Notes under the pieces: model-generated | The model's database searches: none | The model's input: only the letters and a program-made list of their open reading frames with translations | Told to the model about the DNA's origin: nothing | Made by a program: the position numbers and the translations under genes | DNA from: an uncultured delta proteobacterium | GTDB lineage: Bacteria; Desulfobacterota; Zymogenia; Zymogenales; Zymogenaceae | Length of the DNA stretch: 64,000 nucleotides | Direction: 5' to 3' | Assembly (NCBI GenBank): GCA_963809875.1 | Contig: CAWELC010000005.1 | Location: forward strand, 152,836 to 216,835 | Shown: positions 1 through 64,000 of the stretch, piece after piece | How the letters are laid out: each line of letters begins with the position of its first letter | How positions within the stretch are numbered: the stretch's first letter is position 1

Positions 1-423
1 GATCGGTTCGTGACCGACGGAGGAGGGCTCCTGGCCGTCCACGGAGCGTCGGCATCGTTCAAGAAGACCCCACACTACTTTGACATCCTTGGGGGACGCT
101 TTCTGACCCACGGCAGGATCGGACCCTATACCGTGCTGAGGACCGGCTGGGCCGATCCCGCCTTCACGGTCGGCGAGCCCTTTACCGTGACCGACGAGCT
201 CTATATCCACCACTACCGGGACGACGCGACGATCCAGTACGTGACCCAGACCAAAGACGGACTGGAGCCGGTGGTTTGGACCAGGCTCCACGGCAGGGGC
301 CGGGTCTGCTATATCTCCCTGGGGCACGCGGCGGCGGTGCTCCGGGACAACTCGGTGAGGCAGATCATCTCCGACGCCCTGTCGTACATACTGAGACTCG
401 GCCGCGAGGGCAAAAATGGGTAA
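1..423 (+). CDS. ThuA-like (trehalose-utilisation, GATase1-like fold) protein, 5'-partial at window edge
   Basis: ORF 10..423 is open to position 1. The C-terminal motif GRVCYISLGH and the overall composition match ThuA-family proteins. These commonly sit next to a Gfo/Idh/MocA oxidoreductase, as is the case here. Confidence 0.5.
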   Translation, partial: DRFVTDGGGLLAVHGASASFKKTPHYFDILGGRFLTHGRIGPYTVLRTGWADPAFTVGEPFTVTDELYIHHYRDDATIQYVTQTKDGLEPVVWTRLHGRGRVCYISLGHAAAVLRDNSVRQIISDALSYILRLGREGKNG

Positions 424-1444
424 ACTCAAAATAGCGATCGTCGGCTGCGGGGATATCGCCCGCTTCACCGCCGTGGGTTGCCTCCTGAACCCAAGGATTA
501 GGGCCGAGGCCTGTATGGACGTCGATGAGACGAAGGCCCGATCGTTTGCGCGGCGCTACCGCATCGGACGCTCCTTTGGGGACTACGACGATATGCTCGC
601 CCGCGCCGGTGTGGACGCGGTGTATCTGGCCGTACCCCACTACCTGCACCGGCCCATGATAGAAAAGGCGGTCAAGCGGGGCCTTGCGGTCCTCTGCGAA
701 AAGCCGATCGCCGCGACGATGGATGACGCGCTGGAGATCTGCCGGCTTTCGGAGAGCGCCGGGGTCAAGGTCGGCATCAACTACCAGTATCGCTACGACG
801 CGGGCTGCTATGCCCTTGTCGAGGCCGCGAGGAGAGGCGAGCTCGGTGAGCGGCTGTACGGCCGCTGCAACATACCCTGGCACCGCACGAAGGACTATTT
901 CGGCGACTCTCCGTGGCATGCGAGCAGGCAAAAGAGCGGGGGGGGGACACTCCTCACCCAGGCCAGTCACATCATCGACATCTCGCTGGCGGCCCTTGGA
1001 GGGGAACCGGTGAGCGTCCACGGCTGCGTGGCCCGGCGGGTTTTTTCCGAAGTCGAGGTCGAGGATCTCGGGATGGGGATCGTGAGCCTCTCCAGCGGCG
1101 CGCTGCTTTCGGTGACCAGCTCTATGATCGCCGTCCCCGAGCGACCGGCTACCATCGAGATCTACGGAAGCCGCGCTACGGGCCTTTACACCGGATCGGT
1201 CTTGCCGAAGGTGCGGTTTCTCGGGGCGCGGGTCAGGCGGGAGCGCCCGCCCGTGTGGGGGCTGCACGCCCTGTTCAGGAGTATCGAGGGCTTCCGCCGC
1301 TGGGTGTGCGATGGCGAGCCCTACCTCGTCCCGGCCTCGTCGGCACTCAGGGTCCTGGCGGTGGTGGAGGCGCTCTACCGCTCCGCCGAAAGCGGCGCCC
1401 GCCAACCGGTTGATGACCGGTACCGCCAATTCATTGCGACATAA
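416..1444 (+). CDS. Gfo/Idh/MocA family NAD(P)-dependent oxidoreductase
   Basis: 342 aa. N-terminal Rossmann motif KIAIVGCGDIA, then EKP and a C-terminal alpha/beta domain typical of the family. The start overlaps the upstream ThuA-like gene by 8 nt. Confidence 0.8.
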   Translation: MGKLKIAIVGCGDIARFTAVGCLLNPRIRAEACMDVDETKARSFARRYRIGRSFGDYDDMLARAGVDAVYLAVPHYLHRPMIEKAVKRGLAVLCEKPIAATMDDALEICRLSESAGVKVGINYQYRYDAGCYALVEAARRGELGERLYGRCNIPWHRTKDYFGDSPWHASRQKSGGGTLLTQASHIIDISLAALGGEPVSVHGCVARRVFSEVEVEDLGMGIVSLSSGALLSVTSSMIAVPERPATIEIYGSRATGLYTGSVLPKVRFLGARVRRERPPVWGLHALFRSIEGFRRWVCDGEPYLVPASSALRVLAVVEALYRSAESGARQPVDDRYRQFIAT

Positions 1445-1490
1445 GACGTATGGACTCTTCTGGCTTTTTTCAAAATCGAGTGAGGTTTAT

Positions 1491-2933
1491 ATGAAAAAGC
1501 TCAATGAGGGAAAGCTACCGCTGTCTACAAAGATCGGTTTCGGCGTCGGTGACATCTACGGCGGCGGCTCAATGATGATCATCGGGTTTTACTACCTCTA
1601 CTTTCTCACCGATGTGGTGCTGCTGACGCCGGCGCTGGCGGGGGTTGTCATCCTCGTCAGCAAGGCCTGGGACGCGGTGACCGACCCGATCATGGGCGTC
1701 ATCTCCGACCGGACCCGGACACGCTTCGGGAGGAGGCGGCCCTACTTTTTGGCGGGCATCGTCCTCATCTTCCTATCCTTTTTTGCCATGTGGTACCCGG
1801 TCGATTTTACCAAGGAGCTCCACCGCTTTATCTACATCATCGTGGCATACGTCTTTTTCTCCTCCGTCATCACCATGGTGATGATACCGTATAATGCGCT
1901 CGTCCCGGAGCTGACCCCGGATTACAATGAGCGGACGTCACTGACCAGCTTTCGGATATTCTTCTCCGGATTTTCCTCTCTGGTGTGCGCCGTGGTGCCC
2001 TGGGAGATCGTCAAGGCATTCAAGCCCAATATCGATACCGGTTTCATCGTTATGGCGACGGCCTTCGGCCTCTTTTTCGCCCTCCCGTTCATCGCCACGT
2101 TCCTGACCACACGGGAACGACCCGAGTTTCAGCAGGACACGATGCCGTTTACCCTCAAGCGGACTTTCATTGAGCCGTTCAAGACCCCTACGTTCGTCAG
2201 CGTCCTGCTCATGTATGTATTTGCGTTCGTCGCCATGGATATGGTGATGTCGGTCATCATCTACTTCATGACCTACTACGTCGGAAGGCAGGATGAGACA
2301 AACTATGTCCTCGGGGTGCTGCTGGTGGTTCAGCTCGCGGTCATCCCTCTCTATTACCTGTTCAGCAAGCGCACGAGCAAAAAGACCGCCTTTATCACCG
2401 CGGTCGTCTTCTGGATCTGCTCCATGACGCTGAGCTTTGCGATCGGTCCCGATTCCCCGACCTTCCTGATATATCTGTTCGGGGCGCTCGTGGGCGCCGG
2501 CACCGGGGGGGTCGTCATCATGATCTATGCCATTTTCCCGGACATCCCGGACATCGATGAGCTTTACTCCGGCGTCCGCCGCGAGGGGCTCTATTCGGGC
2601 ATGTTCACCTTTATGCGCAAGCTCAGCTCGGCCGCGGGCCTCTTTGCCGTCTCGACGATCATCGGGTGGGCCGGCTATCGGGCGCCCGTGGACGGCCTCC
2701 AGCAGCTCCAGAGCGACCAGTTTATCCTGGTGCTGCGCATCATCTTTGTTGCCGTGCCGGCCGTGATGCTGGCGCTCTGTCTGGCCAGCGCAGTCTCCTT
2801 TTCGCTTACGCCCTCTCTTCACGGGCGGATAAAGGAGTTCCTCGAGAGGCGCCGGACGGCCGCGGGACTCGTAGGCGATATGTCGGCCGAGGAGCGGCAG
2901 CTTAAACAGATACTGGAGAAGGGGGGGAGATGA
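1491..2933 (+). CDS. MFS transporter, glycoside-pentoside-hexuronide (GPH) cation symporter family
   Basis: Start trimmed to the ATG at 1491 (M61 of the 540-aa ORF), which has a GAGG RBS upstream. N-terminal GPH signature LSxxxKxGFGVGDIYGG, a D..R.R.G.RRP loop and about 12 predicted TM helices. Confidence 0.8.
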   Translation: MKKLNEGKLPLSTKIGFGVGDIYGGGSMMIIGFYYLYFLTDVVLLTPALAGVVILVSKAWDAVTDPIMGVISDRTRTRFGRRRPYFLAGIVLIFLSFFAMWYPVDFTKELHRFIYIIVAYVFFSSVITMVMIPYNALVPELTPDYNERTSLTSFRIFFSGFSSLVCAVVPWEIVKAFKPNIDTGFIVMATAFGLFFALPFIATFLTTRERPEFQQDTMPFTLKRTFIEPFKTPTFVSVLLMYVFAFVAMDMVMSVIIYFMTYYVGRQDETNYVLGVLLVVQLAVIPLYYLFSKRTSKKTAFITAVVFWICSMTLSFAIGPDSPTFLIYLFGALVGAGTGGVVIMIYAIFPDIPDIDELYSGVRREGLYSGMFTFMRKLSSAAGLFAVSTIIGWAGYRAPVDGLQQLQSDQFILVLRIIFVAVPAVMLALCLASAVSFSLTPSLHGRIKEFLERRRTAAGLVGDMSAEERQLKQILEKGGR

Positions 2934-4998
2934 CCCGACCCAAGGAGAAGTCAGGCCGGAACGAAAAGGCTTTCGTGCACGAGTTTTTCGACACAGCCGG
3001 CATGGCCGACTTTACGTTCAGGAACGTCGGCCCGCCACCCCGGGACTACCCCACCGCGACCCCCGATAGATACAGCGCGCGGCCCTTTGCCGGGACCTAT
3101 CGGCAGCGGCGGGAGGCCCTGATCGATCACTGTCTGGCAAACCCGGCGGGCCCCAACATCAAAGGCTACTACTACGAGCTGGTGCGGATCGCCTGTGACC
3201 GGGGGCCCGTACATGAGTCGCTGATCGAGGCGGCGCTCGACTATATCGATGAGCGCCGCGACTGTTCGGACTTCGTCATGCTGGGCATCGTGCGCCTCCT
3301 GTACCAGCTGAAGGGAAAGCGGCTCTGCAGCAGGCGGCTCCTCGATCATGCCGAGCGAACGCTGCTCGGCTTCAAATATGAGCCGGAGGAGCCCGGCATC
3401 GATTCCATGTGCTACTGGACCGAAAACCACTACATCATGTTCGCCGCAAACCAGTACCTGGCGGGCAGGCTCTATGCTGACCGCGTCTTCACCAACTCCG
3501 GGCGGAGTGGCCGGCGGGCTGCCGCCCGGGCCGAGCAGCGAATCCTGAAGTGGCTGGAGCTGAGGTATCAAACGGGTTTCTCGGAGTGGCTCTCCCATAT
3601 CTACTACGACGAGGACATTACGGCCCTTACCAACCTCATTGATTTTGCCGGAGACCCGGTCATCGTCCGGAAGGCCGAGATCGTGCTCGATCTTCTGTTT
3701 CTCGACATGGCCCTCAATTCGTACCGCGGCTCCTTCGGCTCGTCCCACGGGCGCAGCTACGGGGCCGAAAAGCGCAACGCCGCCGTCGAGTCGACCACCG
3801 ATACCGAAAAGCTGATGTTCGGCACGGGCGTCTTTGCGGGTGCGGACAATATGGGGGCGGTCTCTCTCGCGCTCGGCAACAGCTACCGTCTTCCCCGCGC
3901 CGTCTACGAGATCGCCATGATCGCGAACGGCCGGCCACGATCAACCGCCAGCGAATGGGTATCCGGATCGGGGAGGCGGCCCGCTGGGGGCTCTCGTACG
4001 ACGATATGGAGAGCGGCGCGCATTTCCTGACGCTGGAGGCATACCTCCATCCCAAAACCGTCAACCTTGTGCTGCGGATGTTTGACGCCTACCGGTGGTG
4101 GGATAACCAGTTCTTCTCCCCCTTCAAGCCGTTTAAGCCGCTCATCCGGGTCCTTCGAGCGATGGGCCTCATGCCCGTCCTGGCATGGCTTTTCGAGAAG
4201 GACGTGTGCCGCAATACCCGGGAGGAGGTAAACCTCTACACCTACAGGACTCCCGACTATATGATAAGCAGCGCCCAGGACTACCGCGCCGGCTACGGGG
4301 GGGACCAGCAGCATATCTGGCAGGCGACCCTCTCGCCGACAGCCGTCTGCTTCACCACCCACCCGGGTCACCGTGAGGATACGAGCGCCGGCTACTGGGT
4401 CGGGTCGGGCACGCTGCCGCGGGTGGCCCAGATAGAGAACGTGGTCGTCGCCTGCTACAATATATCGCGGATGCCGGGCCTCTATATGACCAACAAGCTC
4501 TTCTTCACGCATGCCTGGTTTCCGCGGGCGGCCTTCGACGAGGTCCGGGAGGAAGCGGGCTGGATCTTCGGGAGGAAGGCCGACGGCTACATCGCCCTCT
4601 TCTCGAAAAACGGCTACCGGTGGCAGACGGAGGGACCGGACGCGGGCTGTGAGGTCATCTCCGACGGGACGAGAAACATCTGGATCTGCGAGATGGGAAG
4701 CAGGGCAAAGGACGGCACGTTTGCCGCTTTCGCGGAAAAGATATCCGGCGCGAGGATCGGCTTTCGGGGTCTCTCGGTCGTCTACGATTCACCCGCACTC
4801 GGGACGATCCGCTTCGGCTGGAGGGGAAGTCTGACCAGAAACGGTTCGAACGTTTCCCTGCGAGACTACCCGCGCTACGAGAACCACTACACCCGTGTCC
4901 CGTTCCCGGCAGAAGATATCACGATCGTATGCGGCAAGCAGCGACTGCGGCTCAACCTGGGCGAGGGGACCAGGGAGGCGAGCTCCTTTACGGAATAA
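2930..4998 (+). CDS. Hypothetical ~690-aa protein (possible polysaccharide lyase/hydrolase-like), interrupted by an apparent frameshift near 3955-4030
   Basis: Two overlapping ORFs (2930..4030 frame 2 and 3955..4998 frame 1) read as one protein if a single-base indel is assumed. The call comes from neighbourhood only (sugar transporters, ThuA/Gfo). No confident family assignment. Confidence 0.45.
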
Positions 4999-5100
4999 AG
5001 ACGGCAGACCGGCCCGAAGCCCTTCGCCGCCACGATTTAGGCCGGCCGATGAGGATGCCGCGCCCGCTTGCCTCCCTTACAGGTTTGTGTGACCGGCCTC

Positions 5101-6469
5101 CTACGCGTGGGAGGAGCCCCTCCGGTCATTTTCCAGCTTCTGGACCATTTCGTGGTGCATCTTTTCGCTGATCGGGTAAAAGCTGATAACGATGATCCCG
5201 GCTATGATCAGGACGATCGGCGCAAAGATCATCAGCACCCGGATGCCTTCCAGCACCTGCGGGCTCTGGACCTTGTTTGCCTCAAACCCGATGTACCCGA
5301 GGCCCTGCCCGGCAATAAAACCCGCCAAGGCAGAGGCGAGCTTCTGGCCGAAGAAAGACGTCCCGTAGAGGATGCCTTCGCGCCTGAGGCCGGTCTTCAG
5401 CTCGCCGTACTCGACGGTGTCCGGCACCATCGCCCAGGGGCTCAGGAAGCTGGTCGATATCCCGATGCCGCCCAGGCAAAACGCAACGATAATAAGCACC
5501 GGGTTAAACTCCCTGATGAAATAGACGACGCACAGCGCCACGGCCAAAAGTCCCATACCCATATTGAACGCCGCCTTCTTGCTTACCTTCTTTGAGACTG
5601 TCACCCATAGCGGCAGGGCCAGCGCCGCCGGCACGAAGATGCACAGGAATGCCACCGTCGCAAAAGCCTCCCGGTTCATGTTGTACTTAAAGAAGTAGTT
5701 GACCATGGCGGCCAAGATTCCCAGGGCGGCCAGGTGCAGGATCGTCCCGAGTGAGACGATCAGGAACGGGCCGTTGCTGAAGATGGTCTTTGCAATATCC
5801 GCCAGCTTGTAGTGCTCGGTGTCTCGTTCATCGACGACTTCTCTTACCGAGAAGAAGGTCACGTAGGTGACTGCCACCGCCACGATCCCGAAGATGGCGG
5901 CGGTCATCCTGAAGCCGATCACCTCATTGGGGAAGAGGGCCACCAGGGGCTTCATAGAACCGGCGACGACCAGCGCCCCCATAAGCGCAAAGAAGGTGCG
6001 AACTCCGGATAGTTTCGACCGCTCGTGAGAATCGAGAGTCATGGAGGCGGCCAGCGCCCCGTAAGGAACGTTCACGACGGCGTAGAAGCTGCAGAATAAG
6101 ACAAACAAGATCATCCCGTAGTAGGGTTTGAATGCCGGCGGCATTGGAGGTGAGGCGAACAGGAGAAAGAAAAAGACGCCCAGGGGAATTGCGCCGAACA
6201 GGAGGTAGGGCCGTTTCTTACCCCACCGGGTTCGGGTCCGGTCAGAGAAATACCCGACGATGGGATCGCTGACGGCGTCCCATGCCTTGGCGACCAGGAA
6301 GATCGTCCCGGCGATCGAGGCGGCGATCCCGAACACGTCGGTAAAGAAGAAAATGAGGAATATAAGGGTTGACTGAAACACCAGATTGGCGCCGAAATCG
6401 CCCGACGCCGAAACCGACCCTCGTCCTCACTGAAAGACGCCCGTCTTGAGAGACTCCCGCTTCTTTCAT
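5101..6469 (-). CDS. MFS transporter, GPH symporter family; apparent frameshift near the N-terminus (~6400)
   Basis: The 426-aa ORF 5101..6381 shows GPH motifs (DAVSDPIVGYFSDRTRTRWGKKRPY). The true N-terminus MKEAGV..LSVRTRVGFGVG lies in ORF 6242..6469 in another frame. GDFGANLVFQST is restored by removing one G from a GGG run. Confidence 0.7.
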
Positions 6470-6650
6470 AAGGTATCCCCTGTAAACAAAGATGTTAGAT
6501 CATAGGAACTCGCCCGGTCGATAGGGCGATTGCGAATTGACGTTACGGCCATACGTCCCGGCTATCATTACAGTATGTGCTCGACGCACCGTTTCGAAAA
6601 CCACGTCCGGTCCGGAGAGAACAGTGGTACGACTCACGCAATTCGGGCGG

Positions 6651-7718
6651 CTATCTTTTAATCCTGCCGGTTGCCTCGCCCCCGACGAGCGCCATGATCT
6701 CTTCGAGACCGCAAAGGTTCCAGTCGCCCTGGATGGAGTGGGCCAGGCACGAGGCGGCCGCGGCGAACTCGAGGGTCTCGGAGAGGCCGGAAAAATGGCT
6801 CAATCCATATATGAGCCCCGCCGCGAAGCTGTCTCCCCCGCCAACCCGATCGACGATGTGCGTGATATCATACTTCCTTGAGAATATGACCTTGCCGCCG
6901 TCGGACAGGAGTGCGCCCCATCGATTGGACGACGCCGATTGGCTCTCCCTCAGCGTAATCGCGATGATCCCGGCGCCGGGATAGCGTTTCAGGACGTCTC
7001 GGGTGAGCTTCTCGTAGCGGGCCTGATCGATGACGCCCGAGCCGGGGTCGATGTCCAGGCCGATGCCGAGCGACTTCTGGCAGTCTTCCTCATTGGCGAT
7101 GATCACGTCCGCATAATCGACCAGCTCCCCCATGACCTCCGGCGCCGTCTTTCCCCATTTCCAGAGATTGGCGCGGTAGTTGAGATCGATCGAGATGATA
7201 AGGCCGCGTTCCTTTGCCGCCGCCAGCGCGGTCGCGGACTGATCCGCGGCGTTCCTGGACAGGGCCGGGGTAATGCCGGTGAGGTGAAACCACCCGCAGC
7301 CGGAAAAGAGTGCGTTCCAGTCGATAGCCCCGGGGGCGATTTCGGAGACGGCCGACGGCGCCCGGTCATAGATAACCCGGGAGGGCCGCTGGCTTGCGCC
7401 CTTCTCCAGGAAATAGATGCCCATGCGGGAACCCGGGACCAACAGCACGTGATCGGTATCGACGCCGAACCCGCGCAGCTGCCGGAGTGCGGCCCGGGCG
7501 ATATCGTTTTTCGGCAATGCGGTAGCATAGCGGGTGTTTACCCCCAGGCAGGCCAGGCTGACCAGGACGTTGGCCTCGCCGCCGCCGAAAGTCGCCGAGA
7601 GAAGAGGCGACTGGAGCAGCCGCTCATAGTCCGGCGATGCGAGCCGCAGCATGATCTCGCCGAAAGCGGCAAATATCTTTTCCTTTGGATTGACCTTTCG
7701 TATCTTGTCGATGGACAT
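6651..7718 (-). CDS. kdgK: 2-dehydro-3-deoxygluconokinase (PfkB family sugar kinase)
   Basis: 355 aa. N-terminal GEIMLRL...GGGEANV and C-terminal GGGDSFAAG ribokinase/PfkB motifs. Lies next to a KDPG aldolase gene. Confidence 0.75.
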   Translation of the reverse strand: MSIDKIRKVNPKEKIFAAFGEIMLRLASPDYERLLQSPLLSATFGGGEANVLVSLACLGVNTRYATALPKNDIARAALRQLRGFGVDTDHVLLVPGSRMGIYFLEKGASQRPSRVIYDRAPSAVSEIAPGAIDWNALFSGCGWFHLTGITPALSRNAADQSATALAAAKERGLIISIDLNYRANLWKWGKTAPEVMGELVDYADVIIANEEDCQKSLGIGLDIDPGSGVIDQARYEKLTRDVLKRYPGAGIIAITLRESQSASSNRWGALLSDGGKVIFSRKYDITHIVDRVGGGDSFAAGLIYGLSHFSGLSETLEFAAAASCLAHSIQGDWNLCGLEEIMALVGGEATGRIKR

Positions 7719-7731
7719 ATCAATACTCCGG

Positions 7732-8412
7732 TTAGCTTTTCATCTTCCTGATCTTTGTGATAATCTGGACGGCCTCGCGTATCTTCTTTGACAGGCCGGT
7801 AAAATCTCCCCGTTTCACGAGATCTGCGGTGATGAGGGCCGACCCGATGCCGACGCAGACGACTCCCGCCCCAAACCATGCCGAGAGAGACTCCTCGGTG
7901 GGATCGACCCCCCCGGTGGGCATCAGCTCCGCCCAGGGCATGGGCCCCCGTACCGCCCTGACAAACGACGGGCCCCCGACCTCCCCGCCGGGAAATATCT
8001 TGCAGATTTCGACGCCCAGCCGATGGGCCCGGTGTATCTCGGTGGCGCTTCCGCACCCCGGGCAGTAGGGGATCTTTCGGGCGTTGCACACCAGCGCGGT
8101 GTCCTCGTCGAGCACCGGCCCGACCACGAAGTTGGCGCCGCTGCCGATATAGACGGCAGCAGTCGGGGCGTCGACAATCGAACCCACCCCCAGGACCACG
8201 TTGGGCCGCTCTTTGACGCAGTATGCCTCCAGCTGCGCAAATAGTGAGGCGGCGCCGTCACCCCGGTTGGTGAATTCAACGACGGGAGCGCCCCCATCGT
8301 GGCAGGCCGCGATGATCCGGGCACCCACCTCCGCCTCGGGATGGTAAAAGACCGCCACCAGGCCGATCTCCTTCATCATCGAAAGGGTTTTGAGTCGAGA
8401 AAAGCGCGCCAT
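7732..8412 (-). CDS. eda: 2-dehydro-3-deoxy-phosphogluconate (KDPG)/KHG aldolase
   Basis: Start trimmed to MARFSRLKTL at 8412, with an AGGAGG RBS. The length and conserved Gly-rich segments match the Eda family. Confidence 0.75.
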   Translation of the reverse strand: MARFSRLKTLSMMKEIGLVAVFYHPEAEVGARIIAACHDGGAPVVEFTNRGDGAASLFAQLEAYCVKERPNVVLGVGSIVDAPTAAVYIGSGANFVVGPVLDEDTALVCNARKIPYCPGCGSATEIHRAHRLGVEICKIFPGGEVGGPSFVRAVRGPMPWAELMPTGGVDPTEESLSAWFGAGVVCVGIGSALITADLVKRGDFTGLSKKIREAVQIITKIRKMKS

Positions 8413-8432
8413 TGCCGGCCTCCTGTTATATC

Positions 8433-9531
8433 CTATATCGCCGTCCACAAAGAGCCCTTCCCCCGATCGGCGACGATGCGAAGAGATACCGGGTATCCGT
8501 GGCAGATGATCGGCCCACCGGCGGCCGGGGGAGTCGATCCGTACAATATCACGGTGATTAGATGGCCTTCCACTGAAATTCGTCCGTCTGCGACGGCCTT
8601 CTTAAAGATGGAGATCGTCTCTCTCACGCCGCTGTTGAGCGGGGTTACTCTCAGCCCGCCGAGCAGGGCGACGAGCGGGGCGTTATCGATCTCTTCGGGG
8701 AAGGGGAGGGGTTTTTCGTCATAGGTGATCTTCCCCCGCAAGGAAGGCTCGACCGCTTCGATCTCCCGGATAACGTCATCTATCCCGACCGTCTCGCCCC
8801 CGAGGTTGAAGACCTCGGATCCCTTGATCGTTGCCCGCGCGGCTCCGATAAACGCCCGCGGCCGTATCGTCGGCGTATTGGAATCCGAAACGTCCCCCGT
8901 ACGTGATGTGAAACGGTTTTCCGGCCGCCGCCGCGAGCATCGCCTTGGTGGGGGTGGAGGTGAGCCCCTGGTCCCTGCCCGGGCCATAGACGACGTAGGG
9001 CCGTATACCGACGCTCGAGATACCGTCCTCGATCCAGTAGACCCCGGCCGTGCCCTCGTTTGCCTGTTTGTAGACGCCGTAGTGGGAGCGGGGCAAAAGC
9101 GGGGCGTCGTGAGCCAGGGGTCCGGCGGGATACTCCTGGCGGGGGCCGTAGACGGCTGTGCTGCTGGCAAATACAACGTGGCCGATCCCGCACCTCTTGG
9201 CCGCCTCGAATATATTTACCGTTCCCTGCACGTTCACGGCGGCGCCCTTTGGCGGATCGGCCTTGCAGAACGGCAGCTGCATCGCGGCAAGATGGATGAT
9301 ACGGGTTATTCCATTTTCGGCGAGGGCGCGCTGGATCGCACCGATATCGACAATATCCCCCGTGATGACCCTGATCCGGGAGATTTCATCCTCTTCCATG
9401 ATGAGCCGTAGGCGATGAAGGTCTCCCCCCCGCACGAAAGCGGCGGTGAAGGTTCCTTCTCGGATGAGGTTGCGCGCTACCCACGCCCCGATGCACCCCG
9501 TTGCTCCTGTGACCAGAAATCTCTCTTCCAT
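8433..9531 (-). CDS. NAD-dependent epimerase/dehydratase (extended SDR), apparent frameshift near 8885
   Basis: The N-terminal ORF 8776..9531 has VTGATGCIG and a YxxxK catalytic motif. The C-terminal part (RAFIGAARA...FNLGG) is in ORF 8433..9176. The two are joined by a 1-nt indel at a GCCGCGGGCG run. Confidence 0.65.
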
Positions 9532-9545
9532 ATCTGTGGCTCCCG

Positions 9546-10274
9546 TTACACGTCTTTCGCGTTCTGTATCTCTTTCATCCGATCTTCAATGTGCGAGAGG
9601 TGATCGAGCATCGCCCTTTGCGCGGCGGCCGGGTCGCGCGATTTGAGCGCCTGGACGACGGTGTGATGATCCTTGATGGTCCGGCGCCTGACGTCAAGGC
9701 TTTCGGCGGTCCGTCGGCGGCTGAAGATGCTCAGCTGGCTTATCGAACGCATGAACAGCGCGAGGATCTTGTTCCCGGTGGCCTCCAGGATTTTCCGATG
9801 CAGCTCGAGGTCAATTTCCAGAAAGGTCTCGGGATCATTCAGGGCTTGCTCAGCCTGCTTCAGGCAGGCTTCGAGCTCGGCGATCTCCTCGTCGGTGATG
9901 GTGTGGGCTGCAAGCTCGGCAATCCCCACCTCGAGGATCTTTCGCGCTTCAAAGAGCTCAATATAGGTCGAATCGTTGAGAGTAAAGATAATGTCGAGAT
10001 GTTCGACGAGGCGTTCCGGCTCCAGCGACGTGATGTACGTCCCCGAGCCCTGGCGGTTGTCGATGATATTCATTATCTGAAGGGCCCTGAGCGCTTCACG
10101 CAGCGAAGGACGGCTCACGTTCATCATCGCCGCAAGCTCCCTCTCGGGCGGCAGCCGATCCCCCGGACGCAGCTGCTTTTCTTTGATGAGGTTCAGCAGC
10201 GAGTGCGCGATCTTCTCCGAGAGGACGTCCCTCTTGAGCGACTCGTAGGGGATATCGGCTATCTTCTTGCTCAT
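9546..10274 (-). CDS. GntR family transcriptional regulator (FadR/FCD C-terminal domain)
   Basis: 242 aa starting MSKKIADIPYESLKRDVLSEKI. Winged-HTH, then an FCD-like helical domain. The ATG overlaps the stop of the upstream SDR (ATGA). Confidence 0.8.
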   Translation of the reverse strand: MSKKIADIPYESLKRDVLSEKIAHSLLNLIKEKQLRPGDRLPPERELAAMMNVSRPSLREALRALQIMNIIDNRQGSGTYITSLEPERLVEHLDIIFTLNDSTYIELFEARKILEVGIAELAAHTITDEEIAELEACLKQAEQALNDPETFLEIDLELHRKILEATGNKILALFMRSISQLSIFSRRRTAESLDVRRRTIKDHHTVVQALKSRDPAAAQRAMLDHLSHIEDRMKEIQNAKDV

Positions 10275-11045
10275 TTTGCTACCCACCCGCAGTCGACCAG
10301 GAGGTCGGTGCCGGTGATGAACGAGGCCGTGTCGCCGGCCAGAAAGTATATCGACTCGGCGATCTCCGACGGATCGGCCCAGCGCTTGAAGGCCTGCTCG
10401 GCCTCCCTGATCTTCTTTACCTCGTCGTAGCTCTTTCCGGTCTTCTCCGACTCGATGCGGATGTCGCTTCGCAGCATCGGCGTATCCACGGAGCCGGGGC
10501 TCACGGAATTGACGCGGATGCCGTACGGCGCCAGCTCCCACGCGAGCGCCCTCGTGAGGGCAATGACCGCGCCCTTGGTCGCACCGTAGATGCGAATGAT
10601 CGACCTGCCCGACGTGGCCCGATACCGAGCCCATGTTCACGATCGACCCGCTCTTTTGCTTCTTCATGACGCGAATGACGTGCTTGCAGAAGAGGAAAAT
10701 CCCGCCCAGGTTCACGTTCACCACCCTCTGATACTCGTCCCACCGAATCTCATCGAGGGGGCGGACCAAAACGATCCCCGCGTTGTTGTTGAGCACGTCG
10801 ATGCGGCCGTGCTTTTCCACCGTCTTTTCGACAACCGAGGCGACATCGTTCTCGGCGGCGACGTCGCACACGAAGAAGTCGCACACGCCGCCGTCGGATT
10901 CTATTTCTCTGCTGATCTCATGGCCCCGATCGACGATATCGACCATCACGACGGCATATCCCCTGCGGGCAAACAGGCGTGCGGACGCCTCTCCGATCCC
11001 GTTGGCGGCCCCCGTGATCAGTGCCACTTTTTTTGACGTATTCAT
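10271..11045 (-). CDS. Short-chain dehydrogenase/reductase (SDR), apparent frameshift near 10600
   Basis: The N-terminal part has TGAANGIG and NNAG. The catalytic YGATKGAV and the C-terminus (ORF 10271..10504) are in another frame. One extra base sits in CATTCGCATC. Confidence 0.65.
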
Positions 11046-11048
11046 GGC

Positions 11049-11836
11049 TCAGCTCCTCTCCAGTCCAAGGATGTGGCGCGCCTGGGCGACCGTCGCGACG
11101 GGCCTGCCGAGCGAGCGGGAGATCGACGCGATCTCTTCCACCAGCTCGTGCGTCGTGGCAAGGCCGCCCGACCGCGTATAGGGATAATCCTCGGTGCCGA
11201 CGCGCACGTGGTCGCCCTCCAGGAGGCCGCCGCCAGTATCTTCATCTGGTCCTCGTGCATGATGCTCACGGTCACGGCCGAGCCCGGGGGAAGCAGTCTC
11301 TTCCGGTAGAGGTATTCCTCGACGGTGGGCGGGGACCACGTGCCTCCCGGCCAGCCGAAGAAGAGGGTCGTGATGTACGGCGGCCGGACCAGACCTTTAT
11401 CGATCAGGTAGTTCAGGTTCCATATCGAGCCGGCGTGCCAGACCTCGAACTCGGGCGCGACGCCGTATTGCGCGCAGAGCGCGGCGTACTGCTCGAGCTC
11501 CTGTTTGGAGTGAAGCTTGAGGCAATCCAGCCGGGCGAAGGCCTCGTCGTGGTGATTCAGGATGATGGAGATCTCATCGGATTTCTCCCTGAAGACGTCC
11601 ATGCGCTCGTCTATCTCGAGGCTCGACATGCCGCTCTGAACGATGATATCGGTTGCTCCGCGAACGGCCCGGATGACCTCGATCCACTGCCCCTCGGCGT
11701 GGGTGTGCAGCACCGACGCGCCGCGCTCCCTGCACAGCACTGCTTCTCGGGCGATGTCGTCCGGCGTCGTGGGGAACTTGACTTCGGGCTTCAACCAGCA
11801 GGTATTGGGTGTGGCGACGATAATAAGGGGATCCAT
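11049..11836 (-). CDS. BKACE family (3-keto-5-aminohexanoate cleavage enzyme-like, DUF849) protein, apparent frameshift near 11215
   Basis: The N-terminal part (IIVATPNTCWL...H.H) is in ORF 11042..11836. The C-terminal part (GGLLEGDHVRVGTEDYPY...GRPVAT) is in ORF 11049..11339. A 1-nt indel sits in a GCGGCGGC run. Confidence 0.65.
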
Positions 11837-11872
11837 TTTCTGTCTCCTGTCCCGATTTCATCGGTGGGTCAA

Positions 11873-14654
11873 TCAGACGCTCAGTATATGTTTGTCCAGC
11901 GAGGTGATCTTCCGACATCCTGATGCGGTGACTACATAACAGTCTTCCACTCCGATGAGCGTCCTGTCGTAAGGCTCCCACGCCTCGATCTCAAATACCA
12001 TGTTTTCTTCAAAGGGACGGTCCAGCACCGAGAGCGGACCGAACAAATGCTGCTCCTCGCATTCCAGGCCGATGCTGTGCCCCACCGCAAACGTCATCCC
12101 TTCGGACTTCTTGGACTGGTAGAAGGCCGTGGCCTCGGCGTTGAGCTCCTTGATGTTCACTCCCGGTTTGACGTGCCCTTCGTAATACTCCTGGAGCATG
12201 ATAAGCCGATCGATGCTCTCGGCTGCGCCTTTCGGAACAGGACCCAGGACGACATGGCGATTCACGTCGGCGACGTATCCCTGGTACACCGCGCCAAAAT
12301 CAAACCGCGCTATGTCACCCTTCTTGAGGACCGTCCCGATACCAGGGGCCTCGGGGTCCGAATCGCCGATGGAGAGCGTCAGATGATCCCATACCTCGGC
12401 TCCCTGTTCTATCATGGTCTTCCGTGCAATCATGAGAAAGTCGTTATCGGTCATTCCTTCAGCGGAGGCCTTGATACAGGCGGTGATCGCCTTTTCGGTG
12501 ATCTGTGTGGCTATCTCTATCCGGCGTATCTCCTCGTCCGTCTTGATGAGACGCATTTCCAAAAGTGCCTCGTCGGCCGTCACGATTTCGGGGGCCGCCT
12601 TCTGCCGCGCGAGATAGTCCAGGATATACTTCGGGCCCAGCGATTCCATGCCGATCCTTCCGCCTTCCATGCCCCATTTCTTTATCTTTGCCCCTATGGC
12701 CCGGCAGGTCTCTTTGGGCCCGATCGTCCCCCTATGATCGGCGATCCACGAGAACCTATCCACACTCTGGAAGAGGGCCCAGTTGAACAGGGCGCAGTCG
12801 CCGTCACGGTTGATCATCGCAACGGTCGGGTACTGGTTGTTCAGCGCGAAGAGGATCGGATTGGGGCTGGCGTGCAGCGTCGGCATGCCGCTGGCGTAGA
12901 AGACGTTGACGGGCGTGGTCGCGATCAGGATATCCACGTCAAGCCTGTTGAGGATCTCCTTTATTCGGGTTCGATTAAAACCGATCGGGTTCATACGCTT
13001 CACCTCGGGAAGTTGTCTGTTGATGGGGACATGATCGGCAAGCGCCTCAAGGATGCTTCTCGTGCCCGCGCTCTTGGCCACCGCCGAAAGGTCGTCCCGG
13101 GTAGCCGCCTTGCCCGTCTCTGCGGAGAGGTAGCCCATCAGCACCGCCGCGATGGCGTTTTTTGCCTGCTCGGGGGTGAACTCCGGCTCCCGGTCTTCCA
13201 GGATGCACCGCGCGAAATACTCATCCTCGTTTCGCGCCGAGATGTTGTAGTAGAGGGGGAAGGGGGCATGCTCAATCTCGGGCTCGAACCACTGGTTCTT
13301 GTTCTCCCCCGCGGCGTCCTGGCTCGAAAAGATGCGGACCGGCCTGTCCCACATATGGTTTTCGAGGATTGTCCCCCTGGTACCGTAGATCTCCATGCTG
13401 TTAAAGGGCTGGGTCATCTGGGTGAAGCTCACGACAACCTCGCCGACGGCGCCTTTCGAGAACCGGACCATCGACAGGGCGTTGTCCTCCGCCTTCTCGG
13501 GAAGATTGGTCGCCTGTTTGGCGAGCAATGCCGTGACCGACTCAACCTCGTCCTCGAGGACCCACTGGAGGGTCGCGAATTTATGCGCCCCCATATCCAT
13601 GAACGAGCCGCCGCCCGCCTTGATGGGGTCGCCTTTCCAGAAATCGGGCTGCGTCATCCCTTCGATCTCATCCACCCCTTCGTAGGCCCTCACGAGAAGG
13701 ACGTCGCCGACCAGCCCCTGCTGTATGGCGTCATGGATATACTGATGGGCCGGCAGGAAGCGGTGGTTTTCCGCGATCATGAGCTTCACCCCGGCCTTTC
13801 GGGCCGCCTGTATCATCGCGTCGCAATCCTCCAGGGTCGTGGCCATGGGTTTCTCGCACAGGATGTGTTTGCCCGCCGCGGCTACCCGCGACACCAACTC
13901 CGCGTGAAAGACGTGCGGCACCATAATGAGGACCGCCTCGATATCGCTACCCAGGAACTCCTTCAAATCGCCGTAGGCCTCCATCTTGTTGGCTTTGTAG
14001 CGCTTGGCGACCTTCTCGGCGAGCTTCCGGTTCTTGTCGTAGACGGCCACGAACGTCAGGTAGGGCGAGCCGGCGCATGCCGCGCTGTGGAAACCCCACG
14101 CACTGCCCGCGCCGATCACCCCGAATTTAACCTGCCTCGTATCCGGACCGCCCTTCCTTTTTCCCGGGGCACCCTCCGAGAGGGGCCGGCCCGCCGTGTA
14201 GGGAGAGCCCGCCGGTGCGATATCCAGCTCGGAGAATACCAATTCGACCAGCGCCCCGAACTTGATGGCGTCCGGGAGATTCCCGTCTATTTTGAATTGC
14301 CCGTTCATGTAAGCGGCCGTTGCGTCGGCCTGGCCGGTAAAAATGCCCGCGGCAAGCGCGGCCTCCATTTCCAGCGTGATATCCGGCGCTTGGACCTCAC
14401 CCTGCGCCCATCTCGAAGGTCTGATCCCGGATAACGAGATAAACGGGGCCGTAACCCTTGAGATTGAACTGGAACTTCCGGTCGAATCCGTCGACCTCAT
14501 CCCTGGTCTCGTCAAGATCGTTGGCAACCTGGACGAAGAGCGTGAAGTAGTCCGGAAGATCCCGTTGCCCGAAGGTCCCCGCCTCGAGCTTCTCCACGAC
14601 GGCCTGTTTTAACGACTCATCGACTTTCTGCGTTTTGTCTGCTTTCCATCCCAT
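11873..14654 (-). CDS. Three-domain fusion: SCP2 sterol-carrier-like + Gfo/Idh/MocA oxidoreductase + M24 (creatinase/Xaa-Pro aminopeptidase-like) peptidase; frameshift near 14405
   Basis: The 884-aa ORF is continuous through the Gfo (KFGVIGAGSAWG..EKP) and M24 (creatinase_N plus a pita-bread C-terminal domain) regions. The SCP2 N-terminus MGWKADK.. lies in ORF 14397..14711 in another frame. Start 14654 has a GGAGGT RBS. Confidence 0.5.
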
Positions 14655-14747
14655 GATTCCGTATACCTCCTGCCTCTCTCCTGTATGGTGGCCGGTTGAA
14701 AGACATTCCATCGGCCGTTTGCGCCGCGTGCGCGGCGTTTAAGTGCG

Positions 14748-15875
14748 TCACACGGAGACAATCTCGCGCGCCATCCCGGTGAGCCGTACCGGCGCGGCAT
14801 CGGTTGTGAGGAAGGTCTCCTCGTCGCCGACCTCCACCCCCTCTTCGTAGCCGGTGTAGAGCTCGATGTTGATGACCATTCCGGGCTGAAGGGTAAGATC
14901 CGTCCCGCTGTAGAGCCACACCTCCTCGGTTGCAAGCCCCATGGAATGGCCCACGTTGATGATGAACGGGCTCAGCCCGTTCTTCTCATAGAGAGCCGTT
15001 GCCGCCTCATGCAGCTGCTTTGCCGTCGTGCCGGCCACGAGCATCGTGCCGATCTCATCCACGATTTGGCACATCGTGGCGTGAAGATTGGCCAGCTTAT
15101 CCGGGACGATGCCTGTGTAGGCGTGCCTGCGGATGTCGGATGCGTAGCCGTAGAGGCTTGCCCCGATGTCGATGGCGACGAGCCTCTCCTTTTGGAGGGT
15201 TTCGTCGATGGAGACCTCGGGGTTGGAAGTGCCGAAGGAGATGGTCGTGTGGCCGACGCCGGTGGCGCCGTTTCTGATCATCCGGTACTTGGCTTCCTGG
15301 ATCAGCTCGGGACGGCCCATGCCGGGCCGGACGATCGTCAGGAGCTCGCCCATGGTCGCCTCCGCGACGGCGGTGCTCTTCTTGATCATCTGGATCTCCT
15401 GGGGAGATTTGATGATCCGAAGCGACAGCATGATATCGTCGATGACCGCGAGGTCCTTCGGCCTGCCTTCCTGTTGGATGATCCGGACGGCAAACCACGG
15501 GCAGGTCGATTCGACGCCGACGCGCTTGCCCCCGAGGGCGCGGGCGACGATGAGATTTTTCAGCACATCGACCGCTCCCTTGAGATCGATGTAGACCTCG
15601 ACGTGATCCGCGGCGTACTCGACGCCGCTTAGTATCGCGCCCACCCACGCCACGAGCGTTACGCGGCCGTCGGCCTCGATGAAAGCGAAGAAGGGAAATT
15701 GGTTTTTCAATGCGTAGAGGATCGGGTTACCGCTGGCCGGCATACACGGGTAGCCGGTGGTATACAGGACGTTCTCGGGTGTGGAAAGGACAATTGCATC
15801 GATATTTTTGTCTTTCATCAACGCGATGAGCCGCGACCGATCCAATCCGATGGCATGAAATTTTGCGGGTATCAT
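14748..15875 (-). CDS. M24 family metallopeptidase (creatinase/prolidase-like)
   Basis: 375 aa. An N-terminal creatinase-like domain, then a C-terminal pita-bread domain with a His/Asp/Glu metal-ligand pattern (..HSMGL..). It is a paralog of the C-terminal domain of the neighbouring fusion gene. Confidence 0.75.
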   Translation of the reverse strand: MIPAKFHAIGLDRSRLIALMKDKNIDAIVLSTPENVLYTTGYPCMPASGNPILYALKNQFPFFAFIEADGRVTLVAWVGAILSGVEYAADHVEVYIDLKGAVDVLKNLIVARALGGKRVGVESTCPWFAVRIIQQEGRPKDLAVIDDIMLSLRIIKSPQEIQMIKKSTAVAEATMGELLTIVRPGMGRPELIQEAKYRMIRNGATGVGHTTISFGTSNPEVSIDETLQKERLVAIDIGASLYGYASDIRRHAYTGIVPDKLANLHATMCQIVDEIGTMLVAGTTAKQLHEAATALYEKNGLSPFIINVGHSMGLATEEVWLYSGTDLTLQPGMVINIELYTGYEEGVEVGDEETFLTTDAAPVRLTGMAREIVSV

Positions 15876-16148
15876 ACGAAACCTCTCCGATTACGCAAGC
15901 GGCCGGGACCCGATAATTGGATATTTGGTCATACCAATGTACATATCGTTTTCTCTTTTCCTTGTCAAGATAAAAGTGCGTGCCGGAATGAACTAAGAAA
16001 AGATGCGGCTGCGTCCCCCCGTGACGGCTCACGCGGGGCGATGGGCAAGGCAACGATCCGGCAAGAGTTCAATGGATCTGCGCGAAATGCGGATAAGATG
16101 TCGAGAAAAACGCTTGAGGTAGAGAAGAGGTATCCTCGACCAATTTTC

Positions 16149-16177
16149 TTGACTTCATTGTTGCAATGGTCTATGTT
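16149..16177 (+). promoter_or_regulatory. Candidate sigma70-type promoter for the IclR gene (-35 TTGACT, 17-nt spacer, -10 TATGTT)
   Basis: TTGACT at 16149-16154 and TATGTT at 16172-16177. They lie in the 360-bp divergent intergenic region, about 60 nt upstream of the IclR start. Confidence 0.4.
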
Positions 16178-16237
16178 CGGCAATATCATATCATGTTCGA
16201 TATCGTTGAACAGCGCCCGCCAGGGAGATATTCGCAG

Positions 16238-17032
16238 ATGAGTGTCCAGTCGGTACGCAAGGCCATCGATATACTTTCCCTCTTTTCCCACACCAGACCG
16301 CAGTTGGGGATCACCGAGATCAGCAAGGACATCGGTTTGCCGAAGGCTACGGTTCACGGCATCGTAAAGACCCTCGTCCAGCAGGGATTCCTCACGCAGG
16401 ACGCGGCGACGAACAGATACAGCCTCGGTCTCAGAATCTACGAGCTTGGAACCATCCTTTCCGGCACCCTTAAGATAAACCTCGTCGGTCACGGGCCCGT
16501 CCACCGTCTCGCGCAGAAACATTCCGTCATGGTACGGCTCGCCCTCTGGGACCACGGGAGCGCATTCGTCACGATGAACCGTTTCCCCTCGACCGAGGTG
16601 ACGCAGACGCAGCTGTTGGGTCCCCGGATTCCCGCCTATTGTACGGCCCTCGGCAAGTCGATGCTCGCGTTTCTCTCACCGGATGAACAGTATAGGTATC
16701 TCGAAAATACGGAGCTTGCGCCCTACACACCCCAGACCATCGTAAGCAGGCCCGCGCTTATAGAAGAATTGGACCTCACAAAAAAACGGGGGTATGCGAT
16801 GGACTGTCAGGAATACGTCCCGGGACATTTCTGCATCGGCGCACCCATATTTAACCGAACCGGTCTCGCGATAGCCGCCGTCAGCCTTTCGGTGCAACCG
16901 CCGGAGCTCATCGAGGAGCTCCCTTGTGTACTCGTGCAGGACCTGATCCAGTCCTCGGTCGAAATCTCGATGTCCATGGGCTACGCGGCCGAGGCGGCTT
17001 CCCGGGGGATGTCGACCGGGGCGCTGCTGTAG
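16238..17032 (+). CDS. IclR family transcriptional regulator
   Basis: Start trimmed to MSVQSVRKAIDIL, with a GGGAGA RBS. N-terminal HTH, then an IclR effector domain. Divergent from the minus-strand catabolic operon. Confidence 0.8.
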   Translation: MSVQSVRKAIDILSLFSHTRPQLGITEISKDIGLPKATVHGIVKTLVQQGFLTQDAATNRYSLGLRIYELGTILSGTLKINLVGHGPVHRLAQKHSVMVRLALWDHGSAFVTMNRFPSTEVTQTQLLGPRIPAYCTALGKSMLAFLSPDEQYRYLENTELAPYTPQTIVSRPALIEELDLTKKRGYAMDCQEYVPGHFCIGAPIFNRTGLAIAAVSLSVQPPELIEELPCVLVQDLIQSSVEISMSMGYAAEAASRGMSTGALL

Positions 17033-17250
17033 GGTAAGGCGATAGACCGGTGTGTCAGGATGGTTTGCCCACGATGAGCCTAAGAGCCCCGGGGAACTGC
17101 GGCGCGGTTGCCGCGCGCAAAAACTGAAATGAACGTAAGAGACTTTATCGTGTGATAGACGTGATAGAATATATGAGCAAGTGGTGACGGCGTTGATCAC
17201 GGAGTTAGGGATTGTCCTTTGAGAAATGGGTATTTAAAAGGAGGTTCCTT

Positions 17251-17721
17251 ATGGCTGATCAAAGCAAAGCGCGGCCCTGGATGTCGGTGGTGTTTGGTTT
17301 CGTAGCCGGTTTCCTGGCCACCCTGATCTTTCATCAACTGGTGCTGGCCTTGCTCCACGCAGTGGGCCTGGCATCCTACGAGCCATTCTCGATGGCGGCA
17401 ACGCGACCGTTCGGGGTGCCGGCGGTGATCTCTCTCTCATTCTGGGGGGGTGTCTGGGGCATCTTATTTGCCCTGGTAGACCGCTGGTTTCCGCGCGGGT
17501 TCGGTTACTGGGTAACGGCCTTTCTATTTGGCGCTGTTCTCGCCTCACTGGTCGCCCTCTTGATGGTGCTGCCGATGAAGGGACAACCCATGGGCGGTGG
17601 CTGGAAGCTGCCTCTGCTCGTGACCGCATTTATTGCCAACGGCTCCTGGGGAGTCGGCACGGGTGTCTTCCTCAAGGTATTACGGAACTGGTTTGGGAAG
17701 AAGCCGAAGGGGAAGAAATAG
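17251..17721 (+). CDS. Hypothetical small membrane protein (4 predicted TM helices)
   Basis: ATG at 17251 follows AAAGGAGG. The product is hydrophobic with a lysine-rich C-terminus. No recognised family. Confidence 0.45.
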   Translation: MADQSKARPWMSVVFGFVAGFLATLIFHQLVLALLHAVGLASYEPFSMAATRPFGVPAVISLSFWGGVWGILFALVDRWFPRGFGYWVTAFLFGAVLASLVALLMVLPMKGQPMGGGWKLPLLVTAFIANGSWGVGTGVFLKVLRNWFGKKPKGKK

Positions 17722-17991
17722 AGCGAATCGATGACGTGATAAGCGCCGAGCCTGGATTGTGCGTGACGTATCTTCGACCGGCGGTTTCTGCGAGTCCGAT
17801 GCCGACGTAACGCGGCTCCTTTGCCGGGAGAGAGCGACTCCTCGTACGATTGACGGCGGCACGGAGACGATCCTTCAACGGTAGCCGACAGGGGTTCTTT
17901 CACTTGCGCGGGGGCGCCGACCGGGCGCCCCCATCTCATTATGTCCAAGAGCGAACGATATGTGTCGTGACCTGCCATCAGAGGGGAATAT

Positions 17992-19641
17992 ATGAAGAAG
18001 CCAAAAAGCCAGCCGATCTTTGACGAGAGGGATTTCCCGGTGAGCCTCGCGCGGCTTGCCATCATGAGCGGCACGGGGGTGGATATCGAAGAGCTCAAGG
18101 AAAAACCGATCATCGCCGTGGTGAACTCCCACACGGAGTTCAACCCCGGACACATGCACCTGAATCTCCTGGCCCAGCGCGTCAAAGAGGGCGTCCATGC
18201 GGCCGGCGGTATCCCCTTCGAATTCAACGTCCCGGCGCCCTGCGACGGCTTTTCCGAGGGAAACGAGGGGATGCGTTTTATCCTCCCCCAGCGCGAGCTG
18301 ATCGCCGATACCGTGGAGACCCATGTGCGCAGTATGCTCTACGATGGAATGGTCATGATCGCAAGCTGCGACAAGATTATCCCCGGAATGATCATGGCTG
18401 CGGCGCGGCTGGATCTTCCGACCGTGTTCCTGACCGGCGGCCCGGGTGAATTTCAGATCCGATACAAGCCGGTGATGAAGAAAGTCGGCAGCATCAATAA
18501 TAAGGATTACCCCGACCTTCTCGATAAGATCGCATCCGTCACGTGCGCCACGTGCGGTTCCTGCGAGTTCATGGGAACGGCAAACACGTTCCAGTGCCTC
18601 GTGGAGGCCATGGGCCTGACCATTCCCGGCTCGGCCAGCGTCCCGGCATATCACGCCGAAAAACTCCGGTTCGCCCGAAAGGCGGGAAAGCGGGTGGTCG
18701 AGATGGTCGCGGAAGGATTCGGGGCGCGCAAGATTCTGACGAAAAAGGCGCTCATAAACGCCCTGATTGTCGACCTGGCGATCGGCGGCTCGACCAATAC
18801 GACACTGCACCTGCCGGCCATCGCGCGTCAGCTCGGGATCGACCTTCCGCTGTCGACATTCAACGACTATAACAAAAAGGTCCCGACGCTGTGCGGCTTT
18901 GCGCCCAGCGGCCCGCACGGTGTCCAGGACCTGTACCGGGCCGGAGGAGTTCCGGCGGTAATGAAGGTGCTCAAGGACTTCCTCTACCTGGACGCACTGA
19001 CGGTGACGGGCAAGACCGTCGGCGATGTCGTCGGTGAGGCCCAGGTCCTGGACGATACCGTTATCCGGGATCTGAAGAAGCCCTTCTTCCCCGAGGGTGG
19101 TACCGTCATCCTCACCGGTAACCTCGCCCCCGAGGGCGCCGTCGTGAAACAGTCGGCGGTCGAGCCCGATATGCTCACCTTTACGGGCAGGGCGCTCGTG
19201 TTTGAGTCGGAGTCCGACTGCCTTGCCGCGATCAGAGAGAAAAAGATCGCGTCCGACAGCGTCTGCATTATCCGGAACGAGGGGCCGAAAGGGGGACCGG
19301 GGATGCCGGAGACCCTGGCGGTGACGATCGGGCTTGCCCTGTCCGGCGTCCAGCGCGTCGCCCTCGTCACCGACGGGAGGTTTTCCGGGGCAAGCTCCGG
19401 GCCGTGTATCGGGCACGTATCGCCCGAGGCGGCCGACGGCGGGCCGATCGCGGCCGTAAAGGACGGCGACGAGATCGTCATCGATATTCCCAACCGGAGG
19501 CTTGACGTAAAGCTCAACGACGAGGAGATCCGCGCCCGTCTCAGCCAATACCGGCCGCCGACGCGTGAGGTCCCTGTGGGGTTCATGCGGCGATATGTGA
19601 AGCTGGTGAGCTCCGCCGCGAGGGGGGCGGTGCTCGAGTAA
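17992..19641 (+). CDS. IlvD/EDD family dehydratase (dihydroxy-acid / sugar-acid dehydratase)
   Basis: 549 aa with a GAGGGG RBS. Family motifs CDK(I/N)xPG, and Cys ligands in SCEFMGTAN. Confidence 0.8.
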   Translation: MKKPKSQPIFDERDFPVSLARLAIMSGTGVDIEELKEKPIIAVVNSHTEFNPGHMHLNLLAQRVKEGVHAAGGIPFEFNVPAPCDGFSEGNEGMRFILPQRELIADTVETHVRSMLYDGMVMIASCDKIIPGMIMAAARLDLPTVFLTGGPGEFQIRYKPVMKKVGSINNKDYPDLLDKIASVTCATCGSCEFMGTANTFQCLVEAMGLTIPGSASVPAYHAEKLRFARKAGKRVVEMVAEGFGARKILTKKALINALIVDLAIGGSTNTTLHLPAIARQLGIDLPLSTFNDYNKKVPTLCGFAPSGPHGVQDLYRAGGVPAVMKVLKDFLYLDALTVTGKTVGDVVGEAQVLDDTVIRDLKKPFFPEGGTVILTGNLAPEGAVVKQSAVEPDMLTFTGRALVFESESDCLAAIREKKIASDSVCIIRNEGPKGGPGMPETLAVTIGLALSGVQRVALVTDGRFSGASSGPCIGHVSPEAADGGPIAAVKDGDEIVIDIPNRRLDVKLNDEEIRARLSQYRPPTREVPVGFMRRYVKLVSSAARGAVLE

Positions 19642-19752
19642 GGGGGAGACGCCATGGCATGCACGATATCTGTTTTGTAGAGGAGGGGATCGAGTCCGGA
19701 GGGCCGTCGCTTGTTCACGGTGAAATAGGGAGGGTTCGAGACATGGTACTTC

Positions 19753-21015
19753 GTGAGTTTGCCGCCCTGCGGAGATTCCTGCGATATTTCAGCCGACATT
19801 GTGAGGTACGCCGTGAAATCCATCTATTTTGACGTGAGTGTCCCTAAAATCCTTGCGACCAAGGCCCTGGCAGGGCTGCTGCCCTTCATCTACTACTCGC
19901 CCCTCTCGCCGGTCGGCTTTTCGGATATCCCCGAGCAGAAGCTCCCCGGCAAGAATTGGGTTCGGGTCAAATCGAACATGACCGGCATCTGCGGGGCCGA
20001 TATCGCGATGTTCTTCGTCAAGGCCAGCCCCCGGATATCGATTGCGGCCCTGCCGGGGGTACCCCGGGCCTTCATGGGACACGAGGTGGTGGGAACGGTG
20101 GTCGAGAAAGGTCCGGGAGTAACGGGCCTTGCCACCGGTGACCGGGTGATCCTCGAGCGCTATCTCCCGTGTTGTTCCACCAAGGAGATCGACCCTCCGT
20201 GCGGGCCGTGTAAAGCGGGCAACTACACGCTCTGCGAGAACTTCTCCGAAGGGAAGCTGCCGCCGAACCTCGGAGCGGGATTTTCGGAACATTTCCTGGC
20301 CCATAAGACACAGCTCGTCAAGGTGCCGAAGGACATCACCGACGACCAGGCGGTGCTTGTCGAGCCGACGGCCGTCTCCCTTCACGCGGTGCTCAGTCGG
20401 CTCCCCAGGAAGGGGGAGAAGGTGCTCGTCATCGGCGCGGGCACCATCGGGCTGGGGGTCATCCAGATCGCAAAGGCGCTGGGCCCCGACTTCACCCTCT
20501 ATGTCCTCGAAAAGATCCCCTTCAAGAAGAAGCTCGCCATAAAATACGGCGCCGACAAGGTGCTGGACGGTGATCCCTATGAGGCCATGGCAAAGGCCAC
20601 CGGCGCCAGGCTCTACCGCGGGCCCCTCGGCAACAACACGACGCTGGGGGGATTTGACCTGATCTACGACTGCGTGGGTTACTCGGCAACGATCCACGAC
20701 TCGCTCAGATGGCTCAAGGCTAAAAGCGATTACATCATGATCGGAAACCAGCTTTCCCCCGTGTCCTTTGACCAGACGCCGGTCTGGCAGCAGGAGCTCA
20801 CGATCAAGGGGATCAACGCCCACGGGTCGGAGACCTATCGGGGAAAGAAGTCGAGCTCCTTTGCCCTTGCCATCGAACTGATCAGAAAAAAGAAGATCAA
20901 CGTCAACGGCCTCATCACTCACCGTTTCCCGTTCGCGGACTACAAGGAGGCCTTCAAGCTCGCCAAAGAAAAATCGGGCGACGTGATAAAGGTCGTGCTG
21001 AAGATATCGGCATGA
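19753..21015 (+). CDS. Zinc-dependent alcohol dehydrogenase family (MDR) protein
   Basis: GICGADI..GHE catalytic zinc motif and a GAGTIGLG Rossmann motif. The true start may lie downstream of 19753 (alternative GTG/ATG). Confidence 0.65.
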   Translation: MSLPPCGDSCDISADIVRYAVKSIYFDVSVPKILATKALAGLLPFIYYSPLSPVGFSDIPEQKLPGKNWVRVKSNMTGICGADIAMFFVKASPRISIAALPGVPRAFMGHEVVGTVVEKGPGVTGLATGDRVILERYLPCCSTKEIDPPCGPCKAGNYTLCENFSEGKLPPNLGAGFSEHFLAHKTQLVKVPKDITDDQAVLVEPTAVSLHAVLSRLPRKGEKVLVIGAGTIGLGVIQIAKALGPDFTLYVLEKIPFKKKLAIKYGADKVLDGDPYEAMAKATGARLYRGPLGNNTTLGGFDLIYDCVGYSATIHDSLRWLKAKSDYIMIGNQLSPVSFDQTPVWQQELTIKGINAHGSETYRGKKSSSFALAIELIRKKKINVNGLITHRFPFADYKEAFKLAKEKSGDVIKVVLKISA

Positions 21016-21025
21016 AGGAGGATAT

Positions 21026-22040
21026 ATGAAGGCATTGATGCTCAAGGGCATACGCGATCTGGCGCTCATGGACGTCCCCGTAGCGCCGGTCGGTCCCCGG
21101 GACGTGAAGATCCAGGTCGAGCGAGTGCGGGCTCTGCGGGACGGACCATTCGGTCTACGCGGGTACGCTGGTGCTGCCGGGGAGTTTCCCGTTCTACATG
21201 GGGCACGAGCTTTCCGGGACCGTCAAGGAGGTGGGCAGCGAGGTGAAGGACATCGCGGTGGGCCAGCTCGTTACCACCAACCCCGTGCGCTACTGCGGGG
21301 ATTGCTACCGCTGCCGAAACGGCCAGCAGCATTACTGCGAGCGGCTCTTTGAGCTCTGGAGACCCAACGGGGGTTTCTCTGAGTTCGTCGTGGCCGACCG
21401 CCAGCAGGTCTTCGCCGTGCCGGACGGGATAAAACCAGACGTGGCGTCGTTTGCCGAGCCGGTTTCGGTCTGCATCCACTGCATTGACATGGCCGGCATC
21501 AGGCCCGGCATGACGGTTGCCATTACCGGCGCAGGCCCCATCGGGTTGATCCTTATGCAGCTTGCCCGCTTCTCCGGGGCGTCGATGATCTTCATGACGG
21601 AGCCCGTGGCCTCAAAGCGGAAGCTGGCGCTGAAGCTCGGGGCGGACGTCGTCGTCGATCCCACGAAGGAAGACGTGATCGCTCGGGGCTTCGAGGCGAC
21701 GGGGTTCAAGGGGTTTGACGTTGTGATCGAGGCCTCGGGTAACGCGGCGGCGGCAAACCAGGCGCTGGGGATAACGGGGATGAAGTCCACCCTGTTCTTT
21801 TTTGCCGTCTACCCGGCGGACTTCACCATCCCGATCTCGCCCTTCATCATGTACACCAAAGAGATGACCATCAAGGCGGTCTTCTTCTCTCCCTACACCT
21901 TCCCGCGAGCCATCAACATGCTCGGCAGGCTCGACCTCGTGTCGCTCATTACCCATCGCTTCACGCTTGCCGAGGCACACAAGGCGTTTGACGCCCACGA
22001 GTCGGGGGAGGCGGTCAAGGTCATGGTCAACTGCGGATAG
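21026..22040 (+). CDS. Zinc-dependent alcohol dehydrogenase family (MDR) protein, apparent frameshift near 21125
   Basis: The N-terminal part MKALMLKG..VKIQVERV is in ORF 21026... The rest (CGLCGTDHSVYAG..GHE..GAGPIGL) is in ORF 21171..22040, shifted by one base. Confidence 0.65.
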
Positions 22041-22183
22041 GAGGAGCACGAAACGGCTTCAGGACAAGGTTGCTCTCACCGCGGGGGGAGGCGGCGGGAT
22101 CGAAGGGGCGATCGCGGTCGCCTGCGCGAAAGAGGGGGGGCGGGTTTGCCTCACTCCACTGGGATTCAGCAGGAGGTATCGGT

Positions 22184-23050
22184 ATGCACAGGAAAGACTT
22201 TAAATCAAGAGACGAGCTGCTGGACTTTCTTGACGACAAGGCAGAATGGCTCAGGAAGGAGATAGTTCGCCTGTCATCCATCGCCGGGGGCTCGCACCTC
22301 GGAGGCGGGCTCTCTATGGCCGATATCATCGTGGCGGTTTACTACTACGCCATGAATCTCAAGCCCGGCGACCCCTCCTGGGAGGACCGGGACCGCTTTG
22401 TCCTGTCCAAGGGGCACGGCGCCATCGCCTACTGCCCGGTCCTGGCAGATCAGGGCTTTTTCTCACGGGACTTGCTCAATACCTTCAATAACCTGGACAG
22501 CCCCTTTGGGATGCACCCGGACATGAAGAAGATCCCCGGGTGTGACATGAGCACCGGGTCGCTTGGTCACGGGCTTTCCGTGGCTGTCGGGATGGGGCTT
22601 GCCGCGCGGATGGATAAAAAGAGCTGGCGGATTTTCGTCCTCATGGGAGACGGCGAGATCAACGAGGGGATGGTCTGGGAGGCGGCGCCGGCAGCGTCCC
22701 ACTTCAAACTGGGCAACATCGTGGCGATCATCGATCGCAACAGCCTCTCGCTGGACGGGCCTACCGAAGAGATCATGGCCATCGAGCCGATTGCCAGGCG
22801 GTGGGAGGCCTTCGGGTGGCGGGTCTTCGACATCGATGGGCACGACATGGGGGCCCTCGTGGATACGCTCGGCACAATCCCGCCGCCCTCGGACCTCACG
22901 CCCACCCTCATCGTCGCCCGGACGGTGAAGGGAAAGGGGGTCGATTTCATGGAGAACAACCCCATCTGGCACTACGCGGGGCTGGATAAGGCCAAGTCGC
23001 AGGAAGCCCTGACCTGCATCGGCAACTGCCGGCCCAAGAGGAGGACGTGA
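22184..23050 (+). CDS. Transketolase, N-terminal (TPP-binding) subunit
   Basis: Start MHRKDF at 22184 follows AGGAGG. GDGE..NEG thiamine-diphosphate motif. About 290 aa, as expected for the split transketolase A subunit. Confidence 0.8.
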   Translation: MHRKDFKSRDELLDFLDDKAEWLRKEIVRLSSIAGGSHLGGGLSMADIIVAVYYYAMNLKPGDPSWEDRDRFVLSKGHGAIAYCPVLADQGFFSRDLLNTFNNLDSPFGMHPDMKKIPGCDMSTGSLGHGLSVAVGMGLAARMDKKSWRIFVLMGDGEINEGMVWEAAPAASHFKLGNIVAIIDRNSLSLDGPTEEIMAIEPIARRWEAFGWRVFDIDGHDMGALVDTLGTIPPPSDLTPTLIVARTVKGKGVDFMENNPIWHYAGLDKAKSQEALTCIGNCRPKRRT

Positions 23051-23051
23051 G

Positions 23052-24047
23052 ATGGCCGAAGACGTACAAAAATCGATCGTTCTGGACTTCACCTACACCA
23101 CCGACACGTACGACCAGTTCACCCAGGCCGAAGTCTACGGCAAGGTGATCACGAAGATGGCCGAGACAAACAATAACATCGTCGTGCTCACCTCCGACAT
23201 GACCCGGTCAAACAAGACGGGGGACTTCAAGAAGACCTTCCCCGAGCGCTTCTTCAACTTCGGTATTGCCGAGGCCAATATGTTCGCGGCTTCCGCCGGC
23301 ATGGCCACTTGCGGCAAGATACCGTTTGTCACCACGTTTGCGGTCTTCGCCTCGCTCAGGTGCGCAGAGATGATCAGGACCGATATCGCCTACCCCAATC
23401 TGCCGGTGAGGATTATCGCCACGCACGCGGGCCTATCGCAGGGAAACGGCGGCACAACCCACCACTCCACTGAGGACATCGCGATACTGAGATCCATGGC
23501 AAACATGACGGTCATCGTCCCCGCCGACTCCATCGAGACCGGAAAAGCGGTGGCGGCAACCGCAAAGGTGGCAGGACCCGTCTACATCCGCATCGGAAGG
23601 GCCCTGGAACCGATGGCCTACGCCGATGACAACTATGACTATACAATCGGCAAGGCCGTCGTCATGCGGAACTACGGGAAAGACGCGGCCGTTATCGCCT
23701 GCGGAGTGGCGGTGAAAGCGGCCGTAGATGCGGCCGACGAGCTGAAGGACAAGGGCGTCAAGATCAGGGTCATCAACATGCACACGATAAAGCCGCTCGA
23801 TATAGACCAGCTTATGAAGGCGGCCAAGGATACCGGAAAGATCGTCACCGCCGAGGAACACAGCATCGTCGGCGGGCTGGCCGGAGCGGTCTGTGAGGCG
23901 CTGACGGAGGCGGGGGTGGCGGTAAAGTTCAAGAGGCTGGGCGTGCCGGATATCTTTTCGGCGATCGGCTACCCGGATGAGCTCTACGCACGATACAAGA
24001 TCAATAAGGACGGGATCGCCGAGACGGTAAGAAACATGGTGAAGTGA
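23052..24047 (+). CDS. Transketolase, C-terminal (pyrimidine-binding/C-terminal domain) subunit
   Basis: 331 aa. It starts 1 nt after the upstream stop and is homologous to the Tkt middle and C-terminal domains. Confidence 0.8.
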   Translation: MAEDVQKSIVLDFTYTTDTYDQFTQAEVYGKVITKMAETNNNIVVLTSDMTRSNKTGDFKKTFPERFFNFGIAEANMFAASAGMATCGKIPFVTTFAVFASLRCAEMIRTDIAYPNLPVRIIATHAGLSQGNGGTTHHSTEDIAILRSMANMTVIVPADSIETGKAVAATAKVAGPVYIRIGRALEPMAYADDNYDYTIGKAVVMRNYGKDAAVIACGVAVKAAVDAADELKDKGVKIRVINMHTIKPLDIDQLMKAAKDTGKIVTAEEHSIVGGLAGAVCEALTEAGVAVKFKRLGVPDIFSAIGYPDELYARYKINKDGIAETVRNMVK

Positions 24048-24058
24048 GTCTCAGGGTT

Positions 24059-24084
24059 GGAAGACGCGGCGTGCCGCGTCTTCC
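24059..24084 (+). terminator. Candidate intrinsic terminator (GGAAGACGCGGC / GCCGCGTCTTCC stem) after the transketolase genes
   Basis: A perfect 11-12-bp inverted repeat sits 12 nt after the stop. The downstream U-tract is weak (AATAAATT), so confidence is modest. Confidence 0.35.
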
Positions 24085-24171
24085 AATAAATTCCCGCACG
24101 TACTTCTTTCGGGTGTCGCTCGCTCATGAATCGTTGGCGGGGGGAGAATAAACGGTGAGTAACTCCACGTG

Positions 24172-25746
24172 CTAAACGCTCTTCAGGGAATTGCGGTATC
24201 TTTCGACCGCGTCCATGGGGGCACCATCAAATTTCAGTGCTCCCTGATCTATCCATAGCGCTCGCGTGCAGACCTGCTGTACGAAATTCATGTCGTGAGT
24301 TACCACGATTACCGCTTCGGCAAAGTTCACTAATTCCTGTATCCTCGTTACCGCGGCCTCATAAAAGGTTATATCGCCTACGCCCAGCGCTTCGTCTATT
24401 ATCAGGAAATCAGGTTGGATCATCGAAGCGATACTGAACCCCAGCCTTGATTTCATACCACTTGAGAAGTTCTTTATCGGCTCATGTATGAATTTCTTTA
24501 GACCCGAAAATTCAACGATTCCGGGATACATTTCCGTTAGCACCTTCCTGGGAATTCCCAGAATCATACCATTAAGAAAGATATTGTCGTTTGCGGTCAA
24601 TTGAGGATTGAACCCCGTTCCATAACCGAGCAGCGCGTTGACTTCACCCTTCATCCATATGGATCCGCCGTCAGGTTTGAATATCCCGTTGATCACTTTG
24701 CAGAGGGTCGTTTTCCCTGAGCCGTTGCGCCCTATTATCCCGATGATTTCGCCCCTTCGCACCTCGAACGTTACATTCTTCAAAGCCCAGAAGATCTTCT
24801 TTCTCCTATCGAAGAAGGTCTTGTATTTTTCCAGCCCATGATACTTCTTTCTCGGTCTGGATAGATGGAACGCTAATGACACATTCTTGGCCGAGAGAAT
24901 CGTTTCTCCTGTTGAGGTCTTCTTTGTCTTGCTGAAAAGAAGCTTCTTCTTTGGAGTGATCTTCTGGAATTTCTCCCTGTATTCTTTCACTATCTGCGCC
25001 GGGGATCCGGCCGAAAAAACCCTCCCGTCTTCAATCCACAGGGTGCGGGTACAAAACCGTTCGACAAAACCCATGTTGTGCGTAACAACGATGACCGTCT
25101 TTGACCTCCCGATGATCTCTTTCATTCTCTTGCCGGCTCTTTCGCTGAATTCAAGATCTCCGGCACCTAATACCTCGTCGATAACAAGGATGTCCGGTTC
25201 GATGGATGATGCAATGCTAAAGCTCAATCGTGACTTCATTCCGGTTGAATAGTACTTCAGCGGTTGATCGATGAAACCGCCGATACCGGAGAACCGTATT
25301 ATGCCCGAAGCGAGCGCGCGGGTCTCTTGCTTCGAAAAACCGAGCATCATCCCGTTCAAAAAGATATTTTCTCTCCCGGTAAGCTCCGGATTAAAACCGG
25401 CACCCAGAGAGAGAAGTGCCGATACGGAACCCTTGACGACAATATCGCCCTCATCCGGCCTCAGCAGTCCCGATAAGACCCTGCACAGTGTTGTCTTACC
25501 AGCCCCATTTCGACCGATGATTCCCAGAATCTCTCCCTCGGTGCAGCAGAAACCGAGGTCACGGAGGGCCCAGAATTCACTTTTCCTGTTTCTTTTGAGC
25601 AGCACGTTATACGTGAAAGACTGAAGATCTTCCCGTCTGTTTCCGATAAGATACTTCACTCCTATATTTGACGCTTCTATGGAATAGGGGCGGTGGAGCG
25701 CCCGTTCCTCCGGACATTGAATGTTATCTTGCTTCGATACAATCAT
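24172..25746 (-). CDS. ABC transporter ATP-binding protein with two tandem nucleotide-binding domains (polysaccharide/O-antigen export type, Wzt/TagH/KpsT-like)
   Basis: 524 aa. Two Walker A motifs (GRNGAGKTT and GRNGSGKTT), two ABC signatures (YSTGMKSRL and FSSGMKSRL) and two Walker B motifs (ILVIDEV and FLIIDEA). Confidence 0.75.
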   Translation of the reverse strand: MIVSKQDNIQCPEERALHRPYSIEASNIGVKYLIGNRREDLQSFTYNVLLKRNRKSEFWALRDLGFCCTEGEILGIIGRNGAGKTTLCRVLSGLLRPDEGDIVVKGSVSALLSLGAGFNPELTGRENIFLNGMMLGFSKQETRALASGIIRFSGIGGFIDQPLKYYSTGMKSRLSFSIASSIEPDILVIDEVLGAGDLEFSERAGKRMKEIIGRSKTVIVVTHNMGFVERFCTRTLWIEDGRVFSAGSPAQIVKEYREKFQKITPKKKLLFSKTKKTSTGETILSAKNVSLAFHLSRPRKKYHGLEKYKTFFDRRKKIFWALKNVTFEVRRGEIIGIIGRNGSGKTTLCKVINGIFKPDGGSIWMKGEVNALLGYGTGFNPQLTANDNIFLNGMILGIPRKVLTEMYPGIVEFSGLKKFIHEPIKNFSSGMKSRLGFSIASMIQPDFLIIDEALGVGDITFYEAAVTRIQELVNFAEAVIVVTHDMNFVQQVCTRALWIDQGALKFDGAPMDAVERYRNSLKSV

Positions 25747-25751
25747 GGTTT

Positions 25752-26537
25752 TTACAGCAGTTTGATAATTTTATGCTCGTTTCTACTGTAGTAGAATAGC
25801 ACAAGAACCGATATCAATAGGGAAAGAGAGCCTATTGATAATAGTGCGACGAAATCCGGTGCGTGATTATGCAGGAATATATCGCGGTAACTTCCCAGAA
25901 AGTGTGTCACGGGATTGAGTTCTATCAACCACCGGAGTCTTTTCGGAAAGGAGTCCTCAAGCCATATCACGGGAGAAGCGAAGAACCACAGTCTCATGAT
26001 ATGCCTGACTATGTTGTCAAAATCCCTTACCTTGACGCCGAGAAACGCCAGGGGAAATGATATCGCCGTCATGAAAAAGAGCTGCATAGCCATGACAAAC
26101 GGAAGCCAGAAAAGGTTCGGTCCGGGGAGTATCTTGAAGAATATCAGGAAGAGAGAGATGATCACGAGTCCGAAACCGAAATTGATCAATTGGGATAACG
26201 TGGCGCCGATGGGAAACAGTATCTTCGGCAGATAGATCTGCGTTATGAGCCCGGCTTCACTGTGTATGGAGCGCTCGGAGGTGCTCACGGTTGAATCAAA
26301 CCAGCGCCACACGACCATTCCGACTACCAGATAGCTCCCGTAGTCGCTGCCGCCCCTCTTGAACACTACCGAAACCAGAAAGTAGTAGATCGCAATGCCG
26401 AGCAGAGGGTCCAGGAGCCACCAGAAATATCCCAGGAAGGTGTTCCTGTGCTGCGCTTTGAGATTTGAGACGACCAGATACAGGAGGAGGTCTTTCCTCT
26501 TATAGAGGTTCCTACAGTACGTGGCGATGTCACCCAT
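25752..26537 (-). CDS. ABC-2 type transporter permease (Wzm/KpsM-like)
   Basis: 261 aa with 6 predicted TM helices. ABC-2 N-terminal pattern (LLYLVVSNLKAQHRNTFLGYFW). It lies directly upstream of the ATPase gene. Confidence 0.75.
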   Translation of the reverse strand: MGDIATYCRNLYKRKDLLLYLVVSNLKAQHRNTFLGYFWWLLDPLLGIAIYYFLVSVVFKRGGSDYGSYLVVGMVVWRWFDSTVSTSERSIHSEAGLITQIYLPKILFPIGATLSQLINFGFGLVIISLFLIFFKILPGPNLFWLPFVMAMQLFFMTAISFPLAFLGVKVRDFDNIVRHIMRLWFFASPVIWLEDSFPKRLRWLIELNPVTHFLGSYRDIFLHNHAPDFVALLSIGSLSLLISVLVLFYYSRNEHKIIKLL

Positions 26538-26620
26538 TTCGGGCTATTTCCTCAGTGTATTCATTTTGCATGGATGAGCAGGGCCAGTCCCTGCTCCTTC
26601 GCTTATACGCATGCACGAAA

Positions 26621-27307
26621 TTAGTCGAAAAAGCGAAACCATAGAATGGAGATTACGGCCGTAATGCCGTCAATCCAGGTGATCTTTTTCCCTTCCTTAT
26701 ATCCGCGGCCGGAATATCTGATGGGTACTTCACAAATGCGGAACTTTTTCTTCGCGATCTTTGCTGTGAATTCCGGCTCAAAACCAAACCTATTTGATTT
26801 CAGCTCTAATTGGGCAATGACATCCCTCTTGAAAACCTTATAGCATGTCTCCATGTCGGTAAGGTCGATATCGTTTAATGCGTTCGATAATAGAGTCAAA
26901 AACCGATTGCCTACCATATTCCAGAAGAACATGACCCTGCGAGGTCTCCCCGAAAACCTCGACCCATATACGACATCGGCGACGCCGTCCAGTATCGGCC
27001 GCACAAGCTCTGGGTAATCCTGCGGGTCATATTCAAGATCTGCGTCTTGTATGATGATTATATCCCCGGCTGCAATGGCAAATCCGCTTCGTAACGCCGC
27101 ACCCTTGCCTTGATTATGATCATGGTATATCGCTTTTATGTTATCCCTCGTTTTTTCTATTTCCTGTATTTTCTCACGACTTCCGTCTTTCGAAAAGTCA
27201 TCTATAATAATGATCTCTTTATCGATTTGTGCTGCCTGCACCTTTGCGATGATCCGCTCAATAGTCGCTGCTTCGTTATAAACCGGCATAATTACTGAAA
27301 TTTTCAC
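26621..27307 (-). CDS. GT2 family polyprenyl-phosphate glycosyltransferase (DPM1/ArnC-like)
   Basis: 228 aa. SVIMPVYNE, IIIDD(F)S.DGS and QDADLE (DxD) motifs. Confidence 0.75.
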   Translation of the reverse strand: MKISVIMPVYNEAATIERIIAKVQAAQIDKEIIIIDDFSKDGSREKIQEIEKTRDNIKAIYHDHNQGKGAALRSGFAIAAGDIIIIQDADLEYDPQDYPELVRPILDGVADVVYGSRFSGRPRRVMFFWNMVGNRFLTLLSNALNDIDLTDMETCYKVFKRDVIAQLELKSNRFGFEPEFTAKIAKKKFRICEVPIRYSGRGYKEGKKITWIDGITAVISILWFRFFD

Positions 27308-27405
27308 TATACATCCTTAAGACCACAGACCAACTCCTCGGTCAAGTCAGCGGCACGGCCATTCATGGTCCTTGGCCCGCGCCATCGTTACGAAAATGAG
27401 GTTTT

Positions 27406-29643
27406 CTATTCCTTTCCTCTCATATTGTAGAGAACTACACCGGCCCCGGTCGAGGAAAACGAATCCAATTTTATTTCATTTCTTTCTAGCTCAGCGAGGA
27501 TGGTATCGATGTGAAACTCCTTACTGCTCTTTCCCTTGAAAACGTGCGAATAGACCAGCCATACCCTTTCACGCCCCCGTGTCTTCTTATATATATCTTT
27601 GGCATAGTCCTGAGGGTTCTTTTTCGCATATATGCCTTTCACATATTCCATGTCCTCTAAAGAGAATCTCTTAAGGTAATAACTGTAGGCCCGTCCCGAA
27701 TTATGAAAGCAGTAGACCAGATCGCCCTCCCTCCTATTCTCCGAGATATACTTCAGGACCGGCTTGATTTCCTCGGGATCGAGCAGGACGGGCCTAAAGA
27801 AGGCGACGGAGCCGTCGGGCACGGGTGCGAACAATAATAGGATGAGAAACAGCCCGAAGATCATCGTCGACGTCCTCTTCTGTAATATTTCGACTATCGT
27901 CCAGAGCCCGTCTACTAAGACGAGGATTGCGATTGGGAGTATGAATAGTATGAGCCTCTGATAAAAGGGATACAAATGGAGCGCGGACAGCAATAGAGTT
28001 ACGATAATAGGCGAGAGCAAAAGGAGCGCCTTCCTCTTGTCGGCAACGAGGAGGGATGCTATACCGCTCAGGGAAACAGCCATCCAGAGCACGGGATAGG
28101 CGAGATGGAGGGAGAATTCAGAAGCAAAGACGTCATAAAATGAATTGAGGTACCATTTCGCATTTTCGAGAGAGACAGGTGCGGGCGCGAAATATTCCGC
28201 CCAGTATTTCTTCAAGAAGTCGTTTCCTGTGCCATATTTCAGACTTATGAAGTAGCTTAGTGCGAAGCTCATAAGACATACGAAAAGGATAATCGCCAGA
28301 GACCTAAACTGCTTACCATTCTTCTCGATGAGTGAAGACAGCATTAAGGTGGCGCCTACACCGGCCAGAACGAAGACGACGGGATGTGAAAACCAGATAA
28401 TCGTTGCCCCACAAACCGACAAAATGGCAACTGTCTTTGCCGTATAGGCTTTGTTTGAGTAATGGAAGAATATTAGATACATGAGGATAACTGCAAAGAC
28501 GTCCCCGGTATACTGCTTCACTACCGACGAGTAGTAGATCAATGATGGGGTTATTGAGAAGAGCAAGAGGCTTATCGGAACGGCCGGGGGCTTGAGTACC
28601 TGTTTGGATACAGCATAAAAGAGAGGGACCGAGGCAATGCTACAGATCAGTGGGAACAGACGCAAAGAATAGTCGCTGTCACCGAAGATACAGGTCATGG
28701 CTTTGAGGGATACGAGAAATCCGATGGGGGCAACTTGGCTGTAATTCAAAGGGCCGAAGAGGTCCAACAGATTGTACCTGAGTATATTTCCAGCAAGGGC
28801 CAGTTCGTCAAGCCATAGGGACCGATCATACTGGTACTGGTAGAGCCGAAATAGGATGCCAAGGGTTACTATGAACCAGATGAATGACTTAGACGCGTAC
28901 AGTCTCTTTGGAAAATCAACGAAGCTTTGGGAAAAACGCGGAATGGTTTTTCCGTCCGTCGATCTCTGACTTCCTCGTGAAGTCCTTAACTCTGAAAGCG
29001 TCATGCAGAGGAGCACGGAGAAAATGAACGAAAGCCCGATGAGATAGAATCGACCTATTCTGTTGCCTGATTCAATACTACCAATGAGGTTGCCGGACAG
29101 TTCAAAATGTGGATCGGTCCCCGTTGAAATGAGATACATTGCCTCATCTCGAAGATCCGGACCATTAATCTCGCTGGCCGATGTAATATTCCCGGTCAGT
29201 TCTCCGGCGCTGATAAAAGTGTATTCACTCCTGAGCCGGCTCTTCACCGTGATCTTCTTTATCGCGATGAGACCCTCGTGATGCCCCGGATCTATTCTGA
29301 TAGATTTAAGTTTCTTTGAAGGTAAATCAAAGACCAGTTCGGAAAATTCCCCGGGCTCATTGTACCGGCATTTTATGGAGTCTTTCTCGTTATAGCCCTT
29401 TCCGATGCTGTAATAAACCTGATAGGTGTCCGATACGGGTCCCTTTACGGTGATAGTGAGCGTTATAGGGGAATGGAAGTCTTTAAAGAGGAATAGTAGA
29501 GAAAAAAGTATGAAAAGAAGGAGTGGCGCTAAATAAACATAACCGTTCTTGAAGTATCGAATAATACCCTTTCTTATGGCCGATCGCACCTCTATATCGA
29601 AAAAATCGCCTTTATCTACCATATCTGCCGGGAGCATCTTCAA
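27406..29643 (-). CDS. Large polytopic membrane protein, GT-C-like (GT39/ArnT/PMT-like) glycosyltransferase candidate
   Basis: 745 aa. A central region of about 11 TM helices has a DE-containing first loop (WLDELA), as in ArnT/PMT-type transferases. It pairs with the adjacent DPM1-like GT2. The N- and C-terminal soluble extensions are not assigned. Confidence 0.5.
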   Translation of the reverse strand: MKMLPADMVDKGDFFDIEVRSAIRKGIIRYFKNGYVYLAPLLLFILFSLLFLFKDFHSPITLTITVKGPVSDTYQVYYSIGKGYNEKDSIKCRYNEPGEFSELVFDLPSKKLKSIRIDPGHHEGLIAIKKITVKSRLRSEYTFISAGELTGNITSASEINGPDLRDEAMYLISTGTDPHFELSGNLIGSIESGNRIGRFYLIGLSFIFSVLLCMTLSELRTSRGSQRSTDGKTIPRFSQSFVDFPKRLYASKSFIWFIVTLGILFRLYQYQYDRSLWLDELALAGNILRYNLLDLFGPLNYSQVAPIGFLVSLKAMTCIFGDSDYSLRLFPLICSIASVPLFYAVSKQVLKPPAVPISLLLFSITPSLIYYSSVVKQYTGDVFAVILMYLIFFHYSNKAYTAKTVAILSVCGATIIWFSHPVVFVLAGVGATLMLSSLIEKNGKQFRSLAIILFVCLMSFALSYFISLKYGTGNDFLKKYWAEYFAPAPVSLENAKWYLNSFYDVFASEFSLHLAYPVLWMAVSLSGIASLLVADKRKALLLLSPIIVTLLLSALHLYPFYQRLILFILPIAILVLVDGLWTIVEILQKRTSTMIFGLFLILLLFAPVPDGSVAFFRPVLLDPEEIKPVLKYISENRREGDLVYCFHNSGRAYSYYLKRFSLEDMEYVKGIYAKKNPQDYAKDIYKKTRGRERVWLVYSHVFKGKSSKEFHIDTILAELERNEIKLDSFSSTGAGVVLYNMRGKE

Positions 29644-29806
29644 GTTTTGTTTTTCTCAGCCTTGGGGCATATCGGATTATGGGAAGCGTTGTAACACAGC
29701 CGTCCTTCAGCGCGCAAGCGAATAACGCAATTCGCACTTTTTGGAGTGGTCTTAAAGCATCTTAAGTTGATCTGCAAAGGCTTAATCAGTACACGGGTCT
29801 ACACGC

Positions 29807-30508
29807 TTACGTACCGACTCCTCGTTTTTGAGCATAGCCCCAATTGTTCTTTATCTCACAATTTGTGTACCCGGGGTGTGCTGCAACAAGTAGTTCAAAA
29901 ACTTTCAGTACTTGGGGAGTTTCGCGATAGTCGGCCGGCATCTTCGTTACATGCGGTTTGTCTTTAAGAGCTTTGCTTGTGGAATATGACCAGTTGATAT
30001 CATCGAAAATGAGCCAGCCTCCGTCCTTCAGAAATCTATCCACCAGGAAAAAAGCGAAGCCGGTTACGTCCCACGTATGCCCCCCGTCAAGATAAGCGAG
30101 ATCGAACTCTTTGTCCATGCCTTCCTCAAGCCAACGCATAAGTCGCCACGTAAAAGAGCAAGGTTCTCTGATCAGCTCAACCATGTGTGCCAGATTGCAT
30201 TGGTCAAGCAGTTCCTCAGCTTTCGGCGACCGGTCATGAGAGCTTTCAAGATCTATTGAAACAACACGATTGCCACCAGCTTCCTGCATCGCTCCTGCCA
30301 TATAGCACGTGGATACACCATGGGCAAAGCCCAGCTCAAGAATTTTCCTTGGACGATGCGTCAAGATAAAATCCGTCATTCGCTGTGCCTGCTCTATACG
30401 CATGAAAGGAGTATCGCGAACGACGGCTTTAATGTCATTGATCTTCATGTCGTCCCCACAGCCAACTTTGGGTCTTCTCTTCAGGGAAGCCACAAGCACG
30501 TATTTCAA
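29807..30508 (-). CDS. Class I SAM-dependent methyltransferase
   Basis: Rossmann-like motif ILELGFAHGVST and an acidic residue after beta-2 (VSIDLE). The true start is possibly MKINDIK at 30448. Confidence 0.6.
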   Translation of the reverse strand: MKYVLVASLKRRPKVGCGDDMKINDIKAVVRDTPFMRIEQAQRMTDFILTHRPRKILELGFAHGVSTCYMAGAMQEAGGNRVVSIDLESSHDRSPKAEELLDQCNLAHMVELIREPCSFTWRLMRWLEEGMDKEFDLAYLDGGHTWDVTGFAFFLVDRFLKDGGWLIFDDINWSYSTSKALKDKPHVTKMPADYRETPQVLKVFELLVAAHPGYTNCEIKNNWGYAQKRGVGT

Positions 30509-30544
30509 GAACTTAACACGGTCCGTAAGAACAACTATCCAGGA

Positions 30545-33500
30545 CTAAGGTGTTTTCCGCAACGCTTTAACGAAAGGTTGAAGGCGATCCCTGTGCCGGG
30601 AGTATCCGAAGTTTCGCTTAACGAAATCCCGGGCGATTTTGACTCTTTCCCGATAGAAAGCATGGTCACGGTGGAGCTGCTTAACAATATCCCGGACTTG
30701 TGAGGGTCGGGCGTAGAGCGCCGCCTCTTTAAACAGAGGACGAAAATGTTCAGGCAATATAACCGGAACGCCGGCTGCCATCGCTTCCAGCGGGGCGCGG
30801 GCGAAGGCTTCGACAGAATCCTGATGATGGAAATATACGAATACGTCGATTTCGGACAGAAACTCCCTTGGATGCATTGAATCAAACGGATATACGTCCC
30901 AATTGGGCGGGACAAACCCCACTACTTTTTGTACCGCTTTCGCTCCTCCCAGGATTTTGACCTGAAACCTGTCATCATCCGGGTAGGCGTCAAGGAGATC
31001 TTTCGGATTACCGGGCCACTTGACGTATTGATCCCGGGAGTGCCTGCCGATGACCGGGCGATCGTGTCTGCATTTGGCAGAAGGGGATGACCATTCGTCC
31101 ACATTGATAATGTTTACCCAGTCCGTATCCGCAAGGTTTATGATTTCTTTAACATCTCGTTCCTTAAGCACCGCACTGCGAGCCTGCGGACCGACGGGGT
31201 GCCAGACCCCTTTCTGTCCAAAGTAGCGCACCAGATTCTCGCTGCACGTTTTAAAATCATACACGCGTTCCCCCGTATCGCCATAATCACGAAAGGGTGA
31301 TCCATTAATTATCACACGTACTTCCAGGGGCAAAACCGCTGGAATATAGTCCTGATAATCCTGCAATGTCGGAGGGCCTCTAACAATAAGCAAATCGCAG
31401 GTTACTTCCTCTCCGTAGACAATCATTTGTACCGAGCGGCCGTCGATTTTGCATCGAACTTTCTCGGTAATGGGACGAGAATATGAGGTACTGTACCGTG
31501 CAATTTGCACCAAGCCCGTGTTGAGTCCGAGAGCTCTTTGAGCCTTGATTTCCTCAGCATTAGAGCTCGTGGTTCCACCGGGAAGCCGAAAATCGGAGGC
31601 GATGATCACGTCAAAATGGCGTTTTTTGGGGTGTTTGGTTTTCTTGCCGGGCCGCATTGGTTCCGGGATGGGAAAGAGCCTGGATTTTTGCGGGAATCCG
31701 TAGAAGAGACTGTCTGCGTTATCATGATAGTGTCTGAAGCTTTCCCGGTATTCCTTGCGTGCGCCCATGTAGTAACCGGGAAAGCCAAACGCAGCGTTTC
31801 CGGTCAAAGAATCTTCGGACTGCCTCGAAAAAGAAAGCGGTCCTGTAGGTAAATGGACGATAGAATCCTGGCCAAACACCTTTAGTAGCCGCTGTAAGAA
31901 CTCGCCATCGCCGCCGAATCGAACACTATCCCAGTAACCGATAGCATCCATCACGGCATTACGCCGAAACATCAGTGAGGACATATTGGACTGGATATAA
32001 AAACCGGGGTTGCCCCGGCGATAGAATTTCAGATTGTCCCTGGCACGGGCCAACTCTGACGTATTGGCTACTACTTCCGGCGTTCTGATCAGATGGAGAG
32101 CCTGTTGCTCAATTTTTTCCGGATGGGACCAATCGTCGGCGCCGTGACAGGTTACGAGAACTCCCGTCGCCAGTTTAAGCGCGATATTCTGCGCCACGTA
32201 AGGACCCTGGTTGATCCTCGATCTAATCAAGTGAACCCTGGCATCTTTCTTAACGTATTTTTCAACTACGTCCACGGTTGCGTCGGTGCTGCAGTCATCA
32301 ACCACCAATACTTCCAGATTGGACCATGTTTGCGCAAGGATAGAATCGAGGGCGGTGCGTATCGTCTTCTCGGCATTATACGCGGGCACTATCACGGTTA
32401 CGGCGGGCGAGCCTCCTGTCGTGTGCGGCTCCTTCCCGGGTTCGTGGCCCGGACGCAGGCAGTCAAAAGGCGGCAGGTCCGAGGCAGCGTCGTGAGAGAT
32501 TTCCGGAATCCCGCATAGATTGAGCGCTTTATTAATACAGTCTATTTGTCCTGAAATCGAAGTCTCCAGGTTCGCGGCGGCAAGGTACAGATCCGCGCTG
32601 GGGCCGGAAGACAGGGCGTCATCGACCGTTCTTTTACCCGCTTCCCGATCCCCCAAGAGATCATAACACTCGCCCTCAAGCAGGGATATCCTCTGAGAAC
32701 GATCCTGAATTTCTTGATCCCGGGCGGCTATCGCAAGCAGTTCCAGGCAGCGCCTGGCATCTTCTTGAGTGTATTTATCGGCATGCCATAAAGCCAGCTC
32801 CCAGGCGGCAAGCCGTTTGAGAGAAGGGTTTTCGTTTTGGCTGGATAAATCCCGCAAGTCCGAAGAGGCTCGCTCCGAAAAGCCCCCGCTTAACATGCGA
32901 CGTCTGAGATATGCTATTAAATCCTGGTCTTTCTTACTTTCCTTTTCTTCCTTAATGAATAGATCTGATGGGCCGCTCGATTGTACCTGCAGGGGCGATT
33001 CGGTTCTCGCTCCTTGATCTCGGCCTGGGCCGAGGGACGACGGGGACTCGTGGCCCGGTGCTGTCGTAGCCGGAGATGAACCAGTGGTTCCTTTCCACCT
33101 GTCTTCATTGACTACTTTCGACCAATCCTCTTTTGCCAGGGTTATCGCCTTCAGGTCGTCACCATGGTGTTTGTGAAGCGCGTCCCGTAGTTCCGGATCG
33201 CAGGGATACCAGACGGCGGGCTTGCCGAAGTACTCCTGAAGATGTTTTGAGCACCGCTCAATGTCATAGACGACGCCTTCAGAGCCTGAATCGTTATCAG
33301 GTGTTTGACTGAAAACAACCGCCACTTCGGTCGCTTCCACATCAGGAATGTGTCGCTGCCGTTCCTGAAGGACACGGGGGTCTCTGACAATTAATGTGTC
33401 ACAGCGGATTGCCTCTCCATAAACGACCATTTGAACCTGATCGCCGTCTATTATTTCGCGGAGGCGCTTATCGTAGTTGATTCTCGGGTTAGTTTCATAC

Positions 33501-35311
33501 CGACATAACTGAATAAGACCGATGCTCAGGCCTTTTCCCTTTCGGGCATTGATTTCCTCAACGATAGGGACGGCATTGTCGGCAATGCGGAAATCCGATA
33601 CGAAGACTATGTTGAAGTGTCGTTTTGAAGAAGGACCGGTATCTCTGCTCGGACGCATGATTTCGGGCACCGGATAGAGCCGGCTCTTTAGCGGAAACTC
33701 GTGGTATAGGTTGGGCGCAACACCATGATGGTACAGGTAGCTTTCACGATATTCCTTTCTCGCGCCCATGTGATAGCCGGGATAACCGAATTTCCTGTTA
33801 CCGGTGAGGGAATCCTGAGAAGCCCTTCCAAATGATAGCGGGCCGGTCCTTATTTCTTCAACTACGCTGTTGCCGAAAACCGTTCTAATTCGTCTATAAT
33901 ACTCCGTATCTGCGCCGAACCTCACGCTATCCCAATAGCCCAATGACTTTACTACCGGTTCCCGACGAAACATAAGGGATGACATGTTCAGGTATATGTG
34001 AAGACCATTGCTGCGCCGCAAAAGCAGCTTCAGTTCATCAGTAGCCCTCACCCAGGTCGAAAGGTTGGCCAGAAGGCGCGTGTTACTAAGTAAATGTCGC
34101 ACATGTATTTCGATCTTCTCGGGATGGAACCAGTCGTCCGAATCATGGCACGTCACGAAATCGCCCGTCGCCTCTCTCAGCGCGATATTGCGCGCGATAT
34201 AGGTCCCCTGGTTGATTTTAGCTCTCATCAACGTAACCCGGTGGTCCTTGGCCTCGTATTCCCTGACAATAGCTGCGGTGTCGTCACTACTGCAATCGTC
34301 AACAACCAGTATCTCCAGGTTCGTCCAGGTCTGCGAAAGGGTGGAATCAAGGGCGGTGCGTATCGTCTTTTCGGCATTGTATACAGGCACTATCACCGTG
34401 ACCTTGGGAGAATCTCCCGCTCCATCCGGTTCTCTTATCGGTTTGCTATGTGGACGCAGGCAGTCAAACGGCGGTAGGTCGGCGTCAGAATCGAAAGAGA
34501 CTTCCGAAAGCCCGGCTAACTCAAACGCCTTATTAATGCAGCCGATTCGGCCCGGGATCGACGTCTCCATGTTCGCCGCGGCAAAGTAGAGATCCGCGCT
34601 GGGGCCCGAAGACCGGGCGTTATCGATTGTCCTTCTTCCTGCCTCCACATCCCCCAATATATCGTGACATCCGGCCTCAACCAGGGCCAGAGAAAGCAGG
34701 CGATGCTGGCTGTTATCACCTTGAGCAGCTATCGCCAGCATGTCCAAACACTGCCGGGCGTCCTCTTTGCTGTATCTGTTGGCGTGCCATAGGGCGAGCT
34801 CCCACGCCGATAGCTTTTGCATGAGAGGCCGTGACCCGTCCATTGCCATAGTGTTCAGGTCCGAATAGGCGCGCTCACGGAAACCAAGGTCAAGGAGCTT
34901 GATCCTTATTTTTTCTATTTCGCGCTCGCTTTTTTGCTGTCGGCTTCTTACACTTCTTTTCCCGGTTGGGGGGGCGCCTAAAGGACCGGCGGGCGGTCTT
35001 TGCCCGTTGCCGCGGCTTGCCCATCCGATCCAATGGATAAGGGGATTGGTGTCAGATTCGGCGATTTCAGGATCGTTGGAGAAATACCCGTCGGTTGAAA
35101 ACGTGGCGCTGGGATCCCTTCCTTCCTTCCACCCGTTTGTCACATAGTGCCAAATCGGGTCTATTCCCGCATTCGATACGTCGGGATATTGGCGCAAATA
35201 GTATTTCTCATCAAACAGGCCGGATTTCCGGATGATATATGCTTCTTTTTGCCAACGTATGTGCTCACCTGCCCTTTCGAAGAGTTCCTTAAGATCCCCG
35301 GCTCGCAGCAT
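30545..35311 (-). CDS. Giant (1588 aa) multidomain glycosyltransferase with an internally duplicated module (2x [TPR-like helical region + GT2 domain + extended C-terminal region]); terminal GT1/GT4-like C-terminal domain
   Basis: Two GT2 cores (VTVIVPVYNAEKTIRTALDS..DDCS.D / VTVIVPAYNAEKTIRTALDS..DDCSTD). The two halves are about 60-70% identical. The antisense ORFs at 32093..32518 and 34094..34477 are mutually similar. The C-terminus is GT1-like (EAMAAGVPVI). Confidence 0.7.
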   Translation of the reverse strand: MLRAGDLKELFERAGEHIRWQKEAYIIRKSGLFDEKYYLRQYPDVSNAGIDPIWHYVTNGWKEGRDPSATFSTDGYFSNDPEIAESDTNPLIHWIGWASRGNGQRPPAGPLGAPPTGKRSVRSRQQKSEREIEKIRIKLLDLGFRERAYSDLNTMAMDGSRPLMQKLSAWELALWHANRYSKEDARQCLDMLAIAAQGDNSQHRLLSLALVEAGCHDILGDVEAGRRTIDNARSSGPSADLYFAAANMETSIPGRIGCINKAFELAGLSEVSFDSDADLPPFDCLRPHSKPIREPDGAGDSPKVTVIVPVYNAEKTIRTALDSTLSQTWTNLEILVVDDCSSDDTAAIVREYEAKDHRVTLMRAKINQGTYIARNIALREATGDFVTCHDSDDWFHPEKIEIHVRHLLSNTRLLANLSTWVRATDELKLLLRRSNGLHIYLNMSSLMFRREPVVKSLGYWDSVRFGADTEYYRRIRTVFGNSVVEEIRTGPLSFGRASQDSLTGNRKFGYPGYHMGARKEYRESYLYHHGVAPNLYHEFPLKSRLYPVPEIMRPSRDTGPSSKRHFNIVFVSDFRIADNAVPIVEEINARKGKGLSIGLIQLCRYETNPRINYDKRLREIIDGDQVQMVVYGEAIRCDTLIVRDPRVLQERQRHIPDVEATEVAVVFSQTPDNDSGSEGVVYDIERCSKHLQEYFGKPAVWYPCDPELRDALHKHHGDDLKAITLAKEDWSKVVNEDRWKGTTGSSPATTAPGHESPSSLGPGRDQGARTESPLQVQSSGPSDLFIKEEKESKKDQDLIAYLRRRMLSGGFSERASSDLRDLSSQNENPSLKRLAAWELALWHADKYTQEDARRCLELLAIAARDQEIQDRSQRISLLEGECYDLLGDREAGKRTVDDALSSGPSADLYLAAANLETSISGQIDCINKALNLCGIPEISHDAASDLPPFDCLRPGHEPGKEPHTTGGSPAVTVIVPAYNAEKTIRTALDSILAQTWSNLEVLVVDDCSTDATVDVVEKYVKKDARVHLIRSRINQGPYVAQNIALKLATGVLVTCHGADDWSHPEKIEQQALHLIRTPEVVANTSELARARDNLKFYRRGNPGFYIQSNMSSLMFRRNAVMDAIGYWDSVRFGGDGEFLQRLLKVFGQDSIVHLPTGPLSFSRQSEDSLTGNAAFGFPGYYMGARKEYRESFRHYHDNADSLFYGFPQKSRLFPIPEPMRPGKKTKHPKKRHFDVIIASDFRLPGGTTSSNAEEIKAQRALGLNTGLVQIARYSTSYSRPITEKVRCKIDGRSVQMIVYGEEVTCDLLIVRGPPTLQDYQDYIPAVLPLEVRVIINGSPFRDYGDTGERVYDFKTCSENLVRYFGQKGVWHPVGPQARSAVLKERDVKEIINLADTDWVNIINVDEWSSPSAKCRHDRPVIGRHSRDQYVKWPGNPKDLLDAYPDDDRFQVKILGGAKAVQKVVGFVPPNWDVYPFDSMHPREFLSEIDVFVYFHHQDSVEAFARAPLEAMAAGVPVILPEHFRPLFKEAALYARPSQVRDIVKQLHRDHAFYRERVKIARDFVKRNFGYSRHRDRLQPFVKALRKTP

Positions 35312-35558
35312 TTCGAGCAGGCGAGACTTTAACTCGGCCTATCTCTCCCTTCCCGTAGAGATTGGCTAACCCTTTGACGTGATGGCCCGGCGGTGAAGTA
35401 TCTTGATAGCTTCCCCCGAAGTTCGACGGATTTCTTTTACCGGGTGATTTCCTCACTTTCCCTGTCTTCTTCCCCGGGTCGCTCCCGACTCCCCGGTTCT
35501 TCTTCGGCCTGGATATCCCCAGAAGCGGCCTGATCTTTGTTTCCCAAAGACGGTGCAT

Positions 35559-37578
35559 CTATCGTTCTCCGGACGGACCGTTGGCCTTAAAAAGACTCAT
35601 AAAATAGCCATACGTTTGCCTACCCTCGCGCTTGTGACAGAACGCCTTGGCCGTTTCTATTCCATTCGTTCGTATCCTGTTTCGAAGCGTACTATTCCTG
35701 ATGAGTCTTATGATCGCTTCCGCGGCCACATCAGGATTTTTCGGCGGGACCATGATGGAGTTTTCCATGTGTCTGGCATATTCGTTGACTCCGCCTACGT
35801 CTGTAACGACGCATGCCGCTCCACACGCCATCGCCTCCAGAGCCGGTCTTCCGAACCCCTGGAAGTCCGATCCGTCAAAAAAAACGTCGGCCTGAGAGTA
35901 CAACATCGCCAGTCTATCCTGGTTACTCACCACTCCCGCGTTTACGAACTCGAAAGGGATCTCGCTTTTCGGAAGATTCTCATCACCGAAGAAAATGATC
36001 TGAGCCTGCGGGATTGCCGTTTTTACCCGCCTGAATGTCTCTATCACGTTATTGTATCCCCTTTTGGGCGTTCGGGGACGCGCCATCGCCATGACGGCGG
36101 GGCAGTCCTTCTTTTCGCTTTCCCTCGGGTAAAAAAAACCGAGATCCATGCCCAGGCGGATCTTGTTAGTATTATAGTCGTGGCACGCTAACATCGCTTT
36201 GAGCCAGTCGGATTTTACGATCTTATTGGGAATAAGCGCGTATGAGTTGATAACCGCCTTTCTCTTCTCGATTTCCTCCTCGGGATAGAACCAGCTCTCA
36301 TAATCCTGGATAAAATATACCGGTATCATCGATGGGTTTTTCTTGAGAAGCTCCGGTACCCAATAGGCGGTATTCCAAAGGGTCGCCACCACGATATCGG
36401 TGGGAGGAAATTCCTCGAGTAATTCCTTCTCACTAGTATAGACAATCGGCTCAAACAGCATTTTCCAGTCATCCAGCTCCGGATACTTAAAGAGCGTGGC
36501 AATTCGCGCTTCGACCCCGTGAAGGATCAGCTCGTTTACCAGCTGAACGACGGAAAGCACCCCCCCGGCAAGGATCATACGGTGCAGTAAATAGGTGACC
36601 CTGAGACGATCGGGTCTTGTTACTCTACTCAAGAACTCTTTCCTGATCGCGGGTTGACGATAACTGGATAATGACCGTATTCCTCTATAGAGCTCCCTGG
36701 CGGATGTGCCCCATTCTCTCTTTCTCAGCTCCCTCCTGACCTTTCTCCCGACGATCCTCACAGCGTAATCTAAATTGAACCGGGACGGGTACCCTGCCTC
36801 GGTCCGTATATAACGTAAAGGATCATTCTTCAGGAAGAGCTTATACTGTTTTCGGTACTCTTTTTTCCACCTCCCATTGAATATCGCTATATTTCTTTTA
36901 AATCGCTCATCCCTTGAAAAGAATGACGCTCTGCCCTTGTGGTAAACGAACGTATCATCGCATACGACCGTTCGGTATCCATCGGTCGTCAGGCGCATAC
37001 AGAGATCAGACTCCTCGCAATACCCCCTGTCGTAGATTTCATCGAAATAGCCGATCTTCTCTAATATAGCGCGCCGCAGGAGCATGCAGAACCCCACTCC
37101 GGTGACGATATCGGGGTATTGAGCCCTGGATCGAGAGGAGGCAAGCTCATTCATACCGAAGATATTCGCGCCGGGTGCGATTGCGAGATCAATATTGGCG
37201 GCGAAGTTCGTCAGGGGGTTCACCGACGCGATCCTTGGGTCCGATGACGCGCATCGAATCATCTTGCTTAGCCATCCGGGGGTGACAATCGTGTCGCTGT
37301 TCAGAACAACGATATATTCCGATCCCCCGATCTTCATCCCCTTATTGCTGCTGCGCAGGAAGCCGATCCTCCGTTCTATTGGAATAGAGTGATACATGTC
37401 GATGTTTTTCCGAAAAGGCCCGGAGGTACTCCCGAACGTGCCCATCGCTATTATCATCTATGATTATCAAGCTATAGGGCACATCTCTCGTGTAGTTAAT
37501 GATCGAGTCGAGGCAATCCTTAGTGTAGGCCATTGCATTGAAGACAGGCAGCACAATATTGCAGATAGGCTTGATCAT
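35559..37578 (-). CDS. Bifunctional GT2 (N-terminal) + GT1/GT4-like (C-terminal) glycosyltransferase, apparent frameshift near 37400
   Basis: The GT2 N-terminus ICNIVLPVFN..IIIDDNSDG is in ORF 37342..37578. The remainder (VVLNSDTIV..; C-terminal EAMACGAACVVTDVGG) is in ORF 35559..37457 in another frame. Confidence 0.6.
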
Positions 37579-37777
37579 GAGTAACCTTTGTGAGAACAGA
37601 ACTAATGCCCTTGCCCTAAATTACGACATTTATACGCAATAGCACTATAGGATGAGAGATATTACGGAATGACCGCTGCCACATGAGTAGCCAATGATAG
37701 GATAAAGCACCCTTCTAAGCTCAATATCTATGCTTCTAAACCGTTCCAGGGACTTTCCCTTACTATGCCGCACTTCA

Positions 37778-39442
37778 TCATTTCATCGATTTGCGTTCCC
37801 TTCTTTTTTGCACATCGATAATCTTTGCTTCAACCTTATAGTTCTCTCCCGGTCCCGGTGCTGCAATTACTTCGTCGATACCATCAGCGTCCAAATCACC
37901 GGAGGCGACGTTGAGCCCGTATTTCAGTTCAAATGGGAATGCTTTGAAGATCGATTCCCACCTGCTGTTGAATATACGCAAATGATCGCCCGAGTACTTC
38001 GATGGCCCCGGGCCGGTAATGATTTCGTCCAAACCATCGCCGTCTATATCTCCCGATGCGAGATTAATCCCATAAATTGCCCCGGGAATGTAGGCCAGGA
38101 CCCAGGGATTTTGGATGAACGAGTTAGTACTATTGTCAAAATCCAGATACGCAACGTACGCCCTGTAGACCCGTATATGGGCAAGGCCGAGGAGTATCTC
38201 ATCCCGGCCGTCGCCGTCGATATCACCGCTCCCCACCTGGAGGCCGTGTCTGATCTTCTTGAAATAATCGTCTTGGTCAACGAAATCGATAATCTCAAAC
38301 TCACGCACTATCCGGCCGTTTCCGTTGAACACCCTGATCACCGGTTTATAGCCCTGACCCGGCCCCGGCGCGGTTATGATCTCGTCCAATCCATCGCCGT
38401 CGATATCTCCCGCGGCGACATTGGCTCCGAACTTCTTGCACGGAAAAGCCGTAAAATGTGCGATCTCATGTCCCTTACCATCGAGGACTTTGATCAGCGT
38501 ATCGTTTGTGTAATGCGGGCCCTTGGCTGCAATAATCTCATCAATCCCGTCACCGTTGATGTCTCCGGCGGCAATGAGTACGCCATAGCGGACCTTCTTT
38601 TCGAAAGCCCGAAAGGTATTAAGGACGACGCCTTTCTCATCACGTACCAAAATCTCTGTATCATTGTCTGGATGGGGGCCTTTGCCGATCAATAGTTCGT
38701 CTTTTCCATCTCCGTTAACATCGCCGGCGGCAACCGTCGCGCCTCTTCCATAGCTATTGTACAGCTCGCCTCCGGGAAGCCCGATCTGGAAATTACTGAT
38801 CAGTCCGGGGATTAGAAAAACGAAGAACGCCGTAGCCACGGTGGCATGCGTCAGACCTAACGTGAATATATTCCTGTTTCTCAGAAACAAGATGCAGAAG
38901 AGCAAGCCGCCTAGAAGCGTTAACAGCATGAGCTTCCAATCGGGGGCGTGCATAAGCGAAAAAAGAACAGCAGCAATCGGGACCGCAATGATGTTCGATC
39001 GAGAAATCTCCTTGATTCTCAAAAGGAGAAAGCTATTGAGAAAGAACTGCTGGAAGATACCCCCACCTATATACGTTGAAAAATTGGCGAGAATCGACAT
39101 GAATGTGCGAGGCATGAATATCGGATCGAAGAAAAGAAATATGGAGATAATAATTGCGATTGAAAGGAGAGTGGCGATGCCGCATTCTTTTAATGATCTT
39201 GGGATATTGTCAAACCGGATCCCTATTTCCGGGAGGGTATCGGCGTGAACAAGAAAACTGAGCGAGAAAACGAGAATACAAACGCTGCCCGAGAAAATCG
39301 AATAATATAATCCAAATACACAAAGTCGAAAAGGCCACACTATTGAAAAATAGGCGCCGAGCACGATCAGGAGTTCCACAAGGGAGTACAACCTCGGTTT
39401 ACTGGAATAGAATTGCCTTGCGTAAGACAAAGCTTCGTGCAC
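37778..39442 (-). CDS. Fusion protein: N-terminal CPBP (CAAX-protease/Abi-like) intramembrane domain + C-terminal FG-GAP/integrin-alpha-type beta-propeller repeats
   Basis: The N-terminal 230 aa are polytopic with FSLMH and ..H...N motifs of CPBP proteases. The C-terminus has at least 6 repeats of the calcium-binding GD(I/V/L)(N/D)GDG.DE(I/L) pattern. Confidence 0.55.
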   Translation of the reverse strand: MHEALSYARQFYSSKPRLYSLVELLIVLGAYFSIVWPFRLCVFGLYYSIFSGSVCILVFSLSFLVHADTLPEIGIRFDNIPRSLKECGIATLLSIAIIISIFLFFDPIFMPRTFMSILANFSTYIGGGIFQQFFLNSFLLLRIKEISRSNIIAVPIAAVLFSLMHAPDWKLMLLTLLGGLLFCILFLRNRNIFTLGLTHATVATAFFVFLIPGLISNFQIGLPGGELYNSYGRGATVAAGDVNGDGKDELLIGKGPHPDNDTEILVRDEKGVVLNTFRAFEKKVRYGVLIAAGDINGDGIDEIIAAKGPHYTNDTLIKVLDGKGHEIAHFTAFPCKKFGANVAAGDIDGDGLDEIITAPGPGQGYKPVIRVFNGNGRIVREFEIIDFVDQDDYFKKIRHGLQVGSGDIDGDGRDEILLGLAHIRVYRAYVAYLDFDNSTNSFIQNPWVLAYIPGAIYGINLASGDIDGDGLDEIITGPGPSKYSGDHLRIFNSRWESIFKAFPFELKYGLNVASGDLDADGIDEVIAAPGPGENYKVEAKIIDVQKRRERKSMK

Positions 39443-40320
39443 TAGTGAGAAATCCTTTTTACAGTATTACGCAGTTGAAGTGTCAATACTTCTATAGATG
39501 TCATGAAGAAACGCAATAGAATCCCGCAGGCGACAAGAATATGAGTGAATGGATTCCTCCGAAGATACTTTCTATAGTACAACCACATGCCCCGGTGTCT
39601 TTCATAATTGATTTTTATTGTCGGTACGGTCCTGCTTATGCCGATTTCATGTGAGACTGATACTTCGGGATGATATACTACTCGATATCCGGCTCTTGCC
39701 AATCGATTGCAGAAATCCACGTCTTCATGGAAAAGAAAGTAATCTTCGCAAAAACCCCCAATTGCGTCAAAGACATCCTTTCTTACTATCATGGCGCATC
39801 CCGAGACCCAATCTACCTGCTGTGATTTATCGTCGCTCATTATAGGATTAAGATATTCTCTGGAAAACCTGTTGCTCGGAACCAGCCTGGTGAGAATAGA
39901 GCCTCGATTGAATAGAGCAGTTCTTAAGGTTGGAAAATTTCGAGCAGAAAGCTGTCTTGTTCCATCGCTCGGATTCAGGATCTTAGGACCCAGAACGCCG
40001 ACATGATCCGTCGAGAGATAGCCAGGAATATTTCTAAGGTCATGCGTTAGTATATACGAATCCGGATTCAGCAAGAAGATTATGTCTTTGCTCGCATGTT
40101 TTATTCCGAAATTAGCACCGGAGCCATAACCCATATTCTTTTCTAATTCTATGAGTCTGACGTTGTTAAACCTGCTCCTTATTAATTGTTTTGTCATGTC
40201 CCGGGAATTATTGTCCACGACGATAATCTCATACGGGATTCCTTTGATCGACGAAATATGTTCAAGGCACGCCGTGATGGTTCTCTCGCTGTTGTGAGTT
40301 ATTATTACAAAGCTTATCAT
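39442..40320 (-). CDS. GT2 family glycosyltransferase
   Basis: 292 aa. SFVIITHN, IVVDNNSRD, a DxD-like motif and a C-terminal hydrophobic tail. Confidence 0.75.
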   Translation of the reverse strand: MISFVIITHNSERTITACLEHISSIKGIPYEIIVVDNNSRDMTKQLIRSRFNNVRLIELEKNMGYGSGANFGIKHASKDIIFLLNPDSYILTHDLRNIPGYLSTDHVGVLGPKILNPSDGTRQLSARNFPTLRTALFNRGSILTRLVPSNRFSREYLNPIMSDDKSQQVDWVSGCAMIVRKDVFDAIGGFCEDYFLFHEDVDFCNRLARAGYRVVYHPEVSVSHEIGISRTVPTIKINYERHRGMWLYYRKYLRRNPFTHILVACGILLRFFMTSIEVLTLQLRNTVKRISH

Positions 40321-41312
40321 CGCGCACCACCATTTGGAAAAAGTTTTGCCCTTATTTTTCCAAGAAACCAGCCGTCTGCTATTAAAGATCTAACATATCG
40401 ATTTGTGACCTTCCTTTTTTCCTGGATAACACGTCTCTTCTTTACGGTACCAATAAAGCGGATTATAAACGAAAACTTCGCACTGAAAAAGGAAATCAAT
40501 TCCCCTTGCATCGTGAAATATAGGAATGCTGATATGTTGTAAATAACATGCATCGGCAAGTGAGAAACCAAGAGGCTCAGCGGCATGTTCTTGAAAAAAA
40601 CATATTCCAGATTCCTTTGTCCGTAGTAACTGAAAACCCGGTTAATGTCCTTAATTGTTCCACTCGTCTTGTGGTATGCGATTGCTTTCGGACAATAAAT
40701 GCATTTATAACCCGCCAGCTGAGCACGAAAGCTTAGATCCACGTCCTCACACATAATGAAGAAATCTTCATCAAACAGCCCGATTTCTTGCAGCATCTCC
40801 CGACGATATACCACGGCCGCGGCGCACGCGCCGAAGACGTATTCGAAGTCGTTGTAGGAGTCTATCCTTTGCCCAAGTCCGCGTTTTGCGTTGACCCCCC
40901 CTCTCGTATAGAGATCTCCGGCTGTATCAATGGCATCCCTTCGATAGAAATTGACTATTTTGGAAGCGCAGAAACCGGCGTCCGGATAGAGCTTGAGACA
41001 TTCAAGAGACTCTTTCAGCCAGTCCTCATGTGCGACCGCGTCGTTGTTGAGGAGTGCTACAAAGTCTCCCGCACCCGATCTGATTCCAATATTGTTGGCA
41101 CCGGTAAAACCACGGTTTTCCTTCAAAGGTATTATTTCTGTGTCCCCGTACCTACTGGAAACATACTCTACAGACCCGTCATCAGACCCATTGTCTACAA
41201 GAACAATTCTTTTGTCCCGGTGGCTTTGACCGTATACTGAATCCAGGCAATCAGACAAGAAATGCTTTCCATTCCAATTTACGATTACCACGTCTACTTG
41301 ACTGTCTTTCAT
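40317..41312 (-). CDS. GT2 family glycosyltransferase (rhamnosyltransferase-like)
   Basis: 331 aa. VVIVNWNG and VLVDNGSDDGS motifs. It is the first gene of the minus-strand glycan cluster and overlaps the next gene by 4 nt. Confidence 0.75.
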   Translation of the reverse strand: MKDSQVDVVIVNWNGKHFLSDCLDSVYGQSHRDKRIVLVDNGSDDGSVEYVSSRYGDTEIIPLKENRGFTGANNIGIRSGAGDFVALLNNDAVAHEDWLKESLECLKLYPDAGFCASKIVNFYRRDAIDTAGDLYTRGGVNAKRGLGQRIDSYNDFEYVFGACAAAVVYRREMLQEIGLFDEDFFIMCEDVDLSFRAQLAGYKCIYCPKAIAYHKTSGTIKDINRVFSYYGQRNLEYVFFKNMPLSLLVSHLPMHVIYNISAFLYFTMQGELISFFSAKFSFIIRFIGTVKKRRVIQEKRKVTNRYVRSLIADGWFLGKIRAKLFPNGGAR

Positions 41313-41405
41313 ATCTGGAAGATCGTGTGTGTGGGTAGATTACTCATACAGTAGTCAACGTACATAGAAAATCTTGTTATTATTACCACATTTCCAGAAA
41401 AAGTA

Positions 41406-41429
41406 AAGGGGGATTAATTATGCCCCCTT
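41406..41429. other. Hairpin AAGGGGG-(10 nt)-CCCCCTT in the AT-rich leader upstream of the glycan cluster
   Basis: A perfect 7-bp stem is seen directly in the sequence. It lies about 95 nt upstream of the first GT2 start codon. Function unknown. Confidence 0.3.
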
Positions 41430-41698
41430 AGTAAGAACTATTTGGTATTACTAAATAGTCTCCTGCGAATAGCTTACCCCTCCTTTTTTTGGATATTTGT
41501 CGCTCCGAGAGCTCATCCCCTAACGCACGTTCTTTGAATACGAAAGCAGGACGGAATTGGAGGGGGGTTGCCACAACTCCGATGTGGAAGACTCTTCGAT
41601 GTGAACCCAAGTCTTCTCCTCTGTCTGCCATAGAGTAATTGACTTCCGGTCGGCGTTATGGTACGATAACACTTGTCTAGGGAGTGAACGGTTATTAC

Positions 41699-41730
41699 GT
41701 GCCCCCCGGTAGTTCAGGGGATAGAGCATT
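41699..41730 (+). other. Truncated tRNA-like fragment (acceptor 5' strand + complete D-arm only)
   Basis: GCCCCCCGG TA GTTC AGGGGATA GAGC A matches the 5' ~29 nt of a tRNA. It is 16/16 identical to the D-arm of the tRNA-Arg at 49286. No anticodon or T arm follows. Confidence 0.35.
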
Positions 41731-42206
41731 CTCTGACTACCTACTAGGGCGGGAAAATAGAAAAACAGGCAGTCTCATGAGTCATAGCTGCCGTTTCAAT
41801 CAGGGTCCTTGGTAGTGGGGACACGCTTTTCTCAGACGTTCACATGCTTTCCGCCGCTATTCGAGCATCGAACTGGTAATACGCCTCTGATACTCCTGAA
41901 GCCTAGCAATTTCGTTCCGATCGTTGATGAACATCCGAAAGAGGACGATCCCTTGATCTTCGGGTGTCCTGACAATGATCGCGTCCTTTCTATACTGAAC
42001 CGTATCGTCCGGACCGATGAATAACGTCTGTACGAATGAGAGCCGCCGCCGACCGGATCATGCACGGTGTGACGGATATGCCAAATCAAAACTGGAGAGG
42101 CAACACCCGGAAACCGATTCCGCAATTTAATCGACATGACCATACTTCACTCCAAAAAGGAAGCTCGTATCAACATCAATCGCTTATCGACAAAACAAAA
42201 TAATAT

Positions 42207-43298
42207 ATGTACATCGAAGAATTAATCAGGGCGCGCAATGAAATCGCCGAGATGGAAGCCTTAGAGGCATCCATCCTGGAGGCGATACCTCACGCCGTCA
42301 TCGGGTTAATGGACAGAAGGATTATTTTTGTCAATCAGGGGGTCACGGCTGTGTTCGGCTGGACATCCGATGAACTGATCGGCAGGAATACCCGTCTTTT
42401 GTACCGGACAGAAAAGGACTATGAAAGGATCGCCGGCAAACTCTATTCCGTTCTGGAAAAGCAGCCCATTACCAGCATGGAGTTCCCCTGTGTACGGAAA
42501 GACGGTACGGAAATAGAGTGCATGATCAACGCTGCGCGAATCGGCGAAAAATTAAAAGAAAAACGAGTGGTTATTACCTATGAGGATATTACGGACCGGA
42601 AACGGGCAGTACAAGAACTTGAACTGTCAAGGCAGCAGTTGCGCAAATTATCGGCGCACCTTGAATCAATACGGGAAAAGGAAAGAACCCGTATAGCACG
42701 TGAGTTGCACGATGAGTTAGGGCAGCTTCTGACGGCAATGAATACGGACATCATCCTGCTGAAAAACAAGATCCCGGCCGAACAGACGGTGCTGTCGGAC
42801 AGAGTTCATAGCCTTTCCTCCCTCGTTGATCTGACGATGAAGACTGTCAAGCAGATTTACATGGGGTTGCGTCCGGGCATGCTCGATCATCTCGGACTGA
42901 CAGCGGCCATCGCCTGGCAGGCCGAGGAATTTTCCAGACGCACCGGCATCGCCTGCAAAGTATCCTTAAGCCCGGAAGATATGGTCATCGATCCGGATTT
43001 GACGACGACCGTATTTCGCATTTTTCAAGAAACCTTGACGAACGTGCAGCGTCACGCCGAGGCCACGAGAGTAACTGTCCGCCTGAGGGCTACTAACGAC
43101 CGGCTCGAGTTTGTTGTCAAGGATAACGGCAAGGGCATCACGCATCATCAGATGAAAAAACCCGATTCGTTCGGTTTGCTGGGGATCAAAGAACGGGTCT
43201 ATCACTGGGGAGGGAAGGAGGCCATCGTCGGGAAAAGCGGGCGGGGCACCACCATAACGATCAGCATCCCCTTGCCAAAGACGGGAGAAAGGTCATGA
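42207..43298 (+). CDS. Sensor histidine kinase, cytoplasmic PAS + HisKA_3 + HATPase_c (NarL/LuxR-partner type)
   Basis: 363 aa with no TM segments. PAS domain, then an H-box ERTRIARELHDELGQ and N/G boxes (QETLTNVQRHA, LGIKER). Confidence 0.8.
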   Translation: MYIEELIRARNEIAEMEALEASILEAIPHAVIGLMDRRIIFVNQGVTAVFGWTSDELIGRNTRLLYRTEKDYERIAGKLYSVLEKQPITSMEFPCVRKDGTEIECMINAARIGEKLKEKRVVITYEDITDRKRAVQELELSRQQLRKLSAHLESIREKERTRIARELHDELGQLLTAMNTDIILLKNKIPAEQTVLSDRVHSLSSLVDLTMKTVKQIYMGLRPGMLDHLGLTAAIAWQAEEFSRRTGIACKVSLSPEDMVIDPDLTTTVFRIFQETLTNVQRHAEATRVTVRLRATNDRLEFVVKDNGKGITHHQMKKPDSFGLLGIKERVYHWGGKEAIVGKSGRGTTITISIPLPKTGERS

Positions 43299-43939
43299 CA
43301 GGGAAAAAGATCAGAATCCTTATTGCCGACGATCACCCCATTGTCCGCGCAGGTTTCAAGCAGGTTCTTTCAGAGACGCCTGATCTCGTTGTCGAGGATG
43401 AAGCGGGAAACGGCCAGGAAGTCCTCGCGTATATCAAAAAGAAACAATACGATGTTGTACTGCTGGATATTTCAATGCCCGGGAAGAACGGCCTGGAAAT
43501 CCTGCGAGAATTGAAAGCCGACTATCCAAAACTCCCCGTTCTAATTCTCAGCATCTACCCCGAAGAGCAATACGCCATCCGGGCATTACGGGCCGGGGCA
43601 GCCGGCTATCTGACAAAGGCAAGCGCACCCCATGAATTGATTTCGGCTATTCGGAAGATTTCCGCAGGCGCACGCTACATCAGCGCGTCCCTCGGCGAAA
43701 AGCTGGCCGACTATCTGGACACCGACATGACGAAATTGCCCCACGAAACCCTGTCCGATCGCGAGCATCAAGTCATGCAGCTTATAGCATCCGGAAAGAC
43801 CGTCTCGGAAATTGCCGAGATTCTGCATCTGAGCGTCAAAACCATCAGCACCTACCGCTCCCATATTCTGGAAAAGATGAAGATGAAAAGCAATGCCGAA
43901 ATTATCCTGTACGCAGTACAGAACAAACTCGTAGGGTAA
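43295..43939 (+). CDS. Response regulator, NarL/FixJ family (REC + LuxR-type HTH)
   Basis: RILIADDH, then a D in LLDISMPG, then a C-terminal LuxR HTH (LSDREHQVMQLIASGKTVSEIAEILHLSVKTI). ATGA overlap with the kinase gene. Confidence 0.85.
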   Translation: MTGKKIRILIADDHPIVRAGFKQVLSETPDLVVEDEAGNGQEVLAYIKKKQYDVVLLDISMPGKNGLEILRELKADYPKLPVLILSIYPEEQYAIRALRAGAAGYLTKASAPHELISAIRKISAGARYISASLGEKLADYLDTDMTKLPHETLSDREHQVMQLIASGKTVSEIAEILHLSVKTISTYRSHILEKMKMKSNAEIILYAVQNKLVG

Positions 43940-44021
43940 CCGTCATGTGTCCCTTCATCAGCATCGGGAATAACACAGGGCTTTCTCTATCCTGAGAATA
44001 AATTTACGGCAGTTGCATCCT

Positions 44022-44681
44022 TTATTCGACCCATTCAACGGCCCCATCTGCATTGAGACGCGGGCCGGTAATATCCTGAACCTCCTTTGTTGTCCAACCC
44101 GGGGCTATTTCCCGAAGGCACAATCCTTTTTCCGTAATATCAATTACCGCCACATCGGTCACAATCATCGATACGCACCGCCGGGCGGTCATCGGGTAGG
44201 TACAGTCGGTCACGATCTTCGGTTCTCCCTGCGGGGTCGTATGTTTCATCATGACAATGACTTTTTTAGCTCCGGAGGCGAGATCCATCGCCCCGCCATA
44301 GCTTCCAACCGTCCTGCCGAGGACCTTCCAGTTTGACAGGTCTCCTTTCTCAGAGACCTGGAACCCGCCAAGTACGGTGACGTCAAGATGTCCTCCCCGA
44401 ACCATGGCGAATGCTTGGGCGCTGTCGAAAAATGATGCGCCCGGAACCACCGTAACGTTTTCGTCCCCCGCGTTGCCGAGGTCTTTATCTTCCATTCCTG
44501 CAGGGGCATGTGAGCCGACCCCCAACACCCCGTTTTCCGAGTGGACGAGTATGTGTACGCCGGGAGGGATATACGATGCAACCATCATGGGCATCCCGAT
44601 GCCGAGATTGACACAAAAACCGTCCTGGAGTTCCCGTGCCACGCGTCTGGCCAATTGTTCTTCTGATACTCTATTCTTCAT
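44022..44681 (-). CDS. CoA transferase (3-oxoacid/acetate CoA-transferase) subunit B
   Basis: Start trimmed to MKNRVSEEQL. Family I CoA-transferase beta-subunit motifs, including the catalytic-Glu region SENG. Confidence 0.8.
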   Translation of the reverse strand: MKNRVSEEQLARRVARELQDGFCVNLGIGMPMMVASYIPPGVHILVHSENGVLGVGSHAPAGMEDKDLGNAGDENVTVVPGASFFDSAQAFAMVRGGHLDVTVLGGFQVSEKGDLSNWKVLGRTVGSYGGAMDLASGAKKVIVMMKHTTPQGEPKIVTDCTYPMTARRCVSMIVTDVAVIDITEKGLCLREIAPGWTTKEVQDITGPRLNADGAVEWVE

Positions 44682-44685
44682 GGTT

Positions 44686-45654
44686 TTAGTTGCACCCCCC
44701 GTTACGAACGTGAACAACACGGTCTACAAAAACACAGGGAGTCATAACACGATCCGGGTCAAGGGCATCCGGTTCGATAAGGTTCTCAGCTTCCACTACG
44801 GTCGTCTTTGCCGCCATGGCCATTATCGGGTTGAAATTGCGTGCTGATTTCCTGTATACGAGGTTTCCCAGTGTATCGGACGTATAGGCCTTGATCAGCG
44901 CGAAATCCGCCTTGAGCGAATATTCGAGCAGCATTTCGCGGCCGTCAATGACGCGTGTTTCTCTTTCTGCAGAAGCTTCCGTGCCGACCCCCGTAGGAGT
45001 ATAAAACGCGCCGATGCCGGCACCGCCCGCCCGGATTCGTTCCGCGAGGGTCCCCTGGGGCACGAGATCGACAACGACCTGGCCTTCCATTGCCGCACGC
45101 TCAAGCACGCTTACTTTTTTTGGCGACCCGAACACGGCGAAACAGGTGATAACCTTTTTGACCATCCCCGCCTGGATGAGAATATCCACGTCTATGGGGT
45201 TTTTCCATCCTCCGCTTGCGTCGTTTCGGATGACGGTAAGGTCCTTCGGCCCCAGGTCGCGCAGGGCAAGGAGAAGATTTGACGGTGTCCCCCTTGCTGT
45301 GAACCCTCCGACCATGATGGTTGCGCCGTCACGTATCCCGGCCACCGCCTCTTTACACGTCGCGTATAATTTTTTTCCGTTGCCCTGCGCCCTTTCCCTC
45401 TCAACGCGTAACCGGCTGTTTGAGACAGCCGCCCGGGCATCCCCCGTTTGCCTGCCGTCCGTGTTGCCGGAAGCCCCCCATGGATTGACATCCGGATCAT
45501 CTTTACACGTCGGGCAAAAATAGCGGGCGCTTAAGTCTTCGGCACCGCCGCCCCATATCTCCAGCTTGCAGCAATCGCCGCATATCGCCGTTCCGCAGTT
45601 GTCACATTCCGTTTTTGCCTGTTTTTTCCCACAAGCTGTACATTTTCTTTCCAT
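44686..45654 (-). CDS. CoA transferase subunit A with ~95-aa N-terminal Cys-rich (zinc-ribbon-like) extension
   Basis: The canonical alpha-subunit begins at KKLYATCKEAVAGIRDGATIMVGGF. No Met precedes it, so the ORF necessarily includes the extension CTACG..CDNCG..CGDCC..CPTC (8 Cys in four CxxC-like pairs). Confidence 0.65.
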   Translation of the reverse strand: MERKCTACGKKQAKTECDNCGTAICGDCCKLEIWGGGAEDLSARYFCPTCKDDPDVNPWGASGNTDGRQTGDARAAVSNSRLRVERERAQGNGKKLYATCKEAVAGIRDGATIMVGGFTARGTPSNLLLALRDLGPKDLTVIRNDASGGWKNPIDVDILIQAGMVKKVITCFAVFGSPKKVSVLERAAMEGQVVVDLVPQGTLAERIRAGGAGIGAFYTPTGVGTEASAERETRVIDGREMLLEYSLKADFALIKAYTSDTLGNLVYRKSARNFNPIMAMAAKTTVVEAENLIEPDALDPDRVMTPCVFVDRVVHVRNGGCN

Positions 45655-46176
45655 AACCCTACTCCTTGCTTGGTCGGTTGAGGAGACGATCTATCTCTAT
45701 TCCCTATCCTTCTTTGTAGTGGCACTCTACTCTCTGACGCTTTTCCCGGCAATCAGGCCGGGTCTGATTCTTTCTTGGGAGAAGGGATGGAATTGACTTC
45801 AGACAAAAGGCGGCTTTGTCATCGGTGTTTGTCTGATGGAAGCAGGCTGGTTCTTGTCAAAATCAAAATGGCATGCACCTTTGTACCCTGTCATTGAAGA
45901 TTGATCAGAATCAACTTACACCTTTGCGAGAGACTTCCGGTTGTACATCAAAATATAAGGAGCTGCGATATCTCGCAGCTTCCCAGTCGCTATCCGGGAT
46001 TGATCGCTGTCATTTACTCACGTGCCCATCCGTATCGTCTTTCGTGCAGGAGACTTATCCAAGATCGCCTCTCGAAGCCTTCTATATGGGACTTGATCCC
46101 GTTCTATACCAGCCGGTTGATGATCCAGCCGGCTTCTTCCTGGGCATCGAGGTTGCCGCATAATCTCAATCTAGAG

Positions 46177-46205
46177 TTGACATTGGTTTCGTATTAAGAT
46201 ATCAT
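46177..46205 (+). promoter_or_regulatory. Candidate sigma70 promoter (-35 TTGACA, 17-nt spacer, -10 TATCAT) upstream of the Fur-family gene
   Basis: The hexamers are read directly from the sequence. It lies about 35 nt upstream of the regulator start. Confidence 0.4.
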
Positions 46206-46241
46206 TCTTGTTTAGGATAGCATTCCAATTTAGGCTTTGAA

Positions 46242-48921
<2,680 letters not shown>

Positions 48922-49285
48922 TCGCAACATAGACGGGCTCTTCTGCGTTGCGCCTAAACCGAGAACTGGAGACATACGATACTTATCTCTTGTCAAGCCA
49001 ATTGTATATGCTCCTCCCTCGTTTTTAAAAGCGGGGGAGTTTCTTATGCCCGTTTCGTGGATTTTTTGGATTTCTTACTATTCCGAGGATAGGCTTAAAG
49101 CAAGATAGGATGAGTTCGATATTCTTTTCCAGAGCTTAAATGGAAGAAAGTTTCATTCTTACTTTGCGCTTTCCTGAGTAGTATAGAGTTCCCCCATTTT
49201 TTCTCTATTGATCTGAGAAGAGTATTTGACTTCCGACTGATAGCATGGTAAGGTATTTTTCAGCCAGAAAATGAACGGTTGTTAT

Positions 49286-49360
49286 GCGCCCGTAGCTCAG
49301 GGGATAGAGCACAGCGCTCCGGACGCTGGTGCGCAGGTTCGAGTCCTGCCGGGCGCACCA
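49286..49360 (+). tRNA. tRNA-Arg (anticodon CCG)
   Basis: Cloverleaf read by eye. Acceptor GCGCCCG/CGGGCGC, D-arm GCTC-AGGGGATA-GAGC, anticodon stem CAGCG/CGCTG with loop CTCCGGA (anticodon CCG), T-arm GCAGG-TTCGAGT-CCTGC, then A + CCA. Confidence 0.85.
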
Positions 49361-49521
49361 AAACCGGATCGAGGCTTGCCCGGAAAAGTCCGGTGTTCCC
49401 GGACAACCGTCGCAAGAGTGTAAGAATGAGCCGCAAAGTCTGCGCGGCAGTCTTGGATCCGCTTTCATACTATGTGACACCGCTGATCGTTAGCTCCCCC
49501 CGTCATTGTGAAGGTTCGAAG

Positions 49522-49812
49522 ATGAAAGTAAAGGTTTTCGTCAGAGACAAAGAGATCGATCTCAATCCTTTCACCGAAGGGTACGTCGGGAACGTCCTGT
49601 CGAGTATCGCGGCCTCCCTCAAGGGGGTCGGTTCCCCGCGCCGTATCGAATTTTCCGTCTCCGGAGGGCGTCTCGGCATTATTTCGGACGGGGTCCCCGT
49701 CCAGCTTGCGGGCTTTGCAGAGCTCATCGCCGCAGATACCGTAGCCGCAGTCCTCAAACACCTCAAGGGATTTTCGCCCGATGATCCGGTACGGATCACT
49801 ATCGAGCTCTAA
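49522..49812 (+). CDS. Hypothetical small protein (96 aa)
   Basis: ATG at 49522 follows GAAGG. The longer 177-aa ORF upstream overlaps the tRNA and is unlikely to be real. Confidence 0.4.
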   Translation: MKVKVFVRDKEIDLNPFTEGYVGNVLSSIAASLKGVGSPRRIEFSVSGGRLGIISDGVPVQLAGFAELIAADTVAAVLKHLKGFSPDDPVRITIEL

Positions 49813-49826
49813 AAGGAGATCTCTCA

Positions 49827-50024
49827 ATGATCGAAATCTATAAGCTTCTTGGGATTATCCTGGTCGCTACCGGAGCCGTAGACATGATCATCCTGCCCCG
49901 AATAATCGCGCGGGCCAAGGGAGACAAGAACACCCCGTTCGCTACGACCCTCATCTGGGTCATCGCCCTCGGCACGATGGTCGCGGGAGGCCTGTGCTAC
50001 TTTGGGATATTCGGGACGTTTTAA
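49827..50024 (+). CDS. Hypothetical small membrane protein (65 aa, 2 predicted TM helices)
   Basis: Hydrophobic ORF preceded by AGGAGA, 14 nt after the previous stop. Confidence 0.3.
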   Translation: MIEIYKLLGIILVATGAVDMIILPRIIARAKGDKNTPFATTLIWVIALGTMVAGGLCYFGIFGTF

Positions 50025-50383
50025 GTGCATGGGGGTTAGAAGTGGAATATAAAGACGATTTCGGAATTGATGAGGAAGAGAAGGAGGGCCAGAATTCCGA
50101 GTATGGCCCCGCGCCTTCAACCGAGTCCCCCCACACCCAGATCGACACGTCGGAGATCAAACCGACGGGAACGGGGTGCCGGACCTGCGCCATCTTCGTC
50201 CTGCTGATAGGGGCGGTGCTGGGGTTTGTCTACTTCTACTACCAGGACCAGCCGCAAAACCAGCCGACTCCCGGCACAACCGCGCCGGGTCAAATTCAGC
50301 CGAAGTGAGATTTCGATTTCCGGGAGAGGCCGGCCCCGTGTCGCGCATCCCGGGGGTGTATCGATAGAGCAGCATCCTGCAAA

Positions 50384-50404
50384 GGCGGCCCGGGCCGCCT
50401 TTTT
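50384..50404. terminator. Palindromic GC-rich hairpin GGCGGCCC/GGGCCGCC followed by TTTTT; candidate bidirectional intrinsic terminator
   Basis: Read directly from the sequence. Located between the end of the minus-strand aspartate kinase gene (50448) and the plus-strand small ORFs. It has a T5 run on the plus side and AAA on the other side. Confidence 0.5.
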
Positions 50405-50447
50405 AACACGCGCAACTGAGCGCAACCCCCGGTATCTTTCGACTGTG

Positions 50448-51671
50448 TCAGCTCCTGGGGATAAAGGCGTCGTGACAGGCCTGTACCGCTTCGTCGACCT
50501 TTGCCCGATCGATCAGCGTACTGATCCGGAAGCGCGACGTGTGGACGTCGTGAACCTGAATACCCCTGTCGCTCAATAAGGAGAGGGCCTTCTTCACATT
50601 CTGACCGGTGTTGTTGATCCCCTCTCCGACAAGAGAGATCGCCCCCCATTCCTCGAAAAAAAGGATCCGCTTCGGGAATCGCAAGGCCAGGCGTTCCTTC
50701 ATGCCTTGATAACCGTGTACGTTTTCGAGCGACAGGATGAAGGTGAAGGAAAAACCGCCCCCTCCATACGTCTTGAGATCAAACTGTTTATAATCGGCCG
50801 CCTCCCCGTCCAGGAAATCCAGTATTCCGGTGACCTCCTCCCGGGAAAAGAGGTCGTCGGAGACGACGTAGATCATCTCCCTTTCGAAAACCACCGCCCG
50901 GACAAGGCCTGTCCGGGCCTCCTCGTAGAAATCTCCGACCACCGTCCCGGTGCCCGTCCCGAAAGTGGAAACGGATCTGATGGTGATGCCGGCCCGCTTT
51001 GCATACTGGACGGCCGCCGAGTTCAAGACGCGCGCTCCGGCCTCCGCCATCTCCTGCATCTCGTCAAACGAGAGGCATTCGATCTTCCGGGCATCGGCCA
51101 CGATCCGGGGATCGGTCGAGAGGACCCCGTCCACGTCCGAACAGATCTCGAGATACTCGGCGTTCAGCGCCGCTGCCAGCGCGACCGCCGTCGTATCGGA
51201 TCCCCCGCGCCCCAGGGTCGTCACCTCGTTTTCGGTGCTGACCCCCTGGTATCCCGCCACAATGGCGATCAACCCGGACTCCAACGCCTCCACGATCCGC
51301 CGCGGCCTCACCTCCACGATCCTGGCGTTGGAATGGCGGGTGTCGGTGATGATGCCGCTCTGGGAGCCGGTAAACGACTTGGCGGGGTGGCCCATCTCGT
51401 TGAGCGCCATGGACAGCAGCGTCATGGAAATGCGCTCGCCGACGGAAAGGAGCATATCCAGCTCCCGGGCGGTGGGAATCTTGACCACCTCTTTTGCCAG
51501 CGACAGGAGCCGGTCGGTGGTATCGCCCATAGCGCTCACGACCACGACGACCCTCTTGCCCCGATCCTTTTCGGCGATGATCCTCCGGGCAACCCCCATC
51601 AGCTTTTCCGGGTCGGCTACCGACGAACCGCCGTATTTGTGCACGACGACGTGCTGTATCTCGGAACCCAT
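50448..51671 (-). CDS. lysC: Aspartate kinase
   Basis: Start trimmed to [18 protein letters not shown] (AAAGG RBS). Amino-acid kinase domain, then two C-terminal ACT domains. Confidence 0.85.
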
Positions 51672-51697
51672 CTTCGCTTTTCCGCCTTTCGCTCGCC

Positions 51698-52045
51698 CTA
51701 TCCGGCAAGGCCGTCGCCGAGCTTCCTGCCTCCCAGCACGTGCAGGTGCAGGTGCCAAATGATCTGGCCCCCCTCGGGGCCATTATTGATTACCGTACGG
51801 AAGCCCCGATGATCTATACCCTTTCTCTTTGCGACCTCAAAAGCCCCGCGGTATATGTCTGCCATGATCGACATCTTACCGTCCCTATAGAGGGCGTTGA
51901 GATCGTCCACATGCTCCTTGGGGACTACCACGACGTGGGTAGGCGCCTGGGGGTTTACATCCTCAAAACAGAAGACCTTGTCGTCCTCGTAGACGACCGT
52001 GGAGGGCAGCTCTTTGGAGATCAGTTTGCAGAAGAGACATCCCAT
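51698..52045 (-). CDS. HIT family (histidine triad) nucleotide hydrolase
   Basis: Start MGCLFCKLI with a GAGGGAGG RBS. C-terminal HLHLHVLGG histidine-triad motif. Confidence 0.75.
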
Positions 52046-52240
52046 ATCACATACCTCCCTCATCGGATAGAGATTTAGCAGATTATATCGCCCAGGTCTT
52101 CGGAATGCAAGGGTGTCGACTATATTGGTTGTAAAAGGTCGATGATGGTGATACAAACAGACACATTCTCTCACTATTTTCAGAACCATTCCCGAAAATC
52201 ATTGTCATTAACGGTATCCATGTCCTATGGGAGGCCCGTC

Positions 52241-54514
52241 ATGAAAAAGGCAGTCGTCTTTCTCTGTATCCTGATAGCGTCTTATTCCTTAACGGCGTTT
52301 GCCCAGCCGGAGCAGAAGCTTCCCGATCTGCCGGGTGGAGCCGTCACCATCCCCTGGTCGGACTTCAAAGAGCTCATAAAGGGGTTGATGGCCCCACCCC
52401 CGGTTCCTCCGACCCCGCCGGAGCCGCCCGCCGACTATTCGGTGAGCTCGGCGTCCTACGTTGGGAGGATCGAGGGTGAGAGCGCCGTCTTTTCCGCTTC
52501 GTTTGCGGTGACGATCCTCGCCGAAAAGAAATGGGTCGAGGTACCGCTGGTCTCCGATGAGACGGCAGTCTCCAACGTCATGATGGACGGCGTCCCGGTC
52601 ACCCTCGCGGCGCGGGACGGCTCCTATGTTGTCTTCAGCGACAAGCCGGGAAGGCACATCGTAACGCTGAACTTCTACGTCACCGCGGATTCCGGGTCCG
52701 GAAAGAACGCGGTCGATATCCCTCTGCCGCAGGTCCCGGCGTCAACCCTCACGTTTACGGTTCCCAAGCCGGGGCTTGACATCCAAATCACGCCCGCCCA
52801 CTTCAAGAAGGTCACGCCTTCGGGAGGGGGTACCACACTCGAGGCGGTGCTGCCGATAACCGACCGGGCAGTCATCTCCTGGAGTCCTGCTGTGCGCGAG
52901 GAAGCCTCCGGAACGCTCAGGGTCCAGGCCCAGGTGAACACCATCATCTCGGTGGGAGAGGGGATCATGAAAGGGGTCACCACCGTTACGTATGACATCT
53001 CACACGGGACGCTCTCGAGCTTTTCGATCACGATGCCCGCAGACATCGAAATCATCGATGTCTCGGGGGACGCGGTCCGCGACTGGAAGGTCGTCCCGAA
53101 CGGCGGCACCTCGACGATCCTCGTTACCGCCGGGTTTCCCGCCTCCGGCACGACTAGCATCGTGCTCCTGTATGAGCGCAATATGGGCGGGACGACCGCC
53201 GATATCGAGGTGCCCCAGATCGAGGTGAACAACGTAACCCGGGAGATCGGCTATCTCGCGGTGACCGCGTCCACCAAGGTGGGGGTGGAGGAGATCTCGT
53301 CCAAGAACCTGGCGGGCCTGGACAGCACCGAACTGCCCGCCGAGATGGTCTCGGCATCGGAAAACCCGATCCTCTTTTCCTATAAGTACCTCAAGCACCC
53401 CTATGCCCTCAAGCTTGCGGTGGTGACCTACCAGGATATCCCAAGCCTCACCACGGTGGTCACGAAGGCCGACTTTTCATCCCTGCTCACGGTGCGGGGC
53501 GACCTGGTAACCCGGGCGGTCTTCGAGGTCAAGAATAACGTGAAGCAGTTCATGAGGCTTTCCCTGCCCAAGAAGTCGACCCTCTGGAGCGTCTACGTCT
53601 CCGATCGGCCGGTCAAGCCGTCGATGGACAAGGATGGCGCAATCCTCATCCCGCTGGACCGCTCCACCAGAACCGATAGCTCACTCACCTCGTTTACCGT
53701 CGAGCTCGTCTACATCACGGAGACCAAACCCCTCGGCGCGCTCTTCGGCCGCCGGGAATTTGTCGCCCCCGTTATAGACATCCAGACCGACGCCCAGGCG
53801 TGGACCATCTATCTCCCCGAGCGGTTCGCCTACCGGAGTGTTGGAAAAGACATGGAGAAGGCCGCGCCGACCCCCGTGGTAAGTGGGGGGGAGATGGAGA
53901 GCAACGCCCCGGCCACGGCTCCCACCGAGGAGATGACGGTGTCCGACGAGATGTATCGTGATAAGAAGGAGGCGCCTAAAACCCAGATCTACACCGAAAA
54001 GAATATCTACGCGGAGGGACTCTTGTCGATCGGAGGCGGCGCAGGGATGAAAGGTGTGCTGCCGGTGAAACTCGATATCCCCTTTTCCGGCCGTGCGATG
54101 GGTTTTACCAAGGCGATCGTCAGGCCCGGCGAGCTATCGACCGTTGCCATCAGGTATGAGGGCAGGGGGCTCTCGAGCCTGTTCCTTTATCTCGGGGTCG
54201 TCCTGTGTGCCCTCCTGTTTGTCTGCATTATTATCTCGGTACGACAGTCGGTTGGGGCGCGGCACATCGTCATCGAGCCAGGGCTTGCAGCGCTTTTCGT
54301 CTCGTCACTGATTGCGATCATCCTGATATCCGTTTTCCTGATTATGGACGTCGCTGCGATATGGTGGGGGCTTTTCATCGCCATTATCGTCGGCGGCTCC
54401 CTTTTCGTGAGGGACCTGATCGTAAGACTCAAGGAGTCGGCCGAGCGGTCGAAAGCCCAAGGCGTCAGGCAGGAGAAAGAGCGGACGCGGTCGGAAAAGA
54501 AGCATGAGAAATAA
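52241..54514 (+). CDS. Large secreted / C-terminally membrane-anchored protein of unknown function (paralog A)
   Basis: Start MKKAVVFLCILIASYSLTAFA has a signal peptide and a GGGAGG RBS. Motif TIPWSDFKEL, then a Pro-rich PPPVPPTPPEPP stretch. About 620 aa are predicted extracytoplasmic and beta-rich. The C-terminus has 3 hydrophobic helices and a KR-rich tail. Confidence 0.55.
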   Translation: MKKAVVFLCILIASYSLTAFAQPEQKLPDLPGGAVTIPWSDFKELIKGLMAPPPVPPTPPEPPADYSVSSASYVGRIEGESAVFSASFAVTILAEKKWVEVPLVSDETAVSNVMMDGVPVTLAARDGSYVVFSDKPGRHIVTLNFYVTADSGSGKNAVDIPLPQVPASTLTFTVPKPGLDIQITPAHFKKVTPSGGGTTLEAVLPITDRAVISWSPAVREEASGTLRVQAQVNTIISVGEGIMKGVTTVTYDISHGTLSSFSITMPADIEIIDVSGDAVRDWKVVPNGGTSTILVTAGFPASGTTSIVLLYERNMGGTTADIEVPQIEVNNVTREIGYLAVTASTKVGVEEISSKNLAGLDSTELPAEMVSASENPILFSYKYLKHPYALKLAVVTYQDIPSLTTVVTKADFSSLLTVRGDLVTRAVFEVKNNVKQFMRLSLPKKSTLWSVYVSDRPVKPSMDKDGAILIPLDRSTRTDSSLTSFTVELVYITETKPLGALFGRREFVAPVIDIQTDAQAWTIYLPERFAYRSVGKDMEKAAPTPVVSGGEMESNAPATAPTEEMTVSDEMYRDKKEAPKTQIYTEKNIYAEGLLSIGGGAGMKGVLPVKLDIPFSGRAMGFTKAIVRPGELSTVAIRYEGRGLSSLFLYLGVVLCALLFVCIIISVRQSVGARHIVIEPGLAALFVSSLIAIILISVFLIMDVAAIWWGLFIAIIVGGSLFVRDLIVRLKESAERSKAQGVRQEKERTRSEKKHEK

Positions 54515-56498
54515 GATTCTCGCGGCGCTCTGCGTCCTCTTCCTGCTGCCGTTGGCCGCCGGTCAGGCCCGCGCCGAGAAGGGGACACTGCCGCCGATGC
54601 CTGATACGAAGATCACCGTGCCCTGGGACGACTTCGTGAGGATGATGGAGGGGTTAGCGTCGCATCCGGCCCCTCCCGTTCCTCCCCCGCCGACCGACCT
54701 GGCCGTCGGGCGGGCGTCCTACACCATGCGCATTGTGCCGGGCCGGCTCGAGACCGCGGTGACCCTTGATGTGAGGAGTTACGGGGACGGCTGGCACGAG
54801 ATCTTCGTCGCCGGACGGGATACCCCTCTGATCTCCCTTACCGTCGACGGCATTGATGCGGTGACCCTGGTGAAAGACGACGGGGTATGGGCGGCCCTGC
54901 CGGGAGAAGGAAAAAGGACGATCCGGGCACTCCTCGTCACGGAGGCCCCCGATACCCCCGGACCCCACACGGTGGCGATCCCGGGTCCGACCGCGGCGGC
55001 CAGGGAAATCGACCTGAGCTACCCGCGCAATTACACGGACGTGGGGGTCGGCGGGGTGGTCACCGCGTCGATGCCGGGGAGGCTCTCGGCGGTCTTGGCG
55101 GGCGGCGGCAGCATCGAGGTCTCCTATACCGTGGCCGCCGTGGAGAAGATAGAGACCACCGGGAAGAAGGCCACGGGCCCTCCCGTGGTGACCGCGCAGC
55201 TCTTCACGGCCATGGATATCGAAGAAGAGGCGATCCTCCTTTCGGTCCGCATCGACTATGAGGTGAAGAACGGCCCCGTACGGTCGTTTCGGGTGAGTCT
55301 TCCCCAGGGCTTTGACCTCCTGGACGTAAAGGGCGACGGTATCGCCTCCTGGGAGACATCTCAGGACCGCACGGGGCTTACCGCTGCGATCGGTTACGAT
55401 GTTTCCGGCCCCTACTCCCTTTTTCTCTCCTTTGAGAAGGCAATGAGCGACGAGCTTGGCTCGATCGAATTTCCCCGGGTTGTCCCCGCGGGCGCGGAGC
55501 GGTCGACGGGATACGTGACGGTCGTCTCGGGAGGGGGCTTTGAAGTCACCGAGCTCAAGTCAAAGCTCCTCACGCCCCGGGATCCTACCGAGCTCCCGGA
55601 AGGGGTCTTTTCGCTCTCGGCGCTGCCGCCTATACTGGCCTACCGCTTCACCGACCCCCGTTACAGCCTCACGGTGGGGATTCGAAAAGGGGAGGCCCTG
55701 TCGGCGCTTTCGGGCTTTGCCGATTCGGCAAACTCCGTTATCCTCGTGACGGCGGACGGCAAGATGGTCGTCAGGACCAACTACTTCGTGCGAAACAGGA
55801 ACCTCCAGTTCCTCACGATCGTCCTGCCGCCGGAGTCCGTCCTCTGGTCGGCGACGACAAACGGCGTCCCGACAAAGCCGTCCACGGACAAGAAGGGAGT
55901 CGTCCTGGTCCCCCTTCCGATGGGCTCGGGCGGCGCCGACGGGCCGTCCGTGGTCTCCGTCGTTATATTTGTGCCGACACCCACTCTGGGGTGGGCCGGC
56001 CGGCTCTTTCTGCCGCTGCCGCGGCTTGAAATTCCGACCGGCCAGGTAATGGCGACCTTTTACCTCCCGGAGGGTATGAGCTATCTTTCCTTCGGCGGCG
56101 ACATGGAGCAGATCAAATATTTCACGGAGCTGCTCTCACCCGGCTCATCCGAAAGCTTCGTCGAGGAGAACCTGCGCCTGCGTAAATCCGTCTACGAGCG
56201 GCAGGAAGACCTTGAAAACGTCATAAACGAACAGCAGCAGATGCCCGATAAGGGGGGCGCGGGGCTGCCGCCGGCGCCCGAGGGATTCGACCTGCCGCTT
56301 TCGGGGAAGGTCTATCGGTTCGTGAAACTGATAACGATGGGCGAGGAGACGAGCGTAGTCGCCACCTACGTCGATCTGCGCCTCCTCGTCGCAGGCATCC
56401 TGCTCCTGCTGATCGTGGTTGGAGGAGGGGCTCTTCGATACAGGCGGAAGTTACGGAGTATAGTGACCGGCCGAACCGGGGACAGGGATATCCGCTAG
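54504..56498 (+). CDS. Large secreted / C-terminally membrane-anchored protein of unknown function (paralog B)
   Basis: Signal peptide MRNKILAALCVLFLLPLAAGQARA. It has the same ITVPWDDF plus PAPPVPPPP motif order and the same C-terminal TM anchor as paralog A. It overlaps A's stop by 11 nt. Confidence 0.55.
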   Translation: MRNKILAALCVLFLLPLAAGQARAEKGTLPPMPDTKITVPWDDFVRMMEGLASHPAPPVPPPPTDLAVGRASYTMRIVPGRLETAVTLDVRSYGDGWHEIFVAGRDTPLISLTVDGIDAVTLVKDDGVWAALPGEGKRTIRALLVTEAPDTPGPHTVAIPGPTAAAREIDLSYPRNYTDVGVGGVVTASMPGRLSAVLAGGGSIEVSYTVAAVEKIETTGKKATGPPVVTAQLFTAMDIEEEAILLSVRIDYEVKNGPVRSFRVSLPQGFDLLDVKGDGIASWETSQDRTGLTAAIGYDVSGPYSLFLSFEKAMSDELGSIEFPRVVPAGAERSTGYVTVVSGGGFEVTELKSKLLTPRDPTELPEGVFSLSALPPILAYRFTDPRYSLTVGIRKGEALSALSGFADSANSVILVTADGKMVVRTNYFVRNRNLQFLTIVLPPESVLWSATTNGVPTKPSTDKKGVVLVPLPMGSGGADGPSVVSVVIFVPTPTLGWAGRLFLPLPRLEIPTGQVMATFYLPEGMSYLSFGGDMEQIKYFTELLSPGSSESFVEENLRLRKSVYERQEDLENVINEQQQMPDKGGAGLPPAPEGFDLPLSGKVYRFVKLITMGEETSVVATYVDLRLLVAGILLLLIVVGGGALRYRRKLRSIVTGRTGDRDIR

Positions 56499-56656
56499 GG
56501 GTCCGTCGGGACATCGGCGATATCACGACAACTGCCGGGGCCTTTCGGGTCGGTGCCGGGCGACAGCTATCCGATGCAGGGAGAGACCGCCTTTCAGTGG
56601 TGCTGCCCCCTCACATTTTTAGTTGACTTATTTCACGTCGATCCTACAATGGTGGC

Positions 56657-57412
56657 ATGGAGCTCACCATCCTCGGATCGGGAACCATCGTCGTGTCCCT
56701 GACGCGCTGGTCGCCCGCGTACCTCCTGAGGGCATGCGGCAAGACCATCCTTATCGACCTCGGGCCGGGCGCGCTGAGGCGTATGGTGGAGGCCGGCTCG
56801 GGCATCCTCGATATCGACGCGATCTGTCTTTCCCACTTTCATCCCGACCACGTCGCCGACTTCGTGCCGCTCGTTTTCGCCTCCAAATACGCCGTGGGAA
56901 GCTGCCGCGCCCGGGATCTGACCGTTATCGCTCCCCCGGGGTTCGGTGAATTTTACGCGGGTCTCATCGAGGTCTTCGGCGACTGGATCGTACCCGAGGC
57001 TTACCGGCTCGATATCCGGGAGGCCGACGGCTCGATTGTTGACCTCGGGGCCTGTTGTGTAACGACCGTTTCGGTCAACCACAGTCCCGAGAGTATCGCC
57101 TATCGTTTTGAGGGTGAAGGCGCTTCGCTCGTCTACTCGGGAGACACCGACTGGTCCGACGGCCTCGTCACCCTGGCGCGGGGGGCGGACCTCCTTCTCC
57201 TCGAGTGCTCGTTTCCGGACGACATGAAGGTGCCCGGCCATCTGACTCCCTCGGAGGCGGGAAGGCTCGCCCGTGATGCACGCGTGTCGCACCTGGTCCT
57301 GACGCACCTCTACCCCCCGGTGGAAAACGTGGATATCGTATCGATCGCGGGGGCCTCGTTTACGGGCAGGATCACCGTGGCCGAGGACCTGATGGTTATA
57401 CCGGTGGGCTAA
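56657..57412 (+). CDS. MBL-fold metallo-hydrolase (RNase Z/beta-lactamase superfamily)
   Basis: HFHPDH metal-binding motif and downstream His/Asp ligands. 251 aa. Confidence 0.75.
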   Translation: MELTILGSGTIVVSLTRWSPAYLLRACGKTILIDLGPGALRRMVEAGSGILDIDAICLSHFHPDHVADFVPLVFASKYAVGSCRARDLTVIAPPGFGEFYAGLIEVFGDWIVPEAYRLDIREADGSIVDLGACCVTTVSVNHSPESIAYRFEGEGASLVYSGDTDWSDGLVTLARGADLLLLECSFPDDMKVPGHLTPSEAGRLARDARVSHLVLTHLYPPVENVDIVSIAGASFTGRITVAEDLMVIPVG

Positions 57413-57550
57413 ATAGGCCGGCCTTTCGGCGCTTGAGCTTCCGGTTACCGGGATAGGACGAGATAAATTCACGCACCCGCTGTCACACGTCAGAGGCCGG
57501 CGCGGGTCACCGGCGTCGGCTCCGGGGTAGGTCGCCCGCTTCCCGGAAGG

Positions 57551-59134
57551 CTAATCCGCCTCGGGGGGGTCTTTGGGAGAATATTTTTCCACCAGCGCGT
57601 ACTTCGTCACCTTGCCGACGCTGTTACGGGGAAGCGTCGTCGTGAAGATGATCCGACCCGGCACCTCGTTCGGCGAGAGCCGCTCCCGACACCAGTCGAC
57701 CAATACCCGGTCGCTCGTGTCCTTCCTCGGATCCCTTACCACTACCGCCACCACCCGCTCTCCCGATGGGTAGTCGGGCAAACCGATCACCGCGGCGTCC
57801 ATAACGCCCTCATGGGACGTGAGCACCTCTTCAATGCCCGGAGCGAAGACCGTTCCTCCCGCCGTCACGATCATGTCTTCTCTCCTGCCCAGGAAATAGA
57901 GACACTCGTCTTCGTCCAGGCGGCCCCAGTCACCGGTGTAGAACCAGCCGTCACGATAGGCCGCCCTGGTCCTTTCCTCGTTCTTAAAATATCCCGGGGC
58001 GGCGGTGAGCGCCCGACAGATGATCTGGCCGATCTGACCGGTCGGTACGTCGCGGCCCTTCTCGTCGACGACGCGCAGCTCGGTCCCGAAGCAGCGGGTC
58101 CCCACGGAGGCGGGGTTGGCGCGCTTCTGATCCGGTCCCGCGTGCGCGATGATACCGGCCTCCTGCAGGGCGTAAAACTCGTAGATGTTGGGGCAGATTC
58201 GCTCCCTCACCTCGCGCTGCAGGGCGACGGGAAAGGGGCTGGCCGAAAACGCGATTCCTCTCAGCGACGAGAGATCGTATCGGTCCAGCTGCGGGATCTT
58301 CAGCAGGACCGATGCGACGATAGGAGTCCAGAACGTTATGGTGACGCGCTCCTCTTGGATGATCTTGAGGATTCCCGAGAGGTCGGTAACGTCAGGCTGA
58401 AACAGGACGTTTCGCGCACCGACCAGAAAGCCGGCGCCGTACCACCCCAGGCCCGCCCTGCCGTAGAGCGGAAAGACGGTCAGAATCACATCGGTGCCCG
58501 TGAGGTCGTGCATCGCCGTGAAAAGGCCCAGCGCATTGAGCCCGTTGCCGTGGGTAAGGGGGAAGACCTTCTGCACGCCGGTCGTGCGGGAGGTAGTGTC
58601 GATGCACTGGATGTCGTCGGAATCTACCTCAATAAAGGGAAGCGTGGCGGGACAGCCCCAAATCAATTCTTCATAGGGCAGGGCGGTTTCGGCCGTCTGT
58701 TTGCCGATACAGATGAAGGTCTCGATATCGGGCAGCGCCTTTCTGACCTCGGCCGCGGTCGGGGCGTAGATGTCCTCAAACAGAAAGAGCCGGGCACCGA
58801 CGAACCTGAGATATTCGACGATCTGATCGGGGCCGAACCCCCACTGGAGGGGCACGGCGACGGCTCCGATCTTAACGAGGGCGCCGTATATCTCTCCGGC
58901 CTCGGCCCGATTCCTGCACTGAAAGGCGCAGTGGTCGCCCTTTTGTATCCCCAGCGAGAGCAGGGCGTTGGCCAGACGATTCATCCGCTCGTTCACCTCG
59001 CGGAACGAGAAGCGCCGGCCCGTCATCGAGCAGAAGACGGCCTCACGATCCCGATAGCGGGCGGCCGCGGTCTTGGGGAGGTTTGACTGGGTTACCTGCG
59101 ACGCCCGAAAGAGTGATCGATCGATCCGGCTCAT
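57551..59134 (-). CDS. AMP-dependent synthetase/ligase (acyl-CoA synthetase / adenylate-forming enzyme)
   Basis: Adenylation-superfamily motifs (TSRTTGVQK..; YGRAG..; TGD.GR.DEDG; C-terminal lysine motif PRNSVGKV). Start taken at the ATG at 59134, which overlaps the peptidase stop (ATGA). Confidence 0.75.
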   Translation of the reverse strand: MSRIDRSLFRASQVTQSNLPKTAAARYRDREAVFCSMTGRRFSFREVNERMNRLANALLSLGIQKGDHCAFQCRNRAEAGEIYGALVKIGAVAVPLQWGFGPDQIVEYLRFVGARLFLFEDIYAPTAAEVRKALPDIETFICIGKQTAETALPYEELIWGCPATLPFIEVDSDDIQCIDTTSRTTGVQKVFPLTHGNGLNALGLFTAMHDLTGTDVILTVFPLYGRAGLGWYGAGFLVGARNVLFQPDVTDLSGILKIIQEERVTITFWTPIVASVLLKIPQLDRYDLSSLRGIAFSASPFPVALQREVRERICPNIYEFYALQEAGIIAHAGPDQKRANPASVGTRCFGTELRVVDEKGRDVPTGQIGQIICRALTAAPGYFKNEERTRAAYRDGWFYTGDWGRLDEDECLYFLGRREDMIVTAGGTVFAPGIEEVLTSHEGVMDAAVIGLPDYPSGERVVAVVVRDPRKDTSDRVLVDWCRERLSPNEVPGRIIFTTTLPRNSVGKVTKYALVEKYSPKDPPEAD

Positions 59135-59577
59135 GACCTCATAGTCTCCTGACCGAACAATGAGAGAGAACGTGCGCGTATCCACCGCGCGGCCTTCCCC
59201 AGCCTTCCCTTGACGATTCCTGCGGTCAGGTTTCTCCGCGAAAGGGCGGCCGTCACGCCCCCAAAGCGGGGCCGGACGAGACGGCGGTCAGAACGGGAAA
59301 CCATGATGACCCTGAGGATGCCCCCGGGAGGGACGGCGGTGGGTGGGTCCGGGTAGGTGAGATTGTCTCCCTTGGTGACGATGACTGGCGGACTCACGCT
59401 CCGGTCGACGCCGATTATCCTGTGGACGACCAGCTCCTTCTTTCGGGGGACGCAGACGATATCGCCGATTGCGCAGTCGGCGGGCCGGACGGTATCAAGG
59501 ATCAGGGTATCGCCCGGGCGGAGTGCCGGGTACATGCTGTATCCCTGAAAAGCGATGCGTCGGTAGTCCATCGTCAT
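59131..59577 (-). CDS. S26-family signal-peptidase-I-like peptidase (short, no obvious TM anchor)
   Basis: Start trimmed to MTMDYRR. The Ser box is GYSMYPAL. The Lys/Arg box is GDIVCVPRKKELVVHRIIGV, matching the SPase I/TraF arrangement. Confidence 0.55.
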   Translation of the reverse strand: MTMDYRRIAFQGYSMYPALRPGDTLILDTVRPADCAIGDIVCVPRKKELVVHRIIGVDRSVSPPVIVTKGDNLTYPDPPTAVPPGGILRVIMVSRSDRRLVRPRFGGVTAALSRRNLTAGIVKGRLGKAARWIRARSLSLFGQETMRS

Positions 59578-59614
59578 ACGTTCATGTGCGGCAAACGGGA
59601 CGGGCGCGGCCGAA

Positions 59615-59869
59615 TTAGGGCGCCTTCCCGTAGTTGCAGCGCACCGCGGTGGCGCCGTCGCGGCAGTTTTGCGGCGTGGCCGAAGGGCCCTGTGCGCACG
59701 CAACCGTCGCCTGGGCTCCGCCGGAGCACTGGCTTGTCGCCTGGGCGCCCGTGGTGCACTGTCCGGTGGCCTGTCCTCCCGTAAGGCATTTCGACTGGCC
59801 CACCGCCTGGGTGTAGTCCACCTGCAGATCGACTATTTTCGGGGGCGCATACGGCTTTTTTGTTTTCAT
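59615..59869 (-). CDS. Candidate RiPP precursor peptide A (84 aa): leader MKTKKPYAPPKIVDLQVDYTQAVG + 6-Cys core with decapeptide repeats
   Basis: ATG at 59869. The core is QSKCLTGGQATGQCTTGAQATSQCSGGAQATVACAQGPSATPQNCRDGATAVRCNYGKAP. Cys spacing is 10/10/10/11/9. Each Cys is preceded by an Ala-Thr dipeptide 4-5 residues upstream. Confidence 0.6.
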   Translation of the reverse strand: MKTKKPYAPPKIVDLQVDYTQAVGQSKCLTGGQATGQCTTGAQATSQCSGGAQATVACAQGPSATPQNCRDGATAVRCNYGKAP

Positions 59870-59981
59870 CAGGAAATCACCAAAAAATTTATTACGGACG
59901 TAAAGGTATAAAAGACAATTGTCACATGATCCGCGGTCGCCGTCCCGGTCCTGTGTGAGCGGGACACCGACGCATCCTCCA

Positions 59982-60206
59982 TTATCCGGATAGTATTGAG
60001 TGGGGTGCGGCGCCATGAATGCATGTCGACGACGTCGCCTTATGACCCATGCTGCATTGATTGTTCGCGCTGTTTCCGCGTGAGCACCGGGCCGCCGCGC
60101 CCTGGCCGGTCGCGCACCGCGACGCGCCCACCGCCTGGGTATAGTCGACCTGCAAATCGATGATCTGAGGCGGCTCATACGGTTTTGTGGGTTTCTTATC
60201 CTTCAT
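59982..60206 (-). CDS. Candidate RiPP precursor peptide B (74 aa): near-identical leader, divergent 4-Cys core
   Basis: ATG at 60206 with a GGGAGA RBS. The leader is MKDKKPTKPYEPPQIIDLQVDYTQAVG. The core is ASRCATGQGAAARCSRGNSANNQCSMGHKATSSTCIHGAAPHSILSG (Cys spacing 10/10/11). Confidence 0.55.
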   Translation of the reverse strand: MKDKKPTKPYEPPQIIDLQVDYTQAVGASRCATGQGAAARCSRGNSANNQCSMGHKATSSTCIHGAAPHSILSG

Positions 60207-61157
60207 GAGGCATCTCCCTGAAGAAAGGGGTGGGCTTGAAATCCCTGGTAAATACCAGCGTCCACGAGGGTTGGTTTTGACACAGCTGCCCTGCGATGCC
60301 GAACGCCCTGAGCGCCGCGTTGCGGCACATGTACCGAAAGAAATGGATGTGATTGGATAACAACATCGCCATGGCCCGGCCCGGCGACAGATCGGCGATC
60401 CGGTCTTCGTTGCCCTTTTCGAGGAAGAGGATGCGCCTGAGAGGAACCGGGCCCGCGACTTCCGCCCCGGGGCGATCTGTGAAAAAGGGGTCGGGAAGAG
60501 AGAGAACGTCCCGCCGGTTTGCGAACACCAGGACCCGTCGTCGGAAAGCACCGCCCCCGGATCCGCCGCGGCTATTGTGCTCTTACCTGCGCCCGAGCTT
60601 CCGACGCAGAGATAGCCCGCGCCGTCCAGGACCAGCGACGCGGCGTGGAGCATCAGTGCGCCGAAATCCGGCGCGCAGACCGCCAGCAGTCCCTGCAGCA
60701 CAGGCGTCAGCGGTGACTCACCGTCCGAATCTTCCTCGACCCTCACGAGGGCCTCCGCCTGTCGGAGCCGGTGATCCACCACCACGAGAAAACAGGGGTG
60801 TGGAATGACCGAGACATCCCCCGAATCGAGATCAGCCAGAAGCGGCAGAGACGCCCCCCCGTCCTTAGCCTGCCGTTTCCTTCCCTGGTTTCCGAACCAT
60901 ATCCTGTTAAAAGGGAACCTCTGTTCGATCGTTTGCGCGATGCGACGGGTGTGTGCAAGGGCTTCAGGTGACAGTATCTCATCCCAGGACTCCCCAACGG
61001 CCCGCCTGATCGACAGATCAATGCCGACTCGATCCCGCCGATGCGTTAAGTGGGACGTATGACCTTTCAACCCACGGCCGGCGTCATTCATCAGCTTACC
61101 CGCAGGATCGTTGACGAAGGTGACCTGTACCGATACCCCTCCGACCGTGACGATCAT
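60196..61157 (-). CDS. P-loop protein resembling HPr-kinase C-terminal domain-like kinases, apparent frameshift near 60525
   Basis: Walker A VGSSGAGKST. The C-terminal part continues in ORF 60196..60528 (VFANRRDVLSLPDPFF...) in another frame. ATGA overlap with the upstream rSAM gene, and its stop overlaps the precursor B start. Confidence 0.45.
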
Positions 61158-62242
61158 CTTTCCACCATCCTGCCGGGCGGGAAAAGACCCTTTTCATAGG
61201 CTTCCTCGCATACCCAGTGCGGGGCGCTCAGGCTTCCCGACAATACGTACGCGTCAGCCCGACATGAACCAAGACAGATTCCTGCCATGAAGCATCGGCC
61301 GCATATTCCCTCCATTCGACGGGGTACAATCTCTCGAAGTCGCCCGAGAACGTGACTGCTTTTCCACACCTGGGCCAGGTCGTCGGTGCGGATGTTGCCC
61401 ATAGTAAGCGACCGCTCTTCCCGTCCGATACCGCAGATCGAGATATCACCGCCGGCCAGAATGCCGATAATGTTCAGTATATAGCACTGGGCGTTTCTTC
61501 CGTCAAAGAGGTGCGAGATCGGTTTGAGGGCCGAAGGGACGGTAAAGAATGTATCTATGCCGTAGCTCGCGGCCAGCTCCCCTTCCACCCACGCACAGAG
61601 GGCCAGCAGCTCTTCAACCGGCAGGGTCTGCCCCTGATCCTTCAAGCTCCCGCCCCTCCCAACGGGGGTGACGGGGTTGATCTTCACGGAACGCGCCCCG
61701 AGCCGTTGGGCCATCTCGACCAATCCCTCGATGTCCGCGGCGTTGTCACGAACGAGGCTCATGATCACCTGAACGGCGATACCCTCTGCCGCCAGAAACT
61801 CAACGCCAGCGGCCGCCCTATTCAGGGCCCCATCTACCCCCCGGAAGCTATCATGGAACGACGCCCGGTGACTGTCAATGCTCACGCTTACGGAACGGAT
61901 GCCATGGTCTTTCAGGAAGGCGGCGGCCTTCCGGTCGATCAGTGTCCCGTTGGTCTCGATCGATGCAGAAAGACCGCTGACGTCCAGCAGCCTGACAATG
62001 TCGAAAACGTCTTCGTTCAGAAACGGCTCCCCCCCGGTGAGCTTGACGCGGGAAAGTCCCAGGGGCCGGGCCGCATCGATGATTTTTTTGACGTCTGCCG
62101 TCGTCAGACGATCACGTACGGCTTCCTGTTGGGGAGTGAAGCTGGGGGATATCCAACAGTGGGCGCAGCGGAGATTACATCCTCCCGAAAGGTACAGGTA
62201 GGCGTGGATCAGAGGATATGCGGGCGTCCTATCGGCTCGCAT
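61154..62242 (-). CDS. Radical SAM / SPASM-domain peptide-modifying enzyme 1
   Basis: Start MRADR at 62242 (GAGGAGGA RBS). CNLRCAHCW (CxxxCxxC) radical SAM motif. C-terminal Cys-rich auxiliary-cluster region (CGIG..., CGRCFMAGICLGSC). Confidence 0.8.
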   Translation of the reverse strand: MRADRTPAYPLIHAYLYLSGGCNLRCAHCWISPSFTPQQEAVRDRLTTADVKKIIDAARPLGLSRVKLTGGEPFLNEDVFDIVRLLDVSGLSASIETNGTLIDRKAAAFLKDHGIRSVSVSIDSHRASFHDSFRGVDGALNRAAAGVEFLAAEGIAVQVIMSLVRDNAADIEGLVEMAQRLGARSVKINPVTPVGRGGSLKDQGQTLPVEELLALCAWVEGELAASYGIDTFFTVPSALKPISHLFDGRNAQCYILNIIGILAGGDISICGIGREERSLTMGNIRTDDLAQVWKSSHVLGRLREIVPRRMEGICGRCFMAGICLGSCRADAYVLSGSLSAPHWVCEEAYEKGLFPPGRMVER

Positions 62243-63428
62243 ATGAATCCTCCTCTTCACGGAGCCTGAGGCAACAGGACGGGTCCCGGGCGAGCGTCGT
62301 GCCGGAGGCGGCCAGCGCCGACGCGGCGCACCCCCCCGTGCAATAGGGGGCATACCGGCAGTCGGTGCAGGTAGGAAGGCTCGCGACCGGGGTAACGAAA
62401 CGCGCCCGAAATTCCTGAAACAGAGGCGATTTCCTCCATATCTCGTCAAGGCCGGTATCCAGGACGTTGCCTGCCACAAGCTCGGTGAGGCGGTCGCACG
62501 GAGTCGCAAACCCATCGGGTCGGATCGCGCATTCCGTGCGCAGCGCGCCGCATCCCGAAAGGCAGTTTATGTCCGCGTCGGCGGGGTTCTCTTTTTCGGC
62601 ACATACCGAGCGAATAGTCGCAAAGATGTCTTCTATTTCGAGGAAGGTGCCGGAGATCGTGGGATTGGCCTCTTTCAGTTCCCTGAGAGACGCCGTGACC
62701 TCGCGTCGTTCTTCGGCGGAGAGACCGAGCTCGCCCCGGTTATCATGGCCCCGACCGAGCGTGATGAGCTCATTGAATTTCACGCCCCGAATGCCGAGCT
62801 CCCCGGCCAGTCTCACCACCTCTTCCAGCCGCCGAAAGTTCAGGCGAGTCACCGTGCAGTAGGCCGAGACCCGCCCGATCTGCCGGACCAGATGTCCCAG
62901 TCCCTCCTCCATCGCCCGGAATGCCCCGGGTCCCCGCAGGGCGTCGTGGACTTGTTCCGTGCCCCCGTCCAGGCTCACCATGACATCGGAGAGCTTTTCC
63001 CCGTATCTTCGGAGACGCCCGGCCGCCCCCGCGTCGATGAGCACGGCGTTCGTGTTAAGAGAGAAGCGGATCGGCTTTGAGAAAAGATGGTCGAGGATGG
63101 TAAAGATATCCTGCCGGGCGAACGGCTCTCCCCCGCTGATCTTGACCCGAAATACTTTAAGATCGGCGATATGGTCGATGAACGAAAGCCATTGGGAGGT
63201 GGTGAGGTCCGGCCCGTAGGAGAGGCCGTCTCCGTAGACGGCACAGTGGCGGCAGGCCAGGTTGCAGCGGGAAGTGATGGAGATAAAGAGTGACAGCGGC
63301 GCCCGCGGTATCCTCGGGGGGACGGGGTATATCTCTCCGGCTGCGGTGGCTGCTTTCTGCCTGCTCACGATAGTCTCTCCCTGTTGTTGGATCCGGGCAG
63401 AAGTCCCCGTCCGGAAGGCCTTACGCAA
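62229..63428 (-). CDS. Radical SAM / SPASM-domain peptide-modifying enzyme 2
   Basis: CNLACRHC radical SAM motif. C-terminal SPASM-like Cys cluster (CLSGCGALRTEC..PCD..CTDCRYAPYCTGGC). It overlaps both neighbours, which suggests translational coupling. Confidence 0.8.
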   Translation of the reverse strand: MRKAFRTGTSARIQQQGETIVSRQKAATAAGEIYPVPPRIPRAPLSLFISITSRCNLACRHCAVYGDGLSYGPDLTTSQWLSFIDHIADLKVFRVKISGGEPFARQDIFTILDHLFSKPIRFSLNTNAVLIDAGAAGRLRRYGEKLSDVMVSLDGGTEQVHDALRGPGAFRAMEEGLGHLVRQIGRVSAYCTVTRLNFRRLEEVVRLAGELGIRGVKFNELITLGRGHDNRGELGLSAEERREVTASLRELKEANPTISGTFLEIEDIFATIRSVCAEKENPADADINCLSGCGALRTECAIRPDGFATPCDRLTELVAGNVLDTGLDEIWRKSPLFQEFRARFVTPVASLPTCTDCRYAPYCTGGCAASALAASGTTLARDPSCCLRLREEEDSYASR

Positions 63429-63930
63429 CGATCAGCCCGCGATCCACCAGCTCCTTGACGAAGGACTCCACGTCCCGGCCGACCTGCTGTGCGTCAACAT
63501 CCGAAAAATGCGCAGCCACCGCGTGGATGATATCGGCAAGGCTCTTTTTCCCGTCGATCTGTCGCATCACCATGAGCCCGGTCTCGTTGATCGCCGAAAG
63601 CTTGTCGCCAACGGGGTCGAATATAAAGGCGCCGTCGTCCTCCTCGCGGATGACGGTCTCCCTCTTGATTTTGGGCGTGAACGAACGATCAGGCGCCATG
63701 GTGAAGACCCCCTCTCTTATGAGCTTGCGACAAATCCTCTTCACGTCCCCGGCTACGGCCCTGTCTTTCTCACCGAATTCCCGGGCAATCCCCCGCACAA
63801 CCGCGTTGAGGTTTCGTGTGCCGTCGGTAAGTCGAATGACCGCCGCGGCGGTATGGTTGAGGAGATAGACGTTCCGGTCGCCGGTGTCAAAAAGGACAAG
63901 CTCGTCCTGGTCGAATTCGGATGCGACCAT
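63421..63930 (-). CDS. PqqD-family peptide chaperone (RiPP recognition element), tandem double domain
   Basis: 169 aa. Two consecutive ~80-aa units each match the PqqD pattern (..YLLNHTAAAVIRLTDG.RNLNAVV.. and ..SAINETGLMVMRQIDGKKSLADII..). Confidence 0.65.
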   Translation of the reverse strand: MVASEFDQDELVLFDTGDRNVYLLNHTAAAVIRLTDGTRNLNAVVRGIAREFGEKDRAVAGDVKRICRKLIREGVFTMAPDRSFTPKIKRETVIREEDDGAFIFDPVGDKLSAINETGLMVMRQIDGKKSLADIIHAVAAHFSDVDAQQVGRDVESFVKELVDRGLIVA

Positions 63931-64000
63931 CCGGCGATTGAGCAGACAGACGCTGCTCTCCGAAAGGGCCGGCCGCCGCTCGGAAAGACGCCGCAGGACA

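Follow-up and report, generated by a model that had tools for sequence, protein, structure and literature searches.

A short open reading frame on the minus strand of the 64,000-nucleotide stretch of DNA analyzed here (the window) encodes a peptide in which Cys residues recur about every 10 positions, and it lies in an operon with genes for two radical SAM/SPASM enzymes. What is this peptide, and what would these enzymes do to it? The initial annotation had proposed a RiPP-type precursor with radical SAM partners; this proposal held up, with two radical SAM/SPASM enzymes and a PqqD-type protein adjacent and the periodicity kept in homologues, and because the periodicity is conserved, several uniform local modifications can reasonably be expected, thioether rings being the foremost candidate. 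We consider it very probable that the peptide (precursor A) is a radical SAM-modified RiPP precursor. The best explanation overall, which we favor by a modest degree of confidence, is that a divergent RiPP cassette of the SynChlorMet type (SCM-like) uses precursor A as its substrate peptide.

The precursor A gene and its operon

The precursor A gene (59615..59869, minus strand) translates to 84 amino acids and a stop codon, with a leader, MKTKKPYAPPKIVDLQVDYTQAVG (residues 1 to 24), followed by a core, QSKCLTGGQATGQCTTGAQATSQCSGGAQATVACAQGPSATPQNCRDGATAVRCNYGKAP (residues 25 to 84). It is a real, conserved, and translationally plausible gene within an overlapping-gene operon. Twelve homologues were found; relatives of the peptide come from Desulfobacterota/Syntrophia-type MAGs, and an exact-sequence look-up gave no record of the peptide itself. 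Differences between precursor A and the orthologues L001 and L003 were distributed over the three codon positions as 14/8/32 and 22/15/30, respectively, an excess at third positions in both comparisons, and to judge by these substitutions the gene is under purifying selection. Repeat units of the homologues are lost as whole units (whole-unit deletions were seen in P0008, P0010, P0011, and P0012). No tandem repeat was found in the gene at the DNA level; thus, the repeat is kept up at the protein level. When all six frames of the full 64 kb were scanned for three consecutive C..G units, only precursor A and a second peptide, precursor B, were returned. AlphaFold2 predicted no fold for precursor A (mean pLDDT of 42), which is weak evidence given the shallow alignment.

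The operon, all of it on the minus strand, runs in the order tandem PqqD, ScmE-like, ScmF-like, ScmC-like, precursor B, precursor A, S26 peptidase, and acyl-CoA ligase. The first gene (63421..63930) encodes a tandem PqqD-type protein of 169 amino acids (Pfam PqqD, 90.1 bits in two stretches), presumed to provide the leader-recognition element(s). It is followed by the genes for the ScmE-like enzyme (62229..63428) and the ScmF-like enzyme (61154..62242; 362 amino acids from the ATG at 62242), both with Pfam Radical_SAM and SPASM domains, and by the ScmC-like gene (60196..61157) for a P-loop (HprK-related) protein that gave only marginal P-loop matches against solved structures. The ScmC-like gene carries a 1-nt deletion near 60459-60466, and this frameshift may reflect either an impaired local cassette or an assembly error. 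The start of precursor B (59982..60206; 74 amino acids) overlaps the end of the ScmC-like gene. Precursor B has the same leader as precursor A, followed by the modules CATGQGA, CSRGNSA, CSMGHKA, and CIHGAAP, and it sits inside an insertion of ~337 nt that is absent from the closest relatives. Between precursors B and A there were no consensus sites for a promoter, terminator, or attenuator, and the RNA fold of the spacer was no better than the folds of shuffled sequences (z = -0.6).

Downstream of precursor A is a gene (59131..59571) for a soluble S26-type (SEC11/archaeal-like) serine peptidase of 146 amino acids, which scores 51.6 bits against TIGR02228 (cutoff, 51.85). Its boxes YSMYPALRPGD, VHRII, and TKGDN align to GSMEPAFHRGD, VHRVI, and TKGDN of SEC11C, so that the Ser nucleophile box (S-M-x-P), the GDN box, and the general base of the S26 family (a His in S26B) are all in place. 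The peptidase gene adjoins the precursor gene in loci L001 to L005 and L011 to L013, with a weaker partial match in L010, and its product is a candidate leader peptidase. The stop of the peptidase gene shares a 4-nt overlap with the last gene (57551..59134), which encodes an AMP-forming acyl-CoA-ligase-like enzyme of 527 amino acids from the ATG at 59134 (Pfam AMP-binding and AMP-binding_C; NF004837, 334.8 bits, below the cutoff) and is, by synteny, a conserved accessory gene of the clade. In relatives, an NTP_transf_5 gene lies ahead of the cassette. No transporter or immunity gene is evident.

The order PqqD, ScmE-like, ScmF-like, ScmC-like, precursor is repeated in loci L001 to L004 and L011 to L013, and 11 of the 13 loci fetched, across 30 to 90% identity, have PqqD, radical SAM, and ScmC genes alongside the precursor. 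The exceptions are L006, which has no PqqD, radical SAM, or ScmC gene nearby, and L010, which has a ScmF-like enzyme only.

The repeat unit and the ScmA-like family

The Cys residues of precursor A are at positions 28, 38, 48, 58, 69, and 78, which, taking Q25 as the start of the core, are core positions 4, 14, 24, 34, 45, and 54, exactly as first annotated. In 1e6 shuffles of the 60-amino-acid core, all five Cys gaps fell within 9 to 11 residues at a frequency of 5e-5; with the Cys residues held fixed, G occurred at +3 of all six at a frequency of ~1e-6 and A or P occurred at +6 of all six at a frequency of ~1e-4. The Cys spacing is far beyond chance, and homologues conserve it. The core consists of six C-x-x-G-x-x-A/P family modules joined by linkers of 2 to 4 residues: CLTGGQA (C28-A34; 59768..59788), CTTGAQA (C38-A44; 59738..59758), CSGGAQA (C48-A54; 59708..59728), CAQGPSA (C58-A64; 59678..59698), which with the linker TPQN forms an 11-residue unit, CRDGATA (C69-A75; 59645..59665), which belongs to a 9-residue unit, and the terminal CNYGKAP (C78-P84; 59618..59638), at whose +6 position the peptide stops exactly. 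Loss of a Ser near the C terminus (GKAP compared with GKSP) was considered as a correlate of the ScmC frameshift, a connection that is ruled out by P0163, which ends in GKAP and has an intact 330-amino-acid ScmC at its locus.

A profile search for the precursor family returned 188 representatives of clusters formed at 50% identity. Family statistics were taken from ~135 small peptides and leave out the large proteins P0014, P0028, P0045, P0049, P0110, and P0152, which lack the leader and are unrelated proteins built of exact tandem repeats. Family peptides contain 3 to 14 modules. Cys-Cys gaps of 9 to 11 residues account for 88% of all gaps (10 in 60%, 11 in 21.5%, and 9 in 6.6%), G is found at +3 of Cys in 93 to 99% of units (99% of the 10-residue units), and A is found at +6 in 58 to 78% (78% of the 10-residue units). 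The Ala position is +6 from the upstream Cys in 9-, 10-, and 11-residue units alike. In 135 of 137 peptides, the last Cys has 6 or more residues after it; within this terminal module, +3 is G in 90% and +6 is most often P. No acidic or amide residue is conserved in family modules, and Ser/Thr has no fixed module position conserved across the family.

These data change the phase of the repeat. The initial annotation had drawn the unit as A-T-x-x-(x)-C, with Thr/Ala as the conserved partner and A-T ahead of every Cys. In precursor A, A-T does precede five of the six Cys residues, but the first is preceded by QAVGQSK; across the family, Thr is at -3 of only 17% of 776 Cys residues (22% in 10-residue units), so the Thr of A-T-x-x-C is clade-specific, and the partner that had been missed is Gly +3. 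Because Ala is phased to the upstream Cys, because 6 or more residues remain after the last Cys, and because no A-T precedes the first, we define the unit as C-x-x-G-x-x-A plus a linker.

The leader (59798..59869) shows little or no variation in alignments A1 and A2 and contains the family motif Y-E-P-P-x-I-I-D-L...Q-A-V-G, with a predicted cleavage site between A-V-G and Q. In 64 of 137 peptides, the first Cys lies 21 residues from the leader Tyr; among the 61 scored peptides with this spacing, A is at C-6 in 69% and G is at C-4 in 74%.

The repeat had been described as belonging to no recognized family, and here our results differ. The databases hold an SCM set comprising ScmA (TIGR04252), ScmC (TIGR04249), ScmD (TIGR04248), ScmE (TIGR04250), and ScmF (TIGR04251), together with Pfam PF27840 (ScmC), and precursor A is a divergent relative of TIGR04252 ScmA. 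P0002, an 82%-identical homologue, was named “SynChlorMet cassette protein ScmA” by JGI; precursor A is a short peptide beside ScmC/D/E/F-type genes, as expected of ScmA; and an SCM model is the best NCBIfam match for each of the ScmE-, ScmF-, and ScmC-like genes. For the PqqD protein, ScmD is the third match, behind PqqD itself (TIGR03859, 66.5 bits, above its cutoff of 46) and the lasso-peptide PqqD chaperone. In the family, 45 of 134 members gave a match to TIGR04252 at E ≤ 0.01 (best E, 4.3e-9), while each of the ten other families listed for these members was matched by one member. In this window, all five SCM models score below their curated NCBIfam cutoffs: 13.7 bits against 35 for ScmA (E = 0.056), 17.3 against 125 for ScmC, 58.9 against 100 for ScmD, 203.5 against 400 for ScmE, and 346.6 against 400 for ScmF. 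Precursor B (13.9 bits) and P0002 (31 bits) also fall below the ScmA cutoff, and an intact ScmC orthologue scores 29.8 bits against TIGR04249; orthologues are tagged PF27840:ScmC. Since all cassette components are below the cutoffs, we regard them as a divergent clade, and such scores do not allow transfer of function, even from SCM equivalogs that are equally uncharacterized.

That the family exists was already known from in silico cataloguing, in which precursor A takes its place as a divergent ScmA-like member. We found no experimental work on SynChlorMet/ScmA-like cassettes in the open-access full-text literature and no open-access paper on what the two radical SAM enzymes of such cassettes do; the cassettes are defined in silico only (TIGR04248 to TIGR04252 and recent Pfam annotations). 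This analysis adds the definition of the repeat unit as C-x-x-G-x-x-A plus linker, phased downstream of Cys; the demonstration that this unit is modular and occurs widely (3 to 14 units per peptide, in 188 clusters at 50% identity); and, as predictions from sequence, two candidate positions for the acceptor, a likely site of leader cleavage, and a likely leader peptidase.

A possible maturation pathway and its alternatives

The locus has the general features of a radical SAM/SPASM RiPP system, i.e., Radical_SAM and SPASM domains in both enzymes, PqqD domains in duplicate, and a precursor divided into leader and core. We hypothesize that the leader motif K-P-Y-x-P-P-K-I-V-D-L would be bound by the PqqD-type recognition domain(s), which would present the core at a fixed distance to the two SPASM radical SAM enzymes. 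Each module would then be processed iteratively and locally, a mode suggested by the gain and loss of modules as whole units. In the likeliest chemistry, each module would acquire one S-C thioether from its Cys sulfur to a downstream residue of the same module; the acceptor could be Gly +3, which would make a sactionine of the streptosactin type (i to i+3), or else the conserved Ala/Pro +6. The product would have six small unnested rings and a mass shift of -12 Da. The second radical SAM enzyme might act on a subset of rings or at a different step; the S26-type peptidase would cut the leader off after A22-V23-G24, a site in keeping with the -3/-1 rule for small residues; and the ScmC-like NTP-binding protein and the acyl-CoA ligase might add or assist further tailoring. 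The parts of this scheme differ in strength. That the modification is thioether cross-linking seems to us an evenly balanced proposition, and we suggest rather more tentatively that each ring stays within its module and closes downstream of Cys. Because a Cys is limited to one thioether, the second radical SAM enzyme is left unexplained, which counts against this best explanation, as do the below-cutoff scores of the cassette components, the ScmC frameshift, the lack of an evident transporter or immunity gene, and the next-best HMM relatives of the two enzymes.

After the SCM models, these next-best HMM relatives are AhbD, MftC, the GeoRSP-system radical SAM/SPASM enzymes, and NirJ, which are not thioether synthases; models for sactipeptide and ranthipeptide synthases score lower (StsB, 111 to 123 bits with a cutoff of 625; AlbA, 84 with a cutoff of 850; PapB, 69.7 with a cutoff of 340). 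The nearest solved relatives of the ScmE-like enzyme are PqqE, SkfB, and CteB, and the solved-structure neighbors of the two enzymes (PqqE, SkfB, CteB, BlsE, and MoaA), tried as a guide, did not discriminate between chemistries.

A peptide with six or more identical small rings, built by a leader-guided iterative enzyme, would be a useful engineering scaffold, as PapB became; if the chemistry is ordinary sactionine or ranthionine formation, the cassettes would add one more family to a known class. A bolder possibility, which we hold to be doubtful, is that ScmA-like peptides form a chemically new RiPP class in which two cooperating SPASM radical SAM enzymes convert each C-x-x-G-x-x-A module into an undescribed motif. 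Examples would be a ladder of tight Cys-to-Gly(+3) sactionines in which Ala +6 also undergoes a radical modification, or a Cys-S-Cβ(Ala) “lanthionine” formed by radical chemistry. There would then be 3 to 14 identical rings per peptide, tailored further within the clade by the peptidase, the acyl-CoA ligase, and the HprK-like protein.

The thioether could also run in the other direction, with each Cys linked backwards to the A-T located 4 to 5 residues upstream, for instance as a thermocellin-like S-Cγ(Thr) ranthionine or through an S-Cα(Ala) bond, so that the rings would be A-T-x-x-(x)-C. The A-T pairs of precursor A are consistent with this, as is the conservation of Q-A-T in the close clade; a Cys-Thr S-Cγ link is known in SCIFF peptides (PMC8172795), and Ala, if it is the acceptor, could be paired with the Cys on either side of it. 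However, Thr at -3 is a minority feature of the family, the distance of Ala is fixed to the upstream and not the downstream Cys when unit length varies, the first Cys has no A-T upstream, and a complete C-x-x-G-x-x-A/P lies past the last Cys. We therefore consider backward linkage unlikely.

Alternatively, each Cys might be converted in place rather than cross-linked, to a thiooxazole-type heterocycle like that made by SbtM or to another Cys-derived group, yielding a periodic metal-binding or redox-active array. The GeoRSP-system radical SAM/SPASM family, which we take to be the family of SbtM, is among the better HMM relatives of the two enzymes (151.7 and 136.4 bits), the hosts are anaerobic Desulfobacterota-type organisms, and no export gene is visible. 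SbtM turns Cys/Sec into thio(seleno)oxazole (PMC11002830). But the likeness to GeoRSP enzymes is no higher than that to AhbD or MftC, which points to generic SPASM similarity, and in-place conversion would leave the invariant Gly +3 and Ala +6 unexplained; we regard it as improbable.

A kinase-driven, lanthionine-like route, in which the ScmC-like protein would phosphorylate Ser/Thr, elimination and Cys addition would follow, and the radical SAM enzymes would do something else, is suggested by the relationship of ScmC to HPr-kinase-like proteins, by the NTP_transf_5 gene preceding the cassette in relatives, and by T-x-x-C in the clade. Precursors of lasso peptides are known to be tailored by homologues of HPr kinase and by nucleotidyltransferase-like enzymes (PMC9266682). 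This route is very unlikely: the cassette genes have no Pfam or NCBIfam match to LanB/C, LanM, LanKC, or LanL-type domains or to a lyase or cyclase, Ser/Thr is not fixed in the family module, and ScmC is frameshifted here, yet the precursor is under purifying selection. Equally, it is highly improbable that precursor A is an unmodified Cys-ladder peptide, either a structural repeat or a metal-binding mini-protein, with radical SAM neighbors that are incidental. Periodic Cys repeats do occur in the unrelated profile matches P0014, P0028, and P0045, and the L006 precursor has no radical SAM gene nearby, but those matches are exact tandem repeats without a leader, whereas ScmA-like precursors have a conserved leader at a fixed distance from the first Cys and keep company with PqqD, radical SAM, and ScmC genes in most of the loci fetched; the lack of a predicted fold adds a little (weakly, as noted) to the case against it. 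Finally, that GC-rich DNA has produced a chance ORF here, or one antisense to a real gene, which the initial annotation had judged would overturn its reading, is scarcely credible, because, despite mechanical ORFs on the opposite strand, homologues are biased to synonymous substitutions in the precursor A frame, the operon position is conserved, and alternative-frame and antisense ORFs over precursor A have no convincing family match, the sole one being to DUF5555 (E = 0.045; 13.7 bits, cutoff of 25).

Comparison with related systems

Our preferred reading, a divergent SCM-like cassette, rests in part on shared composition: like the SynChlorMet cassette, the locus has a PqqD-type protein, two radical SAM/SPASM enzymes, an HprK-related P-loop protein, and a precursor that is short and rich in Cys, and the leader and C-x-x-G-x-x-A units are shared. 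It differs in that precursor A is longer, with six modules compared to a 49-position model, and in its tandem PqqD, the added S26 peptidase and acyl-CoA ligase, and the second precursor.

Among characterized products, freyrasin, which has six Cys-Asp S-Cβ rings (PMC8172795, PMC11002830), resembles what we propose here, namely, a repeated Cys module processed iteratively by radical SAM/SPASM chemistry to six small unnested thioether rings. The acceptor in freyrasin (PapA/PapB) is a conserved Asp, whereas precursor A modules have no conserved acidic residue, and one enzyme acts there in place of the two here (PapB family score as above, 69.7 bits against 340). As regards the residues expected of a ranthipeptide, Thr is at +7 in five of six modules of precursor A but in 22% of the 10-residue units of the family, and neither acidic nor amide residues are conserved; in principle, Ala +6 (78%) might act as a Cβ acceptor. 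Streptosactin (GggA/GggB), a type II sactipeptide, has the unnested sactionines Cys25-Ser28 and Cys31-Gly34 (PMC8172795), the latter a C-x-x-G ring that matches the invariant C-x-x-G found here, and Cys-to-Gly sactionines are also present in StsA (PMC10288494). Unlike precursor A, streptosactin has only two rings in a 14-mer, and its operon, a streptococcal quorum-sensing one, encodes just one radical SAM enzyme; no homology between the two precursors was detectable.

The SCIFF/thermocellin systems (CteA/CteB and Tte1186) likewise pair a Cys-rich precursor with a radical SAM/SPASM enzyme, CteB being a near solved relative of the ScmE-like enzyme. CteB has its own N-terminal recognition domain, whereas PqqD here is a separate protein. 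Thermocellin contains a Cys-Thr S-Cγ link (PMC8172795), but its precursor has no periodic module and Thr is unconserved in the ScmA-like family.

The GeoRSP/SbtM system shares with this one a cassette of radical SAM/SPASM and PqqD-family proteins from Desulfobacterota-type bacteria acting on Cys/Sec (PMC11002830), but it has a single Cys/Sec target in place of a periodic array, and the scores here are 136 to 152 bits against a cutoff of 400. The PQQ system (PqqA/PqqD/PqqE) offers the precedent of a stand-alone PqqD partnering a radical SAM/SPASM enzyme, and among solved structures PqqE comes closest to the ScmE-like enzyme (69.9 bits). PqqE forms one Glu-Tyr C-C bond in a 23-amino-acid peptide. 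In contrast to the precursors described here, PqqA has no Cys array, and pqqB, pqqC, and pqqF genes are lacking here. The K-K-P-...-I-x-D-L of the precursor leader presumably resembles the leader of PqqA.

Precursor A and its repeat unit

Precursor A is an 84-residue peptide (MKTKKPYAPPKIVDLQVDYTQAVG-QSKCLTGGQATGQCTTGAQATSQCSGGAQATVACAQGPSATPQNCRDGATAVRCNYGKAP) encoded on the minus strand at 59615-59869. As reported in the initial annotation, its Cys residues lie at core positions 4, 14, 24, 34, 45, and 54 counted from Q25 (residues 28, 38, 48, 58, 69, and 78), and all five A-T strings quoted there are found in the peptide; six A-T units had been claimed, however, and there are only five, the stretch upstream of the first Cys (QAVGQSK) containing no A-T. 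When the core was shuffled, all five Cys gaps fell at 9-11 in 5e-5 of trials, and when Cys residues were held fixed, Gly occupied +3 of 6/6 Cys in ~1e-6 of trials. No tandem repeat was found in the DNA of precursor A, indicating that the periodicity is maintained in the protein. There are 12 homologues (51-100% identity). Third codon positions dominate the nucleotide differences from the orthologues in two related loci (14/8/32 by codon position for L001 and 22/15/30 for L003), and codon changes relative to L001 comprise 26 synonymous and 15 non-synonymous; the ORF is a gene. It had been considered that it might be the antisense of a real gene, but ORFs overlapping it on both strands gave no convincing family match (the sole match was DUF5555, E 0.045, 13.7 bits versus a cut-off of 25). 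When all six frames across the full window were scanned for three C..G units in succession, only precursor A and precursor B, a second precursor in the same cassette, were returned. AlphaFold2 predicted no fold for unmodified precursor A (pLDDT 42).

Comparison of ~135 family peptides revealed how the unit is phased. Cys-Cys gaps are 10 residues in 60.4% of cases, 11 in 21.5%, and 9 in 6.6%. In 10-residue units, the residue at +3 from the Cys is Gly in 99% and that at +6 is Ala in 78% and Pro in 9%, and Thr reaches just 22% at +7. Of the 776 family Cys residues, 93% have Gly at +3, 73% Ala or Pro at +6, 49% Ala at -4, and 17% Thr at -3. Whether a unit has 9 or 11 residues, Ala keeps its +6 distance from the upstream Cys; length variation is thus located after Ala. 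At least six residues follow the last Cys in 135/137 peptides (for this Cys, the +3 residue is Gly in 90% and the +6 residue mostly Pro), and the leader runs straight into the first Cys of the array. Together, the phase of Ala, the tail, and the leader define the unit as C-x-x-G-x-x-A/P plus a 2-5-residue linker; the A-T-x-x-(x)-C phasing proposed earlier thus gives way to one in which Thr is minor and Ala belongs to the upstream Cys. Precursor A contains six complete units (CLTGGQA, CTTGAQA, CSGGAQA, CAQGPSA, CRDGATA, and CNYGKAP), and the Q-A-T signature is confined to its close clade. Family peptides carry 3 to 14 units, and the close homologues P0008, P0010, P0011, and P0012 lack units as whole units.

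Family membership and cassette organization

The only family matched by precursor A was TIGR04252, the ScmA precursor of the SynChlorMet (SCM) cassette (13.7 bits versus a cut-off of 35). A homologue 82% identical to it (P0002), which JGI calls "SynChlorMet cassette protein ScmA," scores 31 bits to the same model, and orthologous loci are tagged PF27840:ScmC (Pfam). These matches, name, and tags overturn the view of the repeat as unrelated to any described family: the family is already catalogued in NCBIfam/TIGRFAMs and as Pfam ScmC. A profile built from 13 close sequences and searched against 1.84 billion representatives (E<=1e-3) matched 188 proteins, of which ~135 are peptides 50-150 aa long whose leader reads Y-E-P-P-x-I-I-D-L; a few others were rejected as unrelated exact tandem-repeat proteins. 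TIGR04252 was matched by 45/134 family members at E<=0.01 (best E, 4.3e-9), and each of the other ten families listed by one, showing that the family extends far beyond the curated model, which captures just its margin. Precursor A is a divergent branch of this family, which is defined in silico; no experimental description was found in the mainly open-access literature searched. Some profile matches (P0157, P0071, and P0123) are called as fusions, which may be genuine or gene-calling artefacts: in P0157, a single ORF encodes a PqqD-like domain and then leader and core, and in P0071 the precursor precedes a C-terminal beta-rich domain ending …LCRLTSTGRKLVQRMMLLK.

The cassette is one minus-strand operon with stop/start overlaps at most gene junctions. 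It encodes a tandem PqqD protein with two PqqD stretches (63421-63930, -), an ScmE-like rSAM/SPASM enzyme (62229-63428, -; TIGR04250, 203.5 bits), an ScmF-like rSAM/SPASM enzyme (61154-62242, -; TIGR04251, 346.6 bits), an ScmC-like P-loop protein (60196-61157, -; weak matches to TIGR04249 and HprK-related models), precursor B (59982-60206, -), precursor A, an S26-type peptidase (59131-59571, -), and an AMP-forming ligase (57551-59134, -). The top NCBIfam match for the ScmE-, ScmF-, and ScmC-like genes is the respective SCM model, and the ScmD model ranks third for the PqqD protein; every SCM-model score is under its curated cut-off. The window cassette is a divergent variant, distinguished by its six-module precursor, tandem PqqD, S26 peptidase, acyl-CoA ligase, and lineage-specific second precursor. 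Relative to L001, L003, and L011, a 1-nt deletion at ~60459-60466 splits the ScmC-like gene into two frames, either a true pseudogene or a long-read assembly error; its orthologues are intact (323-330 aa).

Gene order (PqqD, ScmE, ScmF, ScmC, precursor, S26 peptidase, AMP ligase) is kept in L001-L004 and L011-L013; L005 lies on a short contig and keeps the stretch from ScmC to the ligase, and the more distant L007-L009 have some or all of PqqD, rSAM(s), and ScmC beside the precursor(s). The records name as hosts uncultured "delta proteobacteria," Syntrophaceae, Syntrophus, and Ca. Zymogenus MAGs. Precursor B, immediately upstream of precursor A, is 74 aa long with four C-x-x-G-x-x-A/P modules; together with the 112-nt spacer behind it, it forms an insertion of ~337 nt (59870-60206, -) that is absent from the closest relatives (L011-L013 and L001-L004), where a single precursor overlaps the ScmC stop. 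Precursor B now sits at the ancestral precursor position, and precursor A, behind the spacer, is the true orthologue. The exact precursor B sequence is absent from a 15-billion-protein collection. Two precursors also occur in L005, L008, and L009. In one of those in L005 (L005:1188, Ca. Zymogenus MAG), an in-frame TAG falls precisely where leader meets core (AVGQ-stop-RCEAGG), and ten more Trp-rich C-x-x-G units lie beyond it; a recoded codon, a sequencing error, or a pseudogene could account for this. The L006 precursor (9992-10321; 10 Cys modules in 109 aa) is an orphan surrounded by housekeeping genes (cytochrome c assembly and formate-THF ligase), with no rSAM or PqqD gene within about 4-5 kb.

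Proposed maturation

In rSAM/SPASM RiPP systems, leaders are bound by PqqD-type domains, and the tethered core is the substrate of the SPASM enzymes. The leader of precursor A would likewise be held by the PqqD domain(s); the distance from leader Tyr to first Cys is 21 residues in 64/137 peptides, which would fit ruler-like presentation of the core. A possible reading of the tandem PqqD protein is one recognition domain for each rSAM enzyme. This protein is 169 aa in the window versus 206 aa in relatives, with two PqqD/RRE-like stretches, and the distant loci L008 and L009 match only its second half.

The modular units favor local, iterative processing over the nested hairpin of classical sactipeptides. 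In rSAM/SPASM RiPP systems, Cys most commonly ends up in a thioether. Direct precedents include the six local Cys-Asp rings of freyrasin (PMC8172795, PMC11002830), the Cys-Thr link of thermocellin (PMC8172795), the Cys-to-Gly sactionines of StsA (PMC10288494), and streptosactin, with Cys25-Ser28 and Cys31-Gly34 rings (PMC8172795), the latter being exactly the C-x-x-G of precursor A modules. By analogy, we favor a single thioether in each module, in which the acceptor would be Gly +3 or Ala/Pro +6. Several points weaken this proposal: there are two rSAM enzymes but one thiol per module, the ScmC-like gene carries a 1-nt deletion, and the SCM scores fall short of their cut-offs. Outside the SCM models, moreover, the rSAM enzymes resemble AhbD, MftC, GeoRSP-system rSAM/SPASM proteins, and NirJ as much as thioether synthases, and their solved relatives do not discriminate the chemistry. 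That ScmA-like peptides are multi-ring RiPPs of a class with new chemistry is a tentative idea that we consider rather unlikely.

The Ser, His, and GDN boxes of the S26-type peptidase align with those of SEC11, and the protein starts directly at the catalytic-Ser box; from its sequence, we read it as lacking an N-terminal membrane anchor. Type I signal peptidases obey a -3/-1 rule, and the predicted junction between A-V-G and Q appears consistent with it (Ala at C-6 in 69% and Gly at C-4 in 74% of the 61 peptides with 21-residue leader spacing). Lasso-peptide precursors are tailored by HPr-kinase homologues and nucleotidyltransferase-like enzymes (PMC9266682).

Flanking genes

In relatives, polysaccharide genes (Poly_export, Wzz/GNVR tyrosine-kinase type, Wzy_C, and GT4 glycosyltransferase) directly adjoin the cassette upstream (L001/L002, 1-6165; L011-L013, 1-2149), and an NTP_transf_5 (PF14907) gene precedes it; the window stops at 64000, short of this region. 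The ligase resembles the exosortase-A-associated acyl-CoA ligase TIGR03098 (181.5 bits versus a cut-off of 592). These neighbors and this likeness hint at a tie to the cell envelope or exopolysaccharide. On the other strand, two long ORFs (790 and 664 aa; 52142-56498, +) overlap each other and match no Pfam or NCBIfam family; the shorter product (664 aa) has a hydrophobic, signal-peptide-like N terminus. L001 and L003 retain both ORFs beside the cassette, and L011-L013 also retain the 664-aa ORF, there with a 760-aa neighbor. Between them and the cassette is an MBL-fold hydrolase gene (56657-57412, +), which resembles RNase Z/cyclic-nucleotide phosphodiesterase, matches Anti-Pycsar Apyc1 weakly, and occupies the same position in L004 and L011-L013.

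Follow-up and report, generated by a model that had tools for sequence, protein, structure and literature searches.

A 64-kb stretch of DNA (hereafter, the window) contains a radical SAM peptide cluster in which two small precursor genes, B and A, follow one another on the minus strand (Table 1). The question raised by this locus is what precursor B represents, as it could be a working substrate of the cluster, a decaying copy of A, an unmatured decoy, or the end of the kinase-like protein into which the public gene call merges it. The original prediction took B to be a genuine second precursor with a conserved leader, lying downstream of two SPASM radical SAM genes and a frameshifted kinase-like gene. 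This arrangement is confirmed, and B-type orthologues and purifying dN/dS values bear out the status of B as a precursor, whereas the further claims made about its core, about two enzymes pointing to two products, and about its C-terminal Ser are not upheld.

Table 1. Coordinates of the precursor cluster and its neighbors in the window.
Feature	Position	Strand	Details
MBL-fold hydrolase	56657..57412	plus	opposite strand, conserved cassette neighbor
AMP-forming acyl-CoA ligase-like enzyme	57551..59134	minus	Pfam AMP-binding and AMP-binding_C
Soluble S26-type (archaeal/ER-like signal peptidase I) protease	59131..59571	minus	146 aa
Precursor A	59615..59869	minus	84 aa, six Cys, six CxxGxxA/P units
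B-A intergenic spacer	59870..59981	minus	exactly 112 nt
Precursor B	59982..60206	minus	74 aa, TAA stop
ScmC-like P-loop kinase-fold gene	60196..61157	minus	962 nt (3n+2), 1-nt frameshift
ScmF-like radical SAM/SPASM	61154..62242	minus	362 aa from ATG at 62242; TIGR04251 346.6 bits, cut-off 400
ScmE-like radical SAM/SPASM	62229..63428	minus	TIGR04250 203.5 bits, cut-off 400
Tandem PqqD-domain protein (ScmD-like)	63421..63930	minus	TIGR04248 58.9 bits, cut-off 100

Precursor B and Its Tandem Partner

The gene for precursor B has a GGGAGA Shine-Dalgarno-like site about 7 nt 5′ of its ATG and translates as MKDKKPTKPYEPPQIIDLQVDYTQAVGASRCATGQGAAARCSRGNSANNQCSMGHKATSSTCIHGAAPHSILSG. The leader (residues 1–27, KPYEPPQIIDLQVDYTQAVG) is followed by a core with Cys at positions 31, 41, 51, and 62, each of which opens a CxxGxxA/P unit (C31ATGQGA, C41SRGNSA, C51SMGHKA, and C62IHGAAP). 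The last Cys is followed by 12 residues and the last unit by the tail HSILSG, giving the C-terminus PHSILSG that had been predicted. The prediction of four Cys also stands, although their spacing is 10, 10, and 11 residues and not the uniform 10 that had been claimed.

Precursor A, which is already a called gene in public data, begins MKTKKPYAPPKIVDLQVDYTQAVGQSKC and ends CNYGKAP. Its leader and that of B are identical at 20 of 24 aligned residues (83%), close to the 80% originally estimated, while the cores share only ~49% identity over aligned residues. Aligned as DNA, the two leaders agree at 78% of positions overall and at 58% of third codon positions, with a saturated dS of ~1.9 and a dN/dS of 0.05. 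The leaders have thus diverged synonymously and not in protein, and selection, rather than recent gene conversion, keeps both recognizable. A profile HMM of the family, run on the window translated in all six frames, recovered B (E 1.5e-32) and A (E 9e-43) and found no third precursor copy in the 64 kb, as the next best fragment had an E-value of 0.36.

The intergenic spacer has exactly the 112 nt that were originally reported. Its 3′ half is AT-rich and holds a weak GGTGA ribosome-binding site belonging to A itself. When the window was aligned at the DNA level with L001, a related locus with the same gene layout, both coding regions were conserved with mainly third-position changes, and the spacer was unconserved. 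The predicted RNA fold of the spacer is not significant (z = -0.70), Rfam gave no matches in it, and a scan of the spacer found no consensus promoter or terminator; one promoter candidate picked out by eye (TTGTCT-N18-TAATAA) fails the criteria of the same scan. A role as a structured element, such as a regulatory RNA or terminator, was rejected on the basis of these results and the lack of conservation with L001. The spacer looks like ordinary intergenic DNA from a tandem duplication, which supplies A with its own ribosome-binding site.

A Frameshift Hides Precursor B from Gene Calling

The exact sequence of B was not found in the public protein collection. The public record over B is a 391-aa fusion ORF (P0099, 59982–61157, on a 1.04-Mb contig) that starts in the ScmC-like gene and runs in frame into B, and B is missing from public proteins because this frameshifted kinase ORF reads through it. 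Following the public gene call, the B stretch would be nothing but the C-terminal end of a kinase-precursor fusion, and it is true that the frame of B is open from 61157 to 59982 and that P0099 is the sole product on record for the locus. However, the ~88 codons in the B frame between 60474 and 60207 are unrelated to any ScmC, whereas the +1 frame resembles the C-termini of ScmC proteins (61–63% identity) until it reaches a stop at 60196. In tblastn searches with intact orthologues, the N-terminal 230 residues align in one frame, to ...TPFSQI at ~60474, and the C-terminal 98 residues align in another, over ~60495–60202. The frameshift accordingly lies between 60474 and 60457, in a GCCCCGGGGCGG run.

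The length of the ScmC-like gene (3n+2) means that one base is missing, and this length together with the CCCCGGGG run inside the gene points to a 1-nt indel. Once the frame is corrected, the gene ends ...REMPHEG-TAA, with the TAA at 60196–60198, and overlaps the ATGAAGGATAA of B, at its ATG, by just 11 nt in a different frame, so that B does not lie wholly within the kinase coding sequence. In the relatives, ScmC and the first precursor share an overlap of the same kind (~23 nt). The orthologues there are intact (308–336 aa), and a set of 18, all of 308–330 aa, stop just inside the precursor start in the other frame. A genuine fusion protein is therefore hardly credible here, and B is better read as a gene of its own. 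The indel is either a sequencing error or a recent real mutation, and the intact downstream frame argues against old decay. If it is real, the cluster may be inactive in this genome, with B translated as the tail of the 391-aa fusion.

B Belongs to an Old, Maintained Precursor Lineage

Related loci were found in MAGs of uncultured delta-proteobacteria and Thermodesulfobacteriota as well as in metagenomes, and all of them share one cassette order. This order, tandem PqqD protein, ScmE-like, ScmF-like, ScmC, precursor(s), S26 peptidase, and acyl-CoA ligase, is kept in more than 15 loci from the MAGs. A word-index homology search with B returned four relatives, of which P0001 (76%) and P0002 (72%) are B-type; they end CVHGSAPFFL and CVHGAAPFSL, respectively, and have four Cys in register. 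By locus, the B-type orthologues are those of L001 (76% identity), L012 (72%), and L016 (68%), from three other metagenomic sources. In L001, the home of P0001, ScmC is followed by B, a 119-nt spacer, and A. In L016, a B-type gene at 5956–6150 (...CGTGNSAVARCQTGRNANSQCSMGQRAGVSCTHGPAG) was missed by the gene caller, and 175 nt downstream of it comes a six-Cys precursor that belongs to another subtype. The B-type genes thus have different partners: in the window and L001 the partner is A-type, whereas in L016 it is of an L003/L014-like type.

All B-types keep the four Cys in register and the ending pattern C-x-H-G-x-A(P), and at the Cys, G(+3), and A/P(+6) positions of the core no variation occurs among them. 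The B-type clade was recovered in 187 of 200 NJ bootstraps, and B is intact in the related loci, with no disabling mutations. Among B-types, dN/dS by the Nei-Gojobori method is 0.04–0.17 for the leader and 0.13–0.28 for the core, similar to the 0.09–0.40 of A-type cores, all of these values being approximate because dS is near saturation. The core values indicate purifying rather than diversifying selection, contrary to the suggestion that the core might be diversifying.

The small number of Cys in B (four compared to six in A) and its low core identity to A could also be explained by decay, in which B would be a pseudogenized duplicate of A, drifting after the loss of two Cys, and the absence of B from close relatives such as L011 would fit with this. 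Nevertheless, four independent B-type genes share the same four-Cys register and unit motifs at the core dN/dS given above, and in the peptide family four is the most frequent number of units. Moreover, a truly decayed precursor, P0023 in L017 (a cluster that is without the ligase gene), looks quite different, as it has a single Cys and no recognizable repeat units after the leader. Decay of B is thus very improbable, and the description of its core as degenerate does not survive, since every Cys opens a complete unit. B is a paralogue of long standing that has been maintained, and its core is neither degenerate nor diversifying.

Maintenance of this lineage does not extend to all relatives. 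B is present in three of ~17 loci, and most relatives have a single precursor. The A peptide of L011 is 90% identical to that of the window (dS 0.32), yet L011 is without B, which shows that B was gained or lost among close relatives. B is therefore dispensable in evolution.

The single-precursor loci (L002–L005, L007, L010, L011, L014, and L018–L020) also bear on the proposal that two radical SAM enzymes imply two products. Three further loci (L006, L009, and L013) show one precursor each, on contigs that run out at the precursor or shortly beyond it. Among single-precursor loci with the upstream region on the contig, both radical SAM genes are present in L002, L004, L005, L006, L011, L014, and L018–L020, and the tandem PqqD gene is present too in those whose contigs reach further upstream. 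The number of radical SAM enzymes consequently does not track the number of precursors, and this line of argument for two products fails. A one-to-one pairing of the two PqqD domains or the two radical SAM enzymes with the two precursors was rejected for the same reason, as single-precursor loci have all of them.

An alternative is that B is not matured and serves instead as a decoy, a regulator, or an immunity-type peptide, its leader competing for the PqqD chaperone. Such a role would be in keeping with the stronger constraint on the B leader (dN/dS 0.04–0.17) than on the core and with the occurrence of B in a minority of loci. However, A-type cores show the same leader-over-core constraint, and invariant core Cys, G(+3), and A/P(+6) would be needless in a decoy, which makes this role quite improbable. 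The evidence instead favors B as a substrate: B is a real, conserved, and unannotated second precursor gene in the radical SAM cluster of a sulfate-reducer-like bacterium, and its product is probably distinct from that of A.

The CxxGxxA/P Peptide Family

When 1.84 billion representative proteins were searched with the HMM, 95 matched at E < 1e-3. Leaving aside a few eukaryotic proteins that are long and repetitive, the matches are peptides of 50–170 aa sharing the leader and the repeat design, and they make up a family of about 90 peptide clusters. The design consists of a leader K-x-Y-E-P-P-x-I-x-x-L, then C-x2-G-x2-A/P repeats with a period of 10–11 residues, and a short tail. Over the 590 units analyzed, Cys is at position 0 in 100%, G is at +3 in 91%, and G at +3 occurs together with A or P at +6 in 70%. 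The Cys-Cys spacing is 10 in 268 cases and 11 in 119, the last unit has P at +6 in 37 of 95, and tails mostly run for 6–12 residues after the last Cys. In the per-peptide counts, which cover 91 peptides, the commonest number of units is four (23/91). B falls within this definition with G at +3 in all four of its units and A, A, A, and P at +6.

TIGR04252 (ScmA) is the only NCBIfam family matched repeatedly by these peptides, with 38 of 88 matching at E ≤ 0.1 (best 4.3e-9). Both window precursors score below the 35-bit cut-off of this model, at 13.9 bits for B (E 0.049) and 13.7 bits for A, and no other family was matched. The alignment covers B residues 10–57 and profile positions 1–47 of the 49-position model. 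B is an unannotated ScmA-like precursor in an Scm-like radical SAM cassette.

A Sub-Threshold Relative of the SynChlorMet Cassette

The closest known system is the SynChlorMet cassette, comprising ScmA and ScmC–F, which is reportedly Haft's. Its gene content appears to be matched here by a PqqD protein, two SPASM radical SAM enzymes, ScmC, and a small Cys-repeat precursor, each of which has its counterpart among the Scm models as best NCBIfam match. All of the scores are nonetheless below the curated cut-offs (Table 1 for the ScmD-, ScmE-, and ScmF-like proteins, 17–30 bits against 125 for ScmC, and 13.9 against 35 for ScmA). Since the Scm matches are top-ranking but below cut-off, the cluster is a sub-threshold relative of the SynChlorMet cassette. 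Its PqqD protein is a tandem, and it has components beyond the Scm models (ScmA, ScmC–F), namely an acyl-CoA ligase and a soluble S26 peptidase, to which relatives add an NTP_transf_5 protein. A search of the accessible literature by cassette name and by model and Pfam accessions found no publication on the Scm cassette or the peptide family, and as far as can be told the Scm product and its chemistry are uncharacterized.

The ScmD-like protein has two PqqD stretches by Pfam (E 1e-25) and is a putative leader-binding RRE chaperone. The ScmE-like and ScmF-like enzymes each have Radical_SAM and SPASM domains, and homologues of the latter are also 362 aa. In all relatives the gene immediately following the precursor(s) is that of the S26-type protease, which is without an N-terminal membrane anchor and has a Ser box GYSMYP (SMxP), a His box HRIIG, and a GDN box in its translation. 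It scores 51.8 bits against TIGR02228 (cut-off 51.85), has a weak match to the NiSOD maturation protease, and is the putative leader peptidase. The acyl-CoA ligase gene is syntenic in L003–L005, L008, L010, L011, L014, L016, L018, and L020, and the MBL-fold gene in L003, L005, L010, L011, L014, L016, L017, and L020. In relatives, the NTP_transf_5 gene lies just upstream of the PqqD gene, a position that in the window would be beyond 64000.

The ScmC-Like Protein and the C-Terminal Ser of B

Against TIGR04249 (cut-off 125), the window ORF scores 17.2 and the intact ScmC orthologue P0100 scores 29.8, and the precomputed Pfam family PF27840 (ScmC) matches all orthologues as well as P0099, the window's own ORF. 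Among 18 ScmC homologues, G188, S190, G191, G193, K194, and T196 of the GxSGAGKST P-loop are invariant, and S208, D209, D210, and G211 (the SDDG motif) are nearly so. An AF2 model of P0100 (pLDDT 81.8) had no PDB matches other than ATP-PEPCK (E 6e-7) and HprK/P (E 1e-4 to 1e-2), for which the TM-scores were low (0.2–0.4), and a sequence search against the PDB was marginal (PEPCK E 0.014, HprK E 0.22). ScmC thus has the features of a P-loop kinase, GxSGxGKS[TE], [AS]DD, and the fold of the PEPCK/HprK C-terminal domain. The label HprK-like given to it is fair at the superfamily level, where the modeled fold resembles PEPCK/HprK, but it does not indicate membership in HprK, because the sequence-level HprK matches are not significant. 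ATP-dependent tailoring of some kind by ScmC is likely.

The original prediction speculatively linked this gene to the Ser/Gly tail of B by analogy with lasso peptides. In paeninodin, an HprK-like kinase (PadeK) phosphorylates the C-terminal Ser of the lasso peptide. In pseudomycoidin, PsmK phosphorylates the C-terminal Ser and PsmN adds a hexose (PMC9266682). Phosphorylated lasso clusters pair an HprK-like P-loop kinase with a PqqD-type RRE and an NTP_transf_5-type enzyme, as do Scm-like clusters, in which the relatives' NTP_transf_5 gene stands beside the PqqD gene and completes the trio; this, along with the PEPCK/HprK fold, invariant P-loop, and SDDG motif of ScmC, could be taken to suggest that the kinase acts on the C-terminal Ser of B in the same manner. 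On the other hand, the fold of ScmC is closer to ATP-PEPCK than to HprK, HprK sequence models do not recognize it, and the nine cluster genes include no lasso cyclase (Asn-synthetase-like) and no lasso B-protease, the only lasso-type matches being to PqqD models, below or near their cut-offs.

Moreover, the terminal Ser of lasso systems is not conserved here. The Ser of B is penultimate (...ILSG), and the LSG ending is unique to the window, as the B orthologues end PFFL, PFSL, and PAG and the A-types end KAP (GKAP) or KSP (GKSP), with ScmC present whatever the C-terminus. In the wider family, only 16 of 91 members end in Ser and no Ser or Thr position was found to be conserved, the residue at -2 from the first Cys being S/T in 35%. 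Kinase action on the C-terminal Ser of B is thus unsupported by the orthologues and is unlikely, which leaves the role of ScmC in the processing of B at the general level of tailoring stated above.

Comparison with Sactipeptides and Ranthipeptides

Sactipeptides and ranthipeptides (e.g., subtilosin/AlbA, ruminococcin C, freyrasin/PapB, and SCIFF/CteB) have a leader and a Cys-rich, sometimes repetitive core, and are matured by SPASM radical SAM enzymes with a PqqD-type RRE. Precursor paralogues that share one enzyme set are common among them. The thioether formed from the Cys sulfur goes to C-alpha in sactipeptides and to C-beta or C-gamma in ranthipeptides. To our knowledge, the CxxGxxA/P unit at a period of 10–11 residues is not a described motif of either class. 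The present cluster shares the Radical_SAM and SPASM enzymes and the Cys-rich core, and the ruminococcin C cluster also has two radical SAM enzymes (PMC8188230). However, the models for sactipeptide and ranthipeptide maturases score far below cut-off here (StsB 110–123 against 625, AlbA 83.6 against 850, and PapB 69.7 against 340), and the ScmE-like and ScmF-like enzymes score at least as high against PqqE, mycofactocin, and heme-synthase models, all of these below cut-off as well.

Proposed Role of Precursor B

We consider it probable, at about 0.78, that B is a functional second substrate of a SynChlorMet-like (Scm) radical SAM RiPP cassette, representing an old B-type lineage with four units, and that it occupies the ancestral precursor position with the six-unit A downstream under its own ribosome-binding site, so that one enzyme set serves two related products. 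What is shown is how the genes are built and conserved and which families and folds they belong to, and we infer every chemical step. The overlap between the start of B and the stop of the ScmC-like gene suggests translational coupling of the two. The shared leader K-P-Y-E-P-P-x-I-I-D-L-Q-V-D-Y-T-Q-A-V-G would be bound by the tandem PqqD protein, which would present the core of either B or A to the two SPASM radical SAM enzymes. By analogy with characterized maturases, these would most likely form one Cys-derived cross-link or thioether per unit, that is, four in B and six in A. The S26-type peptidase may then cut off the leader after A-V-G, where the residues at -3 and -1 of the putative cleavage site are small and, family-wide, mostly A/G and G/A, respectively. 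The acyl-CoA ligase and the PEPCK/HprK-fold kinase may add further tailoring, joined in relatives by the NTP_transf_5 enzyme. With a shared enzyme set and two cores, the cluster would make two related products.

Implications for the Peptide Family

A second precursor paralogue is in itself ordinary for RiPP clusters. The fact that both B and its L016 orthologue went uncalled indicates that small RiPP precursors beside frameshift-prone genes are being lost from annotation. For the Scm-like cassette, the leader KxYEPPxIxxL followed by CxxGxxA/P repeats provides a testable definition of the substrate, and the natural pair of four-unit and six-unit peptides with one leader is convenient for learning the role of each radical SAM enzyme per repeat. 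The greater interest lies at the level of the family, which is large, defined by sequence, and chemically unknown. As a tentative possibility, the family may be widespread in anaerobic Thermodesulfobacteriota and receive one modification per CxxGxxA/P unit, in which case B and A would yield products with four and six rings, respectively, in a RiPP class whose chemistry is undescribed, made by one enzyme set from two long-diverged precursor lineages, with a cross-link or tailoring (phospho-, nucleotidyl-, or acyl-) perhaps unseen in sactipeptides or ranthipeptides.

Gene calls and start sites in the cassette

The ScmC-like kinase-fold gene contains a 1-base frameshift at window positions 60457–60474, inside a GCCCCGGGGCGG run. 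The public gene call at this locus (P0099) is a 391-aa fusion ORF that runs through the second precursor gene, precursor B, and the exact precursor B peptide was not found in a collection of 15 billion proteins. In the related locus L016, a precursor gene of the B type sits in a gap of approximately 350 nt between ScmC and a called 86-aa precursor, and was left uncalled by the gene caller of the source. This is the second instance of such a small gene escaping gene calling.

The mechanical ORF of the ScmF-like enzyme encodes 453 aa, compared to 362 aa in its homologues, and the start is likely the ATG at 62242, which gives a 14-nt overlap with the ScmE-like stop. The acyl-CoA ligase probably starts at 59134, where an ATGA overlaps the stop of the S26 peptidase. 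Translational coupling appears to extend along the cassette from PqqD to the ligase, with the exception of the spacer between precursors B and A.

Coordinates and properties of features in the window and related loci
Feature	Location	Strand	Remarks
ScmC-like gene	window 60196–61157	-	
ScmF-like mechanical ORF	window 61154–62515	-	
MBL-fold (RNase Z/Apyc1-like) gene	window 56657–57412	+	conserved cassette neighbour in relatives
664-aa ORF	window 54504–56498	+	beyond MBL-fold gene
tRNA gene	window 49286–49357	+	only Rfam match in window
NTP_transf_5 gene	L004 4889–6151		
Two precursor copies	L008 1068–1490 and 1606–1863		subtype unlike window's; Candidatus Zymogenus MAG
ScmC gene	L011 3313–4287		
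B-type precursor gene	L016 5956–6150		64 aa, 4 Cys

Decay and possible recombination among related cassettes

The cassette of L017 (5960–6163 and 6163–6761) is a decayed version. Its sole precursor (P0023) has one Cys left and no recognisable repeat units past the leader. The cassette lacks the acyl-CoA ligase gene but keeps the radical SAM, ScmC, and S26 genes. In L008, which has two acyl-CoA ligase paralogues, the first precursor copy is split: the leader ORF ends after ...QAVGQ at 1190, and a CxxG-repeat core resumes in a different frame (1332–1490). The break stems from a frameshift or else from an error in sequencing.

Similarity between L011 and the window is mosaic. The N-terminal part of ScmC is only 40% identical, whereas the C-terminal part of ScmC (70%), precursor A (90%), and the ligase (86%) are all far closer. 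This pattern of identities suggests that recombination has occurred within the cassette, near the position of the precursor.

Cassette surroundings

The MBL-fold gene adjoins the cassette in L005, L010, L011, L014, L016, L017, and L020. Beyond it, L014, L016, L017, and probably L018 carry a gene of approximately 660–680 aa, which resembles the 664-aa ORF of the window in size and position only. On the other side, a conserved NTP_transf_5 (PF14907) gene lies directly upstream of the PqqD gene in L004, L016, L017, L018, and L020. Since the window ends approximately 70 nt past the PqqD start, this cassette member is cut off (beyond position 64000). The occurrence of NTP_transf_5, kinase, and PqqD in the cassette resembles the trio found in clusters for phosphorylated or glycosylated lasso peptides.

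Follow-up and report, generated by a model that had tools for sequence, protein, structure and literature searches.

Maturation of one peptide system by two radical SAM/SPASM enzymes has described precedents, since the sactipeptide systems of thuricin CD (TrnC/TrnD; PMC12093266) and ruminococcin C (PMC8188230) have both been characterised. A pairing of this kind, i.e., ScmE with ScmF, is also the defining feature of the SynChlorMet (SCM) cassette, which is catalogued in NCBIfam/TIGRFAMs through models for ScmA (TIGR04252), ScmC (TIGR04249), ScmD (TIGR04248), ScmE (TIGR04250), and ScmF (TIGR04251). The cassette is widespread and is carried by many anaerobes; it is known from Desulfobacterota, Chloroflexota, Chlorobi, Nitrospirota, Omnitrophota, Aminicenantes, and methanogens. 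It is itself defined by bioinformatics only, and no paper on its product, chemistry, role or any experiment was found in the literature that we searched. Here we analysed a stretch of 64,000 nucleotides from an uncultured delta proteobacterium (hereafter the window), in which an initial annotation made from sequence had pointed to two adjacent rSAM-SPASM genes at 61154-63428 and had regarded two such enzymes acting on one precursor as uncommon in characterised thioether RiPPs. In light of the SCM cassette and the characterised two-enzyme sactipeptide systems, that last view needs correction. The pair is a divergent member of a catalogued, biochemically uncharacterised cassette rather than a new combination, and its members very likely represent the ScmE-like and ScmF-like enzymes in a RiPP maturation operon of a divergent SynChlorMet type.

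Both genes are intact and lie on the minus strand. The upstream gene, rSAM1 (62229..63368), encodes an ScmE-like enzyme of 379 aa from a GTG start, and rSAM2 (61154..62242) encodes an ScmF-like enzyme of 362 aa from an ATG start. The longest open reading frame of rSAM1 spans 63428..62229, and its start was assigned to the GTG at 63368, which has a GGGAGAG Shine-Dalgarno sequence ahead of it; the resulting 379 aa equal the length of homologues, and a public gene call (P0121) matches the protein with 100% identity at 100% coverage. For rSAM2, the ATG at 62242 is accompanied by a GAGGAGGA Shine-Dalgarno sequence, and here too the public gene call (P0001) gives the identical protein. We thus confirmed that the two genes overlap, by 14 nt (62229-62242) given the GTG start, and rejected the overlap of 287 nt derived from the longest open reading frame. 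The next gene, encoding the ScmC-like protein, shares 4 nt (ATGA) with rSAM2, and both overlaps are kept in the related loci L001 and L003.

Both proteins are radical SAM/SPASM enzymes by their SAM-cluster, GGE, and seven-cysteine SPASM motifs and by their Pfam scores. The Radical_SAM domain (PF04055) scores 68.7 bits in rSAM1 and 80.1 bits in rSAM2 (gathering cut-off 29.5), and the SPASM domain (PF13186) scores 42.1 and 27.2 bits, respectively (gathering cut-off 21.5). The CxxxCxxC motif reads CNLACRHC in rSAM1 and CNLRCAHC in rSAM2, such that the three-cysteine SAM cluster is present in both enzymes, and each carries a GGEPF motif. They are distantly similar to each other, as had been proposed, with 29% identity over 362 columns (E = 6e-28). 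Two further proposals fared less well. Different auxiliary cysteine layouts had been suggested, but the same three SAM-cluster and seven SPASM cysteine columns are conserved at 96-100% in each of the clades to which the enzymes belong (75 E-type and 86 F-type sequences), and therefore this claim fails; in alignment A1, C22, C26, and C29 of rSAM2 and its seven SPASM cysteines show no variation, and the extra cysteines of rSAM1 are conserved in at most 15% of the E-type clade. Likewise, the supposedly different N-terminal regions amount to an N-terminus that is 13 residues longer in rSAM1 and modelled with low confidence, and a fused RRE is absent from rSAM1 and rSAM2 alike.

We assigned families by a search against 18,950 NCBIfam models. 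The top match was ScmE for rSAM1 (203.5-203.7 bits) and ScmF for rSAM2 (347.8 bits), neither of which reached the curated cut-off of 400 bits that applies to each model. ScmC and ScmA were likewise the top matches of their respective proteins, each below its cut-off (125 and 35 bits). Against ScmD (cut-off 100), the PqqD protein of the locus scored 58.9 bits and ranked this model third, behind PqqD TIGR03859 (66.5 bits) and a lasso PqqD model (60.3 bits). As all the SCM models fall below their curated cut-offs, by NCBI's own rule none of these proteins is an equivalog. Canonical loci from Syntrophobacteraceae (L004), Methanogenium (L025), and Chlorobium (L029) score 579-611 bits for ScmE and 539-591 bits for ScmF, and their enzymes fall in the same E and F clades as those of the window. 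Relatives with 73-78% identity already bear ScmE and ScmF names from JGI.

The neighbouring genes are those of an SCM cassette in the broad sense, in the order PqqD-E-F-C-A-A on one strand, and the order PqqD-E-F-C-precursor recurs in L001, L003, L005, L006, L008, and L014; the identity and architecture of the operon are well supported. The pair follows an RRE gene, as first annotated: rSAM1 is preceded by an ScmD-like peptide-chaperone gene (63421..64000, minus strand) with tandem PqqD domains, i.e., a double RRE, which matches Pfam PqqD in two stretches with 90.1 bits. The 5' end of this gene lies beyond the window edge, its frame being open to base 63999, and the protein is 61% identical to residues 14-203 of the 205-aa orthologue in L001. 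Context upstream of base 64000 was inferred from L001, L003, and L005. Domain clustering separates the PqqD domains into N-type and C-type lineages, with the N-type always accompanied by the C-type. A model of one RRE domain per enzyme was considered and rejected: where E and F are split into separate units, both domain types precede the F enzyme and E has a PqqD of its own, and hence a one-to-one correspondence is unsupported.

Downstream of rSAM2 lies the gene for the ScmC-like HprK/PEPCK-type P-loop protein (60196..61157, minus strand), which a 1-nt deletion near 60465 breaks in two in this assembly. When the orthologues from L001 and L003, which carry PF27840 ScmC, are used as tblastn queries, the frame changes at a CCCCGGGG run; after correction, the protein has 320 aa, equal to that of L001, and scores 32.6 bits against ScmC and 17.2 bits against HprK_rel_A. 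A search of this protein against the PDB gave no significant match, with a weak PEPCK/P-loop signal. If the frameshift in the assembly is real, the operon may lack full function. Beyond the two precursor genes are a gene for an S26 (SipW/archaeal-type) signal-peptidase-like protein (59131..59577, minus strand; TIGR02228 sigpep_I_arch 51.9 bits, cut-off 51.85), a candidate leader peptidase whose gene has the same place in L001, L003, and L005, and finally a gene for an AMP-forming acyl-CoA ligase-like enzyme (57551..59185, minus strand; Pfam AMP-binding 215 bits), the last of the minus-strand run. The latter scores 181.5 bits against the exosortase-A-associated ligase family TIGR03098 (cut-off 592), follows the peptidase in L003 and L005, and is absent from L001; its membership of the cassette is uncertain. 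A promoter and terminator scan of 57000-64000 returned counts at shuffle level and was thus uninformative.

Comparison across genomes shows how tightly the two enzymes are associated. Our set comprised 80 genomes from many phyla, with pairing counted in 49 well-flanked loci; in 46 of these 49, the F-type enzyme has an E-type enzyme no more than 5 kb away. In 45 of 69 loci, the E-type gene is directly upstream of the F-type gene on the same strand. A neighbour-joining tree built solely from the 75 E-type and 86 F-type sequences, i.e., one that lacks an outgroup of characterised enzymes, resolves two clean clades without mixing, each spanning bacteria and archaea. TIGR04250 is matched at E ≤ 1e-45 by all 75 E-type members; at the same threshold, MftC is matched by seven of the 75, WgkB by five, and AhbD by two. 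Pairwise distances of E and F co-vary (r = 0.81 across 69 loci), a correlation that partly reflects shared species history.

These data bear on whether the enzymes are recent, functionally redundant paralogues. Such a reading might draw on their shared fold, shared cysteine layout, and 29% identity, but it is scarcely credible: the two separate, anciently diverged clades in the tree led us to reject it, identity is about 25% (18-31%) between the clades compared to about 45% within them, and each enzyme has a different curated family as its top match. Neither do the enzymes fall in a single clade as simple paralogues. Instead, since pairing occurs in nearly all well-flanked loci, the two enzymes co-diverge, and most loci hold a single precursor, the sequence record supports distinct, non-redundant roles that the two enzymes would have on the same peptide.

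The predicted substrates are two ScmA-like precursor peptides, both encoded on the minus strand: precursor 1 (59982..60206), of 74 aa with four cysteines (ScmA 13.9 bits, E = 0.049), and precursor 2 (59615..59869), of 84 aa with six cysteines (13.7 bits). Neither reaches the ScmA cut-off of 35 bits. In precursor 1, C-x-x-G-x-x-A repeats come after the leader KPYEPPQIIDLQVDYTQAVG, and the core of precursor 2 reads C LTGGQATGQC TTGAQATSQC SGGAQATVAC ...; orthologues of the latter occur in L003 and L005. Across the loci, 64 precursor ORFs adjoin the enzymes and share a common leader with the conserved motif K-x-YEPP-x-I-x-DL...AVG. Their cores are built of repeats of about 10 residues, C-x-x-G-x-x-[A/P], with one cysteine per repeat, the commonest Cys-Cys spacing being 10. 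Gly follows at Cys+3 in 82% and Ala or Pro at +6 in 54%; the last cysteine retains Gly at +3 in 58 of the 64 precursors and is followed by a tail of six to eight residues in 46 of them.

The presence of two precursors with different cores, of four and six cysteines, beside two enzymes could mean that the work is split by substrate, with one enzyme maturing precursor 1 and the other precursor 2. We consider this improbable. The leaders of the two window precursors are nearly identical, L003 and L005, both close relatives, hold just one precursor beside E and F, and where a locus has exactly one E and one F a single detectable precursor is the rule (39 loci, against five with two and one with four); on the strength of the 39 single-precursor loci, a scheme of one enzyme per precursor was rejected. 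The initial annotation had both enzymes acting on one precursor, which agrees with the usual complement of these loci but not with the window itself, where there are two precursor genes.

In AF2 models, both enzymes fold as SPASM enzymes (pLDDT 91.0 for rSAM1 and 91.6 for rSAM2). The closest PDB folds by Foldseek are SuiB, SkfB, anSME, CteB, and PqqE for rSAM1 and SkfB, SuiB, BlsE, anSME, and PqqE for rSAM2. Both enzymes are about as similar to SkfB as to SuiB, anSME, CteB, and PqqE (TM 0.6-0.74, 17-22% identity), and no chemistry is assignable from these likenesses. By sequence, the top PDB match is PqqE for rSAM1 (E = 1.8e-18) and BlsE for rSAM2 (E = 1.9e-12, in the core domain only), and matches to SkfB and CteB reach only E = 1e-10 to 7e-08. 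The NCBIfam sactisynthase models are far below cut-off (AlbA 83.9 bits vs 850; StsB 122.6 and 111.6 vs 625), and PapB (NF047865; 69.7 bits on rSAM1 vs 340), MftC (156 and 123 bits vs 265), and PqqE (112 and 90 vs 381) also stay below theirs; the 156 bits make MftC the runner-up among the NCBIfam models for rSAM1. Neither NCBIfam scores, PDB search nor fold comparison placed the enzymes with a characterised sactipeptide or ranthipeptide synthase, and the locus contains no heme, PQQ or mycofactocin genes.

Some of these matches would also suit a member of the pair that is no peptide maturase and acts on a small molecule (AhbD/NirJ-like) or a sugar nucleotide connected with the adjacent polysaccharide genes (BlsE-like). 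AhbD (171 bits for rSAM2, 140 for rSAM1) and NirJ-type models are among the second-best NCBIfam matches, BlsE is the top PDB sequence match of rSAM2, JGI calls some E-type relatives 'AdoMet-dependent heme synthase', and relatives are located within polysaccharide (EPS) export loci. However, we regard such a role as very improbable, given that the AhbD and NirJ-type scores are far under their cut-offs (e.g., 171 vs 500) and that, by fold, BlsE is no closer to either enzyme than are the peptide- or protein-modifying SkfB, SuiB, anSME, and PqqE. Moreover, PqqD genes lie near both enzyme types in 44 of 49 loci and ScmA-like peptides in 35 of 49, in loci without EPS or heme genes.

For the SCM-type maturation operon that we favour, the following sequence of events can be proposed. 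PqqD proteins have a known leader-binding role, and the PqqD/RRE protein would accordingly bind the conserved leader of the precursor. Each enzyme would cleave SAM reductively at its CxxxCxxC cluster and use two auxiliary Fe-S clusters on the same seven SPASM cysteines, and both would act non-redundantly on the common repeat core (C-x-x-G-x-x-[A/P]-x-x-x)n. Most likely, one small Cys-S-to-carbon ring would be installed per repeat, with the second enzyme adding modifications of a second kind, or a second set of them, or serving as an obligate partner, and the S26 peptidase may then cut off the leader after the A-x-G junction. With one cysteine per repeat, two thioether synthases would need to share donors. 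A thioether product, and the two crosslink chemistries first put forward, remain a guess by analogy. Circumstantial observations on the thioether are the Cys-rich repeat cores and the seven, not eight, conserved SPASM cysteines.

How the two enzymes might divide this work can be read in two ways. They could form an obligate heterocomplex like TrnC/TrnD, modifying the peptide together with only one radical chemistry strictly needed and a single chemistry resulting. This is conceivable but rather unlikely: the pair is conserved, translationally coupled through the 14-nt overlap, and co-diverging, the window has two precursors as in thuricin CD, and each repeat offers a single Cys donor, but SAM-cluster and SPASM cysteines are kept in both clades across phyla, which argues that both enzymes are catalytically active, and in some loci (L009, L013, and L053) E and F are transcribed divergently from separate units that both have a PqqD gene of their own. 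The heterocomplex overlaps with the favoured reading and differs from it only in the division of work. More tentatively still, the E-like and F-like enzymes may each modify every repeat differently, e.g., by a thioether ring plus an epimerisation or a C-C/C-O link, giving a poly-cyclic 'ladder' that would then be tailored and delivered to the envelope. The tailoring could be phosphorylation or glycosylation through ScmC and NTP_transf_5, or the AMP ligase could acylate the product, and the envelope link is drawn because relatives embed the cassette in a polysaccharide export operon. If true, the ladder would constitute a new RiPP class, with an envelope-directed product in the window's subgroup.

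As a genome-scan finding, the pair belongs to an architecture that had already been catalogued and is no surprise. The analysis defines the precursor family, by its common leader and C-x-x-G-x-x-[A/P] repeats, and a divergent subgroup, marked by its double RRE and by links to EPS genes; the two definitions would aid the choice of constructs for reconstitution. The SCM pair makes a good test case for two SPASM enzymes sharing one repetitive Cys peptide.

Set against described systems, the window shares features with several. Like PqqE/PqqD and MftC/MftB, it combines short rSAM-SPASM enzymes lacking a fused RRE with a stand-alone PqqD-family chaperone; however, in the PqqE and MftC systems a single enzyme turns one short peptide into a cofactor via C-C bond chemistry, whereas the window has two enzymes, Cys-repeat peptides, and model scores below cut-off. 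Freyrasin, a ranthipeptide, contains six CX3D motifs. Its repetitive core with one Cys per short repeat resembles that of the window, and this likeness suggests, by analogy, one small local thioether ring per repeat. PapB joins Cys to Asp or Glu residues (PMC9413430). It acts as a single enzyme, in contrast to the window, where C-x-x-G-x-x-[A/P] has no conserved Asp or Glu. The accessory genes recall lasso peptides, which are tailored by kinase and nucleotidyltransferase-like proteins, i.e., PadeK and PsmK/PsmN (reviewed in PMC9266682). The cassette and its relatives similarly pair a P-loop ScmC-like protein, itself matching HprK-related kinase models weakly and far below cut-off, with NTP_transf_5 beside a PqqD-type RRE. 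PsmN may be a PF14907 member, and PadeK may be HprK-like. The likeness concerns the accessory genes alone, as the window has no lasso cyclase or protease genes.

TrnC and TrnD have N-terminal RRE domains of their own and form hairpin Cys-to-Cα bridges in a Firmicute bacteriocin. In thuricin CD as in the window, two rSAM/SPASM enzymes are encoded with two Cys-containing precursors, and cooperation is plausible; the window differs in its separate double-PqqD RRE protein, its tandem-repeat core, and the lack of sequence-level membership. The SCM cassette is the closest counterpart. Its canonical form has a single PqqD domain of about 95 aa in place of the fused N-type and C-type double domain, and in the window's subgroup there are also an S26 peptidase and an AMP ligase, with NTP_transf_5 and an EPS export gene set further upstream in relatives. 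The two nevertheless have the same five component types in the order PqqD, E, F, C, and precursor, and their precursors share the same leader and C-x-x-G repeat design.

All genes between 63999 and 57551 lie on the minus strand, and two neighboring genes among them encode radical SAM enzymes. The rSAM1 ORF (63428..62229, minus strand) contains CNLACRHC and has a plausible start at GTG 63368, 7 nt past a GGGAGAG; the resulting protein of 379 aa is the same length as its orthologues, and the public gene call P0121 matches it at 100% identity and coverage. rSAM2 (ATG 62242 to 61154, minus strand; 362 aa) contains CNLRCAHC, has a start preceded by GAGGAGGA, and is identical to the public call P0001. 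Both proteins pass the Pfam Radical_SAM and SPASM models and share 29% identity (E = 6e-28), bearing out the initial annotation of two distinct rSAM-SPASM genes in this cluster. The overlap that it described between them exists, but its true extent is 14 nt, as in the related loci L001 and L003; the longer rSAM2 ORF, up to 62515, is an in-frame extension upstream of the ATG. Its placement of both genes after a leader-binding (RRE) gene also holds, with a ScmD-like gene encoding two PqqD domains (63421-64000, minus strand) directly upstream of rSAM1. The PqqD frame is open through the final base of the window, and its product aligns to the L001 orthologue (205 aa) from residue 14 to residue 203 of the latter, placing the start codon beyond the window.

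Searches against 18,950 NCBIfam models identified ScmE (TIGR04250, 203.5 bits) as the top match of rSAM1 and ScmF (TIGR04251, 347.8 bits) as that of rSAM2, with cross-scores of only 104-108 bits. The gene following rSAM2 matches ScmC at 32.6 bits once a frameshift is corrected, two small downstream ORFs score 13.9 and 13.7 bits with the precursor model ScmA, and ScmD scores 58.9 bits on the PqqD protein, ranking third after two other PqqD-family models. The window has all five parts of the SynChlorMet (SCM) cassette, arranged as usual, each below its own curated cut-off. At canonical loci (L004 from a Syntrophobacteraceae MAG, L025 from Methanogenium, and L029 from Chlorobium), the two enzymes score 539-611 bits and ScmC 309 bits. 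JGI applies the names 'ScmE' and 'ScmF' to proteins 73-78% identical to the window enzymes, and among named relatives a Candidatus Zymogen... MAG, formerly Deltaproteobacteria, is closest. Models of characterized thioether synthases scored far below their cut-offs against the window enzymes (AlbA 84/850, StsB 112-123/625, and PapB 70/340 bits).

A scan with a ScmF-type alignment against one genome per species yielded 80 loci spanning Desulfobacterota, Chloroflexota, Chlorobi, Nitrospirota, Omnitrophota, Aminicenantes, Verrucomicrobiota, and methanogens, in which ORFs were called and then sorted by phmmer. Their rSAM proteins formed two clean clades, 75 E-type (ScmE-like) and 86 F-type (ScmF-like), with identities of ~45% within and ~25% between clades; ScmE was matched by 75/75 E-type proteins at E <= 1e-45, and any other family by seven at most. 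Among the 49 loci with at least 3 kb of flank on both sides, 46 had an E-type gene no more than 5 kb from the F-type gene. Across 69 loci, it was directly upstream on the same strand in 45. Pairwise distances of the two enzymes were correlated across 69 loci (r = 0.81), a value for which species history must account in part. The clade split, conserved neighborhood, and correlated distances together indicate that the E- and F-type enzymes are an ancient co-inherited pair. They rule out recent paralogy, and with it the alternative named in the initial annotation, that the two are simple paralogs within one clade.

Some loci depart from this pairing. Three well-flanked loci (L015, L023, and L026) contain an F-type gene without an E-type gene inside 5 kb, accompanied in L023 and L026 by a PqqD gene; a search for ScmA-like precursors detected them in none of the three. 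In these cases, the F-type enzyme may work alone on another substrate. Four others (L010, L021, L045, and L077) have, inside 10 kb, a second E/F cassette or additional F-type genes that come with precursors of their own, which suggests that the SCM system has duplicated and diversified locally.

The structural differences initially ascribed to the two enzymes were not upheld. Rather than differing auxiliary cluster layouts, both clades share ten cysteine columns (CxxxCxxC + C, C, CxxCx5Cx3C, C) that are 96-100% conserved; the extra cysteines of rSAM1 are kept in at most 15% of the E clade. Nor do the N-terminal regions differ as proposed, since a fused RRE is absent from both and rSAM1 has only ~13 additional low-confidence residues. 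AF2 models of rSAM2 and rSAM1 (pLDDT 91.6 and 91.0) resemble SkfB, SuiB, anSME, CteB, and PqqE near-equally (TM 0.6-0.74, 17-22% identity), a comparison of predicted structures that confirms the SPASM-enzyme fold and gives no chemistry. At other loci, some E-type enzymes (480-505 aa) do carry an N-terminal PqqD domain, a third one in addition to the N-type and C-type domains described next. The window PqqD protein is itself a fusion of an 'N-type' and a 'C-type' domain that elsewhere are encoded by adjacent separate genes; the N-type domain forms its own lineage and is in every case accompanied by a C-type domain. Such PqqD variation was seen in L007, L008, L012, L014, L027, L041, L069, and others.

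Downstream of the ScmC-like gene are two precursor genes on the minus strand. Precursor 1 (60206..59982) reads MKDKKPTKPYEPPQIIDLQVDYTQAVG-ASRC ATGQGAAARC SRGNSANNQC SMGHKATSSTC IHGAAPHSILSG, and precursor 2 (59869..59615) reads MKTKKPYAPPKIVDLQVDYTQAVG-QSKC LTGGQATGQC TTGAQATSQC SGGAQATVAC AQGPSATPQNC RDGATAVRC NYGKAP. An iterative search recovered 64 related ORFs beside the enzymes of other loci, including L003, L005, and ~60 more, sharing the leader K-YE-P-P-x-[LI]-x-[DL]-L and a core of tandem ~10-residue C-x-x-G-x-x-[A/P] units. The median cysteine count is six and the commonest spacing between cysteines is 10, with Gly at Cys+3 in 82% and Ala/Pro at Cys+6 in 54%. The last cysteine retains Gly at +3 in 58/64 precursors and the peptide ends 6-8 residues past it in 46/64, a pattern from which the functional unit of the core is inferred to be a cysteine plus the six downstream residues. 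Dedication of one enzyme to each precursor could be imagined for the two precursors of the window, yet it is unlikely, since loci with one E-type and one F-type gene mostly have a single detectable precursor (one in 39 loci, two in 5, and four in 1).

The ScmC-like gene (61157..60196, minus strand) is split by a 1-base deletion at ~60465, in a CCCCGGGG run. Given this break, it may be a real pseudogene; with the frames joined, the protein is 320 aa, equal to the L001 orthologue. Because neighboring genes are also broken up in L003, a related long-contig locus, we read the frameshift as probably an assembly homopolymer error. Two genes close the operon, encoding an S26, archaeal/SipW-type signal-peptidase-like protein (59577..59131, minus strand; TIGR02228, 51.9 bits against a cut-off of 51.85) and an AMP-forming acyl-CoA ligase (57551-59185, minus strand) with a sub-threshold match to the exosortase-A-associated ligase family. 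L001 lacks the ligase.

As the window ends at base 64000, the upstream context is predicted from three relatives, L001 (1-8202), L003 (1-8197), and L005 (1-8168). In each, NTP_transf_5 and a Wza/Wzc/Wzy_C-type polysaccharide export set (Poly_export, GNVR/Wzz kinase, Wzy_C, GT4, AAA_22 ATPase, and HD protein) lie directly upstream of the cassette on the same strand; in L009, L014, L048, L053, and L065, too, it adjoins EPS genes. By analogy, the kinase and nucleotidyltransferase-like pair that tailors some lasso peptides (PMC9266682) offers a lead for the role of ScmC and NTP_transf_5. On the other side of the cassette are two large plus-strand paralogues (52142-54514, 790 aa; 54504-56498, 664 aa), neither with a Pfam match, and an accompanying RNase Z/MBL-fold gene (56657-57412). 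Together with the MBL-fold gene, the paralogue pair is kept beside the cassette in L001 (13737-18000) and, fragmented, in L003.

In the window, a tightly coupled operon encodes two rSAM/SPASM enzymes, both intact and distinct from each other, along with a PqqD-type chaperone and repeat-Cys precursors. In the mechanism we propose, the PqqD protein would present the precursor leader, and rSAM1 and rSAM2 would both work on one shared core in non-redundant roles. Local Cys-to-carbon rings are our tentative first choice for the primary modification. The second enzyme could add a further kind or set of modifications, or be a partner that the first cannot work without, like TrnD with TrnC in thuricin CD (PMC12093266). 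The S26/SipW-like protein is a candidate leader peptidase that would cleave after the A-x-G junction. The initial interpretation, that two SPASM enzymes acting on one precursor imply two chemistries or regiospecificities, is sensible in spirit, the chemistry being hypothetical.

As the cassette type is already catalogued from bioinformatics, the locus is a divergent new member; as a discovery it has moderate to low value, and somewhat more as a target for new radical-SAM peptide chemistry. Compared to the canonical SCM cassette, the N-type and C-type PqqD domains of the window are fused into one protein, and its subgroup has the S26 peptidase and the AMP-forming ligase in addition.
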